A program made the translations under genes and the position numbers. The notes under the pieces were generated by a model. That model was not told the origin of the DNA. It was given only the letters and a program-made list of their open reading frames with translations, and did no database searches. Below, in pieces: positions 1-64,000 of a DNA stretch of 64,000 nucleotides (positions within the stretch are counted from its first letter, which is position 1; each line of letters begins with the position of its first letter). The DNA comes from Planctomycetota bacterium (GTDB taxonomy: Bacteria > Planctomycetota > MHYJ01 > JACQXL01), in the NCBI GenBank assembly GCA_038059695.1, contig JBBTIZ010000069.1, positions 2,969 to 66,968 of the forward strand, given 5' to 3'.

Positions 1-743
1 ACCGGCGCCAGGGTCAGATGAATCTCCTCCAGTCATCTGATAAGGATGCGCCCTACCAATATCCGTCTCTGCCGGATGAGGACGAATTACCTGAAGAGGA
101 AATCCTGCGCTACGAGAAGGAAAGTTTGGGCTTTTATGTCAGCGGCCATCCGCTGGTCAAGTATGAGCATATGCTCAAGGAATTATCGTCGCTGCCCATC
201 AACCAACTCGTTACCAAAACCCCGCCTATAGAAGATGTTAAACTCTGCGGGATTATCTCGCAACTCCAGACCAAGATGGCTAAAGGCCAAAAAGACGGGC
301 AGAAGATGGTGTTCTTTAAGATGCGAGACCTCACGGGCGTTATTGATGCGGTCATCTATTCAGGCGAACTGCAGAAATACCGGCACCTGATTCAGGATAA
401 TAAGATTCTTTGTATCAAAGGCAAGTTTGACTCCCGCCAAGGCGAACCTATCCTCAAGGTCAGGGAAGCGGCTCCGATTGAAAACGCCTACGAATTAATG
501 CCTAATTGCGTGGTGATAGATATTTCTTTGACAGCGCTGGATGACGATGTTATCTATGGGCTGAGAGATATCTTGCTGGCGCATCCGGGCAATTGCCAGG
601 TCTTATTGCGGCTCAAGACCATGGAAAATGATATTGCCCTGACTAAGACGTCCAATAATTATTCGGTCTCCATCTCACCCCGATTCAGGGAAGATGTTAC
701 CGAATTATTGGGCCAGGATGTGATTAAGTTTAGTATTGATTAA
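1..743 (+). CDS. dnaE: DNA polymerase III alpha subunit, C-terminal part (5' end outside window)
   Basis: Frame is open to the window edge. EKESLGFYVSGHPL motif and the following OB-fold-like segment are typical of Pol III alpha C-termini. Confidence 0.8.
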   Translation, partial: RRQGQMNLLQSSDKDAPYQYPSLPDEDELPEEEILRYEKESLGFYVSGHPLVKYEHMLKELSSLPINQLVTKTPPIEDVKLCGIISQLQTKMAKGQKDGQKMVFFKMRDLTGVIDAVIYSGELQKYRHLIQDNKILCIKGKFDSRQGEPILKVREAAPIENAYELMPNCVVIDISLTALDDDVIYGLRDILLAHPGNCQVLLRLKTMENDIALTKTSNNYSVSISPRFREDVTELLGQDVIKFSID

Positions 744-745
744 TT

Positions 746-1417
746 ATGAATGTCAAGACCTTCGTGCTCGGTCCGATTCAGACCTCCTGCTATGTGGTCT
801 ATCCAGATGACAACAATAATGCTATTATCGTTGATGCGGGCGGCGACCCGGCTGAGATGGTTCAATTCATCAAGCAACACGACCTCAACCCGATTTATCT
901 GGTCAATACCCACGGCCATATCGACCATATCCTGGGCAATCCCCAATTAAAGAAGGCCTTCCCCAAGATGCAGATATGCATCCATCCGGCCGATGCGCGG
1001 ATGCTGGCCGAATCCAAGGCCAATCTGGCCACGGAACTGGGTTTTGAATTCTCGGCTCCTGAAGCGGACAAACTCCTGAATGAAGGAGACACACTCTCCT
1101 TAGGCAAGGAGAAATTCTCAATCCTGCACTTACCCGGACATACCAAAGGCGGAATCGGATTATTGTATAATCATAAATGGGTAGACGCGAAGCGCCATGG
1201 CGCAGCAGCGCCAAATGACGCTAACCTGCTCTTCAGCGGAGATGCCCTGTTTGCCGGAAGTATTGGCCGGACTGATTTCCCGGGCGGGTCGCTTTCAGAA
1301 TTGGTCAATAATATCAGGGAAAAGGTCTTAACATTACCGGATAATACCGTGGTCTATCCCGGGCACGGCCCCAGCACCACTGTCGGCGATGAAAAACACT
1401 CCAATCCGTTTCTTTAG
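746..1417 (+). CDS. MBL-fold metallo-hydrolase (glyoxalase II-like)
   Basis: HxHxDH motif NTHGHIDH, LHLPGHTKGG and SGDALFAGSIGRTDFPGG. The ATG lies 3 nt after the dnaE stop. Confidence 0.85.
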   Translation: MNVKTFVLGPIQTSCYVVYPDDNNNAIIVDAGGDPAEMVQFIKQHDLNPIYLVNTHGHIDHILGNPQLKKAFPKMQICIHPADARMLAESKANLATELGFEFSAPEADKLLNEGDTLSLGKEKFSILHLPGHTKGGIGLLYNHKWVDAKRHGAAAPNDANLLFSGDALFAGSIGRTDFPGGSLSELVNNIREKVLTLPDNTVVYPGHGPSTTVGDEKHSNPFL

Positions 1418-1538
1418 AAACTGTTAGTTATTCCGGTCCAAAGGAACGGAATAGCGTTACAGTTTCTTATCCCGCAGTTAAAAGGATGGATTAGAGTTTA
1501 CCTACTTGCTCGTCTGGCCGGCCGCCTAGTCTGGCTGG

Positions 1539-1618
1539 CCCCGTTAGAAGCGTCCACTATTGGGTGATTAGACACACTTATTGTTTTATCACGCTACTAC
1601 TGTTCGCTTCTAACGGGG
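1539..1618. repeat. Hairpin/TIR element, CCCCGTTAGA family, copy 1
   Basis: CCCCGTTAGAAGCG at 1539-1552 and its reverse complement CGCTTCTAACGGGG at 1605-1618. The TAG stop (1610-1612) of the next gene lies in the right arm. Confidence 0.8.
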
Positions 1619-3391
1619 CTGGCTTACCTTGGACTTTTTATCCAGGTAATTATTCCAATTGACCTGCTTTTTTATCTCCTCAAGCCAATTCTTGGTGAAT
1701 TCGCTCTTCTTATTATTGCTGATACTGGACTGGATTTTGTCCTTTTCCGCGTCAAAACTGCCGGCCGCCGGAACCCTCTTTTCCAGAATCTGAACCACAT
1801 AATAAATACCGTTATCTTCAATCACATCAAATTCACCGCTCTGCCTTTTGAACAGGTCGTCCTTGAAATCGCTGCGGGCCGGTTTAATCAGGGCCAGATT
1901 ATCATCCTTCTGAAAAAAGGCGGTTCTGGAAACCTTAACGCCCGTTATATCCGCTTTGGTGAACGTATTAAACCATTTCTTCCGCAATTCGTATTTTAAT
2001 GCCTCGTCATTTTCCTGGCCCTTGATTTCCTCATTAACCTTATCGGAGATATTCTGGGTGAGTTTCTGGGCCGCGGCCTTGGCCGCCTGGTTGGCTTTAT
2101 ATTTGATAAAATCACGGGTGACCTTTTCCTTGATTTGAGCGGTCAGTTTCGGGATATAAGTCCCCTGCTTCTTGAGGAGCCGGAATATAAAGTAGCCTTT
2201 ATCCGTGGAAATAGCCCGGCTCAATTCATTTTCCTGGAAGGTGTTTATCTGACGGCGGAAAGTATCCGATTTACCCAATTCCTTCTCCAACTCATCAATA
2301 TTATCAGCCGCCACAAAACCGGTCATCTGGTGATTGAGGTTGAATTTCTGGGCTATCTCCTTAAGGTTGACCTCTTTTTCCTGGAGTTCCAGCATCGTGA
2401 TTCTTTCTTCGGCTCGGGTAAGCATCTCCAGCGATTGTTCCTTGGCTAACTCAGCCAGTAGTTTATTATTTATCTCATCGCGGACTTCGGGAAATGCTTT
2501 GCTCTTGAATTCCTTTTCCCGGTTTTTGTTATAGTCATTCAGCAGCGCCTCCTCGGTCGGCTGGGGCAAACCGCTCTTGAGTTTATCGGCATCAGCCATA
2601 ATATATTCAATCTGCACCTTTTGCGGCACCTCGTATTCAGCCGAATGCTCCTGAAAATACTGGACCAGTTCGTCCTCATCATTCACCTTGGTCTTTGCCT
2701 CATAATCATTCCCGTCAAACGGCAGCCAGGCAATCCTGATTTCCCCGTTCCGGGCCAGGAATTCGTCATAGACCTCTTTGGTGCTGGGAATAATACCAGC
2801 CATAACCAGCTCACGGTATTTTCCTAATTTAAGGAATTCAGCCGTCACTTCCTCAAAGAATACCTCCGAGACACGCCAGTTGCTCAGAATCCACTGGTAG
2901 CGCTCCTTGGAAAATACGTTCTTATCCCCTTCTTCCCTGGCGCTGAATATATACAAACTATTCTTGATATAATCCACAATCTCGTTTGGGCTGACCTTAA
3001 CCCCGGATTTATCCGCCAGGGTATCCATCATTAGGACCACCCAGGTAAGTTCATCAAGGTATTCGTCCTTCTTGGTGTTATACAATTCCGCATCCACCAT
3101 ATTAAAAGGCGGGATAAATGAAAGAATCTGATAATCATCCTTAAAACCAAGGAATCGAGCATACATTGGAGCGTGCGCCAGCCAGCATTGTGTCCAAAGC
3201 AGACACTGGTTGCGGCGCATCTGGAATTGCTCCTTGCTAATCTTGCGGTTCATTATCTCGCCGGCCATATTCTCTTGTTTACCGCTGTCAAAGACGGACA
3301 GCATATCGCCTGTAATGCCGAATGCCAGAGCAACAATAATCACCAGCCCGAACATAATCTTCTTCTCGTGTTTCTGTATTTTTCGCAGCAT
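1610..3391 (-). CDS. Periplasmic chaperone, PpiD/SurA-N-like (no clear parvulin motif seen)
   Basis: N-terminal TM helix IMFGLVIIVALAFGI followed by a long helical body of PpiD-like size and composition. Confidence 0.55.
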   Translation of the reverse strand: MLRKIQKHEKKIMFGLVIIVALAFGITGDMLSVFDSGKQENMAGEIMNRKISKEQFQMRRNQCLLWTQCWLAHAPMYARFLGFKDDYQILSFIPPFNMVDAELYNTKKDEYLDELTWVVLMMDTLADKSGVKVSPNEIVDYIKNSLYIFSAREEGDKNVFSKERYQWILSNWRVSEVFFEEVTAEFLKLGKYRELVMAGIIPSTKEVYDEFLARNGEIRIAWLPFDGNDYEAKTKVNDEDELVQYFQEHSAEYEVPQKVQIEYIMADADKLKSGLPQPTEEALLNDYNKNREKEFKSKAFPEVRDEINNKLLAELAKEQSLEMLTRAEERITMLELQEKEVNLKEIAQKFNLNHQMTGFVAADNIDELEKELGKSDTFRRQINTFQENELSRAISTDKGYFIFRLLKKQGTYIPKLTAQIKEKVTRDFIKYKANQAAKAAAQKLTQNISDKVNEEIKGQENDEALKYELRKKWFNTFTKADITGVKVSRTAFFQKDDNLALIKPARSDFKDDLFKRQSGEFDVIEDNGIYYVVQILEKRVPAAGSFDAEKDKIQSSISNNKKSEFTKNWLEEIKKQVNWNNYLDKKSKVSQPR

Positions 3392-3394
3392 AAT

Positions 3395-3919
3395 CTATTT
3401 CACCTCTTCTATCTTGGGCAGGTCTTTAATGGACGACAGCCCTAACAATTCCAGGAAGTTATTACTGGTGCCGTAAAGCAAGGGCCGGCCCAGAACCTCG
3501 GCCCGGCCGGTGATGCGGATTAGTTTCTTCTCCATCAGGCCCCGGACAATGGCGCTGGAATCCACGCCCCGGATGGAATCAATCTCAGCCCGGTTTATCG
3601 GCTGTTTGTAGGCGACGATGGAAAGCGTCTCCAGAGCCGCATTGGAAAGAATGCCCTCGTTACGACGTTCGTATAATTTCTTTAAGTATGGATGAAACTC
3701 GGGCAAGGTCCTTATCTGAAACCCGCCGGCCACCTCATTTATGGCAAAGGAATGGCCGTTGGATTTATAGGCGGAGTTCAATTCGTCCACGCATTTCTTG
3801 ATATCGGCCGGAGAAATACTACCGCCTATCACGTCTTTGATGCGGCTAAGAAGCAACGGCTTTTCTGATGCGAACAATAACGACTCTACAATAGATTTAA
3901 TATTATTTATCTCGGTCAT
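3395..3919 (-). CDS. scpB: Segregation and condensation protein B
   Basis: IVESLLFASEKPL, LETLSIVAYKQPINRAEIDSIRGV and GRPLLYGTSNNFLELLGL match ScpB winged-helix repeats. Confidence 0.85.
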   Translation of the reverse strand: MTEINNIKSIVESLLFASEKPLLLSRIKDVIGGSISPADIKKCVDELNSAYKSNGHSFAINEVAGGFQIRTLPEFHPYLKKLYERRNEGILSNAALETLSIVAYKQPINRAEIDSIRGVDSSAIVRGLMEKKLIRITGRAEVLGRPLLYGTSNNFLELLGLSSIKDLPKIEEVK

Positions 3920-3931
3920 ATAGTTCCCTCT

Positions 3932-5379
<1,448 letters not shown>

Positions 5380-5463
5380 GCTTAGAGAAGAGATTCAACT
5401 ATACCATAAGTCCGCATTATATAATAAGAGAATAACCTGTCAAATCTTTTGTGATTATCTTAC

Positions 5464-5835
5464 TTAGGAAGGCACGATAAAAACAGCCATCAGATCTGAT
5501 TGGATTTCCGGCAGGGTAAATGATTTTGGTCCCTTAGTCCTCACACCCACAATTAAGTCCAAACCCTTGGGAAGTCGGTGTTTATTGAGACGGAATGCCT
5601 CGCGAACCAGACGTTTGATGCGGTTGCGTGTGACCGCGCTGGGAAATGATTTCTTGCTGACCGCAATACCCAGGCGGGAATATCCCAGATTATTGGGCAG
5701 GGAACGGATAATCAGGCATCCGGTCTTGCTAATCGCGCCGTTTTTATAGGCGCGTTCAAATTCACCGGCTTTGGTAATACGCTCTTTTTTGGATAATCCG
5801 AATGGTTGCATAAATATTGAACTCTTATGATTCAC
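5464..5835 (-). CDS. rnpA: RNase P protein component
   Basis: RLGIAVSKK and AVTRNRIKRLVREAFR. GTG start preceded by GGAG. Confidence 0.85.
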   Translation of the reverse strand: MNHKSSIFMQPFGLSKKERITKAGEFERAYKNGAISKTGCLIIRSLPNNLGYSRLGIAVSKKSFPSAVTRNRIKRLVREAFRLNKHRLPKGLDLIVGVRTKGPKSFTLPEIQSDLMAVFIVPS

Positions 5836-5862
5836 AGAACTCCTGCGGGAAATGCACTCTCT

Positions 5863-5993
5863 GTCATTCCCGTCCCGCTTGTCATTCCGTGCTTGACACG
5901 GAATCCAGCGGGATAAACTCCGGCGGGAATCCAGAATAGAAAACTGGATACCTGCTGGAGTTTATCCCCGCCAACGGCGGGGGCAGGTATGAC
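5863..5993. repeat. GTCATTCC...GGTATGAC palindromic element, copy 2
   Basis: Shares CTGCTGGAGTTTATCCC and GGGGCAGGWATGAC with copy 1. Confidence 0.8.
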
Positions 5994-6037
5994 AATTTAG
6001 GAAGACATCACTTTGTTATGCGCTCTTAATTTGTATC

Positions 6038-6697
6038 TTACTTCTTTCCCGAATATCCTGACGCCCCGACCACCCGGGCGCCGCCTTCTTTGAGGTGCTC
6101 GAGCATCTTCCGGACCTCTTCCTTTTCGCCTTCCACTTCCAGGACGAACCAGGTTGAGGTATCGGTCAGCGAGCCCTCCAGGATATTGACCGTAATGTTA
6201 TAGTCGCGGGCAATCTGCCACAGGGTCGGCTGCTGGCGCTGTTGCTCGGAGAACAAGACCTTCACGGTCTGCTTAACCTTAATCTTATTGCCCAGGAAGG
6301 CCACCAGGTTCTTGAGCCGGCCGATTGATTCCTTGGTCATCGCGGTGAACTGGACGCCCACGATATTATTGCCGTCATAACGGGCCGAGGGCTTAACCCA
6401 GGCCACCCGTCCGTCCGCCTTGAGCGGCTCGCCGCCCAGCATCGGAATGCCCACAGTAAAGGTCATTTTATCATCCTTTAACAAGGTATCCGCGGTCAGA
6501 AACCTCATCCCGCGCATACTGATATTCAGGATGGGGTATTGGTCTGACGAGCCCTTGAAAATGGCGAACAATCCACCGCCTGATTCTTTGTATTGCACTA
6601 TAGCGCCTTTGATGGGTATCCGGGTATCTTTTCTGTGTTCGCTGCCGCGGTCACTGCGGTGTTCGCTTTCGCGGTCTCTGCGGAGTTCATTAGCCAT
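6038..6697 (-). CDS. PilZ domain - NIL-like domain fusion protein
   Basis: RKDTR (RxxxR) and NISMRG (NxSxxG) PilZ motifs. C-terminal YNITVNILEGSL...FVLEVEGEKEEV resembles NIL domains. The first ~17 codons are repeat-encoded. Confidence 0.6.
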   Translation of the reverse strand: MANELRRDRESEHRSDRGSEHRKDTRIPIKGAIVQYKESGGGLFAIFKGSSDQYPILNISMRGMRFLTADTLLKDDKMTFTVGIPMLGGEPLKADGRVAWVKPSARYDGNNIVGVQFTAMTKESIGRLKNLVAFLGNKIKVKQTVKVLFSEQQRQQPTLWQIARDYNITVNILEGSLTDTSTWFVLEVEGEKEEVRKMLEHLKEGGARVVGASGYSGKK

Positions 6698-6871
6698 AAT
6701 TTAACCTTTCTTACTGCCCGTTTGAGCAAAGCGAATTACGGGCAGTTCGATGGCGCCAAGGGCGCCACTTTTCTTTTCCATAGGAACACTCCGACATGCT
6801 AGGAGCAATCCCTTATTTATATACTATCCCATTATATATTTTCCTTCTCAAATCACAAGGAAAATATACTA

Positions 6872-7867
6872 TTATAATTTACCTTGTTCGGTGTTTAATT
6901 TCTTCCAGATGGCTTGCTGGAGTTTATCCAGTCCTAAATGAGTAACCGCTGAAATCGGAATGATGGTTTTGGCTAACCTGGCCTTATATTTAGCAAGATT
7001 CTTCTTTGCCTCGGGCAAATCCATCTTGGTGGCCACGATAATCTGGGGCTTGCGCGCCAAGGTCTTGCTGTAAAGCGTCAATTCCTTCCGAATCCCCCGA
7101 TACACCGCCGGAATCGGTTCCTCGGTGCTGAAATCAATCAGATGCAATATTATCGTGGTGCGTTCTATGTGGCGCAGGAATTTATCGCCCAGCCCCCTGC
7201 CCTTATGCGCTCCCTCAATCAGGCCCGGTAAATCCGCCATTACAAAGGTCTTATATTCAGGGCCCTTAACCACGCCCAGGCAGGGTTCCAGTGTGGTAAA
7301 CGGGTAATCCGCAATCTTGGGATGGGCATCGGAGACCACATTAATTAAGGTTGATTTGCCGGCATTGGGCAGCCCGACCAGGCCCACATCGGCAATGAGT
7401 TTGAGTTCCAGATACAGATGATGTTCTTCGCCAAGTACGCCCTTTTCATACTTGAGCGGGGTCTGGTTAATCGGCGTGGCAAAGGTGCTGTTGCCCCGGC
7501 CGCCCTTTCCGCCTTTGGCCATAATCACAAAATCATTCTTATCCTTAAGGTCATTGAGTATATGATTCCGGCCTTTATCCCAGATAATAGTGCCCGGCGG
7601 CACATTGATAACCAAATCATCACTGCTTTTACCGAAGCAGTTACTACCCGAGCCCGGCTGGCCGCCTTTGGCGACGAATCTGGTCTGGTGAATCAGGTGA
7701 TTGAGCGTATTGTAGTGATGATTGGCCCTGATAATCACATCCCCCCCTTTGCCGCCGTTGCCTCCGTCCGGACCGCCCTTGGTTATAAATTTCTCCCTGC
7801 GGAAACTGACTGCGCCATTCCCGCCGTCTCCGGCCTTAATATAAATAATCGCTTCGTCTTTAAACAT
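6872..7867 (-). CDS. obg: GTPase Obg
   Basis: FKDEAIIYIKAGDGGNGAVSFRREKF, GGPDGGNGGKGGDV and GLPNAGKST. Confidence 0.95.
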   Translation of the reverse strand: MFKDEAIIYIKAGDGGNGAVSFRREKFITKGGPDGGNGGKGGDVIIRANHHYNTLNHLIHQTRFVAKGGQPGSGSNCFGKSSDDLVINVPPGTIIWDKGRNHILNDLKDKNDFVIMAKGGKGGRGNSTFATPINQTPLKYEKGVLGEEHHLYLELKLIADVGLVGLPNAGKSTLINVVSDAHPKIADYPFTTLEPCLGVVKGPEYKTFVMADLPGLIEGAHKGRGLGDKFLRHIERTTIILHLIDFSTEEPIPAVYRGIRKELTLYSKTLARKPQIIVATKMDLPEAKKNLAKYKARLAKTIIPISAVTHLGLDKLQQAIWKKLNTEQGKL

Positions 7868-7929
7868 AGAATATATATAATTGTTATCTTCTAATCTTAC
7901 TACTAAAATGAATTAAGAAATGCCCGGGC

Positions 7930-8649
7930 TTATTTCTTCTGTAACGTATCGCTGAGTATCTTGGCGCTCACTATGTTACCCAGTACCGGCGAGACATAAT
8001 CCCTTAAATACCGCGCCACATCGGCAATCGGCTTGGTGGAGACATAGATAATGTCGCGCGGATAAATCACTATATTATTGCGCATATTGCCATTGATGAT
8101 TTCATTGATATCTATCAAAATAGTCTCTGATTTCTCAACATCCTTCTTTAATTCGCCCCGGATAACCAGGGCATTGCCCCACTGGGCATCCCTGGTCAGG
8201 CCGCCGGCCTCGGCGATTATATCCATAAACGAAGTTCGGCCGAAGATTTTATAGACGCCCTGCTTGCCGACCTCGCCCAGGACAATCACCTTTTCACCGG
8301 CAAAGTTCTTGACCGTCACCGAGACCTGGGGCGAAACCACGTATTCGGCCAGTTTTTTGCTCACCTCGTCGTCTATCTCGGTCAAGGTCCGGCCCTGGGC
8401 CTCAATATCGCCGATAAGAGGAAACGAAAGTTTACCGTCCGGCCTGACAATGATATCACGGGTTAAGTCAGTATGCTGCCAGACGAATATTTCAATGGTA
8501 TCACCGGAAATGACCTGATAATCCAAGGGTTTGAGTTGTTCCGGGTCATACGCCGAAGGCCGGATGGTCGGCGGATAGACGTTAGTCACGCCGCCGCAAC
8601 CCAGAGGAAGCAGCCCGGCTAATAATAGTAGGATTATTATAGACCTCAT
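7930..8649 (-). CDS. Polysaccharide export protein (Wza/SLBB type), lipoprotein signal
   Basis: Lipobox LPLGC. ISGDTIEIFVW...VRPDGKLSFPLIGDIEAQGRTLTEI is typical of Poly_export plus SLBB. Confidence 0.75.
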   Translation of the reverse strand: MRSIIILLLLAGLLPLGCGGVTNVYPPTIRPSAYDPEQLKPLDYQVISGDTIEIFVWQHTDLTRDIIVRPDGKLSFPLIGDIEAQGRTLTEIDDEVSKKLAEYVVSPQVSVTVKNFAGEKVIVLGEVGKQGVYKIFGRTSFMDIIAEAGGLTRDAQWGNALVIRGELKKDVEKSETILIDINEIINGNMRNNIVIYPRDIIYVSTKPIADVARYLRDYVSPVLGNIVSAKILSDTLQKK

Positions 8650-8824
8650 AAGATATATTTATTATATCGTCATTTCAGGATAATTAATCCAGCCCTTTTC
8701 TGCGGAGTATTAGACCAACGTAGAATGTATGTTTATATTTCTGAAACTACCCCGTAAGCGGATGGATATTAAAAAGGGGCTGGATAAATCTATTGAAATC
8801 TTACTTGCGTCGCCACCCTCTTTT

Positions 8825-8927
8825 GTCATTCCCGCGTAAGCGGGAATCCAGATAAAAAGGACTGGATACCTGCTCCCCGCTTTCGCGGGGACAAGTTTAC
8901 CCCTGCGTAGGCAGGGGCAGGTATGAC
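8825..8927. repeat. GTCATTCC...GGTATGAC palindromic element, copy 3
   Basis: GTCATTCCCGCGTAAGCGGGAATCC...CCCTGCGTAGGCAGGGGCAGGTATGAC. This explains the spurious 77-aa track ORF 8710-8943. Confidence 0.8.
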
Positions 8928-8957
8928 GGGTTGGGGTATACAAGTTTATAGTAAACT

Positions 8958-10010
8958 ATGGAACTGACCAATCAGATATGGAGTATCATCAGGGAAAATA
9001 ACCTCTTTCAGAGAAAACAGACGATAATTATCGGCCTGTCCGGCGGGCCTGATTCAATGGCCCTGACCAATCTACTCTGCCAGATAAACAGCCGGTTCAA
9101 GATGGACTGGCGCCTAATTATCGCCCATCTCAATCACCAAATGCGGGGCCGGAAATCAGACCGGGACGAAAGATTCGCCCGAAATATGGCAGCCAGTTTA
9201 GGCCTACCCATCTATGTCAGCCGCAGGAATATCATCCAACTGAGTCGGAAATACAAGCAATCACCGGAAGAAACCGCTCGTTATGAACGCTACCGCTTCT
9301 TTGCGGACATCGCCAGGCAGACAGCCAAAAGTCACCGCAAGCAAATAATCTCTGTGGCGGTCGGCCATAATCTTGATGACAACGCCGAAACCGTCCTTTT
9401 CCGGATTATCCGGGGCACCGGCTTAAAAGGCCTGCGCAGCATCAGGCCAAAACGGGAACTGTTTACCGGCTCCAAATTCCATCTGGTCCGGCCATTGGCC
9501 TTCACATCCAAGAAGGAAATCATCTCGTATCTCAAAGCCCAGAAACTGCCCTATTGCATTGACCATACCAATAAAGACCGAAAGATGCTCCGCAACCGCA
9601 TCAGGCATGAGTTATTGCCGCTCTTAAAGAAGTACAATCCGGCCATCTGCCAGCATCTGGTACAGTTGTCCGAAACCGCCTCCGCTCACTATGACTACCT
9701 GGACAAAACCACCCGGGCCAAGATGCTTGCCTGCGCCGTGCGAAGCGCGGCAGGCAGGCCCCGTAAACAGAATTCGCTTCCTATCAATATGCTGAAAAAG
9801 GAGCACCCTATAATCCAGACAGAAATGCTGACCAAGGCGCTGGAGAATATCGCCGGCACAAAGGCAGTGGCATATAATCATTATCAGGCACTGTTAAAAC
9901 TGATTAATTCACCCAAGCCCAAAGGCGAAGTCCACCTGCCGGACAATATTATCGCCCGGGTCAAGGCCGGTAAACTCATGATTAAACGTTCTAATAATAG
10001 ACAAAATTGA
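8958..10010 (+). CDS. tilS: tRNA(Ile)-lysidine synthase
   Basis: PP-loop GLSGGPDSMAL and HLNHQMRG. Confidence 0.85.
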   Translation: MELTNQIWSIIRENNLFQRKQTIIIGLSGGPDSMALTNLLCQINSRFKMDWRLIIAHLNHQMRGRKSDRDERFARNMAASLGLPIYVSRRNIIQLSRKYKQSPEETARYERYRFFADIARQTAKSHRKQIISVAVGHNLDDNAETVLFRIIRGTGLKGLRSIRPKRELFTGSKFHLVRPLAFTSKKEIISYLKAQKLPYCIDHTNKDRKMLRNRIRHELLPLLKKYNPAICQHLVQLSETASAHYDYLDKTTRAKMLACAVRSAAGRPRKQNSLPINMLKKEHPIIQTEMLTKALENIAGTKAVAYNHYQALLKLINSPKPKGEVHLPDNIIARVKAGKLMIKRSNNRQN

Positions 10011-10048
10011 TTTGTTACTTATAATAACTGCGTGGCTGAGATAAATTA

Positions 10049-10120
10049 GATTGCTTCGTCGCTCCGCTCCTCGCAATGACAGTACGAACGATTGTCATTG
10101 CGAGCGTCAGCGAAGCAATC
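10049..10120. repeat. Long palindrome GATTGCTTCG..CTCGCAATGAC / GTCATTGCGAG..CGAAGCAATC
   Basis: Self-complementary arms seen directly. A second copy is embedded inside carB at about 52208-52275. Confidence 0.8.
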
Positions 10121-10180
10121 TCTCTCTTATCTTTGAAATTCCATACGATAGGTTAGTGGCACATAGAAAGGAAAAGACCT

Positions 10181-11638
10181 ATGGCAAAGGCAGCAGCCGA
10201 ATCCCGTGAGGGAAAGTCATCATCCCCGTCCAAACGCACCGCGGCCCGCCCGAACGACCGAAAGGTCGGGCAGGCAAAATCAAAACAGGCCAACGCCCCG
10301 ACTCCGGAGGCCATCCAGAAAATGCTTAATAAGGCCAAGCAGCCATCCGCAGACGCAATGTCCATGCACCCCTTCTACAGAGGCAAAATAGAGATAGTCC
10401 CGAAGAGCTGCATCCGCGACTACAATGATTTTGCCATCTGGTACACGCCCGGCGTGGCCGCGCCTTGCAAGGACATCCAGGCCAATCCTGAAAAGGTCTT
10501 TGAGCACACCAATAAATGGAATACCGTAGCCGTTATTACGGACGGTACCCGCGTCTTGGGATTAGGCGATATCGGGCCGCACGCGGCTATCCCGGTCATG
10601 GAAGGCAAAGGCATGCTCTTCAAATACCTGGGCGGCGTTGACGCCTTCCCCATCTGCCTGGACACCAAAGACCCGGATGAATTTATCAAGACCGTCAAAT
10701 ATCTGGAACCCTGTTTTGGCGGCATCAATCTGGAAGACATCGCCCAGCCAAAATGTTTCAGGATTCTTGATACCCTGCGCAAAGAAATGCCTATCCCGGT
10801 CTGGCACGATGACCAGCAAGGCACCGCGGCCGTCACTCTGGCCGGACTAATTAACGCGGTGAAAATCCAGGGCAAGAAACTGTCCGAAGTAAAGATAGCC
10901 ATGGTCGGCGCCGGCGCGGCTAATATCTGCATCGCCCGGATGATTATCAAGGCCGGTGTTAATCCCAAAAACATCATTATGGTCGATACCAAGGGCACCC
11001 TGCACCGGGACCGCCAGGACCTGGCCACCGGCCATCCGGAAAAATGGGAGATGTGCCTCAAGAGCAATACCAATAACGTCAAAGGCAATATTCCCGAAGC
11101 CATGAAAGGCGCCGAGGTATTACTGGCCCTTTCCCAACCCGGCCCTGGTGTCATAAAGAAAGAATGGGTTCGCATGATGGCGCCCAAGCCCATCGTCTTT
11201 GTCTGCGCCAATCCGGTGCCGGAAATCTGGCCCTGGGAGGCCAAGGAAGCCGGGGCTGATATCGTGGCTACCGGACGCTCTGATTTCCCGAATCAGGTCA
11301 ACAACTCGCTCGGTTTCCCGGCTATCTTCCGCGGCGCGCTGGATGTCCGGGCCAAAACCATCACGGACGAGATGTGCATCGCCTCAGCCGAGGCGCTGGC
11401 TAAATATGCCGAGAAAAAAGGATTATCCAAGGAACACCTGATTCCGACCATGAGCGATTGGCGGGTCTATCCGGAAGAAGCCGTGGCTGTCGGCATGAAA
11501 GCCATTGAACAGGGTGTGGCTAAATTGATTCTGACCACAGACCAACTGCGCGATAATGCCACTAAAATGATTCAACGGTCCATCAAGATAACCAAGATGA
11601 TGATGAAGGAAAAGATTATTCAGCTGCCGAAAAAGTAG
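10181..11638 (+). CDS. NAD(P)-dependent malic enzyme (short MaeB-type, no PTA domain)
   Basis: FYRGKIEI, YTPGVA, GTAAVTLAGLINA and MVGAGAANI. Carries a ~55-aa K/A/P-rich N-terminal extension. Confidence 0.85.
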   Translation: MAKAAAESREGKSSSPSKRTAARPNDRKVGQAKSKQANAPTPEAIQKMLNKAKQPSADAMSMHPFYRGKIEIVPKSCIRDYNDFAIWYTPGVAAPCKDIQANPEKVFEHTNKWNTVAVITDGTRVLGLGDIGPHAAIPVMEGKGMLFKYLGGVDAFPICLDTKDPDEFIKTVKYLEPCFGGINLEDIAQPKCFRILDTLRKEMPIPVWHDDQQGTAAVTLAGLINAVKIQGKKLSEVKIAMVGAGAANICIARMIIKAGVNPKNIIMVDTKGTLHRDRQDLATGHPEKWEMCLKSNTNNVKGNIPEAMKGAEVLLALSQPGPGVIKKEWVRMMAPKPIVFVCANPVPEIWPWEAKEAGADIVATGRSDFPNQVNNSLGFPAIFRGALDVRAKTITDEMCIASAEALAKYAEKKGLSKEHLIPTMSDWRVYPEEAVAVGMKAIEQGVAKLILTTDQLRDNATKMIQRSIKITKMMMKEKIIQLPKK

Positions 11639-11641
11639 AAA

Positions 11642-11716
11642 TGGCTCCCCGCGTAGGACTCGAACCTACAACCAACCGGTTAACAGCCGGCTACTCTACC
11701 ATTGAGCTAGCGGGGA
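11642..11716 (-). tRNA. tRNA-Asn (GTT)
   Basis: Hand-folded cloverleaf with acceptor TCCCCGC/GCGGGGA, anticodon loop CTGTTAA, T arm GTAGG-TTCGAGT-CCTAC and an encoded CCA. Confidence 0.85.
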
Positions 11717-11787
11717 TTATCGAAACGTCAATTTATCAACTTTAATCCAGCTAACCGCTGGATACAACCAATCCCGCTAAAGCGGGA

Positions 11788-11820
11788 CTACCCCGCCATT
11801 GAAATAGCGGGGATTATCGT
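11788..11820. repeat. Degenerate duplicate of the tRNA-Asn 5' part plus flank
   Basis: 27 of 33 positions identical to 11691-11723 (hand alignment). Confidence 0.55.
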
Positions 11821-11924
11821 ATTGCTATAACCGAGGTTTTTCTTATATCAGAATGCTAGTTATTGTCAATAAATTTATATCGGTTTTTAATCCCAATTAA
11901 TAATAAACTATGAGGGAGCACGCA

Positions 11925-12503
11925 ATGACTAAATCACTTAAAGGCACCAAGACCGAGAAGAACCTCCTGGCTTCGTTTGCCGGAGAATCCCAGGCCCGCA
12001 ATCGCTACACCTATTTTGCCAGCGCGGCCAAGAAAGAGGGATACGAGCAGATTTCGGCCATATTCCTGGAGACGGCTGATAACGAAAAGGAACACGCCAA
12101 GATGTTCTTCAAGCAACTGGAAGGCGGGGATGTGGAAATAACCGCATCATATCCGGCCGGCCAGATAAAAGACACCGTGTCTAATCTCGAAGCCGCGGCA
12201 GACGGCGAGAATATGGAATGGACCCGCATCTATTCTGACTTTGCCCAGACCGCCCAGGCCGAGGGATTCCCGGAAATCAGCCGGATATTCGAGCAGATTG
12301 GCAAGGTGGAAAAGTTCCACGAGGCCCGCTACCGCAGCTTGGTCAATATCCTCCGCAATAAAGAGACATTTAAGAGAAGCGCGCCGGTCAAATGGCACTG
12401 CCGCAACTGCGGATATGTCAGTGAAGGCAAGGAAGCTCCCAGGGAATGCCCGGCCTGCAAGCATCCTCAGGCGTATTTTGAGGTCCTGGGTGAGAATTAT
12501 TAG
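11925..12503 (+). CDS. rbr: Rubrerythrin
   Basis: LKGTKTEKNLLASFAGESQARNRY and a C-terminal CRNCGY...CPACKHP rubredoxin-like site. The ATG at 11925 has a GAGGGAG SD 7 nt upstream. Confidence 0.9.
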   Translation: MTKSLKGTKTEKNLLASFAGESQARNRYTYFASAAKKEGYEQISAIFLETADNEKEHAKMFFKQLEGGDVEITASYPAGQIKDTVSNLEAAADGENMEWTRIYSDFAQTAQAEGFPEISRIFEQIGKVEKFHEARYRSLVNILRNKETFKRSAPVKWHCRNCGYVSEGKEAPRECPACKHPQAYFEVLGENY

Positions 12504-12504
12504 A

Positions 12505-12650
12505 GGCAGTTCGAGCGCAGCGAGTTATCTGCCTCTTATCCCGTAGTCCCACAGGGACGCAGGGATTAACCACAGATAAACGCAGATGGACGCGGATGTT
12601 ATTCCTGCCCCTCCCCTATGTCATTCCCGCGAAGGCGGGAATCCAGATTC
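12505..12650. repeat. Composite repeat block downstream of rbr
   Basis: Contains GAGGCAG..CTGCCTCTTATCCCG, CGTAGTCCCACAGGGAC, a 9-bp CGCAGAT-type run and GTCATTCCCGCGAAGGCGGGAATCC. Confidence 0.65.
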
Positions 12651-12689
12651 TATTTGACAAGCACCATTTGATTTGATACCTATGGGATT

Positions 12690-13700
12690 ATGAAAAAGGC
12701 AAGAGTCATCATATCTCTTATAATACTTATCCTCCTCGGTTTATTCCTATGGTTTATCTTGTCCTTTAACATATCTCCCGAACAAGCGAAAATTTACAAT
12801 GCTGGAGTTAAAGTCAATCAAGCTAAAAACGTTTCAGAGTTAAAGGCATTTCTAATGGATAAAGATCCGTACATCCGCGGTGTGGCGATTAAATTATTAG
12901 CCGATAAGAAAGAGAAAGAGGCCTTACCAGCGGCAATAAACGCATTAAATGATAAAGAACGCTTTGTGAAAATAATGGCGCTTGAAGCACTTGATAAAAT
13001 AGCGGATAAAGATTCCATACCAGCGTTACTTAATTTACTGGAGAACCAGGAAAGTTATATCAGCCTGGAAGCGGCGTTATTGTTATATAAACTTGGCGCA
13101 CAGACTGAAGCGAAAACCAAATTATTAAAACTGATTTATGACCCTCAAAACTATGTCCAAGAGGAAGCTATTAACAGCTTAGGGAAATTAGGCGTAAAAG
13201 AAGCCATACCAGAATTAAGGAAATGTTTAACCCCCAATAATTCATTACGAATCCATGCCGCTATGGCGTTAGGCCGGCTTAACGCAACGGAATCTATTCC
13301 TGAATTACTGGCGATGATGGAACGCGAAAATAGTTACAGTCTTTATTATGTTATTAGTTGCACTGCGACATTGGGCATCACCCAAGAGATAACGCCGATA
13401 CTAATAAAAAAGATGAATGGCCCGACTCTCGGCGCTCAATATGCTTCTATTAGGGCCTTGGGCGATTTTAAAGTTAAACAAGTAGTACCGGATTTAATCA
13501 AATTATTAAACGACCCGAATGACTTAATACGAAGCGAAGCTGCTGAAGCATTAGGCAAAATCGGTGAGCCAGAAGCCATCCCGGAATTAAAAAAATTACT
13601 TGCCGATATCGACGGAAGAAACGTACGTAAAACAGCCCAAGAAGCTCTGCGCCAACTCGGCGTGCCGGACAACGAAATAGAAGACGCAAAGAAGAAATAA
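12690..13700 (+). CDS. HEAT-repeat (PBS-lyase type) protein with N-terminal membrane anchor
   Basis: Repeated D..VR..A..ALG.....A.P.L...L units and an N-terminal hydrophobic helix. Confidence 0.7.
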   Translation: MKKARVIISLIILILLGLFLWFILSFNISPEQAKIYNAGVKVNQAKNVSELKAFLMDKDPYIRGVAIKLLADKKEKEALPAAINALNDKERFVKIMALEALDKIADKDSIPALLNLLENQESYISLEAALLLYKLGAQTEAKTKLLKLIYDPQNYVQEEAINSLGKLGVKEAIPELRKCLTPNNSLRIHAAMALGRLNATESIPELLAMMERENSYSLYYVISCTATLGITQEITPILIKKMNGPTLGAQYASIRALGDFKVKQVVPDLIKLLNDPNDLIRSEAAEALGKIGEPEAIPELKKLLADIDGRNVRKTAQEALRQLGVPDNEIEDAKKK

Positions 13701-13807
13701 TTTCTCTCCGTGCACTCTGTGTCTCTGTGGCTAATTATCTATCCTGCCAAGCAAATTATATCTCGAGATAATTGACTTCTGCCACGCCAAATTATACGAT
13801 ACCCCCT

Positions 13808-14761
13808 ATGTTTAAACCAGACAAGTTCATCACCGAAAAGATAGCCGAACTGAAGGATAAAATCAAGGGTACAGCCATTATCGGTATCTCCGGCGGTGTG
13901 GATTCCACCACAGCAGCCATCATCGTCCATAAGGCCATCGGCAAACAACTCCTGTGCGTGCTGGTGGATACCGGCTATATGCGCAAGAACGAGGTAAAGT
14001 TTAACGAGCAGATGCTCAAGGACCTGGGCCTGAATGTCATGGTGGCTGACGCCTCGGACCGCTTCTACGCCGGCTTAAAGGACGTGGCTGACCCGGAAAA
14101 GAAACGCAAGGTCATCGGCGAACTGTTTATCCGGGTATTCGAGGAAATCGCCCTGAAGCAAGGCGCCAAATACTTTATCCAGGGCACGATTGCCCCGGAC
14201 TGGATAGAATCCGGCGGCGGATTGAGGGACAACATCAAGTCACACCACAATGTCGGCGGACTGCCGGCCAAGATTGCATTTGAGATAGTCGAGCCCCTGC
14301 GCGATTTATACAAGGACGAGGTGCGCTTAGTCGGACAGGCATTGGGACTGCCTACTGCGGTCTATGAACGCCAGCCCTTCCCGGGCCCGGGACTGGCTGT
14401 CCGGATTATCGGGCCGACCGATGCGGCCAAGGCCGCGATTGTCCGCGAGGCCTGCGCCATTGTCGAAGAGGAACTGGAGATGGCGTCCAAGGCCAAACTC
14501 ATGGTCATACCCTGGCAGTATTTTGCGGTGCTGTTGCCGGTCAAGGCGGTCGGGGTGCACGGCGATGTCCGGGCTTATGGCTATGTCGTGGTGGTCCGGG
14601 CCGTAGAAAGCATGGACGGCATGAGCGCCACATACTCCAAGATACCGCATCAGGTCCTGGAGAAAATATCGGTGCGCATCACCAATACCCTGAAGGACGA
14701 CGTCAGCCGGGTGGTCTTTGATATCACCCATAAACCGCCCGGGACGATTGAATACGAGTAA
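13808..14761 (+). CDS. guaA: GMP synthase, ATP-pyrophosphatase subunit (split form)
   Basis: PP-loop GISGGVDSTT and C-terminal HKPPGTIEYE. ATG at 13808 is preferred over the TTG at 13772. Confidence 0.85.
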   Translation: MFKPDKFITEKIAELKDKIKGTAIIGISGGVDSTTAAIIVHKAIGKQLLCVLVDTGYMRKNEVKFNEQMLKDLGLNVMVADASDRFYAGLKDVADPEKKRKVIGELFIRVFEEIALKQGAKYFIQGTIAPDWIESGGGLRDNIKSHHNVGGLPAKIAFEIVEPLRDLYKDEVRLVGQALGLPTAVYERQPFPGPGLAVRIIGPTDAAKAAIVREACAIVEEELEMASKAKLMVIPWQYFAVLLPVKAVGVHGDVRAYGYVVVVRAVESMDGMSATYSKIPHQVLEKISVRITNTLKDDVSRVVFDITHKPPGTIEYE

Positions 14762-14768
14762 AGAAGAG

Positions 14769-14894
14769 GTTACAACCGGTTACAAGACGTTACAAAACGT
14801 TACAAGAGGTTGCTTAAGGCTACGGTTTACACTGAGCGCAGCGAATGTGCAACTTCCTGTAACATCATGTAACCCTACTGTAACTTCATGTAAC
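14769..14894. repeat. 10-bp-phased GTTACA array arranged as a large palindrome
   Basis: GTTACA at 14769, 14779, 14789 and 14799, plus GTTGCT at 14809. The inverted arm has TGCAAC at 14848 and TGTAAC at 14858, 14868, 14879 and 14889. Confidence 0.85.
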
Positions 14895-14904
14895 ATTATA
14901 TATC

Positions 14905-15474
14905 ATGCCAAAGATTTATGTGGTTGACAACGGCGGGCAATGGACCCATCGCATCTGGCGGGTCCTGCGCGAACTGGATTGCGACACCAAGATCATCCTC
15001 AATACCACCCTGCTTAAAGATATAGACGCGGATGGACTGGTGTTAAGCGGCGGCGCGGCCCGGATTGCCTGGGAATCGCTCAAGTTAGGCGAATGCACCA
15101 CCTACTTTAAGGAATTCAAAGGCCCTATCTTAGGCGTCTGCGTCGGACATCAGTTAATGGCTTCATATTATGGGGGTAAGGCCGGCGCCTCTGAGATGCC
15201 GGAATTCGGGCTATCCAAGATACGTATCTTAGAACCGAACGACCTGTTCAAGGGGTTACCTAATGAATTCAATGTCTGGCAGTCGCACAACGACGAGGTC
15301 AAAGCCGCGCCCGGATTCACGGTCCTGGCCGAGTCGGATAACTGCAAAATCCAGGCCATCAAACATAACTCCAAACCGCACTACGGCGTCCAATTCCATC
15401 CCGAGGTTAACAATACAGAGCATGGCGAAGCCATATACCAAAACTTCGTTAATATCGTGGCCGGGAAAAAATAG
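14905..15474 (+). CDS. guaA: GMP synthase, glutamine amidotransferase subunit (split form)
   Basis: Class I GATase motifs GVCVGHQL and VQFHPE. Confidence 0.85.
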   Translation: MPKIYVVDNGGQWTHRIWRVLRELDCDTKIILNTTLLKDIDADGLVLSGGAARIAWESLKLGECTTYFKEFKGPILGVCVGHQLMASYYGGKAGASEMPEFGLSKIRILEPNDLFKGLPNEFNVWQSHNDEVKAAPGFTVLAESDNCKIQAIKHNSKPHYGVQFHPEVNNTEHGEAIYQNFVNIVAGKK

Positions 15475-15507
15475 GCGAAGTATCATGTCTTAAATATTTT
15501 ACTTGAC

Positions 15508-15516
15508 TGATATAAT
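15508..15516 (+). promoter_or_regulatory. Candidate extended -10 box (TGaTATAAT) upstream of the methylase gene
   Basis: Sequence match only, 26 nt upstream of the ATG at 15543. Confidence 0.3.
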
Positions 15517-15542
15517 GGCAACTGCTATTATTATTAACTGTT

Positions 15543-16430
15543 ATGAAAGAGATTCAAACTCAGGTGCTTCTAGGTGACTGCAAAGATGTCTTAAAAACTC
15601 TCGATAAGAATTCCATTGACCTCATTATCACTTCACCGCCTTATGCCGACAGAAGAATTCAAACTTATGGCGGTATCAAACCGGAAAATTATGTTGAGTG
15701 GTTTTTACCGAGAAGTGAACAACTTCTCAGGGCTCTCAAGCCAGATGGAACTTTTATTCTGAATATTAAAGAAAAAGCCGAGAATGGCGAGCGGCATACC
15801 TACGTCATAGAGCTAATTCTGGCCATGCGTAAGCAGGGCTGGTTATGGACTGAAGAATTAATCTGGCATAAAAAGAACTGTTATCCGGGTAAGTGGCCTA
15901 ACCGGTTTCGTGATTCATGGGAAAGATTATTGCAGTTTAATAAAACCGGTAAGTTTAAGATGTATCAAGAAGAAGTAATGGTTCCGGTTGGGGACTGGGC
16001 CAAAAATAGGTTAAAACGACTTAGCGAAACAGATAAGACAAGAGATAACTCTAAAGTTGGCAGTGGTTTCGGCAAGAATGTTTCTAATTGGCTGGAACGT
16101 GATTATGCCTATCCGACAAACGTTTTACATATGGCTACGGAATGTAACAACAAAAACCACAGCGCAGTTTTTCCGGAGGCATTGCCTGAATGGTTTATAA
16201 AATTGTTTACTCGTGAGCATGATTGGGTTTTAGACCCTTTCTTGGGCTCAGGAACAACTGCAAGGGTAGCCAAACGGATGTGCCGGAATTCAATCGGCAT
16301 TGAAATAGTGCCGGAATATTATGAAATGGTGAAATCCGAGGTTACAGCCGTAGAATTTCTCTTGCATGAAAAGAAAGAACCCTATGAAGTCAATAAGCAT
16401 AAGCGAAGTTCAAAATTATGTAGAAAATAA
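15543..16430 (+). CDS. DNA methyltransferase, beta-class N4-C/N6-A type
   Basis: Motif IV ITSPPY near the N-terminus and motif I DPFLGSGTT near the C-terminus. Confidence 0.85.
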   Translation: MKEIQTQVLLGDCKDVLKTLDKNSIDLIITSPPYADRRIQTYGGIKPENYVEWFLPRSEQLLRALKPDGTFILNIKEKAENGERHTYVIELILAMRKQGWLWTEELIWHKKNCYPGKWPNRFRDSWERLLQFNKTGKFKMYQEEVMVPVGDWAKNRLKRLSETDKTRDNSKVGSGFGKNVSNWLERDYAYPTNVLHMATECNNKNHSAVFPEALPEWFIKLFTREHDWVLDPFLGSGTTARVAKRMCRNSIGIEIVPEYYEMVKSEVTAVEFLLHEKKEPYEVNKHKRSSKLCRK

Positions 16431-17121
16431 TATCGGCAATTTCCATAAACGCCGGTTACAAAGCTTAAGCACTCTAAAGCTGGGTAAGGTTCTCAGTCGT
16501 AAAAATCCATACCTTTTTAAAGCCAAGAATATACTGACTGCACAGGATTTAGTTAAGACATTACTTGATGCGCATCTATCATCTCAGGAAGAAACAATAT
16601 TCGGGGAGTTCCTTGAAGGGCTGGCTATCTTTATCTGCAATAAAGTTTATGACGGGAAGAAGTCGTCTGCCGAAGGAGTTGATTTGGAATTTGAGAAACG
16701 CAAAATTAAATATATTGTTTCCATAAAATCTGGCCCGAATTGGGGTAATAATAGCCAGATTAAAAAGATGACTGATAATTTTAAGAAGGCAAAGCGGATT
16801 TTGCATTCTAATGTTGCCAAGAAGAAAATTGTAGCAGTTAATGGTTGTTGCTACGGTCGTGATAACCAGCCCGAAAAAGACGATTACTTAAAACTCTGCG
16901 GTCAGAGATTCTGGGAATTTATATCAGATAATGCTGAATTATATATCCAGATAATTGAACCTTTAGGGCATAAAGCAAAAGAGAAGAATGAAGAGTTCAT
17001 TGAAGCATACTCAAAGCTGATTAATAATTTCACATTTGAATTCGGCAAGGAATTCTGCAAGAATGGCGTGATAAACTGGACGGCGTTAGTCAAATTTAAC
17101 TCAGCAACAAAAGTGAGATAA
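16366..17121 (+). CDS. Putative type II restriction endonuclease partner
   Basis: Overlaps the methylase 3' end on the same strand and is AT-rich. An acidic/lysine cluster GVDLEFEKRKIKYIVSIKSG could be a PD-(D/E)xK-like core. No family recognised with certainty. Confidence 0.45.
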   Translation: MKRKNPMKSISISEVQNYVENNIGNFHKRRLQSLSTLKLGKVLSRKNPYLFKAKNILTAQDLVKTLLDAHLSSQEETIFGEFLEGLAIFICNKVYDGKKSSAEGVDLEFEKRKIKYIVSIKSGPNWGNNSQIKKMTDNFKKAKRILHSNVAKKKIVAVNGCCYGRDNQPEKDDYLKLCGQRFWEFISDNAELYIQIIEPLGHKAKEKNEEFIEAYSKLINNFTFEFGKEFCKNGVINWTALVKFNSATKVR

Positions 17122-17150
17122 GTAAGGCATCTTCGAAATTTAGGAGCATT

Positions 17151-17735
17151 ATGGCAAAGATACCAGCAATTTGTGATTCCTGTGGCACGTTTTTCGTACT
17201 TAATAACATAATTGGCGGTAACGCTGGTAGTGTTACGTTTACTAATTGCAGAAGTACATGTCCTAAGTGCGGGGAGAGCGCTCACATACTTGATGGCACA
17301 TATCAATTTATTGATGATACTATCAAATTTCTTAAAGCTCCAGAACATACTATTTTAGAACTTCAGCGTTTATCTCAAATCTTACAGGGTGCTATGAAGA
17401 AGGGCGCTACGACAGAAGAAATTAATAATCAAGTCCGAAATGAGTTGCCTAAATTATCAGCGGTTTCTAAATTTCTACCTAATAATAAGTCCGAACTATG
17501 TGCTTATATCATGATTTTAATAGCTGTAATTAATTTACTAATTCAGATATTACCTAAAGGAGAAAAACTAAATATAACGCATACCCAAGTTATTAACAAT
17601 ATACAGGTAATTCAAAAATCCCAGAAATATAATAACGCTACAGATAAACAATCTGTTGAACCTAAAAAAAGGGGACGTAATAGTCCATGTCCATGTAAAA
17701 GTGGCAAAAAATATAAATATTGTTGCGGAAAATAA
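17151..17735 (+). CDS. Zn-ribbon / single-TM / SEC-C-motif protein
   Basis: CDSC...CPKC pairs, hydrophobic helix LCAYIMILIAVINLLIQIL and C-terminal CPCKSGKKYKYCCGK. Confidence 0.6.
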   Translation: MAKIPAICDSCGTFFVLNNIIGGNAGSVTFTNCRSTCPKCGESAHILDGTYQFIDDTIKFLKAPEHTILELQRLSQILQGAMKKGATTEEINNQVRNELPKLSAVSKFLPNNKSELCAYIMILIAVINLLIQILPKGEKLNITHTQVINNIQVIQKSQKYNNATDKQSVEPKKRGRNSPCPCKSGKKYKYCCGK

Positions 17736-17797
17736 AAATTCCCCCTTGACAAATTTATTATTTATAATTCCAGCACCATACTGAATTATACGGCCAT

Positions 17798-17841
17798 CCC
17801 CCCTATACCCTATAGGTATATACCCTACACCCTATAGGGGG
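17798..17841. repeat. CCCCCCTATA...TATAGGGGG hairpin with CCCTATA submotifs
   Basis: Self-complementary ends seen directly. Lies just upstream of array 1. Confidence 0.65.
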
Positions 17842-17913
17842 CATAGAGTTATTTGCCCCAAACATCCGTATTTTTCTTAAAGACCCCCTTCATATCTTAC
17901 AAGACACGGGAGA

Positions 17914-18274
17914 TTATCGTAAATCCGCACGGAGATTATGGCAATTCTGGCCGGGAGTTATCGTAAATCCGGCCGGGCATTATGGCAAATCCAGCCGGTC
18001 ATTATGGCAATTCTGGCCGGTCGTTATGGCGAATCCGCCGGGAGATTATCGTAAATCCAGCCGGAGGTTATGGCAAATCCAGCCGGAGGTTATGGCGCAT
18101 CTGCACGGAGGTTATGGCAAATCCAGCCGGAGATTATGGCGCATTCGGCCGGAGGTTATGGCAAATCCGGCGGGGAGTTATGGCGAATCCGGCCGGAGGT
18201 TATGGCGCATTGTATGGGTGGTTATGGCGAACCGGGTGGGGGGTTATGGTGAGGGGGGTGGGGTATCTCCCCCC
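17914..18274. repeat. Tandem array 1: 16 units of 22 bp (consensus TTATGGCRAATCCRGCCGGAGG)
   Basis: TTATGG/TTATCG anchors fall every 22 bp from 17914 to 18244 without an indel. The array ends in GGGGTATCTCCCCCC. Confidence 0.9.
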
Positions 18275-18386
18275 TTTCTAATGTCATATCCTGCACTCCT
18301 TTCAACATTTTGCAACAATTTGCCACTCCTAATGGGCATTTTGGGTCTAAAAATGGGGGTATTTGAGGGCTAAAAAGTGCAGTAAA

Positions 18387-18497
18387 AATCCCCCTCACTC
18401 CCCCTTTTTCAAAGGGGGATGTGGAAATTTATTCGTGGGATTCGTATAATTCGTGCTATTCGTGTTCTCTTCTTTGTGGCCTTTGTGTTCTTTGTGG
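18387..18497. repeat. Composite: CCCCC..TTT/AAA..GGGGG palindrome plus 9-bp runs ATTCGTG x4 and TTTGTGG x3
   Basis: ATTCGTG-type anchors at 18431, 18440, 18449 and 18458. TTTGTG anchors at 18473, 18482 and 18491. Confidence 0.85.
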
Positions 18498-18504
18498 TTA
18501 ATTC

Positions 18505-19605
18505 TTACCAATTCCTTAAAGCCGCGGAAATGTTCTTCAGGCCCTGTTTGAGGAGATGGGGTTTGGTGCCTGAGGCAATCCGGATATAGCCCGGTGTGCC
18601 GAAGTATTCGCCGGGCACGACCGCGGTCTGGTAGCGCTTGAACAAATGTTGCTGGAATCTGAATGAATCCTTAAACGGTAATTTGATAAAGCAGACGATA
18701 CCGCCGGCCGGTTCGCGCCATTGCAGGCGCGGCTCTTGGGCTATCCAGTCCTTGATTATCTGCCTTTTATTGCCGACTATGGCCTTGGTGCGCTTTATCA
18801 GGGCTGAGATATGGCGCATGCAGAACAGCGAAATCATCTGGGCCGGATAAGCATCGCTGGCTGACATATAGTCATAGGTCCGGGAGAACAAGTAGGTGAG
18901 TTTGGGCGATGCCATAATCCAGCCGGTGCGCATCAGGCCCAGGCCATAGACCTTGGTCAGACTGGACAGCGTAATGGCCATCGGGCTGGACTTGCAGAAC
19001 GGCTGGCGAGGCCGGTCGAACAGGAAATCCTTATAGACCTCGTCAAAGGCGATATAGACCTGGTGCTTCTCGGCCACCTTGACCAGCCCGCGGATGACGG
19101 CTTCATCCATCTTGACGCCGGAAGGGTTATGCAAATCAGTCAGCAGGATAAGTTTGGTCTTGCGGGTAATCAGGCGGTCCAGTTCATCCGGGTCAGGTTG
19201 CCAGTTGTTGGCTATCCGTCTGGGCAGAGGAACTATCTTGGCGCCCAGTGATTGGGCTGAGCGCATCATCGGCCCGTAGCAGGGCGATTCCAGGATAATC
19301 TCATCGCCGGACTTGAGCAACCCGGCGCAGAGGAGATAGATGGCCATATTGGCCCCGGCGCACATGGCGATATTATCAACCTTGACATTGTAATACTTGG
19401 CCAATTCCTGTTTCAGGGCCAGCGGGCCGTAACTATCTTTATTAGTATGGCTGCATAGTTTAAGGTAATCCATCTTGAAACCCATCCGGAGCAGTTCCTT
19501 GAGTTCCAGGGACGGCACCCCGCTTATCATCAAGGGATATTTGATGGATTTCATGTCCAGGAGTTTGACCCATTCAATGTGTTCGACTTTAAGAATATCT
19601 TTCAT
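18505..19605 (-). CDS. PLP-dependent aminotransferase, class I/II fold
   Basis: SSLTKVYGLGLMRTGW (PLP-lysine context) and overall fold-type I pattern. Confidence 0.8.
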   Translation of the reverse strand: MKDILKVEHIEWVKLLDMKSIKYPLMISGVPSLELKELLRMGFKMDYLKLCSHTNKDSYGPLALKQELAKYYNVKVDNIAMCAGANMAIYLLCAGLLKSGDEIILESPCYGPMMRSAQSLGAKIVPLPRRIANNWQPDPDELDRLITRKTKLILLTDLHNPSGVKMDEAVIRGLVKVAEKHQVYIAFDEVYKDFLFDRPRQPFCKSSPMAITLSSLTKVYGLGLMRTGWIMASPKLTYLFSRTYDYMSASDAYPAQMISLFCMRHISALIKRTKAIVGNKRQIIKDWIAQEPRLQWREPAGGIVCFIKLPFKDSFRFQQHLFKRYQTAVVPGEYFGTPGYIRIASGTKPHLLKQGLKNISAALRNW

Positions 19606-19660
19606 AGATAATACAATATAAAAATATTAGAGAGGAATCAAGGAAATGACGATAGGGACT

Positions 19661-19736
19661 AACCACAAAGAGCACAAAGGTCACAAAGGGACAACCCCCT
19701 TTTAGTCCCCCTTTGTTAAGGGGGATTAAGGGGGGT
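19661..19736. repeat. Composite: CACAAAG x3 (9-bp run) plus CCCCC..GGGGG palindrome
   Basis: Approximate mirror image of 18387-18497 on the other side of the aminotransferase gene. Confidence 0.8.
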
Positions 19737-19780
19737 GTATATATTCTTCGCGGTGCGCCAGAGGAAATTCCCCTATCTAT

Positions 19781-20332
19781 CTACTTCTTTTTCTCCAGGT
19801 TCATACCGCACTTGGGGCATCGGCCCGGCTCGGCCTGCGGCTCCACACAACCCATCGGGCAGACATAGAGCGTCTGGGCCTCGCCCTTTTCCTCAACCTT
19901 TTCCGGTTTGGGCATCAGGGACAGGCATTTATCGGCCAGTTCTGTTGACTTGGCCATCAACTTATTGGCGGTATCAACGGTCCCGGCTACCTTGGCCATA
20001 TCTGGTTTCTCGCCTTTGAGCGTACGATTGCATTCCGCTACCATAGTCAGCGACTTGGACATCATCTCCTGGCAATGAGTCATTAAGGGCTTGATATCCT
20101 TGGTCTTGTCCACTTCTTTCAGAAGTTTATCGGCCTGCTTGATAAGATTCTCCGGCGTCTTATCCGCATCGGCCTTTTTGCCACTATGGTCGCATTTATC
20201 ACCGCTACCGCATGATTTACCGCTGCCGCTGGTTTTATCGTGGCTACCGCACGATTCAGCATAGATATAAATGCCTGCGGTCAGGACTGCAAACGCCACC
20301 AGCCCGCCTGTTACTATCTTCCATTTATTCAT
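19781..20332 (-). CDS. Secreted Cys/His-rich protein with C-terminal heavy-metal-binding domain
   Basis: Signal-like N-terminus, CGSHDKTSGSGKSCGSGDKCDH and YVCPMGCVEPQAEPGRCPKCGM (the HMBD pattern also present in the CusB-like protein). Confidence 0.65.
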   Translation of the reverse strand: MNKWKIVTGGLVAFAVLTAGIYIYAESCGSHDKTSGSGKSCGSGDKCDHSGKKADADKTPENLIKQADKLLKEVDKTKDIKPLMTHCQEMMSKSLTMVAECNRTLKGEKPDMAKVAGTVDTANKLMAKSTELADKCLSLMPKPEKVEEKGEAQTLYVCPMGCVEPQAEPGRCPKCGMNLEKKK

Positions 20333-20419
20333 AATACATTCCCTCCTGGCCCGTACGGGCCATTAAACCCCGCTCTAATTGGGAGCCGGGTAAATTTACG
20401 GTTTTTAATGACATCCTTG

Positions 20420-20539
20420 CTAACCCGAATGCTTCTGATGGTCTGGTCCATCAGAATCAGACGCACTGCTCCGGCAGGATGCGCCCAAGAAGGCAAATCC
20501 AACCAGAAGCGCCAGAACCAACAGCAATCGCATATTCAT
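20420..20539 (-). CDS. Possible small exported peptide (39 aa), not in the ORF track
   Basis: Hand translation gives MNMRLLLVLALLVGFAFLGASCRSSASDSDGPDHQKHSG. Signal-like start only, with no homology claim. Confidence 0.2.
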   Translation of the reverse strand: MNMRLLLVLALLVGFAFLGASCRSSASDSDGPDHQKHSG

Positions 20540-20744
20540 ATTTTTATCTCTCTGGCATAAATCACTTCGTTATGCGCCATCTCCGAATTACATATATATA
20601 ATGTCATCAACCACTGAAAATATTACAAGATTTTGTAATTTATCGCGCATTTCGATTGACCACGTTCGGGCATGACTTCGGCCGTGGATTTTATCCCGCT
20701 TCCAGCGGGAATCCCTCGCAATGACATTATTTTGTTAGGCACTT

Positions 20745-23700
20745 TTAATGCTCCTTTAGTTCAGGAATAGGTAACTTATTAACATCCACCGTCCCCTTTT
20801 TCATCTCTCCATGCCATTTCCAGAGCAGGTAAATGGGCGGATAGACCAGGAGTTCCATGATAAATGATGTCGCAAGCCCGCCCACCATCGGAGCGGCGAT
20901 GCGTTTCATCATATCCGCGCCGGTGCCGATTGACCACATTATCGGTATCAGGCCGATAAAGGTGGTGCCGACCGTCATCATCTTGGGCCGGATGCGCTTG
21001 ACCGCTCCATAAATCACGGCCTCGTGCAAATCATTATAGGTCTTCATCGTCCCTTTACGCACCCGGTCATAATACGACAGGTCCAGGAACAGGAGCATAA
21101 AGACGCCGGTCTCGGCATCCAGCCCCATCAAGGCAATCATTCCGACCCAGACCGCTATGGACATATTATAATCCAGAAGATACATAAACCAGATTGCGCC
21201 GATGAGCGAGAACGGAACCGCCATCAATACTAGCAATGTCTTAAATGTTGATTTAGTATTCATATACAATAGCACAAAGATGATAAAGAGCGTCAGGGGT
21301 ATAACGATTTTCAGCCGCTCTTTGACCCGGAGCATATTCTCATACTGGCCGCTCCAGGCAATAGAATAACCGGTCGGTATTGGCAGGTTCTTCCTAACGG
21401 CCTCTTTTGCCTCGGTAACATAACTTCCTACGTCACGGTCTGTAATATCCACATAGACATAACCGGCCAGGAGCCCATTCTCATTACGAATCATAGCCGG
21501 ACCGGTAGAGAAATGAATATCAGCCAGTTCGGCTAATGGAATCTGCCTAATAACAGGCGGGTTTGGGCCGCCGGACATCGCATCGCCTTCGGAACCTCCT
21601 ATGGTCACTGGAACCAACACCCGCTTGAGGTCAGTCAGGTCGTCTCTTAATTCACGGGCATAACGGACATTAACCGAGTAACGTTCCCGGCCTTCAATGG
21701 TGGTGGTAATGCCTTCGCCGCCGATAGCTGACATAATGACCATCTCGGCATCCTTGACGCTGATACCGTAGCGGGCCAGTTGCTCGCGCTTGAGGTCAAA
21801 GTCCAGGAAATAGCCGCCAGTGACCCGTTCGGCATAGATACTGCGCGTGCCCGTGATACCCCGGAGAATCATTTCCAGATGCGTGCCAATCTGCTCTATC
21901 TCCTTGAGGTCAGCTCCGTAGATTTTGATGCCAATGGGCGTGCGCACACCGGTGGTAAGCATATCAATCCGAGCCTTGATGGGCATGGTCCAGGCATTGA
22001 CCACACCCGGGAATTGCATCTTGGAGTCCAGTTCATTTATGATATCATCCCAGGAAATCCGGTCCGGCCAGATAGACCGGAACGGCCATTGCAGTATTTT
22101 CGGCAGGTCTGAATACCAGCGGTCAACCTTGCGCCATTGTTCACGCGGCTTTAAGACCACGGTGGTCTCCATCATAGAGAACGGCGCTGGGTCGGTCGAG
22201 GTCTCGGCCCGTCCGGCCTTGCCAAAGACGCTGGCCACCTCCGGGATACTTTTGATAATCTTGTCCTGCATCTGAAGCAACCGATGGGCCTCGGTGACCG
22301 AGATGCCCGGCGGCGTGGTAGGCATATAAAGGATACTACCCTCATTTAACGGTGGCATAAATTCAGAACCAAGTTTGAAGTAGACCGGTATGGCGCTTAT
22401 GATTAATAATACTGCCGTTATGATTATGGTCCGGGGATATTTCAGCACGAACTTACAGAGCGGCTCGTAAAACCAGAAGAGCGTTTTGCTGACCGGGTGA
22501 TTTTCCTCCTTGTAGTATTTGCCGACCAGTACCTGATTAGCGGGCCAAGCGAATATCTTGCCCAGCGCTGACTTGGGCTTGAAATAATCCATTTTCATAA
22601 AGAGCAGGCGGATGGCCGGGTCAAGGGTAATGGCTAATAGCGCAGCAATAGCCATAGTCAGGTTCTTGGTATAAGCCAGGGGCTTAAACAACCGGCCCTC
22701 CTGTTCCATCAGTGTGAATATGGGCATAAAAGCAACCGCAATGACCAAGAGCGAGAAGAATATGGAGGGCGCGACTTCCTGCAATGCCTGAATTCGGATT
22801 TTGTGCGGGTCGCCCACCCGGCCGCCTTCTATCCAGATTTCCAGCTTTTTATAGGCATTCTCCACCTCCACTATGGCGCCGTCCACAAGCACACCGATAG
22901 AAATGGCAATGCCGGAGATAGACATAATATTTGAAGACAGTCCCATCCCATACATCGGGATAAAGGCCAGTAAGGCCGCTACCGGTATGGTGATAATCGG
23001 CACCAGGGCCGATGGGATATGCCAGAGGAAGAGCAGGATAATCAAACTGACTACAATCATTTCCGCCACTAATTGGTGCTTGAGGGTGCCAATGGCTTCA
23101 TGAATAAGTTCCGAGCGGTCATAGGTGGTGACAATCTCAGCGCCCTTGGGCAGGGATGGTTTTATTTCCTCTATCTTGGCCTTAACACGTTCTATGACAT
23201 TGAGGGCGTTCTCGCCGTGGCGCACCACCACGATTCCGCCGACCGTGTCGCCGATGCCGTCCAAATCCGCCACGCCCCGGCGGATATCAGGGCCGATGCT
23301 GACCTTGGCAATACTCCTGACCAGAATCGGAGTACCCTTTTCATCGTTGCCGACCACGATATTTTCAATGTCGCTGGTGGATTTGATATAGCCGCGTCCG
23401 CGCACCATATATTCTGCGCCGGAGAATTCCACCAGCCGGCCGCCCACATCGTTATTGCTGTCCCGGATGGCGTCAACCACCTTCATCAACGGGATATTAT
23501 AGCCGACCAATGTATTGGGATTGATATTAACCTGATACTGCTTCTGGAACCCGCCGATAGAAGCCACCTCAGCCACGCCGGGCACGCTCTGGATATAATA
23601 TTTCAGATACCAGTCCTGGAAAGAACGCAGCTGCGCCAGGTCGTTCTGGCCGGTCTTATCCACCAGGGCATACTGATAAGCCCAGCCCACGCCGGTGGCG

Positions 23701-24092
23701 TCCGGCCCGATTTCGGTCTTGACGCCTTCAGGCAGGCGGGGCAGAATTTTGCTCAGGTATTCCACAGTGCGGGACCGGGCCCAGTAGATGTCGGTGCCGT
23801 CCTGAAAGATGATATAGACATAGGAAAACCCGAAGTCCGAGAAGCCGCGGATGGCCTTGACCTTGGGCGCGCCCAACATTGCGGTGACAATCGGATAGGT
23901 CACCTGGTCTTCTATTATATCCGGGCTGCGGTCCCAGCGGGAATATACTATCACCTGGGTGTCAGACAGGTCCGGGATGGCATCGAGCGGGATATTCTGG
24001 ACTGAATAAATAGCAAACCCAACCGCCACGGCACAAAAGATCAAGACCAGGAACCTGTTGTTGGCCGAGAAAGCAACTATACTTTTTAACAT
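20745..24092 (-). CDS. cusA: CusA/CzcA-family heavy-metal RND efflux pump
   Basis: 1115 aa, 12-TM RND architecture, N-terminal AFSANNRFLVLIF and a conserved C-terminal half. Confidence 0.9.
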   Translation of the reverse strand: MLKSIVAFSANNRFLVLIFCAVAVGFAIYSVQNIPLDAIPDLSDTQVIVYSRWDRSPDIIEDQVTYPIVTAMLGAPKVKAIRGFSDFGFSYVYIIFQDGTDIYWARSRTVEYLSKILPRLPEGVKTEIGPDATGVGWAYQYALVDKTGQNDLAQLRSFQDWYLKYYIQSVPGVAEVASIGGFQKQYQVNINPNTLVGYNIPLMKVVDAIRDSNNDVGGRLVEFSGAEYMVRGRGYIKSTSDIENIVVGNDEKGTPILVRSIAKVSIGPDIRRGVADLDGIGDTVGGIVVVRHGENALNVIERVKAKIEEIKPSLPKGAEIVTTYDRSELIHEAIGTLKHQLVAEMIVVSLIILLFLWHIPSALVPIITIPVAALLAFIPMYGMGLSSNIMSISGIAISIGVLVDGAIVEVENAYKKLEIWIEGGRVGDPHKIRIQALQEVAPSIFFSLLVIAVAFMPIFTLMEQEGRLFKPLAYTKNLTMAIAALLAITLDPAIRLLFMKMDYFKPKSALGKIFAWPANQVLVGKYYKEENHPVSKTLFWFYEPLCKFVLKYPRTIIITAVLLIISAIPVYFKLGSEFMPPLNEGSILYMPTTPPGISVTEAHRLLQMQDKIIKSIPEVASVFGKAGRAETSTDPAPFSMMETTVVLKPREQWRKVDRWYSDLPKILQWPFRSIWPDRISWDDIINELDSKMQFPGVVNAWTMPIKARIDMLTTGVRTPIGIKIYGADLKEIEQIGTHLEMILRGITGTRSIYAERVTGGYFLDFDLKREQLARYGISVKDAEMVIMSAIGGEGITTTIEGRERYSVNVRYARELRDDLTDLKRVLVPVTIGGSEGDAMSGGPNPPVIRQIPLAELADIHFSTGPAMIRNENGLLAGYVYVDITDRDVGSYVTEAKEAVRKNLPIPTGYSIAWSGQYENMLRVKERLKIVIPLTLFIIFVLLYMNTKSTFKTLLVLMAVPFSLIGAIWFMYLLDYNMSIAVWVGMIALMGLDAETGVFMLLFLDLSYYDRVRKGTMKTYNDLHEAVIYGAVKRIRPKMMTVGTTFIGLIPIMWSIGTGADMMKRIAAPMVGGLATSFIMELLVYPPIYLLWKWHGEMKKGTVDVNKLPIPELKEH

Positions 24093-24115
24093 ATTATTGA
24101 CACTAACATTGCTAA

Positions 24116-24162
24116 AATCCCCCTTAATCCCCCTTTTGCAAAGGGGGAAATAGGGGGATTAG
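24116..24162. repeat. AATCCCCC..TTT/AAA..GGGGGATT palindromic element
   Basis: AATCCCCCTTAATCCCCCTTTTGCAAAGGGGGAAATAGGGGGATT. Same family as 18387, 19694, 27898 and 46842. Confidence 0.8.
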
Positions 24163-24180
24163 AACGCCTATCTCTATAGA

Positions 24181-25479
24181 CTACTTCTTTTCCTCCCCGT
24201 GTTTATGCCCCGAGCCCATATTCTGGGTGGCTGATTTCAGTTTGGATTCAGAGTCAATCAGGAAATTGCCGGAGGCAACCACGGTCTCATCTTGAGACAA
24301 TCCCTCAACAACCTCATAATAGTGGTCTAATTTACCGCCCAGTTTTACCTCCCGCGGTTCAAACACGCCATTGCCCTTATCCACGAAAACAATCCGGCGC
24401 TTGCCGGTATCCATAACCGCCTCAACTGGAACCGCCAGTTTTACGCTGACCTCTTTCTTCAGCAGAACATCGGCATACATATCCGCCTTGAGTTTATACT
24501 CTGGATTATCCATCTCAACACGCACCTTGATAGTGCGGGTGGTCGGATTGACAAAAGGATAAATATATCTTATCTTACCCATAAACCTGTCAGCCGGATA
24601 AGCAGAAACCCCTACTTCCACATCATCGTCAACATTAATATAGGCCAGTTCATACTCATATATTTCCGCTTCAACCCAGATGGTTGACGTGTCGGCAACT
24701 TTATATATCATTTCTCCGGGAGTAATATATTGGCCGAGGTGCAATTCATCGCCGACAATAAAACCTGCGCCCGGCGTGGTAATCCACAGGGTTCTTGATG
24801 GTTTCCCTTCCTCGGCTATTTTGTCAATCTGGTCTTCTGAAATATCCCAGAAAACGAGTTTCTGCCTGGTGGCGCTCACCAATTGCCCGGCGCTTTTTAT
24901 CATCTCAGGCGATTTGGCCTCTTCCGCCTTCTTCATCATCTCCAGGGCGGACAGGTATTCCTGTTGCGCCACAACCAGGTCCGGGCTATAAATGCTGAAT
25001 AAAGGCGTCCCTGCTTCTATGAATTTGCCGGCCAGGGCGCAACAATCCATCTTATCAACCCAGCCGGCAATCTTGGTGTTGATATGATACATCTTTTGTG
25101 CGTTATATACGATTGTCCCGACGGCCAGAATCGTCCGTGTCAGGGAGCGGCCGGTGACTTTCTCTTTCCGGACGCCGATGAGTTGCTCCTGCTGGGACGT
25201 TATGGCCACGGTTGCCTGGCCTTCCATCCGGCTGGATGATTCCTGGGCTGATTCTTTCATCGGCACCAGTTTCATATTGCAAATCGGGCAATCCCCGGGC
25301 TTGTCGGAGATATAGGTCGGATGCATCGGGCAGTGATACATCTGTTTCTTGGCTGACTCGCCTGTGGTCTGTGAAGAGTGGTTATCGTGTGAAGCGTCTT
25401 TGTTCAATAAGGTCTTGCCACCGATGACCAGAGCCGCAACTACCAGAATAATCAATACCCCAAAAATTAAGTATTTCAT
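24181..25479 (-). CDS. cusB: RND periplasmic adaptor (CusB-like) with N-terminal metal-binding domain
   Basis: YHCPMHPTYISDKPGDCPICNMKL plus an MFP barrel-sandwich region. Start set to MKYLIFG (25479) because the longer ORF crosses a repeat and the upstream gene. Confidence 0.85.
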   Translation of the reverse strand: MKYLIFGVLIILVVAALVIGGKTLLNKDASHDNHSSQTTGESAKKQMYHCPMHPTYISDKPGDCPICNMKLVPMKESAQESSSRMEGQATVAITSQQEQLIGVRKEKVTGRSLTRTILAVGTIVYNAQKMYHINTKIAGWVDKMDCCALAGKFIEAGTPLFSIYSPDLVVAQQEYLSALEMMKKAEEAKSPEMIKSAGQLVSATRQKLVFWDISEDQIDKIAEEGKPSRTLWITTPGAGFIVGDELHLGQYITPGEMIYKVADTSTIWVEAEIYEYELAYINVDDDVEVGVSAYPADRFMGKIRYIYPFVNPTTRTIKVRVEMDNPEYKLKADMYADVLLKKEVSVKLAVPVEAVMDTGKRRIVFVDKGNGVFEPREVKLGGKLDHYYEVVEGLSQDETVVASGNFLIDSESKLKSATQNMGSGHKHGEEKK

Positions 25480-25502
25480 AAATAATCTCCTATCCCCTCT
25501 TA

Positions 25503-25535
25503 TCATTCCCGTCCCGCCGAAGCGGGAGGAATGAC
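25503..25535. repeat. TCATTCC..GGAATGA hairpin
   Basis: TCATTCCCGTCCCGCCGAAGCGGGAGGAATGA lies between the OMF and adaptor genes. Confidence 0.75.
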
Positions 25536-25549
25536 ACCGGGAATATCCC

Positions 25550-26896
25550 CTATTTATTAAATAATTTAGATGTTTCCCCAACGCTGGTGCATAGCGCGAT
25601 AAGCGAGATGTCGGCAAAGACAATCTCGCGCTGGGCATTCACTACAGCCAGCTGGGTTTTCAACTCCAATAACTCCCGCCGGGCATTAAACCAGTCAGTG
25701 AATCTAATCCGGCCTGTTTTAAAAGACGCGTCTATGCTGTTAAGTTTTGCCTCGGCCAGAGGCATCAGTTTTTCCCTGATGAGCCGGCTCTGCCTCTGGA
25801 GTTCACGCCAGGCGAATGACTTCTCAGCCAGCACGACCGCCAGATTAATCTGGTCAGCCGAGAGCATTGCTTTGGCCTGCTTCTCATTGGCCTGGGCTGA
25901 GGCGATTTGTGCGGCTATCTTCTGGCGCCAGATAGGCAGGGTCATACTTACTTCGGGCATCCAGTTCAATTTGTCCTTCTTGGCATCCGTTCCCACGCCA
26001 ACACTCCAATCAGGATTCCTTTCCTTATAAGAACGTTCCACCATAACCTGCGCCTGCCTGACTTCGGCAGACAACGCCTTGAGATGGAGGTTATGCTTTA
26101 ACAACTCATTTAATAAGTCAGTTTCAGGCGGCAGGATATGCTCTGTGAATGCCTCGTTTGGCATCGGCGGCTGGAATTCGCTGGACGCGGTTCCTTCGGG
26201 TTCATTAGGCGCGACACCCAGCGCTTTGCGCCACCTGGCCATCAATGGCTTGAGGGAATCCTCTAAATTAACCAGTTCGTTATGTAACATGGCCTGCTCT
26301 GACTGGACCATAACAAGTTCCTCAGTCATACCAGACCCGGTCTCAAAGTTCGCCCGGATTGATTTCTCCTGCGTCTCAATCAGGGAAATAATCTCTTTGG
26401 CCAGCCGTATCTTTTCCTGCAGGAGGTAATATTCATAATAGGCCTGTTTTACATTGAAGATGGTCTCAAGCAACTGGTGTTCAAACAGGTATCGTTTCTT
26501 CTGCGCCTCCAGAGAAAACACCTCGGCCTCCAGGGCCAGTTTACCCGCCGCCGGTATATCCTGCATAAAACCAACCAGGAACTTTTCAACTGACGACATT
26601 ATCTCTGAACTCAAGGTCAATTTGGGGTCAGGCAATGATTGGGCTATCATTATTTCTTCAACCGTTTTCTTCCAGTCGTAGAATGCGGCCTCGGCCTCGG
26701 GATTATTCATAATGGCATAGGTTATAAAATCTGATAGCGGCGAATCTGATTTGAGCGTAGGCAATACCGGCTTCTTGTCCGAAGGCCGGTATTTGGATTC
26801 GACCGCGGTCAGTGATTCCCGGCCTATTGACGCCGGCCCAGCACAGCCGAGCAGAACACCTGAAAGTACAATAAATACAGATATTTTATATATCAT
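25550..26896 (-). CDS. Outer-membrane efflux factor (TolC/CusC family)
   Basis: Lipoprotein signal VLLGC, two-repeat coiled-coil/beta pattern, and its position in the efflux operon. Confidence 0.8.
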   Translation of the reverse strand: MIYKISVFIVLSGVLLGCAGPASIGRESLTAVESKYRPSDKKPVLPTLKSDSPLSDFITYAIMNNPEAEAAFYDWKKTVEEIMIAQSLPDPKLTLSSEIMSSVEKFLVGFMQDIPAAGKLALEAEVFSLEAQKKRYLFEHQLLETIFNVKQAYYEYYLLQEKIRLAKEIISLIETQEKSIRANFETGSGMTEELVMVQSEQAMLHNELVNLEDSLKPLMARWRKALGVAPNEPEGTASSEFQPPMPNEAFTEHILPPETDLLNELLKHNLHLKALSAEVRQAQVMVERSYKERNPDWSVGVGTDAKKDKLNWMPEVSMTLPIWRQKIAAQIASAQANEKQAKAMLSADQINLAVVLAEKSFAWRELQRQSRLIREKLMPLAEAKLNSIDASFKTGRIRFTDWFNARRELLELKTQLAVVNAQREIVFADISLIALCTSVGETSKLFNK

Positions 26897-26897
26897 A

Positions 26898-27677
26898 TTA
26901 CTTATGCCCGCACTTACAGTCACTTCCCATAGTATCTACGTTCTTCAATAGTTTAACCAGTGTCTGCTCATCTAATTCCGATATAACGCCAATCAGGCAA
27001 TTAGGTAACCGTTTTACTGCCACATTAAATTTACCTGTCTTATCTGTCCAGATTGGGCTAGGATAAGAACGGTATGCCGATTCTATCCTGCCAAAACCAC
27101 CAGATGCTTCAAATAACATAAACGTCACCGGCGTGACATTATATTTGGCATAGATAGCCGCACAAGGACATCCGCCAATTGATTTAGTATCTCCGCCTTC
27201 TAGCCGGAGTTCTTTATTGCTCTTAAGCAATGTACAACAACATTCATTGCCGGAGAGTAGATTCCCCGTGCGGAGATGAGCGCTCAAGGAACCGGTCAAG
27301 TCCGTGCTGGTAATCGGTTTAACATTTCCCTGAATAAAGGATTGGTGCTCCTGCTCCATTGCAGAAAGCCAATTGGAAGGAATACCGGCCGGCGCCAGAA
27401 GTATATAAACAATCACAGATAGAAGGATAACCGCCGCGGCTGAGGTAGAAATAAAATACCCTATTCTCTGCCAGACCAGGCGTTTTTCCAATTCATAGTC
27501 CAATAATTCCCGGGTATTCTGCCATATGGCATCATCTAAGGCGCTCCCGCTAAGGCGGGATGAGACAGGAAAAGTATTATTTGACCCCATATCCTTACTT
27601 ATAATAGAAGAGACCTTCTTGTCAAATGCCTCTTCCTGAGCGCTATCAGATATATTTGAGTTCTCGGGCATATTCAT
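26898..27677 (-). CDS. Single-pass membrane protein with Cys-rich periplasmic domain; candidate anti-sigma/metal sensor
   Basis: Overlaps the sigma gene 3' end. Has one TM helix (AAAVILLSVIVYILL) and the motifs ECCC, GGCPC and DCKCGHK. Confidence 0.4.
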   Translation of the reverse strand: MNMPENSNISDSAQEEAFDKKVSSIISKDMGSNNTFPVSSRLSGSALDDAIWQNTRELLDYELEKRLVWQRIGYFISTSAAAVILLSVIVYILLAPAGIPSNWLSAMEQEHQSFIQGNVKPITSTDLTGSLSAHLRTGNLLSGNECCCTLLKSNKELRLEGGDTKSIGGCPCAAIYAKYNVTPVTFMLFEASGGFGRIESAYRSYPSPIWTDKTGKFNVAVKRLPNCLIGVISELDEQTLVKLLKNVDTMGSDCKCGHK

Positions 27678-28233
27678 ATAAATTCTCTCTTAGTTTTATT
27701 CTGGCCCGGGCTAAATAGCCCATGACGCTGCCTATAGGCATATCCAGGATTTTACTAATCTCCTCATAGGAAAACTCGGCCATTGCACGAAGCAGGAAGA
27801 CCTGACGTTCGTTATCAGGCAGAGCCACCACTGATTCTTTTACCTTATCCTCCATTGTATCAAGTAACTCAGACAAATGAACAACTGAAGAAGTAACAAC
27901 CCCCTCCAATCCCCCTTTGTTAAGGGGGAAATCAGTGGTTGTTGGCGCTTCAGTTTCATCGTTTACCCTGGATGGATTCTTTAGTTCCTCGGTTTTCTTA
28001 TGGGCCCGATTCAGGTTACGCACCACATAATTGGCAATATGGAACATCCAGACCCGGAACCATTTCTCATCTCCGGAAAACGATGCGAACTTCTTCCAGC
28101 CCTCAAGAGCCGTATTCTGGAAGGCATCCTCAAATTGCTCCTTATTCCAGATTATATACCTGATATAATTCATCAGGGGTTTTCGGCACGACTCCAGCCA
28201 GCCGATAAACTCCTTATGCTTTTTTTTATCCAT
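27646..28233 (-). CDS. ECF-type sigma-70 family factor
   Basis: Region 2-like FEDAFQNTALEGWKKF and region 4 ERQVFLLRAMAEFSYEEISKILDMPIGSVMGYLARARIKLRE. Confidence 0.8.
   Translation of the reverse strand: MDKKKHKEFIGWLESCRKPLMNYIRYIIWNKEQFEDAFQNTALEGWKKFASFSGDEKWFRVWMFHIANYVVRNLNRAHKKTEELKNPSRVNDETEAPTTTDFPLNKGGLEGVVTSSVVHLSELLDTMEDKVKESVVALPDNERQVFLLRAMAEFSYEEISKILDMPIGSVMGYLARARIKLRENLYEYARELKYI
27898..27940. repeat. CCCCC..GGGGG palindromic element inside the sigma factor ORF
   Basis: AACCCCCTCCAATCCCCCTTTGTTAAGGGGGAAATCAGTGGTT, read through as ..TTTDFPLNKGGLEGVV.. Confidence 0.75.
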
Positions 28234-28316
28234 ATATATAATGTTACCAACCAATGAGAATATTACAACCTTTTAGCAAATCTATTTAATTCATTGTATG
28301 GAATTTCAAAGGATAG

Positions 28317-28360
28317 CCACTAAGACACAAAGAATTCTTAGTGTCTTGGTGTCTTTGTGG
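28317..28360. repeat. Inverted run of CCACTAAG/ACACAAAG-type 8-9-bp modules
   Basis: CCACTAAGACACAAAGAATTCTTAGTGTCTTGGTGTCTTTGTGG. Confidence 0.75.
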
Positions 28361-28457
28361 CAACAAGATTTATTATTATTTTCTTTGACATTGATATAGA
28401 AGTGTCTATAAATATACCCAGTTATCAGGTATTCAATGGAATAACAAGGACGTCTGA

Positions 28458-29597
28458 ATGGATTTTCGCCTGACCGAAGAACAAAAGATGCTCCAGCAGA
28501 CCATCAGGGAGTTTGCTGAAAGTGAAATCAAACCGCTGGCCGCAGAATCAGACCACTCGGGCAAATTCCCCATAGAAACAATAAAGAAATTAGCAGAACT
28601 CGGGTTTATGGGCATCCCCTTCCCGGAGAAATACGGCGGTGCCGGACTTGATTACGTCTCTTATGCAGTGGCCATAGAGGAAATCTCAACGGCCTGCGCC
28701 TCGACCGGAGTGATTGTCTCGGCCCATACCTCGCTCTGCTGCGATCCGATATATTCGGCCGGCACAGAAGAGCAGAAACAGAAATTCCTGACTCCCCTGG
28801 CTAAGGGCGTCAAAATCGGATGCCTGGGCTTGACCGAGCCATCAGCCGGCTCTGATGCGGCTAATATCAAAACCAGCGCAGTTGCGGACGGCAATAATTG
28901 GATTATTAACGGCACGAAACTCTTTATCACCAACGGCGCTCAGGCTGATATTGCCGTAATTACCGCCTTTACCGATAAGACACAAGGACATAAAGGCATT
29001 TCCACTTTTATCGTGGAAAAAGGTACGCCCGGATTTAAGGTCGGCAAGGTAGAAGAGAAGTTAGGCATTAAGGCATCATCAACGTCTGAACTTATCTTTG
29101 AGGACTGCCGAATACCCAAGGAAAACATATTAGGCCCATTGGGCGGCGGATTCAAGATTGCACTGCAGACCTTAGACGGCGGGCGAATCGGCATTGCAGC
29201 CCAGGCTGTGGGCATTGCCCGAGCCGCGCTTGAGGCCTCCATAAAATATTCTAAGGAGCGCACCCAATTCAACCAGCCTATTTCCAATTTCCAGGCCATC
29301 CAGTGGATGCTGGCGGATATGGCCACCCAGATAGATGCGGCGCGGCTCCTGACCCTGCGGGCCGCCTGGCTCAAGGATGCCAAGGAACGGTTCTCACAAC
29401 AATCGGCCATGGCCAAACTATTTGCCTCGGAGGTAGCCACTGATGCGGCTCACAAGGCCATCCAGATTTACGGCGGATACGGTTACACCAAGGATTATCC
29501 GGTGGAACGATTCTACCGCGATGCCCGGATTACCGAAATTTACGAAGGAACATCAGAGATACAACGACTGGTAATAGCAAGTAATTTACTCCGATAG
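28458..29597 (+). CDS. Acyl-CoA dehydrogenase (short/butyryl-CoA type)
   Basis: MDFRLTEEQKMLQ, GCLGLTEPSAGSDA and YEGTSEIQRLVIA. Confidence 0.9.
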   Translation: MDFRLTEEQKMLQQTIREFAESEIKPLAAESDHSGKFPIETIKKLAELGFMGIPFPEKYGGAGLDYVSYAVAIEEISTACASTGVIVSAHTSLCCDPIYSAGTEEQKQKFLTPLAKGVKIGCLGLTEPSAGSDAANIKTSAVADGNNWIINGTKLFITNGAQADIAVITAFTDKTQGHKGISTFIVEKGTPGFKVGKVEEKLGIKASSTSELIFEDCRIPKENILGPLGGGFKIALQTLDGGRIGIAAQAVGIARAALEASIKYSKERTQFNQPISNFQAIQWMLADMATQIDAARLLTLRAAWLKDAKERFSQQSAMAKLFASEVATDAAHKAIQIYGGYGYTKDYPVERFYRDARITEIYEGTSEIQRLVIASNLLR

Positions 29598-29645
29598 CAA
29601 GGTATAATCCTGCCAGCAGGCGGGATCTAAGAGAGGGGAATACTT

Positions 29646-30527
29646 ATGGGCCTGTGCATTTATCTTAACGGCAAATTCCATACCAAACGCGAGGAAGCAA
29701 CGGTTTCGGTTTATGACCACGGATTCCTCTATGGCGACGGCGTATTTGAGGGCATCCGGGTTTATGACGGCAAGGTATTCAAACTCCACGAGCACATCAA
29801 ACGGCTCTACCAATCCGCTATTTCCATAATGCTCAAAATCCCGTTTGGACAGGAAAAGATGGAGCAACTGGTGATAGAGACCTGCCGCAAAACGGAATTA
29901 AAGGATATCTATATTCGCTTGGTGGTCTCCCGCGGCGCCGGTGATTTGGGGCTTGACCCGCGCAAGTGTTCCGAGCCGACTATCGTTATTATGGCGGACA
30001 AGATTGCCCTTTATCCGCCGGAGAAATACCAGACCGGCATCAAGGTCATCTCTTCAGCTACCAGACGCAATCGCCCGGATACGCTTAATTCACAGATAAA
30101 ATCATTGAACTACCTCAATAATATCCTGGCCAAGTTGGAGACATTTACCTACGGGGCAGATGAAGCCATTATGCTCAATGACGAGGGCTATGTCTCTGAA
30201 GCCACGGCTGATAATGTCTTTATCGTCAAGAACTCGCACAAGTTATACACCCCGCCGGCATATTTAGGCATACTGGAAGGCATCACCCGGGGCTGTGTCA
30301 TTGAGATTGCCAAAAAGATGGATTATCAGATGATTGAGGAACCGTTTACCGTGCACGATATCTACACCTCCGAGGAATGTTTCCTGACCGGGTCCGGGGC
30401 AGAACTGATTCCGGTGATAGAAATAGACGACCGACCCATAGGCGACGGCAAACCGGGCAAACACTTCAAGAAATTATTAGACGCCTACCAGAAAATGACC
30501 CATAGCGAAGGCGTGCCGATTGGGTAA
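29646..30527 (+). CDS. ilvE: Branched-chain amino acid aminotransferase (class IV)
   Basis: HGFLYGDGVFEGIRVY, RLVVSRG and LEGITR. Confidence 0.85.
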   Translation: MGLCIYLNGKFHTKREEATVSVYDHGFLYGDGVFEGIRVYDGKVFKLHEHIKRLYQSAISIMLKIPFGQEKMEQLVIETCRKTELKDIYIRLVVSRGAGDLGLDPRKCSEPTIVIMADKIALYPPEKYQTGIKVISSATRRNRPDTLNSQIKSLNYLNNILAKLETFTYGADEAIMLNDEGYVSEATADNVFIVKNSHKLYTPPAYLGILEGITRGCVIEIAKKMDYQMIEEPFTVHDIYTSEECFLTGSGAELIPVIEIDDRPIGDGKPGKHFKKLLDAYQKMTHSEGVPIG

Positions 30528-30534
30528 TTATTAA

Positions 30535-31575
30535 TTACTTCTTTAGATTCTTGAGAATCTCAGGGAGCTTATTAAGGATTGCCTGTTCTTTAAGGTGTTC
30601 GCGGTAGGGCCGGGCCGGAAAACCGGCGACCATAGTATCAGGCGGAATGTCTTTGACCACGCCTGATTTGGCGCCGACCTTAACATTATCTCCGATAGTA
30701 ACGTGTCCATCAACCCCGCTGTGACCGGCCAGTATGACATTCTTGCCAATCTTGGCAGAGCCGCCGATGACTGCGCCGGCAATAATAAGGGTGTTCTCGC
30801 CGACTTCAACATTGTGGGCAATATGAACCAGGTTATCGATCTTGACGTTTTTCCTAATGATGGTTGAGCCAAATCTGGCCCGGTCAACCGTGCAGTTAGC
30901 GCCTAATTCCACATTGTCTTCAATGACCACATTGCCCCTCTGCGGTAGTTTCATCCTCTTGGCTTCCCGCCCGCCTTCGGCGTTCGGGCGGGTTTCCAGA
31001 GTAAATCCAAATCCGTCAGAGCCAATAACTGTCCCGCTGTGGATTATAACATTATCTCCGAGTACCGTATCTTCCCTAATAACCACATTGGGATAAATCA
31101 GGCAGTTTCTGCCTATCTTAACCGAGTGACCGATATAAACACTGGGATAAATAATTGTCTTTTCTCCAATCACACTGCCCTTTTCAATGACCGTAAAGAT
31201 GCCGACGGAAACGCCTTTAGCTAATTTCACACCTTTGGCAACAGATGACTTAGAATGGATACCTTTATAGACATTATCCTGGGGCGGATTGAGATATTCC
31301 ACCACCCGACTAAATGCCAAGTCAGGGTTATCTGCCAGAATCACGGTTATACCTAATGGTGCCTCCTTGAATGCCTGCGCCATTAGTATGGCTGACGCCT
31401 TAGTGTCTTTAAGAAGCGGTAAATATTTCTGGTTGGCCAAGAAGGTGATATCGCCTGACTTTGCTTGGTCAATCGTAGCATAGTTTCTGATAACAATATC
31501 TTTATTGCCAGAAATGACCTTGCCGTTGAGCAATTTAGCGATGGATTCAGCAGTAGGAAATGAGGTTCGTTTCAT
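30535..31575 (-). CDS. lpxD: UDP-3-O-acylglucosamine N-acyltransferase
   Basis: N-terminal LpxD domain plus long hexapeptide repeats. Adjacent to skp and bamA. Confidence 0.9.
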   Translation of the reverse strand: MKRTSFPTAESIAKLLNGKVISGNKDIVIRNYATIDQAKSGDITFLANQKYLPLLKDTKASAILMAQAFKEAPLGITVILADNPDLAFSRVVEYLNPPQDNVYKGIHSKSSVAKGVKLAKGVSVGIFTVIEKGSVIGEKTIIYPSVYIGHSVKIGRNCLIYPNVVIREDTVLGDNVIIHSGTVIGSDGFGFTLETRPNAEGGREAKRMKLPQRGNVVIEDNVELGANCTVDRARFGSTIIRKNVKIDNLVHIAHNVEVGENTLIIAGAVIGGSAKIGKNVILAGHSGVDGHVTIGDNVKVGAKSGVVKDIPPDTMVAGFPARPYREHLKEQAILNKLPEILKNLKK

Positions 31576-31612
31576 ATAGTTGCCTAGATATCACGCCTGA
31601 TACTACCTACTT

Positions 31613-32323
31613 TTACTTGTTCAATATCTTAATAATATCCTCGGTGATATCCGTTTCTCTGGGCGCATAGAGGACAGTCCTGATACTAATTTGCTGGGTC
31701 ACATCATCACCCTGAGGAGTCGCGGATAACGTCGGGTCTGACTTAAAAATAAAGGTATAACCATTATCAACCGCATATTTAGTTATTGTCTCACGAATCT
31801 CTTTATATAATTTAAGAGTTTGCTCATTAACCTTATTCTTGATATGCTCATTCCAGGTTTTAGCCCTGTATTCATATCGGGCTTGTTCTTTAGCTAATTC
31901 CTCGCTCTTCTCTCGATAGAGTTCACTACCAGGCGATAATACATCTATTTCTTCCCGTAATTTCTTTATCTTCATTTTTATTTCGTTTATAAGTAATTCC
32001 TCACGTTCTTTCTCTTTCTGCAGTATTCTCTCATATTCCTTGGTCTTGCTGTATTTATCAAAAACTTCGGCAATATTAACCACGCCGACCTTGAACGGAA
32101 ATGCCGCAATGTTCGGATTGGGTTTTATTTCTGTCCCCGGTGTATCAGCCGAAGGCGTCTTTACATCAGGCGGCGCGGTATGTTCGGAATCCAGCGCCCC
32201 TACGGGACTTCCTGCGGTCGCCGGCCTGGGCAGCGGCGTGGCATCATCCTGGGCGATAATGGCCGAATAACAGCCAATTATACCAATTATAATAATCCCA
32301 ATAATAACACCTGTGGTCTTCAT
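31613..32323 (-). CDS. skp: OmpH/Skp-family periplasmic chaperone
   Basis: Signal/TM, coiled-coil KE-rich core, and its position between bamA and lpxD. ATG at 32323 has an AAAGGAG SD, and the longer ORF crosses a repeat. Confidence 0.7.
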   Translation of the reverse strand: MKTTGVIIGIIIIGIIGCYSAIIAQDDATPLPRPATAGSPVGALDSEHTAPPDVKTPSADTPGTEIKPNPNIAAFPFKVGVVNIAEVFDKYSKTKEYERILQKEKEREELLINEIKMKIKKLREEIDVLSPGSELYREKSEELAKEQARYEYRAKTWNEHIKNKVNEQTLKLYKEIRETITKYAVDNGYTFIFKSDPTLSATPQGDDVTQQISIRTVLYAPRETDITEDIIKILNK

Positions 32324-32464
32324 AAGCAATCTCCTTTTAGGGAGTGTTAGCATACACCGATGAATATCGGCGGAGGCGTTACAGTCCCTTATCCCGCCTA
32401 AAGGCGGGATTTCTATTATTTTCATCCAGTTATTCTATAATAACCATATTATAATTGCAAGTTT

Positions 32465-34945
32465 CTAAAATCCAAATCCCAAATTCATCTGAATGCGTTG
32501 AATCTCGTCATCCGGCTGTTGCCTAAGGGGATAGGCAATATCCAACGATACCGGAATCATTCCTATCTGGAATCTTAAGCCGTAGCCGAAAGATGTCCGG
32601 GTGGTCGCCCATTTGAATTCATCCCAGGTATTAACCACATTGGCCGCATCGTAGAAAACACCGAACCTCATAATCTCCATCGTAGCGCCGGCCATTTCCT
32701 CGGTATATAGCGGATAAGATAATTCGCTATTAAAAACCCCCATAATTTTACCGCCCACCGGCACGCCATCCACCTTTGGGCTAATCGTTCGGTACCTAAA
32801 GCCCCGAGCGCTCTTAAATCCGCCGCCATAGAACTTCTCAAAGAAAGGCGTAACGGCAGTATCGCCGAACCGCTCCACTTGCCCCAATTTGGAGTTAATA
32901 CTCAGGACAATAGGTTTATTATCTGACAAGTCAAATAAGGTATTATATTTATCAGCCGTAAGAATGGTTTTTGTGAAATCGAAATCACCGCCCAGGAATC
33001 CGCCGGCATATTCTTCCGAGAGACGCACCCGATAGCCGCCGTTGGGGAAATACCATCGGTTCCGGGTATCATTCTCTATAAAATAAGTAATGCTTTGCTG
33101 AGAATTACTGCCTCTTAAATCCTTAATCGACTGCGGCGCATCCGAATCCACATTACTAATATCAATCTGTTCAGTACGCGGTCCGGCACCTATCAACAAG
33201 GTTTTCTTGAAACGTTTAGCCAGGGTAAAATCAATGCTATCACGATTTTCGCTGTAATCAATCCAATCGCGTTCAAATCCGGAGATGTTGACATTCAATT
33301 CCAGTGGTTTATCATAAACATACGGCTCGGTGAAAGAGATGCCATATTGCGAGGTTGAAATGCCCGGTTGCCAGCTAAGCCGAAGCCGCTGGCCGCCCCC
33401 GGCAAATGACTTGCCGGTGAAAAATCCAGCGAAACTCTCGGGCGGATTGGCCAGGTCAAAATTTATCTGGTCATACTGAATAATGCCGCTAAATCCGAAA
33501 CTGGAACTGTAGCCGCCGCCGAAATTCAGCATCCCGGTAGTAGTTTCGTCAACCTTGAGTACCATATTCTTATGCTGGGGCAGAGAGCCCTCTTCTATAT
33601 CAAAATCCATGTCCTTAAAGTAACGGGTGCGGCTGACCCGGTCTAAACTTTCCCTGATTAAACTGTAGTCCATCAACTCGCCCGGAGCAATGACCATCTC
33701 GCGACGAATCACCTTGTCCTTGGTCTTATCATTGCCGATGATTTTTATCTTCTCCAGATAACTGGGCTGGCCTTCTTTAACCTCGTATGCCAAATCCACA
33801 ATAGCCGGCTTGGCCGGGAAGTGGGTCTTTATCTCCACATCGCAGTCAATATAACCTAATTTGCCGTAGAGCGCCTTAATGGAATTAATATCCTTAAGAA
33901 TGGCTTCCATCTCATATACCGCCCCCGCTTTTACCTTGGTCTTGGCAAAGATATCAGCAGTAGTAATAATCTTATTATCCGATACGATGAGTTTACCAAC
34001 CTTAAAACGTTCACCTTCATCAATGTGAATAGTAATCGTAACCAGGTTCTTTCTGGAATTAAAGGCCACATCCTCGATAAAAATGTTGACATCCAGCCAG
34101 CCGCTATCACGGTAAAATTTCTTGAGCCGTTCCACATCCAGAACAAGTTCTTTTTCCTGGTAATAGGTGGCATTGTCCTGTTTTATTGCATTATAAAGTG
34201 GATGCTCATAAAATATCTCATAAAAGACGTTATATGCCTTTCCCCAGATATATTTAGGCGGTTCATATGGGAATGATTTGTTCCCGTTGAAAAGAATATC
34301 GCTTATCTTGACCTTAGGCCCCTCGCGGATTATATAGGTAAGAATCTTTCCCTTAATGCCGTTATCCACGCGGTAGTTTATATCAACAAAATAGTAGCCC
34401 TTTTCCAGGTATTTATCAACCAGTGCCTTGATATCTGCCTTAACCAAAAACGTATTCAACGCTGAATTATCATTAATCTTAAGAACTCCCTTCAAGGCGC
34501 TCAGAGAAAACTCATCCACTCCTTCAAACTTAACCTCCAGAATCATTACTGATTCTTCCACGGTCAGGATAATCTTTACTTTTTCGCCGGCAACCACATC
34601 ATCCACTTTCCAGTCAATCTTGAGAAAAAGATTGCTTTCATAAAGCCGGCGGATATCCTCTTCCAGAACTGACTGGGAAAACGGCTCGCCTTTTTTGGAC
34701 TGCAGTTTATTTAATATGGTCTGGTGATTCACCTGCTGCAGTCCGACTATTTCTATAGAGTCAATGACCGGTGCCTTTTTAGGTTCTTTGGCTGGCGGCA
34801 TCAAAGGCGCCGTGGTCGTGGGAGATACAATATCTGCTGACTTAGGCGGTTCTGGTTTCTGATTGTCCTGCGCATAAAACAAAGTATTACCTGTCAACCA
34901 AACCAGACAGAGAATTAGAATGCTGGTACAAAATAATCTCTTCAT
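32465..34945 (-). CDS. bamA: Outer membrane protein assembly factor BamA
   Basis: POTRA-like repeats, a C-terminal beta-barrel and a terminal NLGFGF. Confidence 0.9.
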   Translation of the reverse strand: MKRLFCTSILILCLVWLTGNTLFYAQDNQKPEPPKSADIVSPTTTAPLMPPAKEPKKAPVIDSIEIVGLQQVNHQTILNKLQSKKGEPFSQSVLEEDIRRLYESNLFLKIDWKVDDVVAGEKVKIILTVEESVMILEVKFEGVDEFSLSALKGVLKINDNSALNTFLVKADIKALVDKYLEKGYYFVDINYRVDNGIKGKILTYIIREGPKVKISDILFNGNKSFPYEPPKYIWGKAYNVFYEIFYEHPLYNAIKQDNATYYQEKELVLDVERLKKFYRDSGWLDVNIFIEDVAFNSRKNLVTITIHIDEGERFKVGKLIVSDNKIITTADIFAKTKVKAGAVYEMEAILKDINSIKALYGKLGYIDCDVEIKTHFPAKPAIVDLAYEVKEGQPSYLEKIKIIGNDKTKDKVIRREMVIAPGELMDYSLIRESLDRVSRTRYFKDMDFDIEEGSLPQHKNMVLKVDETTTGMLNFGGGYSSSFGFSGIIQYDQINFDLANPPESFAGFFTGKSFAGGGQRLRLSWQPGISTSQYGISFTEPYVYDKPLELNVNISGFERDWIDYSENRDSIDFTLAKRFKKTLLIGAGPRTEQIDISNVDSDAPQSIKDLRGSNSQQSITYFIENDTRNRWYFPNGGYRVRLSEEYAGGFLGGDFDFTKTILTADKYNTLFDLSDNKPIVLSINSKLGQVERFGDTAVTPFFEKFYGGGFKSARGFRYRTISPKVDGVPVGGKIMGVFNSELSYPLYTEEMAGATMEIMRFGVFYDAANVVNTWDEFKWATTRTSFGYGLRFQIGMIPVSLDIAYPLRQQPDDEIQRIQMNLGFGF

Positions 34946-36342
34946 CAGATTTCGTCTCCCATCATAGACATATCTTCCTGGGTAAGGTCTTCAAAACGGT
35001 AGAATTCTTTCAGGAAAGCGACCGACACGGTTTCTCCGGACGGGCCATTTCTCTGCTTGCCGATATTAATCTCGCACTGATTTTTGACGGTCGGGTCATC
35101 CTGATTATACATTTCATCGCGATAAAGAAGTAAAACCACATCGGCATCCTGTTCAATGGCGCCGGATTCACGCAGGTCGGAAAGCCGGGGCCTGGGATGT
35201 TTCTTGTTTCTGGTGGGCTCATGCTTTTCCGCCTCACGGCTTAACTGGGCCATCGCGACTACCGGTATATCAAGTTCCTTAGCCAAACTCTTAAGCGAGG
35301 ATGAAATATAGGCGATTTCCCTTTCCCGGTTATCTGCATGCTCCCATCTCATCAACTGAAGGTAGTCAACAATAATCAACTTGATATCGTGCTGGCTTTT
35401 CAGCCGCCTGGAACGATTCTTTAAATCAAAGACCGAAAGCCCTGAGGTATCGTCAATAAAGACCGGCGAATCCTCCAGTAGACCGCAGACATCAAGGATA
35501 TGGCGGCGTTCCTCCTCGGAAAGCATTCCGCTTCTTAACTTTGTGCTGTTAATCCTTGCCGTGGAACAAAGCAGATTTTTGACTATCTGTTCAGATGTAA
35601 CTTCAAGGGTAAACAGGGCTACAGGTTTTTTATCCCTAATTGCAATATCATCAAGGAGCCGCAGGGCAAAACTGGATTTACCGCTGCCGGGCCGACCGGC
35701 TACGATAATAAGTTGTGAAGGATGCAGACCACCGGTCCTGTCATCCAACATTGTTAAACCGGTAGTCAGACCGGTAACCCTTTCGGCTTTATCCCTGATT
35801 TGGTTGTGGACATTCCTGATAATCTGCTTGATACTGATTACACGGGATTTATCTTTTTCCTGAGAAAGTTCAAAGATACGTTTCTGGGCATCCTCCAGCA
35901 ATTTCTCTGATTCTACTTCTCCACGGCTACTTCTCTGCACCATATCATAGGAAATAATAATCAGTTGGCGCAGGATATATTTTTCCCTGATAATCTCAGC
36001 ATAGTATGGGGCATTGCTGGCTGTAGGAACGGATTCCAGAATGGAGACGATATTCTCATACCCGCCGGCCTTGTCAAGATTTCCCTTCTTAAGGAGTTCA
36101 TCCTTGAGAGTAACTATATCAAGGGGATGCCGCTGGTCGTACAACTCCATCATCGTCTCAAATATCAACTTATGGGGCAGGTGGTAGAAGTGATCGGTCT
36201 TGATTCTCTCGGATACGTCACCCATTTGACTGTTATCAATCATCAATGAGCCGAGCAGGGCGCTTTCGGCATTCAAGTCGTAGGGGTATTGGAAGTCGCC
36301 GACTGAGGTGTTTTTGGTGCTGTGAATGGTTTCCGTCGCCAT
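34945..36342 (-). CDS. dnaB: Replicative DNA helicase
   Basis: AGRPGSGKSSFAL Walker A, IIVDYLQLM and SRGAIEQDADVV-like motifs. Confidence 0.95.
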   Translation of the reverse strand: MATETIHSTKNTSVGDFQYPYDLNAESALLGSLMIDNSQMGDVSERIKTDHFYHLPHKLIFETMMELYDQRHPLDIVTLKDELLKKGNLDKAGGYENIVSILESVPTASNAPYYAEIIREKYILRQLIIISYDMVQRSSRGEVESEKLLEDAQKRIFELSQEKDKSRVISIKQIIRNVHNQIRDKAERVTGLTTGLTMLDDRTGGLHPSQLIIVAGRPGSGKSSFALRLLDDIAIRDKKPVALFTLEVTSEQIVKNLLCSTARINSTKLRSGMLSEEERRHILDVCGLLEDSPVFIDDTSGLSVFDLKNRSRRLKSQHDIKLIIVDYLQLMRWEHADNREREIAYISSSLKSLAKELDIPVVAMAQLSREAEKHEPTRNKKHPRPRLSDLRESGAIEQDADVVLLLYRDEMYNQDDPTVKNQCEINIGKQRNGPSGETVSVAFLKEFYRFEDLTQEDMSMMGDEI

Positions 36343-36364
36343 AATCTCATTATTTCTCTTAGAG

Positions 36365-36440
36365 TCCCGCTTAAGGCGGGAATCTTATTAGTCGCTGTTA
36401 TCCCGAATGCTTTCGGGAGTTATCAGCGACTTATCCCGAC
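36365..36440. repeat. Palindromic repeat block (TCCCGC..GCGGGA and AGTCGCTG..CAGCGACT with TTATCCCG motifs)
   Basis: Inverted arms seen directly upstream of dnaB. Confidence 0.65.
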
Positions 36441-36513
36441 TATTTCGCCCAGAAATAATCTGGACTACGCTCACGCTTCGTCGAGAGACCCACAGGGCTA
36501 TACCATCTATCTT

Positions 36514-37002
36514 CTAATGCTCGGCACGAGGCGCCTTTGGTTCTGCTTCCTCCACGACCCACAAACGGCAGGTGGCTGAAATCTCAGGATTAAGTTCTAT
36601 CTTAACCCGGTAAACACCCAATTCCTTTATCGGTGTTTCCAGTTTTATCATTTCCTCTTTAATGCCGACAACATTCTCTTTAGTTAAGGCATCAATAATT
36701 ACCTGGGGCGCAACCGAGCCGAACAAAATGCCCTCCTCGTTTGCCTTGACCTCTATGGTGCAGGAAGCGCTTTCTATCTTTGATGAAAGTTCTTTGAGAT
36801 TGCTTACCATTTCAACCTCGGAGCGAACCGAACGCTTCTTTTCTCTTTCCAATTCCAGGAGTCCTTCCTTGGTCGGCAAGAGCGCCAATTTCTGCGGAAA
36901 GAGATAATTACGGGCATACCCCTTACTGACCTTAACCACCTCACCGCGATTACCCAAGGTCTTTATGTCTTTCTTCAATAACACTTCTATTACATTGCTC
37001 AT
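36514..37002 (-). CDS. rplI: Ribosomal protein L9
   Basis: VIEVLLKKDIKTLGNRGEVVKVSKGYARNYLFP. Confidence 0.9.
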   Translation of the reverse strand: MSNVIEVLLKKDIKTLGNRGEVVKVSKGYARNYLFPQKLALLPTKEGLLELEREKKRSVRSEVEMVSNLKELSSKIESASCTIEVKANEEGILFGSVAPQVIIDALTKENVVGIKEEMIKLETPIKELGVYRVKIELNPEISATCRLWVVEEAEPKAPRAEH

Positions 37003-37012
37003 TTATCGACTC

Positions 37013-37279
37013 CTATCTCATTCCTGGATAAGGTATCAAGGCCATATAACGGGCCAACTTGATGGCATTGTCTACCTTGCGCTGGTGTTTAATGCAGTTG
37101 CTGTTGCGTCTGCGGGTTGATATTTTACCCTGCTGGTTATGGAATCGCTGCAGGGTTTGCACGTCCTTATAATCTATCAGCCGGTTTTTATCCTTACAAA
37201 AACGGCATTTACCCATTTTCCTGAAACTCGGCTTGCCTCTTCTGCCTCTACCTTTAAACTCTTTCTTTATCATCTTCAT
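37013..37279 (-). CDS. rpsR: Ribosomal protein S18
   Basis: CRFCKD...IDYKDVQTLQRF...GKI..RR. Confidence 0.9.
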   Translation of the reverse strand: MKMIKKEFKGRGRRGKPSFRKMGKCRFCKDKNRLIDYKDVQTLQRFHNQQGKISTRRRNSNCIKHQRKVDNAIKLARYMALIPYPGMR

Positions 37280-37314
37280 CTTATTTTTTCCTATCTAATA
37301 TATTTCAACTGTTA

Positions 37315-37755
37315 TTAAAACGGAATATCGTCCTCGACTCCGGCATCAGGCAATTCATCCTGAGGCGTTCCTTTTGAAGGTATTTCTTCCCTCATCGTTT
37401 CCTCGCCGCCCACGCCGTCGCCTTTTGGCTTGGCACCGACAAACTGAACCCGACTAGCCACAACCTTCGCTTTAGAGTGTTTCTGCCCGTCTTTTTCCCA
37501 TTTATCTATTTGCAATCTCCCTTCAATAAGCGCAGAACTTCCTTTCTTCAGGAAAGTCGCGCAATTCTCCGCCTGTTTCTTCCAAACCACGATATCTATG
37601 AATAACGGGTCTTCCTTGCGCTCTCCGCTGGCAGTCAGGTACGAATTATTCACAGCCAGCCCTAATTTGCAAACCGCTGCTCCCTGAGGCGTGTAACTCA
37701 GTTCCGGGTCGCGGGTCAAATTACCCATCAATATCACCTTATTAAAACTTGCCAT
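37315..37755 (-). CDS. ssb: Single-stranded DNA-binding protein
   Basis: NKVILMGNLTRDPEL and an acidic tail DDIPF. ATG at 37755 has an AAGGAG SD. Confidence 0.9.
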   Translation of the reverse strand: MASFNKVILMGNLTRDPELSYTPQGAAVCKLGLAVNNSYLTASGERKEDPLFIDIVVWKKQAENCATFLKKGSSALIEGRLQIDKWEKDGQKHSKAKVVASRVQFVGAKPKGDGVGGEETMREEIPSKGTPQDELPDAGVEDDIPF

Positions 37756-37826
37756 ATTCTTCTCCTTAACCGCTTTCCCGACACGCGGTATCCCTGTGAA
37801 ACGGGTTAGCAAATATTACCATTACC

Positions 37827-38198
37827 TTACTTCTTGGCTTCGGCTGTTGCGGTTACGGCAACCGTTGGCAACGCCGTTTCTTTAACGCTATTAAGCTTCT
37901 TTTCTTTCATTGACGACTCTATTACCAGGATTAATGACCTGATAAGAGAGGTTGACAGGTCGCATTCCCGCCTGATTTTAGAGATATTCTCCGGCTCGGT
38001 CTCAAAATAGGAAAGGTAATAAGTCCCACGCCGGTGTCCCTTTATCTTATAAGCCAGGTTTTTATCAGCCCATTTCATTTCCTTCAGGATTTTGACCTCA
38101 TACTTACCCAGGATATTATGGATATGTTCGGGCATCTTACCGTCTTTGGTAGATGTTGCCGGGTCAACCAGAAACATTGCCTCATAGGTTTTCATCAT
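37827..38198 (-). CDS. rpsF: Ribosomal protein S6
   Basis: YEAMFLVDP...W..R.LAY.I...R.G.Y. Confidence 0.85.
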   Translation of the reverse strand: MMKTYEAMFLVDPATSTKDGKMPEHIHNILGKYEVKILKEMKWADKNLAYKIKGHRRGTYYLSYFETEPENISKIRRECDLSTSLIRSLILVIESSMKEKKLNSVKETALPTVAVTATAEAKK

Positions 38199-38309
38199 AA
38201 CTTTCTCCTAATTAGAACCGGTTAGAACTAAGCGAAACGTGACTCCGAGCACCCCGAAATCTTTAGGGGCGCGCAGGTCAACTCAGCGAGTTACCGGCTC
38301 TTATCCCGT

Positions 38310-38888
38310 CTAAGCGGGACAATTATATTTATTCATACTCTTTTCAATGCCGTTCTGTACATAAAATATTATTGCTTCAACAGCTCTGGAAATAATCTGT
38401 TGCATCTCTTTTTCTTCCGTCTTAGTGAATCTTTCTAATACAAATTCCACCGGGTCAACTCGTTCCGGCAAACCAATACCGATGCGAAGTCGATGGAACT
38501 TATTATTGCCCAATTGCTCAACAATCGATTGCAATCCCTTATGGCCTCCGCTGGAACCCTCACGGCGAAACCTGATAGCCCCAAACGGAAGGTTATAATC
38601 ATCCGCTACTACCAGCAAGCCCCCTACCGGTTCTGAAATGCTTTGCATTATTCCGGCTAAGGTCCGGCCGGAATTATTCATATAGGTCTGGGGCTTTACC
38701 AGCATCGCCTTATCGCCGGAAACAACCCCCTTACTTATCAAGGCCCTGTATTCTTCCCGCATCCGGAAAGTCCTTCCGCCTGAAAACTCTGCAGAACCTG
38801 CCAAATTGTCAATGACCATAAACCCGACATTATGTCGGGTCAATTCATATTTCTTGCCCGGATTACCCAATCCTATAATAATTAACAC
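38310..38888 (-). CDS. pth: Peptidyl-tRNA hydrolase
   Basis: IIGLGNPGKKYELTRHNVGF and GGHKGLQSI. Confidence 0.9.
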   Translation of the reverse strand: MLIIIGLGNPGKKYELTRHNVGFMVIDNLAGSAEFSGGRTFRMREEYRALISKGVVSGDKAMLVKPQTYMNNSGRTLAGIMQSISEPVGGLLVVADDYNLPFGAIRFRREGSSGGHKGLQSIVEQLGNNKFHRLRIGIGLPERVDPVEFVLERFTKTEEKEMQQIISRAVEAIIFYVQNGIEKSMNKYNCPA

Positions 38889-38893
38889 ACAAA

Positions 38894-39637
38894 TTACTTC
38901 TTATGTTCCTTAGATTCCTTAGCCGTCGCGGCTTTGGCATCCTGCCCCCCAGAACGACCGTCAGGTCGGGCAGGCTTGGCGCCGGGTGCGGCTTTTCCCG
39001 CTGTTTCACCTTCTTCTTCAGTCGGTTTCTTTGCGGTAATCACTTCAGGTTCGGCCGGCGCGCCCTCAATCGGCGTCGGAGCAACCTCTTCTACCTTCGG
39101 CAGATGCACGCCTGCCACCGCCACATCAACACCCGCTACAGTAGTAACGCCGGGAGGCAGAACTAAATCCTTTACCCTGATTACCCCGTTTAATTCAAGA
39201 TGACTGACGTCAAATTCAATCTTCTCGGGAATAGCAGTCGGAAGACATTTGATACTTATGGATTTTAACGTATGTTCCAAAACACCGCCTTCCTTAACGC
39301 CCTTGGGAATGCCTTTGAGAATAATCTCAACCTGGACATTGATAAATTCATCCATCGCTACCCTGGCGAAATCAATATGAACAATGACTTCATCAGCCCC
39401 GTTGTATTTCAATTCCTTTACCAGCACCTTTTCGGTCTTGTTCGGCAACACCAAATCAATAAGCCGTGCGCTGTGCCCGAGTAATTTAAACGCATCTTTT
39501 TTATTCACCACTAATGCCTGGTTGGCATCCTTGCCGCCGTATATGACGGCCGGAACCAAACTCTGGAGGCGCATCCTCCGGCACTCCTTGCTGCCCTTCT
39601 TGTCTCTCAATTCTGCCTTCACTGAAATCGTTTCCAT
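38894..39637 (-). CDS. rplY: Ribosomal protein L25 / general stress protein Ctc
   Basis: R...G.PAVIYG and a C-terminal A/P/K-rich tail. Confidence 0.85.
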   Translation of the reverse strand: METISVKAELRDKKGSKECRRMRLQSLVPAVIYGGKDANQALVVNKKDAFKLLGHSARLIDLVLPNKTEKVLVKELKYNGADEVIVHIDFARVAMDEFINVQVEIILKGIPKGVKEGGVLEHTLKSISIKCLPTAIPEKIEFDVSHLELNGVIRVKDLVLPPGVTTVAGVDVAVAGVHLPKVEEVAPTPIEGAPAEPEVITAKKPTEEEGETAGKAAPGAKPARPDGRSGGQDAKAATAKESKEHKK

Positions 39638-39659
39638 AAATCCACTTTCTCCTAATCTA

Positions 39660-40607
39660 TTATATAAATAACGAACTCACCGATTCACTGTTATGGATGC
39701 GCCTAATGGTTTCGCCCAGCAAATCCGATATTGACAATACTTTTATAAACGGTCTTAACTTGGAGGGGTTTAAAGGTATAGTATCAGTAACAATTACCTC
39801 TTTAGGTTTGACTTTGGTTAATTTTTCTATGGCAGTACCGCAGAGAACTGCGTGAGTAGCACAGACATAGACATTCTTTGCGCCCTCATTTCTTAACACC
39901 TCGACCGCTTCGCTTATAGTGGTAGCCGTGGATATCATATCATCAACCAGCAGGACATTCTTGCCAGCCACATCTCCGATAATATGCATCACCTCGGTCT
40001 GCCTGGAACCGATGCGTCTTTTATCCACAATGGCCAGTTCGGCATTCAATTTCTTGGCGTATGAACGTGCCATCTTTATACCGCCTACATCCGGCGAAAC
40101 CACAGTCATATTGGGTATATTAAGCCGCTGAAGATAATCTATCATCACCGGCGCGGCATAAAGGTGGTCCAGCGGAATATCAAAGAATGCCTGTATCTGT
40201 GCAGCATGCAAATCTATGGTCAATACCCGATCAGCCTTAGCTGTAGTAATCATATTGGCTACCACCTTGGCAGTAATGGGCACACGACCTTCGGCTTTGC
40301 GGTCCTGCCGGGCATAGCCGAAATAAGGCAATACCGCGGTCACCCTTTCAGCCGAGGCGCGCTTCAGACAATCAATGATAATCATCAGTTCCATCAGGTT
40401 ATCATTGCTCGGGGTGCAGGTTGACTGAATCACAAACACATCCGCCCCGCGCACGTCGTCATTAATCTTAATCTCTATCTCGCCGTCCGGGAATGTGCCG
40501 ATATGGATATCGCCCACCTTGACGCCTAATTTGGCGCAGACCTTACGGCTTAAGGCAACGCTGGCGCTGCCGCTGAAAACCTGTAACCGATTTCTTAAGC
40601 CCATCAT
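39660..40607 (-). CDS. prs: Ribose-phosphate pyrophosphokinase
   Basis: FPDGEIEIKI, LPYFGYARQDRK and LVDDMISTATT. Confidence 0.95.
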   Translation of the reverse strand: MMGLRNRLQVFSGSASVALSRKVCAKLGVKVGDIHIGTFPDGEIEIKINDDVRGADVFVIQSTCTPSNDNLMELMIIIDCLKRASAERVTAVLPYFGYARQDRKAEGRVPITAKVVANMITTAKADRVLTIDLHAAQIQAFFDIPLDHLYAAPVMIDYLQRLNIPNMTVVSPDVGGIKMARSYAKKLNAELAIVDKRRIGSRQTEVMHIIGDVAGKNVLLVDDMISTATTISEAVEVLRNEGAKNVYVCATHAVLCGTAIEKLTKVKPKEVIVTDTIPLNPSKLRPFIKVLSISDLLGETIRRIHNSESVSSLFI

Positions 40608-40665
40608 CTTATATTTCTCCTTTTAGAGCCGGTTAGGGATTCCGACCCGAAGGGGCGGAAGACCG

Positions 40666-42063
40666 TTACCGGCTCTTATCCCGACAGTTTTTATCGGGAT
40701 TAGCCAGTGGTCTGGCTGGAATTCCCACCACGGTCTCACCATTGGCTACACTCTTACCTCGGGTCACGACTGCCCCGGCGCCGGTCCTGGAATTCTTACC
40801 CATCTTCACCGGTGCGACCAGAATAGTCCCGCTGCCGGTTGAGGCGCCATCCTCTATAACTGTCTGCTCTTTGTGCACCCCGTCATAATTTGCCGTAATG
40901 GTGCCGGCTCCGATATTGACATTGTCTCCGATAATAGCATCACCTAAATAACTCAGGTGCTTGGCTTTGGAATACCGGCCCAGACGGGTCTTCTTGGCTT
41001 CGGTAAAATTACCGATTTCCGCGCCGTCCTCAAGAACCGTTCCGCCTCTTAAATGGCTGAAAGGCCCGACCTCACACCCGGAACCAATCACTACGTTAGA
41101 ATGTATTACGGTAAAAGGATAAATCAACGTATCCCTGCCAATTGCCACTCCTTCCTCAATATAGGTATTTTCCGGAGCGACAATTGTTACGCCTCCTTTA
41201 ATAAAATCATTAACTATCCGCTGGCGCATTATTGCGCCGGCAGTATTAAGCTCATTCTGGGTGTTTACCCCCAAACACTCAGCCGGATTTTCGGCCAGGA
41301 ATCCTTTTATCTTCTTACCTTCTCTGGCCATAATATCTATGACATTGGTCAGATAATACTCGCCGTTTACGGGATTGGGCTTTACCTTATCCAATGCCCT
41401 AAAAACATCCGGGGTAAAGACATAGGTTCCTGAATTTATCTCCTTTATCTTCTTCTGTTTCTCGGTTGCTTCCTTGGCCTCGACAATACCTGTTACATTC
41501 CCCTTTTTATCTCGCACCATCCGACCGTAAGCAGCCGGGTTATCTAACTCGCAGGTAAGAATTGTAGCCGCAGTTTTAGGCGAATCCAGATGTGCCTGAA
41601 TGAGTTCCCTTAACAAACCGGCACTCATCAACGGCGTATCGCCGCAAAGAACCAGAATCAACCCGTCGAATCCTTCTAAAAATGACCGGGTTCTGGCTAA
41701 GGCATCGCCTGAACCTTTCAATTGATACTGGTTAACCCACTGGACGTTCTCACTCCTGAAGGCATCCTTTACCTTATCCCGTTCATGGCCTATGACTACA
41801 TAGGTTTTTTCTAAACTATCTAACTCCCTTAGCGCCTTAAGCGTATAATAAAGCAACGGCTTACCGCATATTTCCTGGAGCACCTTGGAACGGGACGCTC
41901 GGCTGAGCCCTTCGGCAGTAATCTCAGGGCCGAACTGCTCAGTCGAGGCCTCCGAAGCCATCCGCGTCCCTTTGCCCGCGGCCAAAACCACCGTAGCGAC
42001 CCGCAACGGAATACCATTATGTGGAAGTCCCGTAGGGACGATTTTAATCTCGCCTTTCTTCAT
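40666..42063 (-). CDS. glmU: Bifunctional GlcNAc-1-P uridyltransferase / GlcN-1-P acetyltransferase
   Basis: LAAGKGTRM and a C-terminal left-handed beta-helix hexapeptides. Carries an extra loop after GTRM. Confidence 0.9.
   Translation of the reverse strand: MKKGEIKIVPTGLPHNGIPLRVATVVLAAGKGTRMASEASTEQFGPEITAEGLSRASRSKVLQEICGKPLLYYTLKALRELDSLEKTYVVIGHERDKVKDAFRSENVQWVNQYQLKGSGDALARTRSFLEGFDGLILVLCGDTPLMSAGLLRELIQAHLDSPKTAATILTCELDNPAAYGRMVRDKKGNVTGIVEAKEATEKQKKIKEINSGTYVFTPDVFRALDKVKPNPVNGEYYLTNVIDIMAREGKKIKGFLAENPAECLGVNTQNELNTAGAIMRQRIVNDFIKGGVTIVAPENTYIEEGVAIGRDTLIYPFTVIHSNVVIGSGCEVGPFSHLRGGTVLEDGAEIGNFTEAKKTRLGRYSKAKHLSYLGDAIIGDNVNIGAGTITANYDGVHKEQTVIEDGASTGSGTILVAPVKMGKNSRTGAGAVVTRGKSVANGETVVGIPARPLANPDKNCRDKSR
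41903..41942. repeat. Small inverted repeat inside the glmU extra loop
   Basis: CTGAGCCCTTCGG (41903-41915) versus CCGAACTGCTCAG (41930-41942), 11 of 13 positions complementary. Confidence 0.55.
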
Positions 42064-42102
42064 TTACAATCCCTGATTATATTCTATATATCCCGCGAAG
42101 TG

Positions 42103-42600
42103 TTATTTCGGGGATTCAACCGGAGCCGGTGTATGCTCCGGCGCTGAATTATCAGCCCCGATAAACTTTTCCAGTTCCTCTATAGCCAAATCCACGCCGT
42201 CTTTCTGGGCTTTTAACTGCTTCACCAAAATCCCAACCGATGCCTGAAGATTCTGACTGAGTTTCACCATCGTCTCTTCCTTGATGGCGGCTAAATCCTT
42301 AAGGGCGGTTTTGATATCCTCAAGCCGTTTTTCTATTTCCTTCATCATCTTCTGTTCGCGGTCATACATCTGGGTATCCACATAACTCTTAAGGGCATAA
42401 CTTGATTCAATATTGGCAATACGTTTGGATGCCTCCATCTCAAACTTACCGATGGAGTCCTTAACCTGCTTGGACAATTCCGCGGTGGTCTCTTCCTTGC
42501 TCTTCTTGATTTCCTCAAGAACGAACCCCTTGGAGGCGCAACCAATAAGCATACTGCCTCCCAATAAAATTGCGCTGCCGAGCACTACTAACTTCCTCAT
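42103..42600 (-). CDS. Coiled-coil lipoprotein, unknown function
   Basis: Lipobox LIGC and a helical K/E-rich body. Confidence 0.5.
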   Translation of the reverse strand: MRKLVVLGSAILLGGSMLIGCASKGFVLEEIKKSKEETTAELSKQVKDSIGKFEMEASKRIANIESSYALKSYVDTQMYDREQKMMKEIEKRLEDIKTALKDLAAIKEETMVKLSQNLQASVGILVKQLKAQKDGVDLAIEELEKFIGADNSAPEHTPAPVESPK

Positions 42601-42674
42601 ATCCCCTCCTTAAAAACTGTTAGCCCCTTAGTCGATTACGACCAAAGAGTGTCCCGTTAGGGACAGTTTATTAT

Positions 42675-43946
42675 TTACTTTCCTCTTATTTCTTCAACAA
42701 GAGCGTTTATTTTTACTTCCTTCTCAGTGCCGCTTGCCATTTCCTTTAATTTAACCATTCCCTTGGCGAGTTCATCTGGTCCGAGAACCACCACAAACCG
42801 CGCCTTGAGTTTATCCGCATTTCTGAACTGCGCCTTGACGCTCTTGGCCTCGTAATCCATATCAGCCCAGATTGACTCACTCCTCAGATGCCTTATCATC
42901 TGAAACGCTTGTGAGCCCAAGGCCTGGTCCGTGGTCACGACATACACTGCCGGCGCCGGTTGGCCAATCTCCTTCTTAACAGTATTCTTCAGGACATCAA
43001 TTACCCGCTCCAGGCCGATGCCAAACCCGACGGCCGGAGTGGCCGGACCGCCCATTTCGGCGATGAGGTTATCGTACCTACCGCCGCCGCAGAGCGTATC
43101 CTGCGCGCCCAACCCGGAGTGGGTTATCTCAAAAACCGTCCGGGTATAATAATCAAACCCCCGGACCAGATGATTGTTCAGATTATAACTTATCTTGTTA
43201 TCATCCAGCCCTTTTAGTACCGCCTCAAAATGCCCCTTGCAACCCGAACAGAGGTATTTCTCTAAGGGCTCAATTTGAGACCCAATTTCATAACATTTCC
43301 TGTTCTTGCAGTCAAGAATTCTCAGGATATTTTTGCTAAATCTGCGCTGGCAGTCATCGCACAGGTCCGCCATTGATTTGGACATCTGGTTTCTCAGCGC
43401 TTCAGTATATGTCTTGCGGCATTCCGGGCAACCGATGGAATTTATGCTTAACCGGCAATCCTTGATGCCCAATGCCTCAAAGAATCTCAGCGCCAGGTCA
43501 ATCACCTCAACGTCAAGCAAGGGATGGTCGGAACCAAGCGCCTCAACGCCGACCGAATGAAACTGACGCAGGCGGCCTTTCTGCGGACGCTCATACCTGA
43601 ATAAAGGCCCCAGATAATAAAACTTCTGGAATCTCTTAATCTTATCCAGATTATTTTCCAGATAGGCGCGGACTACCGGAGGAGTCAACTCCGGCCTGAG
43701 CGCAATAATATCCTTATCCTCAGGTTCGTTTTTCCGTGACTGCAACAAATACATCTGCTTTTCCACCACATCGGACGTTTCACCGGTAGAGTGGTTAAAG
43801 ACAGAACAAAACTCCATTATGGGCGTGCGGATTTCCGAGTAGCCGTATCTGCCGAAGATATCCTTAACCGTATCCTCAACAAACTTCCAGAGCCCAATCT
43901 GCTCCGGCAGGATATCCTCGGTCCCTTGCGGTTTTCTTAATTTCAT
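42675..43946 (-). CDS. hisS: Histidyl-tRNA synthetase
   Basis: GTEDILP, FRYERPQKGRLRQFHS and GGGRYD. Start at MKLRKPQGT. Confidence 0.9.
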   Translation of the reverse strand: MKLRKPQGTEDILPEQIGLWKFVEDTVKDIFGRYGYSEIRTPIMEFCSVFNHSTGETSDVVEKQMYLLQSRKNEPEDKDIIALRPELTPPVVRAYLENNLDKIKRFQKFYYLGPLFRYERPQKGRLRQFHSVGVEALGSDHPLLDVEVIDLALRFFEALGIKDCRLSINSIGCPECRKTYTEALRNQMSKSMADLCDDCQRRFSKNILRILDCKNRKCYEIGSQIEPLEKYLCSGCKGHFEAVLKGLDDNKISYNLNNHLVRGFDYYTRTVFEITHSGLGAQDTLCGGGRYDNLIAEMGGPATPAVGFGIGLERVIDVLKNTVKKEIGQPAPAVYVVTTDQALGSQAFQMIRHLRSESIWADMDYEAKSVKAQFRNADKLKARFVVVLGPDELAKGMVKLKEMASGTEKEVKINALVEEIRGK

Positions 43947-44016
43947 TCTTTTATGTATAGTAAAGGCCTCGGATAATATCAAGAAATTAAATATGAATAA
44001 TGCAGCGGTGCGCAGA

Positions 44017-45012
44017 TTATTCCAGCGATTCTGTCATGACTTTATAAATCCGGTCCGTGTCATCGCCAAGTTTACATTCTATCCATTTTATGTCCGGGAA
44101 TCGCCTGAACCAGGTCATCTGTTTCCGGGCTAAATAACGGGTGCCCTTTTTGACTTCCTCTTTGGCCGCCTCTAATGTGATTTCTCCATTTAGATGCCTG
44201 ACAATCTCTTTGTAACCGATGGCATCCCCGGACTGCTTACCCAATCCCTTGCCAGAATTAATTAACCCTTTAACCTCTTCTACCAGGCCATGCTTAAACA
44301 TCCGCTCAACCCGCTCGTTAATCCGCTGGTATAATTCCTCCGACTTCCATTTCAGGCCAACCATCGTCACCGGATAGCGCAATTCGGTTTTCTTAAAATG
44401 CGTCTGTAATGTCGAAATGGGTTTGCCGGTTATTTTATAGACCTCCAACGCCCGGATAATCCGCTTGCGGTCATTGGCATGAATCTTATCTGCCTTGGCC
44501 GGGTCAACCTTCATCAATTGCTCATAGAGAAAAGCCAGCCCCTTTTCCGAAGCGGTCTTTTCCATCTCGGCCCTTAATTGTGAATCACTGCCTGAATCAG
44601 CAAATATCCCGTAGAGCAATGCCTTGAGATAAAGCGGCGTCCCGCAGACCAGCAACGGCTTTTTGCCCCGTTTAATAATATCGGCAATAGCCCGGTCGCA
44701 GTCACTGACGAACTTAGCCACATTATATTCTTCATACGGCTCAATTATATCTATGAGATGATATCTTATCTTCTTCCTCTGCTCGGCGTTCGGCTTGGAC
44801 GTTCCGATATCCATACCCCGGTATATCTTCATTGAGTCAACCGAGATTATTTCGTAATCACTATGGCGGGCAATTCGGGAGGCAATGGCGCTCTTACCGC
44901 TGGCGGTCTGGCCGATGATTATCCTGAGCCCCGTTAGAGATGAATTAGAAAGACATTGTCCCATAAATCTACCTTGCGTATTCATCTCTAACGGGGTGAG
45001 CATACCTTCCAC
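44017..45012 (-). CDS. miaA: tRNA dimethylallyltransferase
   Basis: P-loop GQTASGKS, DSMKIYRGMDIGT and YAKRQ-like ARKQMTWFR. The N-terminus is repeat-encoded and the start is uncertain (45012 or 44964). Confidence 0.85.
   Translation of the reverse strand: MEGMLTPLEMNTQGRFMGQCLSNSSLTGLRIIIGQTASGKSAIASRIARHSDYEIISVDSMKIYRGMDIGTSKPNAEQRKKIRYHLIDIIEPYEEYNVAKFVSDCDRAIADIIKRGKKPLLVCGTPLYLKALLYGIFADSGSDSQLRAEMEKTASEKGLAFLYEQLMKVDPAKADKIHANDRKRIIRALEVYKITGKPISTLQTHFKKTELRYPVTMVGLKWKSEELYQRINERVERMFKHGLVEEVKGLINSGKGLGKQSGDAIGYKEIVRHLNGEITLEAAKEEVKKGTRYLARKQMTWFRRFPDIKWIECKLGDDTDRIYKVMTESLE
44929..44996. repeat. Hairpin/TIR element, CCCCGTTAGA family, copy 2 (inside miaA 5' end)
   Basis: CCCCGTTAGAGATGAAT...ATTCATCTCTAACGGGG. 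Confidence 0.8.
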
Positions 45013-45014
45013 GT

Positions 45015-45470
45015 TTAATAATCATGCGGCGGTTTCGTAGGCAAGTCAGGGTCAATGGTATGGTCAAACTTATCCTTGATATCGTCCATTGTCTGCTTGG
45101 GGACAAAGCGGGTATGCATCCAATAGCACACATAAAGCAAGAACCCGATTATGACAATAAATTCAAACGGGCTGAATATCTTTGGAGTGATACAGGCATT
45201 GATGGTATCGGCAATCCCGCTGACCACGCCCTGGATAATGGGTATCTTTTTATAACTGGACAGGAAATCAGCCGCAATCTTGACGCCCTTGACGCCGATT
45301 AATACCGCGGCAAAAAGCGCGCCAAAAAAAGCAATATTCCGGCCCAAAAAACCTCTCAGCAAACGCTCGGTCATGCGCCAGACCAACCAGACCAATCCTG
45401 CGGTGGTGATGCAGGAAAATAAGAATGCCACCACGCCATCGGCTATCTGCCAACCTGTCGGTTCTGTCAT
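45015..45470 (-). CDS. Integral membrane protein, unknown function
   Basis: Four hydrophobic segments. Stop abuts the miaA start. Confidence 0.5.
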   Translation of the reverse strand: MTEPTGWQIADGVVAFLFSCITTAGLVWLVWRMTERLLRGFLGRNIAFFGALFAAVLIGVKGVKIAADFLSSYKKIPIIQGVVSGIADTINACITPKIFSPFEFIVIIGFLLYVCYWMHTRFVPKQTMDDIKDKFDHTIDPDLPTKPPHDY

Positions 45471-45618
45471 ATACGGCTCCTCTCATTAAAAATAAAGTAA
45501 TCAACGAGGGTAAACCTCGTTGTCTACCGTAATTTATTGGTAGACAACGACCTTTATGGTCGTTGATATCCAAATTATCTGCTATTTCTAATCATGTCAA
45601 TGAATAATACTCAAAAAC

Positions 45619-46107
45619 TTGACTCTATCAGCCGATACTATTACTGTTATGCAAAAGAGTCAAAAGATACCCCGGCTCAGCCCGGAGTTGAGTGAGTTAT
45701 TAGAAAGCAAAGCAACTATGAAACGACTGCCGCAGACCGAAGAGATATTCAAGCGGTTTGAGATAGGCCTGTACGAAGCCGCCCTGCGCTCAAACCCGAA
45801 TAACGTCGAAGCCCTCAGGTCACTGGGCTATATCTATTCCAGCGAGGGGCTGCACGACAAAGCCGTGGAGATAGACAAACGCTTAGTCCGGCTCCTGCCT
45901 GACGAATCCATTGTCCATTACAACCTGGCCTGTTCATACTCGCAACTCAATAATCTTGAAGGCGCCCTGAATGAACTGGAGATGTCCATGCTATTGGGCT
46001 ATAACGACTGGAAACATATGGATGGCGACAAAGACCTGGACAACCTCAAGAAAGACCCCCGCTACCAGCAAATACTGTCCACCCTGAAGAAGAAATATAT
46101 TGTCTGA
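45619..46107 (+). CDS. TPR-repeat protein
   Basis: LGYIYSSEGLHDKAVEIDKRLVRLLPD and YNLACSYSQLNNLEGAL TPR units. Confidence 0.65.
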   Translation: MTLSADTITVMQKSQKIPRLSPELSELLESKATMKRLPQTEEIFKRFEIGLYEAALRSNPNNVEALRSLGYIYSSEGLHDKAVEIDKRLVRLLPDESIVHYNLACSYSQLNNLEGALNELEMSMLLGYNDWKHMDGDKDLDNLKKDPRYQQILSTLKKKYIV

Positions 46108-46116
46108 TAAATCCTG

Positions 46117-46185
46117 CCACGAAGGCACAAAGACACTAAGAATAAATTAACTGGCTGTTTTCTTCGTGCCTTAGTGTCTTAGTGG
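46117..46185. repeat. Inverted run of CCACGAAG/GCACAAAG/ACACTAAG 8-bp modules
   Basis: Left run 46117-46140 and inverted run ending at 46185. Overlaps the GTG start proposed by the ORF track for queC. Confidence 0.75.
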
Positions 46186-46232
46186 CTAAATTTACTTGCG
46201 TCCGTAGGGTATATTTTCCTATACTACGAAAT

Positions 46233-46841
46233 ATGCAATCAATTATTCTCCTCTCCGGCGGACTTGATTCGGCGGTTTCTCTGGCCCTGGCGCTCAGAAA
46301 AGGACTCAAGGTAAAGTTAGCCCTGACCTTTGAGTACGGACAGAAATCAGCCCAACAGGAAATCCGCTCGGCCCGATTCCTCTGTCGCAAATATCACATC
46401 CCGCATAAGGTATTCAACCTAAAATGGCTGGGTAAGCTGGCCGCCAATCCGCTGACCGATAAAACCAAACCGATTCCCAAACGATTCGCCTCCCATCTGG
46501 TCTGGATTCCCAACCGCAATGCCCTGTTCATTAATATCGCGGCTTCGTTTGCCGAGGCGCTGGGTTACCGATACATCATCACCGGATTCAACAAGGAAGA
46601 GGCCGTCAATTTCCCGGACAACTCCGTTGCCTTTATCAATGCCATCAACCAGACACTCAAATACTCAACTCTTCACGGCAATGTCAAGGTAGTAAGTTTT
46701 ACCTCTAAGATGAACAAAAAACAGATGATTGACCAGGCCCGGAAATTGGGATTACCGCTGGATAAACTCTGGAGTTGCTATGAAGGCGGCAAGGCCCCCT
46801 GCGGCGCCTGCGAATCCTGTCTGCACCGGGGTAAGTATTAA
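46233..46841 (+). CDS. queC: 7-cyano-7-deazaguanine synthase
   Basis: LLSGGLDS PP-loop and a C-terminal CGACESCLHR zinc site. Confidence 0.9.
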   Translation: MQSIILLSGGLDSAVSLALALRKGLKVKLALTFEYGQKSAQQEIRSARFLCRKYHIPHKVFNLKWLGKLAANPLTDKTKPIPKRFASHLVWIPNRNALFINIAASFAEALGYRYIITGFNKEEAVNFPDNSVAFINAINQTLKYSTLHGNVKVVSFTSKMNKKQMIDQARKLGLPLDKLWSCYEGGKAPCGACESCLHRGKY

Positions 46842-46882
46842 ATCCCCATTAATCCCTCCGTACGAAGGGAAATAGGTGGATT
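46842..46882. repeat. Degenerate CCCC..GGGG-family palindromic element
   Basis: ATCCCCATTAATCCCTCCGTACGAAGGGAAATAGGTGGATT. Confidence 0.65.
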
Positions 46883-46941
46883 AGACACCTAAATTTACCA
46901 CAACTTATTAAATTTTATAGAGTTAGGTTATTTTACCCGTT

Positions 46942-47311
46942 CACCAATATTTCTTCCCCGGAGTCCCAGATTTCTTTCCGGGAGTCCCAGATTTCTTCCC
47001 CGTAACTACGGATTTCTTTCCGGTAACTACAGATTTCTTCCCGGTAACTACGGATTTCTTTCCGGTAACTACGGATTTCTTCCCGGTAACTACGGATTTC
47101 TTTCCGGTAACTACGGATTTCTTCCCCGTATATACGGATTTATTCCCCGTATATACGGATTTATTCCCTGTATATACAGATTTCTTTCCCAATGCACCGG
47201 GGACTTTCCGCCCTGAGACGGAATCTTTCCACCTTGAGGTGGGAACTCTCCACCTTGAGACGGGAACTTTCCGCCCTGGGGCGGAAACCTTCAGCCCCTG
47301 GACGGGACTCC
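46942..47311. repeat. Tandem array 3: about 17 units of 21 bp, each a short palindrome plus ATTTCTTYC
   Basis: ATTTCT/ATTTAT anchors every 21 bp from 46970 to 47180, and CTTTCC-type anchors every 21 bp from 47204 to 47288. Coincides with track ORF 46941-47405 (KKSVVTG repeats), whose coding status is doubtful. Confidence 0.85.
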
Positions 47312-47326
47312 TATATGCAGCGTGAG

Positions 47327-47431
47327 CCCCGTTAGAAGCAAACACCGCAGTGACCGCGATAGCGAACACAATTGAGATGGAAGAACTATAATTAAGTTTA
47401 ACCATCTGGCATTGAACGCTTCTAAACGGGG
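47327..47431. repeat. Hairpin/TIR element, CCCCGTTAGA family, copy 3
   Basis: CCCCGTTAGAAGC...GCTTCTAAACGGGG. The interior carries the GTTCGCTATCGCGGTCACTGCGG motif in reverse. Confidence 0.75.
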
Positions 47432-47480
47432 TGAAGGTATATGGAGGGATTTAATTAGGTATGTTTACCCAGCACATAGT

Positions 47481-48362
47481 TTATGTGCTGGGCTGTCCCC
47501 CGAATTCTTTATCAATAGATTCCTCAATATAGGTTTTCTTGTTTATCAAATCCTCACTATAAACATAATTATTACTCTTTAATCTAAACTTGGTGAAATG
47601 AACCTTAAACACTAACCACCTAAACAAAACAATATTTATGATAATTTCAGAATCTAAGAACTCAGGATATATTCCATGGATAGGCCCATACTGCTTTGAT
47701 GACAGACGTTCGATAACAATGCTTGGCGATTGACCTTCGCCCTTTATAAATATTCTAATGAAGTCTAACCTATCATCATAAATGGTTTCCCCTACCAGAA
47801 GACTTAAAAATTCATACGCAATTAAAGCAACAATCTTCCCATCTAATAACGGCCCTTTCAAAGATGGGGATATTGATTCCAGTGACCATTTTGCAACTCT
47901 TACAGTTTCAGATAACTGAACAACTTTATTTTCTTCCATGCTACGCAAAAAGTTAATCTTATCTATTACCCTATCTTCTGGTAATCCAGCAGATTTCAAC
48001 ATTTGTTCTATATTAGGAGTATTATTCTGTGAGTCGAGGATTACTGACCCATCTTTTTTTGTATGCGGCACAACCCTGAATTTAGAGTCTTTATATCTTA
48101 ATTTAATGAAATTACCTTGCTTATCTTTAGCATCATATAATTGACTGTTTTCAATCGTGCTATATAACTTAGGAATCGTATTCTTTAGATTTTTTATAGC
48201 CAGCCTAATTGATGGATATGATTTAACGCGACTCACTAATTTTGAACCTAAAGCCTTGTTACACACCGAGCAGAGCACATTTATCTGCAATCTTCCTCCA
48301 ATGCTTTCGGGTATGATATGTTCCCATGAATCCGCGGGATTTTTCAGGCAGAGAATACACAT
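47481..48362 (-). CDS. HNH-motif nuclease-like protein with unknown C-terminal domain
   Basis: CILCLKNPADSWEHIIPESIGG...LCSVCN (CxxC...EH...CxxC HNH pattern). Strongly AT-rich. Confidence 0.6.
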   Translation of the reverse strand: MCILCLKNPADSWEHIIPESIGGRLQINVLCSVCNKALGSKLVSRVKSYPSIRLAIKNLKNTIPKLYSTIENSQLYDAKDKQGNFIKLRYKDSKFRVVPHTKKDGSVILDSQNNTPNIEQMLKSAGLPEDRVIDKINFLRSMEENKVVQLSETVRVAKWSLESISPSLKGPLLDGKIVALIAYEFLSLLVGETIYDDRLDFIRIFIKGEGQSPSIVIERLSSKQYGPIHGIYPEFLDSEIIINIVLFRWLVFKVHFTKFRLKSNNYVYSEDLINKKTYIEESIDKEFGGQPST

Positions 48363-48540
48363 GTTAAAATTACAGTTAAATCTCATTATAATTTCATTTT
48401 AAGATAAATGTAGCATACTTATAGGACGACCCCGGCATCAATTATTTATATGTATTACGCCTACAGAGTGTCGTTATCTTATTTACATTTAACAGTGCAA
48501 TCTTACATCGGGTGACACAGGCTAAATTAAGATAGGAGTT

Positions 48541-48846
48541 CTATTTAGATTCATCCATTACCTTCTTGATTGATTTATCCAATATATCTTTATCTATAAC
48601 TATTTTGTTAGATGGTATATTGATAGGTTGCGGCCTAATTATTATTTCCTTAAAAACCTTATTGTTTTCATCAAAAGCTATAAGTGAAACCCGCCCTGTA
48701 ATGCGGTTAATCTTATAAAAAGCAATACTAGAATCGGAATTGATAAAATGATATTGCCAATAACTACCAGTGATTAATATGGCTATATTAATAAGCAACA
48801 GTAAGCCAATAATAACAAGCAAAAACTTTATTGATAAAATCTTCAT
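48541..48846 (-). CDS. Small membrane-anchored protein, unknown function
   Basis: N-terminal TM FLLVIIGLLLLINIAILI, GGAG SD upstream, AT-rich. Confidence 0.5.
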   Translation of the reverse strand: MKILSIKFLLVIIGLLLLINIAILITGSYWQYHFINSDSSIAFYKINRITGRVSLIAFDENNKVFKEIIIRPQPINIPSNKIVIDKDILDKSIKKVMDESK

Positions 48847-48937
48847 AACTATTTATTCTCCATTTCCAAGGGGAAACCCCCTTTATGTTTTACATTACAC
48901 TCACCCTGCCATTTACTTCACCCTACCATTTCCCCCT

Positions 48938-49090
48938 TTATCTGGCAAGGATTTGTTCCGCCGCCAAATTCTGTGACAGATTCCGGTGTTTTGAATTACC
49001 CAGATATTCATTAAGCGAGGAGACCTGCATCTTACCTTTACGGACTAGTTCAATGGCATTGGCCGCGGTTATCCTTTTGGGACACATCAT
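48938..49090 (-). pseudogene. Duplicated carB 3' end (50-codon ORF; last 43 codons colinear with the carB C-terminus)
   Basis: Positions 48921-49068 align without gaps to 50240-50387, with 128 of 148 identical (hand count). Translates as ..AANAIELVRKGKMQVSSLNEYLGNSKHRNLSQNLAAEQILAR. Confidence 0.8.
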
Positions 49091-49143
49091 TTAATTTTAT
49101 CCCCTTACTTCATTATTTCTTTCCCGGCGGTTTGAGGTATTTC

Positions 49144-49159
49144 TTGACCGACCGGTCAA
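49144..49159. promoter_or_regulatory. Palindrome TTGACCG-AC-CGGTCAA (operator-like)
   Basis: 7-2-7 dyad seen directly in the non-coding part of the cassette. Confidence 0.3.
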
Positions 49160-49318
49160 AATCGGACACATAATTCCGGTCTTCTAACCTTTCGGGTTCC
49201 CTCTTTTTGAACTACCGAGAAATCCTCGGAGGTTGCCTTGGCATTTAATTCGCCTTCGTCCCTATTCCTTACATACTATATAATATATTCTATATACTGG
49301 GCATCCTACCATTTTCCA

Positions 49319-50188
49319 TTATTTATCTTTTAGCCGTTTATTTTGCGGTTTTGAAAGATAGTTTTGCCGGGTTACCACCTTTTGACTGGTTTCCTGTTCC
49401 AGTTTTTTGCGGGCTATTCCCGCTACATTGCCGCCCCGTTGCGCCACACCCTTATTCTCACTAAAACCCTCAGGATGTTCCACTTTGGTTATCTCCGTGG
49501 TGGAGGCCTCTCCCAGCATAGAGAAAATCAGTTCCAGGTCAGTCATATGGTCGCGCAGGTTTTCCCGTTTCAGGTTTTTAAGTTTCTTGTACTGGCTGGG
49601 CGTAAGCCCAAATGTTGCCTTGGAGATTTCAGCGGTCAGTATTTCGTATTCCCGGTCTTTGGCAACGCCGCGCTTTTTCCATTCGTCGGTAAGTTCTTCA
49701 CGGATGGCAATTCCACGCATCCGTTTTTCCACCCAGTCGTCACTGTATCCCTTTGCCTTATACAATGCCCGGGTGCGTTTGGTGGCTATTTCCGGGTCTT
49801 CTATTTCCTGCACCCGTTCGTATCCGACCCGGGCCAGCCAACGTTTGAATGGCTCGGCCTTAGGCGAAGGGATGGATTGGATGATGCGGAACATCGCTTC
49901 GGTATTGGCGCAGTCCGTCTCGTATTTTTTGCCGTCTGATGATTCCAATTTCAGTTGTCGACAAAATGTCGACAACTCGGCGCCTTCTTCAGTTTCAACC
50001 CGCACTTTCATTCTATACCAATAATCGCGGGGATTTTCGCTTTCGGCCAACACGGCAATAACATCAACAACAGAAAAGAACCATTCATTTTTATGGATGG
50101 TCTTGCGGATTTTCCGGCCTCGGAAAACGGCTATTTTCGTTACAGGAACAAGTTCGCTATCGCGGTCTCTGCGGAGTTCGTTATTCAT
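49319..50188 (-). CDS. Bro-N / DinD-like (phage antirepressor-type) protein
   Basis: FRGRKIRKTIHKNEWFFSVVDVIAVL...PRDYWYRMK Bro-N pattern and the conserved YKAKGYSDDWVEKRMRGIAIREELTDEWKKRGV segment. Confidence 0.7.
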   Translation of the reverse strand: MNNELRRDRDSELVPVTKIAVFRGRKIRKTIHKNEWFFSVVDVIAVLAESENPRDYWYRMKVRVETEEGAELSTFCRQLKLESSDGKKYETDCANTEAMFRIIQSIPSPKAEPFKRWLARVGYERVQEIEDPEIATKRTRALYKAKGYSDDWVEKRMRGIAIREELTDEWKKRGVAKDREYEILTAEISKATFGLTPSQYKKLKNLKRENLRDHMTDLELIFSMLGEASTTEITKVEHPEGFSENKGVAQRGGNVAGIARKKLEQETSQKVVTRQNYLSKPQNKRLKDK

Positions 50189-50256
50189 AATTTACCCTTT
50201 CCGAAAACTGTGGAATTCCGGGGACAATCTTAGATTCTACCCTACCATTTTTGCCT

Positions 50257-53754
<3,498 letters not shown>

Positions 53755-53800
53755 AAATCAGTTTATCAGTTAAGTCAGTTAGGCCTATCTATCTGTTCCC

Positions 53801-54781
53801 TTATTTCTTTTCCGCCGGATAAAATTCATATTCCCAGGCGGTACCACGTATCGGAATCTCCTCAATTTTACCGGATGCTTCCTTTATCTTATAGTTAAAA
53901 CACTCAACCCGATTACCTTTATCATCATATTTGGAAATCTCTTTCCATTTTAACTTGCCTTCAGCGGTATAGTTAGCATACTCAACCCGATTGTTCTTAT
54001 CATCATACTTAGAAAGCCACTTATGTTCTAACTTGACCTCAGCGTCATAGTAAGCCAATTCAATCTCATTACCTTTATCATCATACTTGCAAGTAGATTT
54101 CCATTCTAACTTACCATTAGCGTAATAAACATCCTGCTCAACCTCATTACCCTTATCATCATACTTATAAAAACCCTTAGAGTATAATTTACCCTTAGCG
54201 TCATAGACAGCCCACTCAATTTCATTACCCTTGTCATCATACTTGTAAAGATTCTTATTGTATAATTCGCCCTCATCACCATATGAAACCCACTCAATCC
54301 GATTGCCTTTATCATCGTACTTGTAAAGATACTTATATTTTGACTTGCCCACAGCGTTATAGAGAGCATCCTCAACCTGATTGCCCTTATCATCATATTT
54401 GGAAAAACCCTTAGAGTATACCTTACCGTCAGCGTAATAGACATTCTCCTCGACCTGATTACCATTATCATCATACTTGCAAAGACCTTTAGTGTATAAC
54501 TTACCATCAGTATTATAGTGAGCCCACTCAACCCGCTTGCCCTTATCATCATATTTGATAACTGTCTTGCCTAACGCCTCTATTTTACCAGACTTTTTAT
54601 TAAACTCATAATTAGTCTCTGTCGTTGTCTTAAGTCCTTTGGGTATCTTTTCCTTTTTATCTTTGGCAAAGGCGGGATTAAAACCAACTATGATGAGGAA
54701 TAAAAACACAAGGGTTGACCAGATTATCATCAATTTCTTATTCGTGTCATTCGTATTCATTCGTGATATTCGTGTTAGCAT
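53801..54781 (-). CDS. Exported protein with nine 26-aa YD-like repeats (KYDDKGN.VE)
   Basis: Nine KYDD(K/N)GN units and a signal-like MIIWSTLVFLFLIIVGFNPAFA. The first codons are repeat-encoded, so the start is uncertain (54781, 54760 or 54730). Confidence 0.65.
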   Translation of the reverse strand: MLTRISRMNTNDTNKKLMIIWSTLVFLFLIIVGFNPAFAKDKKEKIPKGLKTTTETNYEFNKKSGKIEALGKTVIKYDDKGKRVEWAHYNTDGKLYTKGLCKYDDNGNQVEENVYYADGKVYSKGFSKYDDKGNQVEDALYNAVGKSKYKYLYKYDDKGNRIEWVSYGDEGELYNKNLYKYDDKGNEIEWAVYDAKGKLYSKGFYKYDDKGNEVEQDVYYANGKLEWKSTCKYDDKGNEIELAYYDAEVKLEHKWLSKYDDKNNRVEYANYTAEGKLKWKEISKYDDKGNRVECFNYKIKEASGKIEEIPIRGTAWEYEFYPAEKK

Positions 54782-54860
54782 TTACTCTTTATATTCGCTT
54801 CGCAGTCTCTTCGAGTTCGTCCTATTCACTTCGTGGTCACGCTTCGCTTAGTGCGTGTTC
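54740..54860. repeat. ATTCGTG 9-10-bp run plus conserved 36-bp block
   Basis: ATTCGTG-type anchors at 54740, 54749, 54759 and 54768. Positions 54768-54803 are identical to 62053-62088. Confidence 0.85.
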
Positions 54861-54882
54861 CATATTAATTCCGTTATATTAC

Positions 54883-56010
54883 TTATTTTCTACTGTCTAC
54901 TTCCTTTATGAATCTGTCGAATAAATACTTGCTATCCCACGGACCGGGCGAGGCCTCAGGGTGATACTGGACCGAGAATATCGGCAGTTTCTTATGCCTC
55001 ATCGCCTCAACCGTTCCGTCATTGACATTCAACGCGGTGATTTCTATATCCGTTGGAATCGAATTCTGGTCCACGGCAAACCCGTGGTTCTGCGAAGTGA
55101 TATAGACCTTGTTATCCGAGAAGAATTTGACCGGCTGATTCGCGCCCCGGTGGCCGAACTTGAGTTTATAGGTCTTGGCCCCAAAGGCCAGGGACAGAAT
55201 CTGGTGCCCCAGGCAGATACCCATTATCGGATATTTTTCATATATGGCCCGGATGGTCTGGACCACGCTGGCCATGATTTCAGGATGGGCCGGGTCGCCC
55301 GGCCCGTTGGAAACCAGGATGCCATCCGGCTTGATATTATTTATCTCATCAGCCGTGGTGTTATACGGCGCCCGGATGACCGTGCAGCCCCGCTGGGTGA
55401 GTTCGCGGATGATATTCATCTTGGTGCCGCAATCAATCAGCAGAATCTTCGGACCCTCTTTGCCAGAGTAATTCTCAGGATGCAGGGTAACCGGCGCGGA
55501 ACAGGACACCTCGGACACCAGATTATATTTATCAGGCGAAGGCATCATCTTGGCCTCGTAGCGCAGGATATCCAGTTCCGAAGCCGAGATATTGCCGGCA
55601 CTGGTCTTGAGAATGGCCCTGAGGGTTCCGGACTGGCGGGTCTTGATGGTCAGTTGCCGGGTATCTATGCCGGAGATGCCTGGGATGCGATGGCCTTTCA
55701 GGAAACTATCCAGGGTCATACCGGACAATCTGTGCGAGGGCTGGTCGCAGAGTTCACGGACCACAAACCCCTCGGCCTGAATCTTCTCTGATTCCGAATA
55801 TTCGGGGCTGATGCCGTAGTTTCCGATTAAGGGATAGGTCATCATCAGGATTTGGCCGTTGTATGACGGGTCGGTCAGGGCTTCCTGGTAGCCGGTCATT
55901 CCGGTATTGAAAACGAGTTCGCCCTTGATGGTTTTTTCGCTGCCGAAACCGTTGCCGTGAATAATTGAACCGTCCTCTAACACGAGGACCGCCTTAAGAG
56001 GTGCTGTCAT
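54883..56010 (-). CDS. carA: Carbamoyl-phosphate synthase small subunit
   Basis: LVLEDGSIIHGNGFG, GICLGHQ and VQYHPEASPGP. Confidence 0.95.
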   Translation of the reverse strand: MTAPLKAVLVLEDGSIIHGNGFGSEKTIKGELVFNTGMTGYQEALTDPSYNGQILMMTYPLIGNYGISPEYSESEKIQAEGFVVRELCDQPSHRLSGMTLDSFLKGHRIPGISGIDTRQLTIKTRQSGTLRAILKTSAGNISASELDILRYEAKMMPSPDKYNLVSEVSCSAPVTLHPENYSGKEGPKILLIDCGTKMNIIRELTQRGCTVIRAPYNTTADEINNIKPDGILVSNGPGDPAHPEIMASVVQTIRAIYEKYPIMGICLGHQILSLAFGAKTYKLKFGHRGANQPVKFFSDNKVYITSQNHGFAVDQNSIPTDIEITALNVNDGTVEAMRHKKLPIFSVQYHPEASPGPWDSKYLFDRFIKEVDSRK

Positions 56011-56063
56011 TTAGTGATTTTTAGAACCTTATTTACCATTAAAAAAGCCGAGGTGTCAACAAA

Positions 56064-56492
56064 TTATGGAATATTTTTAGAACACAAGCAATTTTAGATT
56101 CATAAGGTATGTCCTTAAGCGATATATGCTCTGTCCTTATGAATAAAACCATATGTCATTTTAGAATAAACCCAATGTCCCTTTGTTATAAACCCTACGT
56201 CCTTATGAAACAAAAGGTATGTCCCTTTGTTTCAAACGGTATATCCTTTTAGAATAAATCGTATGTCCCTTTATAACAAACCCTATGTCCTTTTGGAACA
56301 AATCGTATGTCCTTCTGTTCTAAAAAGTATGTCCTTTTAGAATAAACCCAATGTCCTTATATAACAAACGATATGTCTTTTTATAATAAACGGTATATCC
56401 TCTTGGGACAAACCCTATATCCTGTAGAAATAATACGAACTACCTCTTATATAACAGGGGGTATCCCCTACCAGTAGGGAGGGGGGGTATCT
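56064..56492. repeat. Tandem array 2: about 18 units of 22 bp (consensus AAACNNTATGTCCTTTTNNAAY)
   Basis: TATGTCC-type cores every 22 bp from 56108 to 56416 (15 units), with degenerate units on both sides. Ends in GGGGGTATCCCC and GGGGGGGTATC. Confidence 0.9.
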
Positions 56493-56752
56493 TGACAATG
56501 CTTTTGAGTGGTACAAGTAAGATAAGAATATAAATATCAATAAGATATAGTAAAAGCGGTTGTTTCTAAGGGGGCAAAATGGGGTGTCTGGAGCGGTTAA
56601 AAGGGGTATAAAACGGCTTATTTTTCGTGCTTGCGCCGGGCTAATTCGCTACTATAATGCACGCCCAGAGTGGCTGTGTTTTCTTTGAGCCAATCCGTGA
56701 ATCTGGTTTGCCCTGTCGGCGATGATTGCGTGCAGAGTAAATTAGCCATCAA

Positions 56753-57538
56753 TCATTTTATCTCATCCCTCGTGACAATCACATCTCCCATAATCGTGCC
56801 CATAAGCCAGCCGGCCAGATATCCAATTATCGGCGGAATGGAAATAATCGGCCTGGTCACCCCTATGGCATCCCTGATTTGCCTAACCAATTCCCGATAG
56901 GTAAATGTCTCAGGACCAATGGCATCAATGATACAATTATCGCTTCTCTGCCCTTGCTCAACAGCCAATCTGGCCAGGTCAACTGCATAGATGGGCTGGA
57001 GCCGGTAGTTACCGTCACCGAATACGCCGAATATTGGGAAGTTTCTCAGAAACCAGGCGATGTTGTTTATCAGGATATCCTCTTTACCGAATATAATCGC
57101 CGGCCTGAGAATGGCATACGACAAGCCGGATTCTATCAAGGCGCGTTCCACCTTTGCCTTGCCGCTGAAATATTCCAGAGGCGAATCCACAGCCGGGTTG
57201 GTCACGCTGATATGAACCACCCTTTTTACCCCGGCCTTCTTAGCCGCATCAAACAGTTTGGCGGAATTATCAACTGCTTGGGCAAAAGAGAAATTCTTAT
57301 GATTAAACCTGACCCAATAGGTGTTATAAAGAACCGCAGTCCCGCGCAGGGAATTAATAAGCTCCTCGGCGTTATCAAAATGAAGCGGATGGACTTTTAT
57401 TTTGTCTCCGAACGGATTATCACAAGGAGCCTTATTAGTTAATGTATGTGCCTCATAGCCGGCATCAATAAGCTGTCTGGCAATATATCGGCCGGTATAT
57501 CCGAATGCGCCGGTCACGGTCTGAATCTCGGAGGGCAT
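56753..57538 (-). CDS. NAD(P)-binding SDR/NmrA-like protein
   Basis: Rossmann TGAFGYTGRYIARQL with an epimerase/NDUFA9-like layout. Confidence 0.75.
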   Translation of the reverse strand: MPSEIQTVTGAFGYTGRYIARQLIDAGYEAHTLTNKAPCDNPFGDKIKVHPLHFDNAEELINSLRGTAVLYNTYWVRFNHKNFSFAQAVDNSAKLFDAAKKAGVKRVVHISVTNPAVDSPLEYFSGKAKVERALIESGLSYAILRPAIIFGKEDILINNIAWFLRNFPIFGVFGDGNYRLQPIYAVDLARLAVEQGQRSDNCIIDAIGPETFTYRELVRQIRDAIGVTRPIISIPPIIGYLAGWLMGTIMGDVIVTRDEIK

Positions 57539-57563
57539 AATCTAATTAAAACACATCCCGGAT

Positions 57564-60098
57564 CTATTTCTTAGAATCAGTATTTTTATACTTCGTTACA
57601 AAAGCATCATAAAATCCGAAGTGGTTATTACCATTCAGCCCACCTGTTGTGTAACCACCTATATATACATTATCTTTATTATCTACAGCAATACTACTAG
57701 CCCAATCATGTCCATTAGTTCCTGACTGTTTAGACCATAGTTTTTTACCATTAGAATCGTACTTAACCATAAAGAAATCATAAGTACCCGCATTAATAAC
57801 ATCATCTATCTTATCAGAAGTATAACCACAGACATATATATTATTATTTATATCAGCGGTGATACCGGCTACCCGATCATCTCCCGGGGTACTTAATAGT
57901 TTCGTCCATAGCAATTCGCCTGCTGGGGTATACTTGGTTATGAAAACGTCCACATATGTATCACTAGACCCCTTACCTAAGGAATCTGAAACACTTACAT
58001 ATATATTCCCAGCGCTATCAACAGTAGTATTACTTTCTTTGCCCGAATGACTATCTAAAATTTTCAACCATTGTCTTTCACCATTAGAATTATACTTAGT
58101 CAGAAAGTTCTCAAGATGCCAGTCGCTGGTGGCTTTTTCCTTAAACCCACTACAGGTATGACCAGAGATATAGATATTATTAGATTTGTCTATGGCAATA
58201 TCCTCTGACACCGTCCAATTTACTGCTCCTAAAAGTTTTGTCCATTGTTTTACACCATCGGAATTGTATTTAACTATAAACCCATCTCCGCCCCCTTTAA
58301 GAGAATTACCATCAAGATTACCGCCTGTTACGCCAACTACATAAATATTATTAGATGAATCAAGTGCAATACTATGAGCATAATCAAATTCCCCCGACCC
58401 TATCTGGGTGGTCCATAACCTATTACCATTACCGTCAAACTTAATTACAAAGATATCCTTGTCACCAGCATTGACATTACCGTCAATACCTCCCCAGGTA
58501 TGGCCACAAACATAAAGATTACCGAAAGTATCTATGGAAATACCTACGGCTTCATCGCCCTCTTTTGTACCGAACTGCCTAAACCAAATCTGATTGCCGT
58601 TAGCATCATATTTTGCCGCATACGCCTGACTTCTGTCTCCCGGATTAATATAACCATTCAAACTCCCTTCAGTATCTCCACAAACATAAACACTACCTAA
58701 AATATCAACAACAATATCGGAAACCTTATCGTTCCTTGCCGTCCCGAATTGCTTAGTCCAGACCCAACCGCTTGGCGGAAGTGGGTTTTGAGTATCCGCC
58801 TCACTTCCTCCAAACACCTTCTTCCTTTTCCAGAGAGGAGACCCTCCTATGTATCCTTGCACATTTTCCTCAAGAATTACTTTTTTATCAGAATACGGCA
58901 ATACAAAAATACCAAAAGGCGTTGCATTGTCTGCTTCACCCATTGTCTGGTACCACAGATGTTCGTATTTGAATAATATTTTATCTATCTCTTCGGTAAT
59001 TGAAACAACTTTAATGCCCCAACTATTAGAGCGTTGCCCAGCAAAGATTCCGACACACATTTCTTCGGTAAAATCTATTTCGGGAATATTATCATTTGGG
59101 CTATGGTGTTGCCACATCTTTGCCCATTCTTCTTTTGTCTTGACAAGATAAAACTCCTCTTCTTTTATCTTGCTATGGGCGCCAGACCATGATGGTTTGC
59201 CTGTTTTTATATCCTTCTTTTTCTCTGCCTGCTTTGTTTTATCTTCGGACATTGTTAATGCATCATTCTTATCGGTCAGAACAATCTCGTCACTGTCTCC
59301 GGCAAGTCCTTTTATCAATCTATGATTCTCATCAACCCAGAAATAAATATTATTCTCCCTAAGTTTACCGGCGAATTTATAACACTCGACTTTCTCGTTC
59401 TTATAAGCAATCTCTTCTTTGCCTGCGAATTTAAGCGGTGCGGTCTTTAACGGTTCAAGCCCGTCCTCCTCATTAAGGGCAAATATTGAATAACCGTACA
59501 ACAGGTTCTCATCCGGCGGTAAAACCGTGGCGCAGATAAAACCGCCCTCCCAGGTAATCATATTTTCCGGTATATCAACGGTCTTATCCAAAGATGTTAT
59601 TTTACCTACGGCTTTTGTCTCGCCGGTGAGTTTTCCTTTGCCATCCTGAACCTTTAATTTCATATCAAATGTTGCAAATCCAATCCCAGCGCTTCCTTTA
59701 ACCTCTTCGTATAATGGAGTCAGGTATTTATTCTTTTTGGTATACGAAGTTATCTCCGCAAATCCTATTACCGGCTTATTTACCACCCATTTACCTTTTA
59801 CCTTAAAAACCTCCTGTCCCTCATATTTAGCATCCTTGATAGAAAGAACCATGTAGCCGATTTTCTGGCCATTTTGTATCCAGTTATAATACTGTGTCCC
59901 GAATGTCTGCGGCAGATTCCTGATACGCTTGTTCCATTCATCTTCTTGTGAGAATTGTTCTCGGTTATTGATATTCTGGGTGCTTTGATAGGATATTTGC
60001 CGCACAGGTGCAGCGGGTTTATAATAGTACCTTATAACAGCAACGCAACTTGCGGATATTAAAACCGCTATTACGAAATAACATATACTTCTTAACAT
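57564..60098 (-). CDS. Large exported protein with C-terminal SBBP-type beta-propeller repeats
   Basis: Signal/anchor at the N-terminus. Repeated D.A..IA.D..GN(I/V)YV.G.T.G...G...G..D.F(V/I).KY...G...W units. Confidence 0.7.
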   Translation of the reverse strand: MLRSICYFVIAVLISASCVAVIRYYYKPAAPVRQISYQSTQNINNREQFSQEDEWNKRIRNLPQTFGTQYYNWIQNGQKIGYMVLSIKDAKYEGQEVFKVKGKWVVNKPVIGFAEITSYTKKNKYLTPLYEEVKGSAGIGFATFDMKLKVQDGKGKLTGETKAVGKITSLDKTVDIPENMITWEGGFICATVLPPDENLLYGYSIFALNEEDGLEPLKTAPLKFAGKEEIAYKNEKVECYKFAGKLRENNIYFWVDENHRLIKGLAGDSDEIVLTDKNDALTMSEDKTKQAEKKKDIKTGKPSWSGAHSKIKEEEFYLVKTKEEWAKMWQHHSPNDNIPEIDFTEEMCVGIFAGQRSNSWGIKVVSITEEIDKILFKYEHLWYQTMGEADNATPFGIFVLPYSDKKVILEENVQGYIGGSPLWKRKKVFGGSEADTQNPLPPSGWVWTKQFGTARNDKVSDIVVDILGSVYVCGDTEGSLNGYINPGDRSQAYAAKYDANGNQIWFRQFGTKEGDEAVGISIDTFGNLYVCGHTWGGIDGNVNAGDKDIFVIKFDGNGNRLWTTQIGSGEFDYAHSIALDSSNNIYVVGVTGGNLDGNSLKGGGDGFIVKYNSDGVKQWTKLLGAVNWTVSEDIAIDKSNNIYISGHTCSGFKEKATSDWHLENFLTKYNSNGERQWLKILDSHSGKESNTTVDSAGNIYVSVSDSLGKGSSDTYVDVFITKYTPAGELLWTKLLSTPGDDRVAGITADINNNIYVCGYTSDKIDDVINAGTYDFFMVKYDSNGKKLWSKQSGTNGHDWASSIAVDNKDNVYIGGYTTGGLNGNNHFGFYDAFVTKYKNTDSKK

Positions 60099-60179
60099 AT
60101 TAATCTGTGCAAGTACCCAGTGTGCGCCCCGAAAGTTTTCGGGGTGCTCCTGACCATTGCTAACGCAAAGGGCTGTGGC

Positions 60180-60446
60180 TTAGAACACGTCCCCGTTTTC
60201 TTTTATCTTCTTATCTTCATAAGGCGCGGCCAGGCGGCGGTACAATTCCTGCCCAACGCAGGCCACCACACCCATCATTCGGTTGTAGTTGTAATAGGAC
60301 GGCTTGTAGAGTTCCTTCATCATGGTGCTGATGCAGTAATTGATATGACCGTCTATTTTATCCTGCGGAATGGATTTCAGTTTCCTGATAAGGGCTTTGA
60401 GTTCCGGTTCAATGGCCTTGCGGCTGGACTGGTCAATGTAGGGCAT
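60180..60446 (-). CDS. Conserved-looking small protein (88 aa), unknown function
   Basis: Clean ORF with ATG. No motif recognised with certainty. Confidence 0.45.
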   Translation of the reverse strand: MPYIDQSSRKAIEPELKALIRKLKSIPQDKIDGHINYCISTMMKELYKPSYYNYNRMMGVVACVGQELYRRLAAPYEDKKIKENGDVF

Positions 60447-60464
60447 CTTAAACTCCTTTGGAAT

Positions 60465-60511
60465 GTTACAATAAGGTTACAATCAGTTACAAAAAGTTAC
60501 AAGAGGTTACA
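60465..60511. repeat. 10-bp-phased GTTACA array (5 units)
   Basis: GTTACA at 60465, 60476, 60486, 60496 and 60506. Shares AGTTACAAGAGGTT with the 14.8-kb array. Confidence 0.85.
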
Positions 60512-60533
60512 CTAACATGTGATAACACTATCT

Positions 60534-60575
60534 ATTCGTGTGATTCGTCCCATTCGTGTAATTCGTGTTCTCTTT
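60534..60575. repeat. ATTCGTG 9-bp run (4 units)
   Basis: ATTCGTG-type anchors at 60534, 60543, 60552 and 60561, abutting the aldolase stop. Confidence 0.8.
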
Positions 60576-60576
60576 A

Positions 60577-61926
60577 TTACCGCATTATCCGGTCTACCAG
60601 TTCATTTGTGTTCCCAACATTGAGTTTCTGGAACAGGAACACGAATTTGTCTTCCAGCGCCTTAGTAATTGAACCCAGCTTATCCGGGGACAAATCCCAC
60701 ATCTGTTTTTTGAACGGGCCGAATCCCTTTTTGCGGGTCTTGTAGATAAACTGTTCCTCGGTATCCTTGGCCTTGCGCTCGTCCGAATGGTTCTTGATAA
60801 GATGCTCATCTATGGCCTTGAGTAATTCCTTGGGGAATTGCTGGTTTTCATAGATAATATTCTGGAATCCGGTGGCCAGATGCACCTCAGCCGTGCCGAC
60901 TGCCGGGAACTTGTCAAAAGCATTATCCGGCAGGGTGGATGCGCCGTGCTGGACCGCGCCGGCCATCTTGAATTCCTTGCGGGCAATATCGGACAGCACC
61001 TTGAGCGTGTCAAAATCCAAACTAACCTGGGCAATGGAGCCGTCCGGCAGGACCACCCCGCCGTGCTTGGTGCCGGTCTGAACGCTTATCTTGGAAATAC
61101 CCTTCAATCCCTGTTTTAGGAATGAATTATACTGTTTCATAAATGCCCGGAGTTCCTCAGGGTTGCTGTTCTGCTTGCCCACCTCGCCAATCTCGCCGCC
61201 CACGGAAACAGTGATACCCTTGGGCTCTAATCCCCGGATATAAGCGGTCAATTCAGCCGTGATTCTGGCGTTCTCTTTCTGCTGCTCCTCAACCGTCGGC
61301 TTGGATAAATCCACCAGCGTTGATGCGTCGATATCAATATTATAGAAGCCGGCCTCGATGGCGTCCTTGATAAGTTTCTTCAAGCCCCCGATTTCGCCTT
61401 GCGGGTCAGTGGCGTATTTCTTGGAACTCACCTGGAAATGGTCGCCCTGGATAAAGACCGGACCCTGATAACCCTCTTTAATAGCCGCGGCCAGGACGCA
61501 GGTGGCGTATTCTTCGGGCTGTTGTTCGGTATATTTTATCTCGCTCCGGGCAATCTCAAAGATGAACGGGCCGACCTGGTTCTTGATGGCCGCCCGGAAC
61601 ACGGCCCGGGCCACTTCATAGGTCAGGCCCCGGATATTGATGGCCGGAACGGTCTTATTGGCATAGACGCCTTGGGCTGAGGCATCATATATCTTCTGGA
61701 TGCTGGCCGAAGTCACGCCGGTGCACCGGGCGAGATCCCTAATTAGCCAGGCCGACTGTTTCTTGAGATTGGCGTTATCGCCGAACACATAGGTATAAAT
61801 CAGGTTATCAATGCCCTCAGACCTGAGCGTATCAAGGTCTTTTATCTTGACGGTATTATCAAGGTATTTTTCTATCAGCGGCGTTATGCAATCCCGGAAA
61901 TCCTGGTTGTTCTGATATGTTCTCAT
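60577..61926 (-). CDS. fba: Class II fructose/ketose-bisphosphate aldolase (long form)
   Basis: PVFIQGDHFQ, FYNIDIDAS and SVQTGTKHG. The ATG at 61926 has an AAAGGAG SD, and the longer ORF runs into repeats. Confidence 0.8.
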   Translation of the reverse strand: MRTYQNNQDFRDCITPLIEKYLDNTVKIKDLDTLRSEGIDNLIYTYVFGDNANLKKQSAWLIRDLARCTGVTSASIQKIYDASAQGVYANKTVPAINIRGLTYEVARAVFRAAIKNQVGPFIFEIARSEIKYTEQQPEEYATCVLAAAIKEGYQGPVFIQGDHFQVSSKKYATDPQGEIGGLKKLIKDAIEAGFYNIDIDASTLVDLSKPTVEEQQKENARITAELTAYIRGLEPKGITVSVGGEIGEVGKQNSNPEELRAFMKQYNSFLKQGLKGISKISVQTGTKHGGVVLPDGSIAQVSLDFDTLKVLSDIARKEFKMAGAVQHGASTLPDNAFDKFPAVGTAEVHLATGFQNIIYENQQFPKELLKAIDEHLIKNHSDERKAKDTEEQFIYKTRKKGFGPFKKQMWDLSPDKLGSITKALEDKFVFLFQKLNVGNTNELVDRIMR

Positions 61927-61946
61927 AAGTTTCTCCTTTATACAAA

Positions 61947-62117
61947 TACGAATCACAAAGAGGAACACGAATCACACGAATCCGGCGAATCACACGAATA
62001 ATTCGTGCCATTCGCTATCGCGGTCTCAGTAGAGTTCGTTCCTATTCGTGACATTCGTGTTAGCATTTACTCTTTATATTCGCTTCGCGGTCTCTGCGGA
62101 GTTCGAGTTCGTGTTCG
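61947..62117. repeat. Inverted CACGAAT / ATTCGTG runs plus conserved 36-bp block
   Basis: CACGAAT units run up to about 62000, then ATTCGTG units follow. GTTCGCT.TCGCGGTCTC motifs occur at 62010-62035 and 62078-62105. Confidence 0.85.
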
Positions 62118-63362
62118 CTATTTACTCATCCAGCCGAATTTCTTTATAAACTCTTCCTTGGTCAGTTTACTGGCCTGGCAGAGTTTATCCAGCTGGGCCG
62201 GATTTTCAAAATCGCTCTTCTCCAGGCGAATCATATAAGACCGGGCCACTTCGTATGATTCGGTGGCCACATCCACATAACGGATTCTGGTCTTGCCGGT
62301 GGCCGGGTCCATAATATCCGGGAAATAGATGGGCGTAATCTTGCCGCCCTGAAGCGAAATCATGGCGCCGCTGCCGCCGCCTTGGAGGAACTTGCTGGCG
62401 CCATAGCCCAGGTCGCGGGTGTATTCGCAGTCAAACGGAATGGGCGGCGCGCAACGCAGTTCATAGCCGATGTCTTTGTCCACGATGGTAATCTTGATGC
62501 CCCTTGCGTCCAGCCGTTTCTTGACCTCGTTCTTGAGGAACTTGCCCAGGTCCACATCAGCCAGCCGGAGATTGTCGTGCTCGTCCCGGCCGACGCTGAA
62601 TAAGATGGAATCATCAGACGAGAGTTTCTCAGCCAGACCCTCGGCCAGGATGGCCACGCCGTGTTCCTTACCCATGCTCAGCCGCTTGATAATCGCGCCT
62701 TCCAGCACATCAGCTATCTGGGCAATCTTGACTGACTTGTTGCCGAATTCCTCAGCCACGATGGTCAGGGTGGCGCCTGATGCCTTACCAATGCCTAAAG
62801 CCAGATGCCCAGCCTTGCGGCCCATGGTAATGATAAAATACCAGCGGTTGGTGGTAACCGAGTCCTCCATGATGTTACGGACAATCTCTACCCCGAAATG
62901 ACGGGCCGTATGGAATCCAAAAGTGGATTTGCTATCCGGCAGCGGCAGGTCGTTATCTATGGTCTTGGGCACATGGACAATGCGGATTTTATTCTGGGTT
63001 TCTTTGGCAATAACGCTGGCCGTGTAAGCCGTGTCGTCGCCGCCAATGGTGATTAACCGGTCTATGCCCAGTTTAATAAGTGAGTCAATGACGTTCTTTA
63101 TCTTGGCCTTTTCCTTGGTCGGGTTTTCCCGCGAGGTGCGCAGAATTGACCCGCCGTCGAAATGGATGCGCGAAACAGCATTGATGGTCAGCGGCATCAC
63201 CTGCGTGGTATCGCCTTGGGCCAGATGCTTGAAGCCGTCCATGATGCCCAGCACCTGCCAGCCATGATTGGCTGATTCAATGGTGGCCGCGCTGATAACG
63301 CCGTTAATGCCCGGCGCCGGCCCGCCACCAACCAGGATTCCTAAATATTTTGTGTCAGACAT
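62118..63362 (-). CDS. pfp: Phosphofructokinase, probably PPi-dependent
   Basis: GGGPAPGINGVI, TIGGDDT and PKTIDNDL. The Asp and Lys at the positions that are Gly in ATP-dependent PfkA are the signature associated with PPi use. Confidence 0.8.
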   Translation of the reverse strand: MSDTKYLGILVGGGPAPGINGVISAATIESANHGWQVLGIMDGFKHLAQGDTTQVMPLTINAVSRIHFDGGSILRTSRENPTKEKAKIKNVIDSLIKLGIDRLITIGGDDTAYTASVIAKETQNKIRIVHVPKTIDNDLPLPDSKSTFGFHTARHFGVEIVRNIMEDSVTTNRWYFIITMGRKAGHLALGIGKASGATLTIVAEEFGNKSVKIAQIADVLEGAIIKRLSMGKEHGVAILAEGLAEKLSSDDSILFSVGRDEHDNLRLADVDLGKFLKNEVKKRLDARGIKITIVDKDIGYELRCAPPIPFDCEYTRDLGYGASKFLQGGGSGAMISLQGGKITPIYFPDIMDPATGKTRIRYVDVATESYEVARSYMIRLEKSDFENPAQLDKLCQASKLTKEEFIKKFGWMSK

Positions 63363-63517
63363 AGTGTTAGTTTATACCCACTAAACCAAAATGTCAAGAA
63401 TTAAACACGAATCACTTAATAGGATGCTCCGGTTTTATTTAGGCTTGTTCATATTTCTTGTCATATTATACATTAATGGTATATTCCTGCATAAAATAAT
63501 TACAGAAGGACAGAACA

Positions 63518-64000
63518 ATGGCAAGAAAAGATTGGTATGAGCAGGATGTATTCTGGAAGACGTTCGAACCCTATATGTTTAACGAAAAACTGGAAAGGAC
63601 CCCTAAAGAGATTGATGCCATTATTTCATTACTTGAACTTAAGCGCGGGGCTTGCGTGCTTGACCTCTGTTGCGGGCCGGGAAGGCATTCACTGGAATTG
63701 GCCCGCCGGGGATTCCGGGTGACCGGCGTAGATAGAACTGCAGCGTATCTCCAGAAGGCGCGCAGAAAAGCTAAAGGGCTAAGAATAGAATTCGTCCGGG
63801 CTGATATGAGGGAATTCTGCAGGCCAAAGGCATTTAATGCGGTAATAAACATGTTTACTTCATTCGGCTATTTTAAAGACCAGGTCGACGATTACAAGGT
63901 AGCCAAAAATGTATACGAATCATTGAAGCCCGGTGGTGTCTTTATGCTTGAATTGATGGGAAAAGAAATTCTGTCTCGCATCTTTCAAGAACGAGACTGG
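63518..64000 (+). CDS. Class I SAM-dependent methyltransferase (3' end outside window; not in ORF track)
   Basis: Hand translation gives MARKDWYEQDVFW...VLDLCCGPGRHSLELARRGFRVTGVD (motif I). GAAGGA SD lies 7 nt upstream and the frame is open to the window end. Confidence 0.75.
   Translation, partial: MARKDWYEQDVFWKTFEPYMFNEKLERTPKEIDAIISLLELKRGACVLDLCCGPGRHSLELARRGFRVTGVDRTAAYLQKARRKAKGLRIEFVRADMREFCRPKAFNAVINMFTSFGYFKDQVDDYKVAKNVYESLKPGGVFMLELMGKEILSRIFQERDW

Follow-up and report, generated by a model that had tools for sequence, protein, structure and literature searches.

A fairly likely family of dispersed modular repeat elements with strictly phased 22-bp units in uncultivated groundwater Planctomycetota

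Most of what is known about small interspersed repeats comes from cultivated Proteobacteria and Firmicutes. Direct repeats in tandem are also found in plasmid iterons (seven of 22 bp in the gamma origin of R6K, four of 22 bp in pPS10 and in Acinetobacter Rep_3 plasmids), in the sopC centromere of the F plasmid (twelve of 43 bp), and in ToxI (two to six of 34-45 nt, immediately preceding a toxin gene in the same orientation). The boxB arrays of pneumococcal BOX elements usually have fewer than ten units, compared with 16-19 per copy of the array described here, which is designated A1 and by far exceeds in length the tandem modules found in known interspersed repeats. BOX elements, which consist of boxA, a variable tandem array of boxB, and boxC, are found preferentially downstream of genes (PMC3049150). 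For the REP/BIME sequences of Enterobacteria and Pseudomonas, the roles put forward in the cited accounts include termination, mRNA stability, and the binding of gyrase or IHF (PMC2817692, PMC3733652). No description of a 22-bp tandem or interspersed repeat element of this kind in Planctomycetes was found in the literature.

The DNA analysed (the window) is a stretch of 64,000 nucleotides from a member of the Planctomycetota. Its positions 17842-18364 are fairly likely to represent a copy of a non-coding, modular element that is repeated at dispersed sites in a genus-level clade of uncultivated Planctomycetota. Such an element would begin with a conserved leader, continue with approximately 13-16 canonical units and three degenerate ones that are fixed, and close with one or two terminator-like G/C hairpins and a short trailer. 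The parts recognized in the window are listed below, together with the remnant of an adjacent array (A2) and a probable second element (A56); L108 (GCA_016235865.1) is a relative with an array at the same site.

17798..17841, no strand assigned: palindromic A2 remnant of about two units, unit ACCTACTAGAGGCATACCCTAT; A2 has about 20-22 units here in other strains
17842..17909, + strand: leader (spacer), 62/63 identical to that of L108, the adjoining gene being only 81% identical
17910..18195, + strand: 13 canonical 22-bp units in which the core G22-G1..TTAT-S-G is kept
18196..18261, + strand: three degenerate end units, ..GCGCATTGTATGG / GTGGTTATGGCGAACCGGGTGG / GGGGTTATGGTGAGGGGGGTGG
18253..18279, + strand: hairpin of G-run, loop and C-run followed by TTTCT, terminator-like on the + strand only
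18334..18364, + strand: trailer box GGGCATTTTGGGTCTAAAAATGGGGGTATTT, identical in L108
56079..56630, + strand: A56, probably another element built on this plan; a 552-bp insertion by comparison with three relatives
56093-56445, 56447-56490 and 56572-56610, + strand: units, G/C hairpins and trailer box of A56, respectively

A1 is real and non-coding, and is not an artefact. As a first-pass annotation of this DNA had claimed, it consists of 16 units of 22 bp with zero indels (17910-18261): Tandem Repeats Finder (TRF) gives a period of 22 bp, free of indels (0%), over 17909-18206 and 18154-18263, the anchors TTAT[CG]G succeed one another at a 22-bp step fifteen times running, and the two-unit pattern TTATGGC-N15-TTATGGC is observed nine times versus 0.01 times expected by chance. 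The unit consensus is GAGGTTATGGCGAATCCGGCCG for the family and GAGGTTATGGCAAATCCAGCCG for the window's own array. Other details that had been noted before were also present in the sequence, namely a perfect palindrome, TCCGGCCGGA, in the 18174 unit, the decay of the array into GGGGTATCTCCCCCC, where a terminator-like hairpin is predicted at 18253-18272, and the palindrome at 17798-17841.

The convergent flanking genes and three overlapping + strand ORFs of the same annotation were likewise found. A SEC-C motif gene (17151-17735, + strand), which is the end of a small island with an N6/N4 methyltransferase and an EcoO109I-type endonuclease, and a class I/II aminotransferase gene (18505-19605, - strand) converge on A1. 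An identical aminotransferase is encoded on Hainich (H41) groundwater contigs and by the metagenome-assembled genome (MAG) GCA_964356845.1, and relatives of this protein are annotated as Planctomycetota or Brocadiia. The three ORFs across A1 (17982-18281, 18026-18373, and 18070-18252) have no Pfam or family match and no conserved counterpart, and because the number of units differs between strains (16, 17, or 19), the reading frame shifts, which upholds the earlier reading of A1 as non-coding.

The A1 units pooled from nine arrays number 138, of which 88 are distinct; all are in exact register without an indel, despite a substitution divergence of about 21% and a mean difference from the consensus of 4.7 of the 22 positions. 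If the 411 differences among the distinct units were spread uniformly, there would be about 19 per site, whereas positions 5-8 (TTAT), 10 (G), and 22 (G) have 0-1. These positions are conserved in at least 99% of units, followed by positions 14 (94%) and 1 (93%), and even the degenerate end units retain GGTTATGG. Positions 2-4, 12-13, and 16-21, which include the palindrome, are variable. The constraint thus described lies on the AT-rich core G22-G1...TTAT-S-G and not on the GC palindrome, to which the first-pass annotation had drawn attention; the palindromic half is the most variable of the unit. The previous argument that A1 is not a young local slippage product is strengthened by the phase being held over 138 units in nine arrays and by conservation of the core far beyond that of the rest. 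GGA or GGAGG is found at the unit junction in 94 of the 138 units.

Arrays with ends that are visible or inferred have 16, 17, 19, 17, 18, 17, and 17 units, and a modular architecture of leader, 12-19 units, fixed end units, and hairpin is common to the copies. Higher-order periods vary between copies (44, 66, 88, and 110 bp). The 22-bp period is common to unit families without detectable similarity (A1, A1', A2, A2', A56, and the array of L113), and a common origin of these families was rejected as ungapped cyclic comparison of their consensus sequences was non-significant, save between two versions of A2.

In every close relative, tandem arrays with a 22-bp period are located downstream of the orthologous aminotransferase gene. 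The full layout, in the orientation of the window, consists of rightward variable genes, A2, a spacer of about 70 bp, A1, a G6-loop-C6 hairpin, and the leftward aminotransferase gene. A1 has 16 units in the window, 17 in L100 (a second strain, with an identical aminotransferase), and 19 in L108 (aminotransferase 84% identical in amino acid sequence); the units shared among these three are the initial one or two and the final three to nine, and the middle is reshuffled. A2 is represented by about two units in the window versus about 20-22 in L100 and L108, where the full array is in exact 22-bp register and ends in CCCTATACCCTATAGGGGG as the window remnant does. Between the window and L108, coding genes are 81-86% identical (81% for the aminotransferase gene), the spacer matches at 62 of 63 positions, and the last units are approximately 97% identical, which makes the A1 element more conserved than its surroundings.

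Other relatives have different arrays at this site. L104 and L105 (90% amino acid identity) possess arrays of 17/16 and 16/4 units, again of exactly 22 bp, but with consensus units that have no significant similarity to A1 or A2, the two A2 versions being the sole exception in the family comparison. L104 is closer to the window in its aminotransferase gene (86%) yet carries different arrays, which indicates that the history of the array module differs from that of its flanks. L110 (88% amino acid identity) has just four degenerate units and lacks the island, and the more distant relatives L111, L118, and L119 (aminotransferases 54-67% identical) have neither synteny nor arrays. The first-pass annotation had proposed a comparison with relatives in which a selected array would keep its position, phase, and unit number, and this expectation holds in part: arrays with a period of 22 bp are found in every close relative, but the unit number varies, A1 is degenerate or replaced in some relatives, and relatives lack the 56-kb array. 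The gene content of the stretch from guaA to the arrays is different in every genome (restriction-modification (R-M) and SEC-C genes; a beta-propeller protein and an AAA_14 ATPase; an RDD protein; Pnkp/Hen1; or nothing), and the site is therefore a hotspot for variable genes.

A1 is not confined to this site. A degenerate two-unit pattern, which among 119 loci matched A1 arrays only, revealed eight further arrays in metagenome contigs, all from the same groundwater site (Hainich). None of these eight contigs has aminotransferase, guaA, or Cus neighbours; other genes are present instead, and A1 was found in seven different gene contexts in the Hainich groundwater assemblies. The array is adjoined in L120 (= L121, L126) by genes for RadC, a C5-methyltransferase fragment, a NOV_C protein, and a 244-aa unknown protein; in L122 by genes for a methyltransferase-SNase, an MjaI-type endonuclease, a 294-aa unknown protein, DUF4325, and a 221-aa unknown protein; in L127 by an N6/N4 methyltransferase and a MutH-like nuclease on one side and a convergent ROK gene on the other; in L123 by HlyD/AcrB efflux genes; in L124 by a PCC-domain gene and unknowns; and in L125 by a convergent Hsp70 gene.

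All copies of A1 have the leader ..GATTTTTCTTAAAGACCCCCTYCATATCG..ACGG immediately 5' of the first unit (leader length approximately 45-75 nt), the last 45 nt or so of which (ATTTTTCTTAAAGACCCCCTTCATATC..ACGG) are common to every dispersed copy, and all have the same three degenerate last units, followed by the hairpin GGGGGGACTATCCCCCC and then TCTKTGTAAGRGGTTGATTTATAA. The degenerate units are near-identical in the eight arrays that have their 3' end on the contig. L108, L120, L125, and L127 have the same G/C hairpin after the array, and in L108 and L127 this is succeeded by another hairpin (CCTCT..AGRGG), the sequence of which is present also in L120; diverged versions of the trailer box are located near the L125 array and the 56-kb array. 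A leader segment, ACCCCCTTC, is complementary to GAGGGGGGT of the last unit, without covariation. Copies that include the fixed end units are present in at least seven unrelated gene contexts, and the shared leader, end units, and hairpin indicate that whole elements were copied to new places.

All nine flanking genes of known orientation point towards the element. R-M genes are within a few kb of A1 at four of the seven independent loci, always on the leader side; for this small sample, the proportion would seem much higher than the ordinary density of R-M genes predicts. In an all-against-all BLASTP comparison of the genes adjoining the copies, nothing was below E = 0.1, and so no shared partner protein was apparent; PADLOC gave only weak partial matches. 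Neither a transposase nor terminal inverted repeats nor a target-site duplication were identified, and it is thus the distribution of the copies that points to mobility. Scans of IMG/VR with the array pattern and the leader pattern had no match, nor did a distant BLAST of the region against PLSDB. A genome-wide scan for three TTATGGC anchors at 22-bp spacing found 98 loci, all of which were repeats of 22 or 11 bp that have the anchor in common with A1 but are otherwise unrelated to it. Similar coverage values in the contig names suggest at least two A1 copies per genome.

Arrays such as A1 break short-read assemblies and attract spurious gene calls. Five of the eight new A1 contigs end inside or just past the array, and the NCBI record of the present MAG (L102) has spurious gene calls of 60 and 38 aa inside it.

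The first-pass annotation had set beside A1 two further arrays of the same scale in the window, and the three are not one class. In A56, at 56.1 kb, 16 units keep an exact 22-bp register, and their core is TATGTCCYTT. The array at 47 kb has a 21-bp period in frame within an ORF (46941-47405, - strand) that has a signal-peptide-like N-terminus and GKKSVVT heptads and for which the same frame is open in L112; this array is probably coding and of a different kind from A1. At the location of A56, three relatives have merely 87-141 bp between the epimerase and carA genes, and the 552-bp insertion (56079-56630) of the window is located just where the epimerase ORF ends, on the upstream side of the carA promoter. 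Alignment with the empty sites shows a clean insertion with no clear target duplication. The hairpin region of A56 is similar to that of A1, and GGGCA-W4-GGG is a motif with just two occurrences in the window, one beyond A1 and the other beyond A56, at distances of approximately 60-130 nt. By its architecture and these short motifs, A56 may be assigned with moderate confidence to a second family built like A1. Further 22-bp arrays are present beside queC in L113 (14 units) and in L117.

By analogy, and with no homology claimed, the closest described architecture is that of pneumococcal BOX. Like A1, BOX elements have a conserved 5' module, variable tandem units, and a conserved 3' module, are present in many intergenic copies, and vary in unit number between strains, more so in longer arrays (PMC3049150). 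A1 differs from BOX in having no sequence relation to it, a unit of 22 bp rather than 45 bp, strict register, a conserved core of 8-9 nt, a period shared by unrelated unit families, and a host among the Planctomycetota, and no terminal inverted repeats that would pair its ends were identified. REP/BIME sequences are described in the cited accounts as extragenic, at 3' ends or between convergent genes, and as regular clustered repeats (PMC2817692, PMC3733652), all of which is reminiscent of A1. BIMEs, however, alternate inverted palindromes, whereas A1 units are direct, head-to-tail, and spacerless, with no GTAG or CGTC tag and no RAYT transposase seen. A CRISPR array was also considered and rejected: A1 units abut, and their variable 10 nt are variants of one theme. 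A1 is a new family, an unusual variant of interspersed modular repeats.

Between copies and strains, the interior of the array changes through whole units that are gained, lost, or exchanged, and the phase is therefore never lost and the unit number stays at 16-19; the element has a fast turnover among relatives. In-register recombination may be the source of phase retention, and the element may have spread through duplication, through transposition, or through gene conversion from one copy to another. A putative factor, either of the host or driving the element, probably binds each unit. Spacing of exactly two helical turns and the recurrence of the same period in unrelated unit families favour recognition of duplex DNA, and the strand-specific terminators suggest that the element is probably also transcribed. 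The narrow range of unit number and the conservation of the core could equally reflect a host function.

Such a host function might be that of a protein-binding array at the DNA level (iteron, centromere, or nucleoid organiser), in which one protein would bind each core, with the sites on one helix face and about 17 units making up a defined nucleoprotein complex, a reading that we consider possible but unlikely. It would account for 138 units in exact 22-bp register, for the same period in dissimilar unit families, for a core of 8-9 bp kept while the rest varies, for the narrow range of 16-19 units, and for the lack of RNA covariation. A period of 22 bp is that of classic iterons, and matches of the anchor scan on Acinetobacter and Legionella plasmids are presumably iterons of 4 x 22 bp. 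Plasmid iterons resemble A1 in that they too repeat directly every 22 bp, have a conserved core within variable flanks, and present their sites on one helix face, but they number 3-9 rather than 16-19, and A1 is chromosomal and multi-copy. No Rep family, AT-rich unwinding element, or DnaA box was found alongside A1 in the window or in any copy, the neighbours being R-M, SEC-C, aminotransferase, Cus, and guaA genes. Contigs with A1 carry core chromosomal genes; that of the window has carAB, pfk, fba, guaA, and tRNA-Asn and gives no indication of extrachromosomal origin.

The sopC centromere resembles A1 as a long indel-free tandem array with a short inverted repeat per unit, but A1 has no sopA- or sopB-like genes nearby, and the palindromic part of its unit is the least conserved. 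No partition NTPase or centromere-binding genes were found within 10 kb at the orthologous locus or beside the dispersed copies, nor was any other gene shared near the copies. The iteron or centromere-like reading proposed earlier is not sustained in the sense of a single, locus-specific array, given dispersal over seven gene contexts with no rep or par gene alongside. Dissimilar unit sequences would also demand several proteins, and the loss or replacement of arrays in close relatives (four units in L110, another unit in L104/L105, A56 absent in three) argues against an essential role. Classical iterons and centromeres are excluded by the lack of rep/par genes and the chromosomal multi-copy setting; an iteron- or centromere-like mode of action may apply to A1. 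In a comparison by eye with known consensus sequences, DnaA boxes, sigma-54 promoters, and IHF, Fur, ARG-box, and Noc/ParB sites were considered, and none fits.

Another reading, which we judge improbable, is that A1 specifies a repeat-built RNA of approximately 400 nt, or a 3'-UTR module, that presents 16-19 copies of GG..RUUAUSG to an RNA-binding protein, either as a sponge or scaffold of the CsrB/Rsm type or as a ToxI-like antitoxin. On the + strand of A1, the window, L108, and L127 have terminator-like hairpins with T-rich tails; these immediately adjoin the 3' end of the array in copies that are independent of one another, and their restriction to one strand gives the element a polarity (sense strand). 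Other points in favour are the conserved leader ahead of the array, GGA or GGAGG at the junctions of 94 of 138 units, a + strand that folds somewhat better than shuffled sequence (z = -2.5) when the - strand does not (z = -0.8), and a defence-rich neighbourhood such as that of type III toxin-antitoxin systems. Against it, no sigma70-like promoter was seen in the leader, though the carA gene of this organism has one (TTGACA-N17-GTAAAT, conserved in four genomes), and a search of Rfam on both strands, at the gathering threshold and at E <= 10, returned just one tRNA and noise, leaving A1 unmatched.

The structured transcript that the first-pass annotation had offered as an alternative finds no support in base-pair covariation. 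Folds of the whole array as RNA are dominated by self-pairing of the repeats, and mutual information in a 44-nt frame gave no complementary column pairs, within or between units. Pairing between the GC segments of adjacent units, with the core as a loop, was rejected as complementarity was the same for adjacent and random units (7.98 versus 7.98) and there was no G-U strand asymmetry. An RNA sponge of the CsrB/Rsm type was rejected for lack of hairpin covariation and of an Rfam match, and known sponge RNAs do not need exact spacing; A56, moreover, lacks GGA on the corresponding strand. ToxI is like A1 in being a non-coding tandem repeat followed by a terminator in a defence-island setting, but A1 has 16-19 repeats of 22 nt, and the gene downstream is convergent and unrelated between loci (aminotransferase, ROK, Hsp70). 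Because the next gene is convergent, there is no toxin gene downstream of A1, and a type III antitoxin RNA was rejected as no co-oriented ToxN, CptN, or TenpN is present and the upstream neighbours are unrelated to one another. A C-rich, Rho-utilisation reading, which suits A2, A2', and A1 on its reverse strand, was also rejected because it fails for A56, for A1', and for the L113 array.

That A1 is a neutral local variable-number tandem repeat (VNTR), produced by slippage at one site with phase as a by-product of whole-unit slippage, is very improbable. The unit number does vary between strains (16, 17, and 19; 17 versus 16 in L104/L105), and arrays shrink or vanish in relatives (about 2 versus about 20 units of A2; four units in L110). 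However, A1 is not locus-specific, and its flanks and core are conserved: the same array, flanks, and end units are present at seven loci, conservation is strongly site-specific, the leader is more conserved than the adjoining coding DNA, and about 21% substitution divergence has been accompanied by no indels in 138 units. The dispersed copies and the site-specific conservation thus argue strongly against a purely neutral local minisatellite. The chance that A1 is a protein-coding repeat with a 66-bp (22-aa) super-period in three frames is negligible, for although all three + frames are open (ORFs of 60-115 aa), the TRF score is slightly higher for a period of 66 bp than for 22 bp, and NCBI calls genes inside the array of L102 (60 and 38 aa), there is no Pfam match, a 22-mer is stop-free in all frames about once in three times by chance (our own estimate), a change of one unit shifts the frame in strains that differ by 1-3 units, and the higher-order periods (44, 66, 88, and 110 bp) are inconsistent between copies.

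A modular repeat element that is copied as a whole is the reading that we prefer. A speculative suggestion, which we hold to be rather doubtful, is that the arrays are binding platforms tied to the traffic of defence genes, their cores being putative recombination or DNA-binding sites: the dispersed arrays would serve as landing pads or exchange junctions for R-M and other defence cassettes, and recombination at the cores would enforce the exact register; or else an RNA of about 400 nt composed of repeats would neutralise a defence or toxin activity encoded elsewhere. If true, either variant would explain at once why the arrays adjoin R-M genes, why their core is invariant, and why their period is fixed. 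A1 would be a new repeat family from an uncultivated groundwater lineage of Planctomycetota, unusual in its long arrays, its strict two-turn period, the occurrence of the same period without sequence kinship, its narrow unit number, and its invariant core of 8-9 nt, and also in that it repeatedly adjoins restriction-modification genes at a hotspot for variable genes. If a binding factor exists, A1 would be a tractable case of selection on the spacing of bacterial repeats and a possible organiser of defence-island exchange.

The 22-bp array at 18 kb lies among several other kinds of short repeat. Hairpins with C5 and G5 arms (TCCCCC...GGGGGA), found repeatedly at gene ends in the window, look like the usual terminators of this genome, and the hairpin that closes the array matches them in style. 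Sets of short, regularly spaced motifs were also identified: ATTCGTG (four copies, 9-bp spacing) in five intergenic regions of the window; CACAAAG (three copies, 9-bp spacing) on either side of the aminotransferase gene; GTTAC (five copies, 10-bp spacing) with an inverted GTAAC set (four copies) upstream of the guaA glutaminase gene; and a similar array of five GTTACAA that adjoins an ATTCGTG array at 60.5 kb.

Hairpins and short-motif arrays in the window
18389-18420, C5/G5 hairpin
19706-19725, C5/G5 hairpin
24118-24158, C5/G5 hairpin
27910-27930, C5/G5 hairpin
18431-18464, ATTCGTG
54740-54775, ATTCGTG
60534-60568, ATTCGTG
61965-61999, minus strand, ATTCGTG
62001-62060, ATTCGTG
18472-18497, minus strand, CACAAAG
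19664-19694, plus strand, CACAAAG
14764-14811 and 14858-14896, GTTAC and inverted GTAAC sets
60465-60515, GTTACAA

The ATTCGTG mini-arrays may be bound by a regulator or by an RNA-binding protein. The CACAAAG set upstream of the aminotransferase gene is kept at the orthologous loci L108 (5790-5814) and L110 (5888-5914).

Arrays with 22-bp spacing also occur in other bacteria. In many Bacteroidales MAGs, tandem arrays of this period are present on several contigs of one MAG and have as their unit a small hairpin around CTTATGGC (L027/L058/L069; L037/L050/L054/L060; L007/L012/L049; L061/L062/L075; and other loci); these may constitute another multicopy family of 22-bp arrays. The Acinetobacter and Legionella matches (L038, L043, L030 and L052) look like plasmid iterons of four 22-bp units.

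GMP synthase is encoded by two genes, for the ATP-pyrophosphatase (13772-14761) and the glutaminase (14905-15474), a split that is more typical of archaea. The variable slot adjoining the arrays in GCA_016235865.1 (L108, 8223-12188) contains paired Pnkp/Hen1 genes for RNA repair and, after them, a gene for an AAA_14/DUF4143 ATPase; an ATPase of the same type occupies the slot in L100.

Two minus-strand open reading frames contain repeats. In the first (46941-47405; counterpart in a relative, L112, 16123-16533), which has a signal-peptide-like start and a weak Pfam match to an ice-binding beta-roll family, a 21-bp tandem array encodes GKKSVVT heptads; the product may be a lysine-rich repeat protein that is secreted. 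The matching region of L113 has different 21-bp repeats and no long open reading frame. The second (53801-54781, 326 aa) has no Pfam match; repeats of 78 bp, each encoding 26 aa, make up most of it.

The NAD-dependent epimerase gene (56618-57538, minus strand) is interrupted by an in-frame TGA (56753-56755) where relatives have glycine (DEIK*LMANLL versus DEIKGLMAGLL). Homology continues past the TGA to 56630, and the gene is either a pseudogene or the site of a sequencing error. The 552-bp insertion between this gene and carA is located just upstream of the carA promoter (TTGACA-N17-GTAAAT, 56030-56057, minus strand), which is conserved in four genomes (the window, L112, L113 and L117); therefore, sigma70-type promoters are in use in this lineage.

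What the first reader, a model, noticed from the sequence alone, without database searches (positions are those of the whole stretch)
46942..47311. Array 3: 21-bp repeats whose internal palindromes change sequence but stay palindromic
There are about 17 units with anchors every 21 bp. Each unit is a short dyad followed by A(T)TTCTTYC. The dyad sequence differs between blocks yet remains self-complementary. The forms are GGGA-G-TCCC (x2), CCGTA-AC-TACGG (x6), CCGTATATACGG (x2), CTGTATATACAG, CCACC-TTGA-GGTGG and CCGCCC-TG-GGGCGG. This compensatory pattern suggests the hairpin or dyad itself is the selected feature. The period is a multiple of 3, and the minus strand is open (track ORF 46941-47405, KKSVVTG repeats). 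However, that ORF's Met and its hydrophobic signal-like N-terminus are encoded by an unrelated CCCCGTTAGA-family element (47327-47431). It is therefore unresolved whether this is a secreted lysine-rich repeat protein or a DNA/RNA hairpin array that happens to be open.
Basis: partly seen in the sequence, partly recalled or inferred. Interest (0 to 1): 0.65.

Follow-up and report, generated by a model that had tools for sequence, protein, structure and literature searches.

The report
Repeat gene built from hairpin units
Eighteen 21-base repeats, each able to fold into a small hairpin, lie in an open reading frame that most likely encodes a small secreted lysine-rich repeat protein but could instead be a structured RNA; it is a curiosity known from only two loci.

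Summary
The array is real. It has 18 in-phase 21-bp units (46941-47318), identical in three independent groundwater assemblies. The hairpin signal still holds. Every unit folds locally, more than synonymous recodings of the same protein allow (P about 3e-4). The only homologous array (L005) shows the same enrichment (P about 0.001). Two alleles in the population differ by 10 substitutions in 63 bp. All 10 are nonsynonymous, and the hairpins survive them. In the 5' units, R/W, G/R, P/S and A/V/T replacements are coupled through base pairing. Coding signals also exist. Minus-strand frame A is the only frame with a start codon. It scores best of six frames on codon usage. In the 3' KKS units, 73% of single-base codon differences are synonymous. 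Both loci end the frame at a homologous GKKSxTPGKK... C-terminus. The heptads resemble beta-roll repeats. The signal-peptide evidence is weak, because that stretch belongs to a repeated inverted-repeat element and is antisense to a common intergenic motif. Verdict: probably a translated orphan gene whose repeats double as hairpins (0.5). A non-coding hairpin RNA is the rival (0.33). My genome and metagenome scans used a wrong 22-nt period and were wasted.

The parts
46941..47405 (-). Open reading frame A, 154 codons plus TGA. It comprises a signal-peptide-like N-terminus, six divergent heptads, 3 x (T/L)G(N/K)KSVY, 6 x TGKKSVV, 2 x (T/P)GKKSGT and the end PGKKYW*.
   Evidence: It is the only one of six frames that is open across the array and has a start codon. 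It has the best codon score of six frames (0.144). A gene was called here on L003 but not on the identical L001.
46941..47318 (-). The array of 18 in-phase 21-nt units, each with a local hairpin in the minus-strand RNA.
47193..47318 (-). Six older, divergent 5' units (AYRSPVQ, GLKVSAP, GRKVPVS, RWRVPTS, RWKDSVS, GRKVPGA). They carry the strongest hairpins (-3 to -12.9 kcal/mol), for example UUUCCGCCC-CA-GGGCGGAAA.
   Evidence: Base-pair covariation at first codon positions. AlphaFold2 pLDDT is about 40-45 here.
47130..47192 (-). Three KSVY units with perfect 12-nt palindromes (CCGTATATACGG x2, CTGTATATACAG x1). The third differs by a double change that is synonymous on both sides and keeps the palindrome.
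47004..47129 (-). Six KKSVV units in a 42-nt higher-order repeat (GGA/GGG alternation). Only one has a perfect dyad (47000-47011). The other five carry ACC and have only a 3-bp dyad or a 4-bp stem with a 7-nt loop.
46941..47003 (-). Two KSGT-P units (GGGACUCCC type) and the terminal unit with the stop codon.
   Evidence: The C-terminus is homologous to the L005 end GKKSRTPGKKSA*.
47319..47405 (-). Signal-peptide-like N-terminus MVKLNYSSSISIVFAIAVTAVFASNGAHA.
   Evidence: Read by eye; no signal-peptide predictor was available. It is homologous to the 32-aa mini-ORF in element 1539-1618.
47327..47431 (.). Inverted-repeat element. The arms CCCCGTTAGAAGC (47327-47339) and CCCGTTTAGAAGC (47418-47430, opposite strand) enclose the start codon and the hydrophobic coding stretch.
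   Evidence: About 70% identical to the element at 1530-1640.
47343..47369 (+). Copy of a recurrent intergenic/5' motif (CACCGCAGTGACCGCGATAGCGAACAC). It lies antisense to the hydrophobic core of the putative signal peptide.
47259..47321 (-). Allelic patch with 10 substitutions between the window allele and the L003/L145 allele. The flanks are otherwise 99.9-100% identical.
46873..46891 (-). Terminator-like hairpin about 50 nt downstream of the stop codon.
   Evidence: consensus scan only.
47468..47492 (.). Perfect 11-bp hairpin (CCCAGCACATA/TATGTGCTGGG) spanning the stop codon of the upstream HNH gene.
   Evidence: I6.
47481..48386 (-). Upstream neighbour on the same strand and in the same reading frame: an HNH_5 endonuclease gene. 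It is the last gene of a low-GC island, 47.4-50.25 kb.

Best explanation
This is a small orphan gene on the minus strand (46941-47405). Its 21-nt coding repeats are themselves quasi-palindromes, so protein-level and nucleic-acid-level constraints overlap.

Shown:
- There are 18 in-frame heptad units behind an ATG.
- Every unit can form a hairpin.
- Hairpin potential exceeds what the amino acids dictate.
- Paired positions co-vary.
- Two alleles coexist in the population.

Inferred:
- The transcript is translated into a Sec-exported, lysine-rich protein.
- Its C-terminal half, about 9 heptads of xKKSV(V/Y)TG, stacks as a beta-roll or solenoid.
- Its first six heptads form a disordered linker whose sequence is shaped mainly by base pairing.
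- The hairpins are kept by nucleic-acid-level processes: correction of imperfect palindromes by intrastrand template switching, and gene conversion between units. Selection on mRNA structure may add to this.
- The hairpins in turn make the array prone to slippage and patchy conversion. That yields length and sequence variants of a secreted product, as in a contingency-type in-frame minisatellite.
For: Coding:
- Frame A is open for 169 codons, and it is the only frame open across the array that has a start codon.
- It has the best codon score of six frames, equal to the neighbouring HNH gene.
- In 16 KKS-type units from the window and L005, all variable columns of the constant part are third codon positions.
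- In those units, 73% of single-base codon differences are synonymous, against 2-14% in four other frames. The Thr third position takes all four bases.
- Five of six VV units break the dyad through a synonymous ACC codon while keeping the peptide.
- Both loci end frame A at a homologous C-terminus..GKKSGTPGKKYW* and ..GKKSRTPGKKSA*.
- In L005 the non-repeat part of frame A is stop-free (P about 0.05).
- The heptads match Pfam LbR_Ice_bind above its cut-off (40 versus 30 bits). They also match the heptad beta-roll proteins BpaC and Lolium IRI in the PDB.
- AlphaFold2 places a strand every 7 residues with pLDDT about 85 over residues 73-138.

Hairpins:
-, as summarised in the observation check.

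Variation:
- A 63-bp patch of 10 substitutions lies in otherwise identical DNA and was seen in two wells.
- The array has 42- and 63-nt higher-order repeats.
Against: - No protein homologue exists apart from L005, in searches of 5.8 billion and 1.8 billion sequences. The many weak hits are junk translations of other 21-bp satellites, so the Pfam and PDB matches may reflect low complexity only.
- The start codon and 'signal peptide' sit in a repeated inverted-repeat element. Its other copy (1539-1618) has only a 32-aa ORF between convergent genes. The hydrophobic core is antisense to a common intergenic motif.
- L005 has no signal peptide. Its 21-nt hairpin units continue past the stop codon with TAA in frame A.
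- All 8 codon changes between the alleles are nonsynonymous.
- In the 5' units the variation sits at first codon positions, including R/W swaps, and is coupled by pairing.
- Gly is always the rare GGR and Val1 the rare GTA, and Lys codons never vary synonymously. An RNA stem constraint explains this pattern equally well.
- The gene caller skipped the ORF on L001.
- Foldseek found no significant structural match.
Confidence: 0.5

Rival explanations
1. Non-coding structured RNA. The minus-strand transcript downstream of the HNH gene is an array of about 18 mini-hairpins with variable stems, joined by a constant purine-rich linker (GGRAAGAAAUCY). The shape of the hairpins plus the linker is what matters, for example as a multivalent binding platform or sponge for an RNA-binding protein, or as a processed array. 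The open frame would then be incidental to a 21-nt period and a stop-poor composition.
For: - Hairpins exceed what the amino-acid sequence forces, and this replicates in L005.
- The stem pairs 7-16, 10-13 and 4-19 take more than one base-pair type, including G-C/G-U/A-U at 7-16. This couples otherwise odd replacements such as R/W with A/V/T.
- The allelic patch is entirely nonsynonymous but hairpin-preserving: 5 of 6 stem changes keep pairing.
- In L005 the hairpin units run on past the stop with TAA in frame A, and there is no signal peptide.
- Both loci place the array 3' of a same-strand gene, after strong palindromes.
- Variable sites in the constant part (Ser3 C/U, Gly3 A/G) are the wobble-tolerant stem positions. 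Unpaired synonymous Lys sites never vary.
- Codon usage is poor: only GGR and GTA.
- The signal-like start comes from a repeated element.
Against: - An ATG-initiated frame open for 154 codons, joining in phase across element and array, is unlikely by chance (my rough estimate is 0.05-0.1).
- Synonymous-like drift with loss of symmetry occurs in the VV units and in L005 units l2-l4.
- The position of the ORF end is conserved in both loci.
- No Rfam family matches. The best hit is PrrB/RsmZ at 13 bits against a threshold of 44.
- The count of G-U versus A-C oppositions, 17 versus 10, does not clearly pick a strand. Both strands fold well.
- Many stems are only 3-5 bp.
Confidence: 0.33
2. Ordinary coding minisatellite, with the dyads as a by-product. 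Codons for Ser/Pro (UCC/CCC) and Gly/Arg/Trp (GGN/NGG), and for Val and Thr, are reverse complements of one another. A heptad such as S-V-x-T-G is then automatically half-palindromic, and duplication of one lucky unit does the rest.
For: - For KKSVVTG, three of five stem pairs are fixed by the amino acids (reasoned).
- Only about five hairpin types are independent.
- Most VV units are imperfect.
- L005 KKS units have decayed dyads.
Against: - Synonymous recoding of the same protein almost never reaches the observed hairpin content.
- Compensatory changes occur in paralogous units and between alleles.
- The rarest Gly and Val codons, the ones needed for pairing, are used exclusively.
- A 9-bp perfect stem occurs in unit B.
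Confidence: 0.08
3. Double-stranded DNA binding-site array (iteron, centromere or operator-like). A protein would bind the constant GGGAAGAAATCC every two helical turns (21 bp) on one face of the DNA.
For: - 21 bp equals two helical turns.
- The window holds other non-coding short-period arrays: 22 bp at 17909-18263 and 56137-56423.
- The array lies at the edge of a low-GC island.
Against: - No replication, partition or regulator gene lies next to it.
- The dyads vary, so a sequence-specific dimer could not read them.
- The 5' units lack the constant motif.
- No relatives were found in plasmids, phages or viral contigs.
- The 22-bp array at 17909-18263 lacks comparable dyads.
Confidence: 0.07

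Closest known systems
In-frame tandem-repeat (VNTR or minisatellite) genes for secreted or surface proteins, i.e. contingency-type repeat genes
   Same: The period is a multiple of 3. It shows higher-order repeats, subfamily expansions and allelic patches inside otherwise identical DNA, with an N-terminal export signal followed by repeats.
   Different: Every unit is also a hairpin, and paired positions co-vary, which is not a described feature of such genes. No copy-number variants were seen in the few assemblies available.
Heptad beta-roll repeat proteins: Lolium perenne ice-recrystallisation inhibitor (PDB 3ULT, Pfam PF21300) and trimeric-autotransporter head repeats (BpaC 7O23, YadA head)
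   Same: It has a 7-residue repeat with small or Ser, Val and Gly at fixed positions. HMMER scores are above the Pfam cut-off and E = 3.5e-9 to BpaC. AlphaFold2 places a strand every 7 residues.
   Different: It has two lysines per heptad and Ser in place of the Asn ladder. There is no anchor or stalk domain, no significant Foldseek match, and the scores are inflated by repetition.
Correction of imperfect palindromes by intrastrand template switching (from my own knowledge of the E. coli and phage T4 literature; not looked up here)
   Same: It would explain double changes that keep a palindrome perfect, as in CCGTATATACGG versus CTGTATATACAG, without any selection.
   Different: It predicts perfect Watson-Crick palindromes, but the 5' units keep G-U-type oppositions. 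The mechanism was not tested here.
Multi-hairpin protein-sponge RNAs (CsrB, RsmZ and RsmY)
   Same: They are RNAs of a few hundred nucleotides made of many short imperfect hairpin repeats with a recurring GGA.
   Different: In those RNAs GGA sits in the loops, whereas here it is in stems and linker. The covariance-model score is far below threshold (13 versus 44 bits). The strict 21-nt period and the open frame are not features of those RNAs.
CRISPR arrays and type III toxin-antitoxin RNA repeats (ToxI)
   Same: These are regularly spaced arrays with palindromic elements.
   Different: The logic is inverted here: the palindrome varies and the linker is constant. The unit is only 21 nt. There is no cas or toxN-like gene, and the array is downstream rather than upstream of its neighbour.

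Membership tests
Left-handed beta-roll heptad repeats (Pfam PF21300 LbR_Ice_bind; YadA-like head) | Profile match above the curated cut-off | tested here: met
   40 bits against a cut-off of 30, E = 4.2e-10. Spurious translations of other 21-bp satellites score as well against the query, so the match is weak evidence.
Left-handed beta-roll heptad repeats (Pfam PF21300 LbR_Ice_bind; YadA-like head) | xxNxVxG heptad with an inward Asn ladder, Val core and Gly turn | tested here: inconclusive
   Val and Gly align, but Ser replaces Asn (alignment).
Left-handed beta-roll heptad repeats (Pfam PF21300 LbR_Ice_bind; YadA-like head) | Beta-roll three-dimensional fold | tested here: inconclusive
   The single-sequence AlphaFold2 model has strands every 7 residues with pLDDT about 85. 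The best Foldseek E-value is 0.098, to unrelated solenoids.
Sec-type signal peptide | Basic n-region, hydrophobic h-region, and small residues at -3 and -1 | tested here: inconclusive
   MVK / LNYSSSISIVFAIAVTAVFA / SNGAHA fits by eye, but no predictor was available. The stretch is part of a repeated element and is antisense to an intergenic motif.
CRISPR array | Constant repeats of 23-50 nt separated by unique spacers, usually with cas genes | tested here: not met
   The unit is 21 nt in total and the constant part about 12 nt, and it is the palindrome that varies. No cas or defence-RNA model hits were found.
CsrB/RsmZ-type sponge RNA | Match to the covariance model; GGA in hairpin loops | tested here: not met
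   PrrB_RsmZ scores 13.3 bits against a gathering score of 44. GGA lies in stems and linker.
Iterons or partition-site arrays | Near-identical binding sites next to a rep or par gene on a replicon | tested here: not met
   The neighbours are QueC, HNH_5 and Bro-N/PDC-S13. There are no plasmid or phage relatives. The dyads differ between units.
Diversity-generating retroelement variable region | Variation confined to template adenines; a reverse transcriptase and template repeat nearby | tested here: inconclusive
   The 10 allelic differences involve all base types. No second copy of the patch was seen near the array. The window was not screened for a reverse transcriptase.
Type III toxin-antitoxin RNA (ToxI-like) | Identical repeats of about 34-40 nt upstream of an endoribonuclease toxin gene | tested here: not met
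   The period is 21 nt, the units are divergent, the array is downstream of its neighbour, and there is no PADLOC hit for the neighbour.

The most novel reading that the evidence does not exclude
The array is a new kind of structured RNA (or folded single-stranded DNA) element. It is a chain of about 18 mini-hairpins at a strict 21-nt spacing. Stem sequences are free to change as long as they pair, and a purine-rich linker (GGRAAGAAAUCY) stays constant. It sits 3' of a same-strand gene in both known loci. The open frame and the 'signal peptide' would be by-products of the period and of a neighbouring repeated element.
Probability: 0.3. Interest if true: 0.7.

Novelty: new variant of a known kind. 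Interest (0 to 1): 0.4.

Why it matters
If the dual reading is right, this is a compact natural case in which nucleic-acid pairing dictates amino-acid replacements inside a coding repeat. R/W, G/R and P/S swaps are coupled through base pairs. That is relevant to how repeat proteins originate from palindromic DNA, and to how gene finders and dN/dS tests misjudge such loci. If the non-coding reading is right, it would add a new hairpin-array RNA family. In both cases the evidence rests on two loci from uncultured bacteria, so the practical importance is currently small.

Tried and rejected
1. Pattern error. In (genome contigs; metagenome contigs; viral) I wrote N11 instead of N10, so the pattern had a 22-nt period. 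It could not match this array. The hits are unrelated 22-bp arrays or chance.
2. The correct 21-nt pattern on viral contigs gave only unrelated lysine-rich giant-virus repeats and one phage iteron-like array.
3. Protein searches in frame A, in the antisense twin frame, and with a concatenate of all other frames found only P0001/L005. No cluster relatives were found.
4. The search of 1.8 billion representative proteins returned 716 hits, but the ones inspected were generic heptad or junk satellite translations. L143 and L144 are unrelated 21-bp arrays.
5. No relatives were found in plasmids, phages or viral contigs.
6. No Rfam family matched.
7. Shine-Dalgarno test: this genome rarely uses one, so its absence is uninformative.
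8. Promoter and terminator scans were at shuffle level.
9. Strand assignment from G-U versus A-C oppositions (17 versus 10) and from fold energies was inconclusive.
10. A link between the array and the HNH neighbour is rejected. The upstream gene in L005 is unrelated and the flanks are not homologous.
11. The idea that the 22-bp array at 17909-18263 is the same kind of element is rejected, because it has no consistent dyads.
12. I considered -1 frameshifting at G GGA AAG, integron attC sites, REP elements and invertible segments by inspection only. None fits well and none was tested.

Full report
WHAT IS THERE. Between the 3' end of queC (46233-46841, +) and the 3' end of an HNH_5 endonuclease gene (47481-48386, -) lies a 639-bp gap. 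Most of it is filled by one minus-strand open frame, 46941-47405 (154 codons). From codon 30 to the stop, the frame consists of 18 in-phase 21-nt units (46941-47318). Read 5' to 3' on the minus strand, these are:
- six divergent units: AYRSPVQ, GLKVSAP, GRKVPVS, RWRVPTS, RWKDSVS, GRKVPGA;
- three xG(K/N)KSVY units;
- six TGKKSVV units arranged as a 42-nt higher-order repeat (GGA/GGG alternation);
- two xGKKSGT units;
- the terminal unit PGKKYW*.

The DNA comes from Hainich groundwater metagenomes, wells H41 and H43. The same sequence occurs in independently assembled contigs L001 and L002, and the parts of L003 and L004 that overlap it are also identical. The array is therefore not an assembly artefact.

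CHECK OF THE OBSERVATION. The period, the extent and the open minus strand are as described. The dyad list is overstated:
- GGGAGTCCC occurs once, not twice.
- CCGTAACTACGG occurs once, not six times. The other five VV units read CCGGTAACTAC(G/A)G. The extra base comes from the synonymous Thr codon ACC in place of ACG.
- The remaining four forms are correct.

The general claim that each unit carries a dyad survives a test. In 21-nt windows centred on the dyads, all 17 units have a minus-strand RNA stem of at least 4 bp with G-U allowed. For 11 representative units, mean stem length and the number of stems of at least 5 bp exceed 5000 synonymous recodings of the same protein (P = 2e-4 to 4e-4) and within-unit shuffles. 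Because the units are related by descent, I count only about five independent hairpin types, so the real significance is more modest. Whole-array folding z-scores are -5.2 (minus-strand RNA) and -7.0 (plus-strand RNA).

RELATIVES. Only one homologous array was found: L005, a 1791-nt JGI contig. Its array is 73-78% identical to the window array over about 130 nt. Its flanks and its upstream gene are unrelated. Searches of 5.8 billion proteins in frame A, in the antisense twin frame and with a concatenate of the remaining frames found nothing else. A search of 1.8 billion representatives gave 716 hits, but those inspected are generic heptad or junk translations of other 21-bp satellites. Plasmid, phage and viral collections were empty, and Rfam has no match.

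I must report an error. The pattern I used for the single genome and metagenome scans had a 22-nt rather than a 21-nt period. Those scans were wasted and could not be repeated.

EVIDENCE THAT THE HAIRPINS ARE MAINTAINED.

(a) Covariation in the four 5' units that share one stem register, plus their two allelic variants. Of all cells, 90.7% are paired, against 39-65% when the partners are slid. Three of nine pairs change on both sides: 7-16 takes G-C, G-U and A-U; 10-13 takes U-A, C-G and U-G; 4-19 takes U-A and C-G. Only 24-30 of 500 shuffles do as well. These paired positions are first codon positions. The odd replacements Arg/Trp, Gly/Arg, Pro/Ser and Ala/Val/Thr are therefore coupled through base pairing.

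(b) Two alleles coexist in the population. L003 (well H41) and L145 (well H43) share 10 substitutions within 47259-47321, in DNA that is otherwise 99.9-100% identical over kilobases.
- All 8 affected codons change the amino acid.
- All three affected hairpins persist: -9.5 to -6.7, -12.9 to -7.8 and -3.0 to -7.5 kcal/mol.
- By my count from the sequences, five of six stem changes keep pairing, including one U-A to C-G double change.

(c) The hairpin enrichment replicates in L005 (mean unit energy -3.68 versus -1.64 +/- 0.44 kcal/mol, P about 0.001). There, 21-nt units with new palindromes (GTTACCGGTAAC, GTTACCGGTAAT, ATTACCTGTAAT, which form a G-C, G-U, A-U series at the outer pair) continue beyond the frame-A stop and carry TAA in frame A.

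(d) The array uses only the genome's rare Gly codons GGA and GGG (15% and 14% of Gly; GGC is 52%). In the KKS units the first Val is always the rarest Val codon, GTA. These are the bases needed for pairing.

EVIDENCE FOR TRANSLATION.
- Frame A is open for 169 codons. It is the only frame open across the array that has a start codon. The plus-strand twin frame (DFFPVTT...) is open for 132 codons but has no start codon that would give an ORF of 40 or more codons.
- Frame A has the best codon score of six frames (0.144). That is below housekeeping genes (0.19-0.65) but equal to the neighbouring island gene.
- In 16 KKS-type units from both loci, the variable columns of the constant part are all third codon positions. 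Of single-base codon differences, 73% are synonymous in frame A against 2-14% in four other frames (63% in the antisense twin frame). The Thr third position takes all four bases.
- Synonymous or conservative drift has broken the dyad in five of six VV units and in L005 units l2-l4 while keeping KKSV(V/Y)(T/S)G.
- Both loci end frame A at a homologous place: GKKSGTPGKKYW* and GKKSRTPGKKSA*.
- In L005 the non-repeat part of frame A is stop-free (P about 0.05).
- The heptads score above the Pfam cut-off for the grass ice-binding beta-roll. They align with the heptad repeats of BpaC and the Lolium protein.
- AlphaFold2 puts a strand every seven residues with pLDDT about 85 over residues 73-138. 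The first six heptads are modelled as disordered. Foldseek gives no significant match.

WEAKNESS OF THE SIGNAL-PEPTIDE ARGUMENT.
- The start codon and the hydrophobic stretch lie inside an inverted-repeat element (arms at 47327-47339 and 47418-47430).
- That element is about 70% identical throughout to a second copy at 1530-1640. The identity covers the position of the start codon and the ...FASNGA end.
- The second copy carries only a 32-codon ORF, squeezed between two convergent genes.
- The window copy has an extra 24 nt. Its hydrophobic core (47343-47369) is the antisense of a motif (..CCGCAG(T/A)GACCGCGA(T/A)AGCGAA..). That motif recurs near the 5' ends of other minus-strand genes, at 6637-6685, 50152-50167 and 62010-62025 with a further copy near 62080.
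- Antisense of charged codons is hydrophobic, so the signal-like look may be accidental.
- L005 has no signal peptide. It has two strong palindromes there instead.
- The gene caller accepted the ORF on L003 and skipped it on the identical L001.
- The genome hardly uses Shine-Dalgarno sequences, so the lack of one says nothing.

INTERPRETATION. Neither pure reading explains everything. A plain coding repeat does not explain four things: the excess hairpins, the pairing-coupled first-position changes, the all-nonsynonymous but hairpin-preserving allelic patch, and the exclusive use of rare codons. A purely non-coding array does not explain three things: the ATG-initiated frame joining element and array in phase, the synonymous-like drift with loss of symmetry in the 3' units, and the conserved ORF end.

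I therefore favour a translated orphan gene whose units double as hairpins (0.5). In this reading the 3' half is under protein-level constraint as a lysine-rich beta-roll-like repeat. The 5' half is shaped mainly by nucleic-acid pairing. How the pairing is kept is inferred, not shown. The candidates are template-switch correction of imperfect palindromes, gene conversion between units (the allelic patch makes neighbouring units more alike), and possibly selection on mRNA structure. The hairpins would in turn promote slippage and patchy conversion, giving variants of a secreted product.

The main rival is a non-coding hairpin-array RNA 3' of a same-strand gene (0.33). Minor rivals are a by-product of codon complementarity (0.08) and a DNA binding-site array (0.07).

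COMPARISON WITH KNOWN THINGS. The locus behaves like an in-frame minisatellite of a secreted protein, and its heptads resemble left-handed beta-roll repeats. Membership in that protein family is not established: the profile match is inflated by repetition, Ser replaces the Asn ladder, and there is no structural match. The locus is not a CRISPR array, an iteron or partition array, a ToxI-like antitoxin or a CsrB/RsmZ-type RNA, because in each case the defining features tested here were not met.

NOVELTY AND SCORE. I rate this a new variant of a known kind. The coupling of amino-acid replacements through base pairing inside a coding repeat is unusual. It rests, however, on two loci from uncultured organisms and on modest statistics. 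Interest 0.4.

Noticed in passing
window 1539-1618 and 47327-47431: Two homologous copies (about 70% identical) of an inverted-repeat module: arm CCCCGTT(T)AGAAGC, 12 nt, a start codon, a hydrophobic ORF ending FASNGA, then the complementary arm. The stem would enclose the start codon. Copy 1 lies between convergent genes with only a 32-aa ORF.
   Followed up: partly
window 6635-6685, 47343-47369, 50152-50167, 62010-62025, about 62080-62100: A recurrent motif of 16-27 nt (..CTCCGCAGAGACCGCGA(T/A)AGCGAA..) near the 5' ends of several minus-strand genes. It is tandem (24-nt period) at 6635-6688. It makes the ORFs 6038-6697 and 49319-50188 appear to share an N-terminus MxNELRRDRxSE, which may be a spurious extension. 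A shared 5' module GCGAAGCGAATATAAAGAGTAAATG occurs at 54781 and near 62075.
   Followed up: partly
window 17909-18263 and 56137-56423: Two non-coding arrays with a 22-bp period, of about 16 and 13 units (GGTTATGGCAAATCCGGCCGGA type and TATGTCCTTT type), in intergenic regions. They look iteron-like but lie next to housekeeping genes. The first has no consistent dyads.
   Followed up: partly
window 18431-18497, 19664-19694, 54740-54775, 60534-60568, 61965-61999: Arrays of 3-4 tandem 9-mers (ATTCGTGT[ACG], CTTTGTGGC, CACAAAGGG) recur at gene boundaries in both orientations. There are also 10-mer arrays (AAGAGGTTAC, TGTAACATCA, GTTACAATAA) at 14764-14896 and 60465-60515. The genome seems unusually rich in short intergenic tandem repeats.
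   Followed up: no
window 47400-50250: A low-GC (about 40%) island between queC and carB carries an HNH_5 endonuclease, two small ORFs and a Bro-N protein. The Bro-N protein matches the PADLOC candidate defence family PDC-S13 (E = 6e-122).
   Followed up: partly
window 15543-17121: A type II restriction-modification pair (N6/N4 DNA methylase plus an EcoO109I-like endonuclease) lies just upstream of the 22-bp array.
   Followed up: no
window 53889-54557: A repeat with a 78-bp (26-codon) period, 8.6 copies, inside ORF 53801-54781 (326 aa, no Pfam hit).
   Followed up: no
window 44862-44873 and 46100-46232 versus L003 3141-3242 and 4469-4603: The strain variant L003 differs from the window by a roughly 90-bp indel inside or near miaA. 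It also has a non-alignable segment of about 130 bp between the TPR gene and queC, a region that includes the TCTTAGTG x3 repeat also present at 28336-28359.
   Followed up: no
L005 1395-1500: Two similar palindromes (ATACCCCGCTGCTTGCGGCGGGGA and ATACCCCGCGGCTTGCCGCGGGGA, about 71 nt apart) reminiscent of CRISPR or REP-type repeats. They lie between the upstream gene and the array.
   Followed up: no
window 47481-47405 and L005 1312-1420: In both loci the array ORF is in the same reading frame as the upstream gene. They are separated by two stops in the window and by a single TAG in L005. This may be chance (1 in 9).
   Followed up: partly
L076, L077, L081-L085, L087-L089, L092, L095-L099, L104, L105, L108, L109, L111-L113 (metagenome contigs): My mistaken 22-nt pattern picked up a widespread set of 2-4 tandem 22-bp units (TCGGAAAAAAATCCGA plus 6 variable bases) in about 25 soil, freshwater and other metagenome contigs. 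Each unit is a TCGGA/TCCGA dyad around an A7 loop.
   Followed up: no
L125 (viral contig) around the match at 10779-10849: Four exact 21-bp repeats (GGGAAGAAATCGGCTTTTCTT) in a non-coding stretch of a viral contig. They are iteron-like and unrelated to the window array.
   Followed up: no
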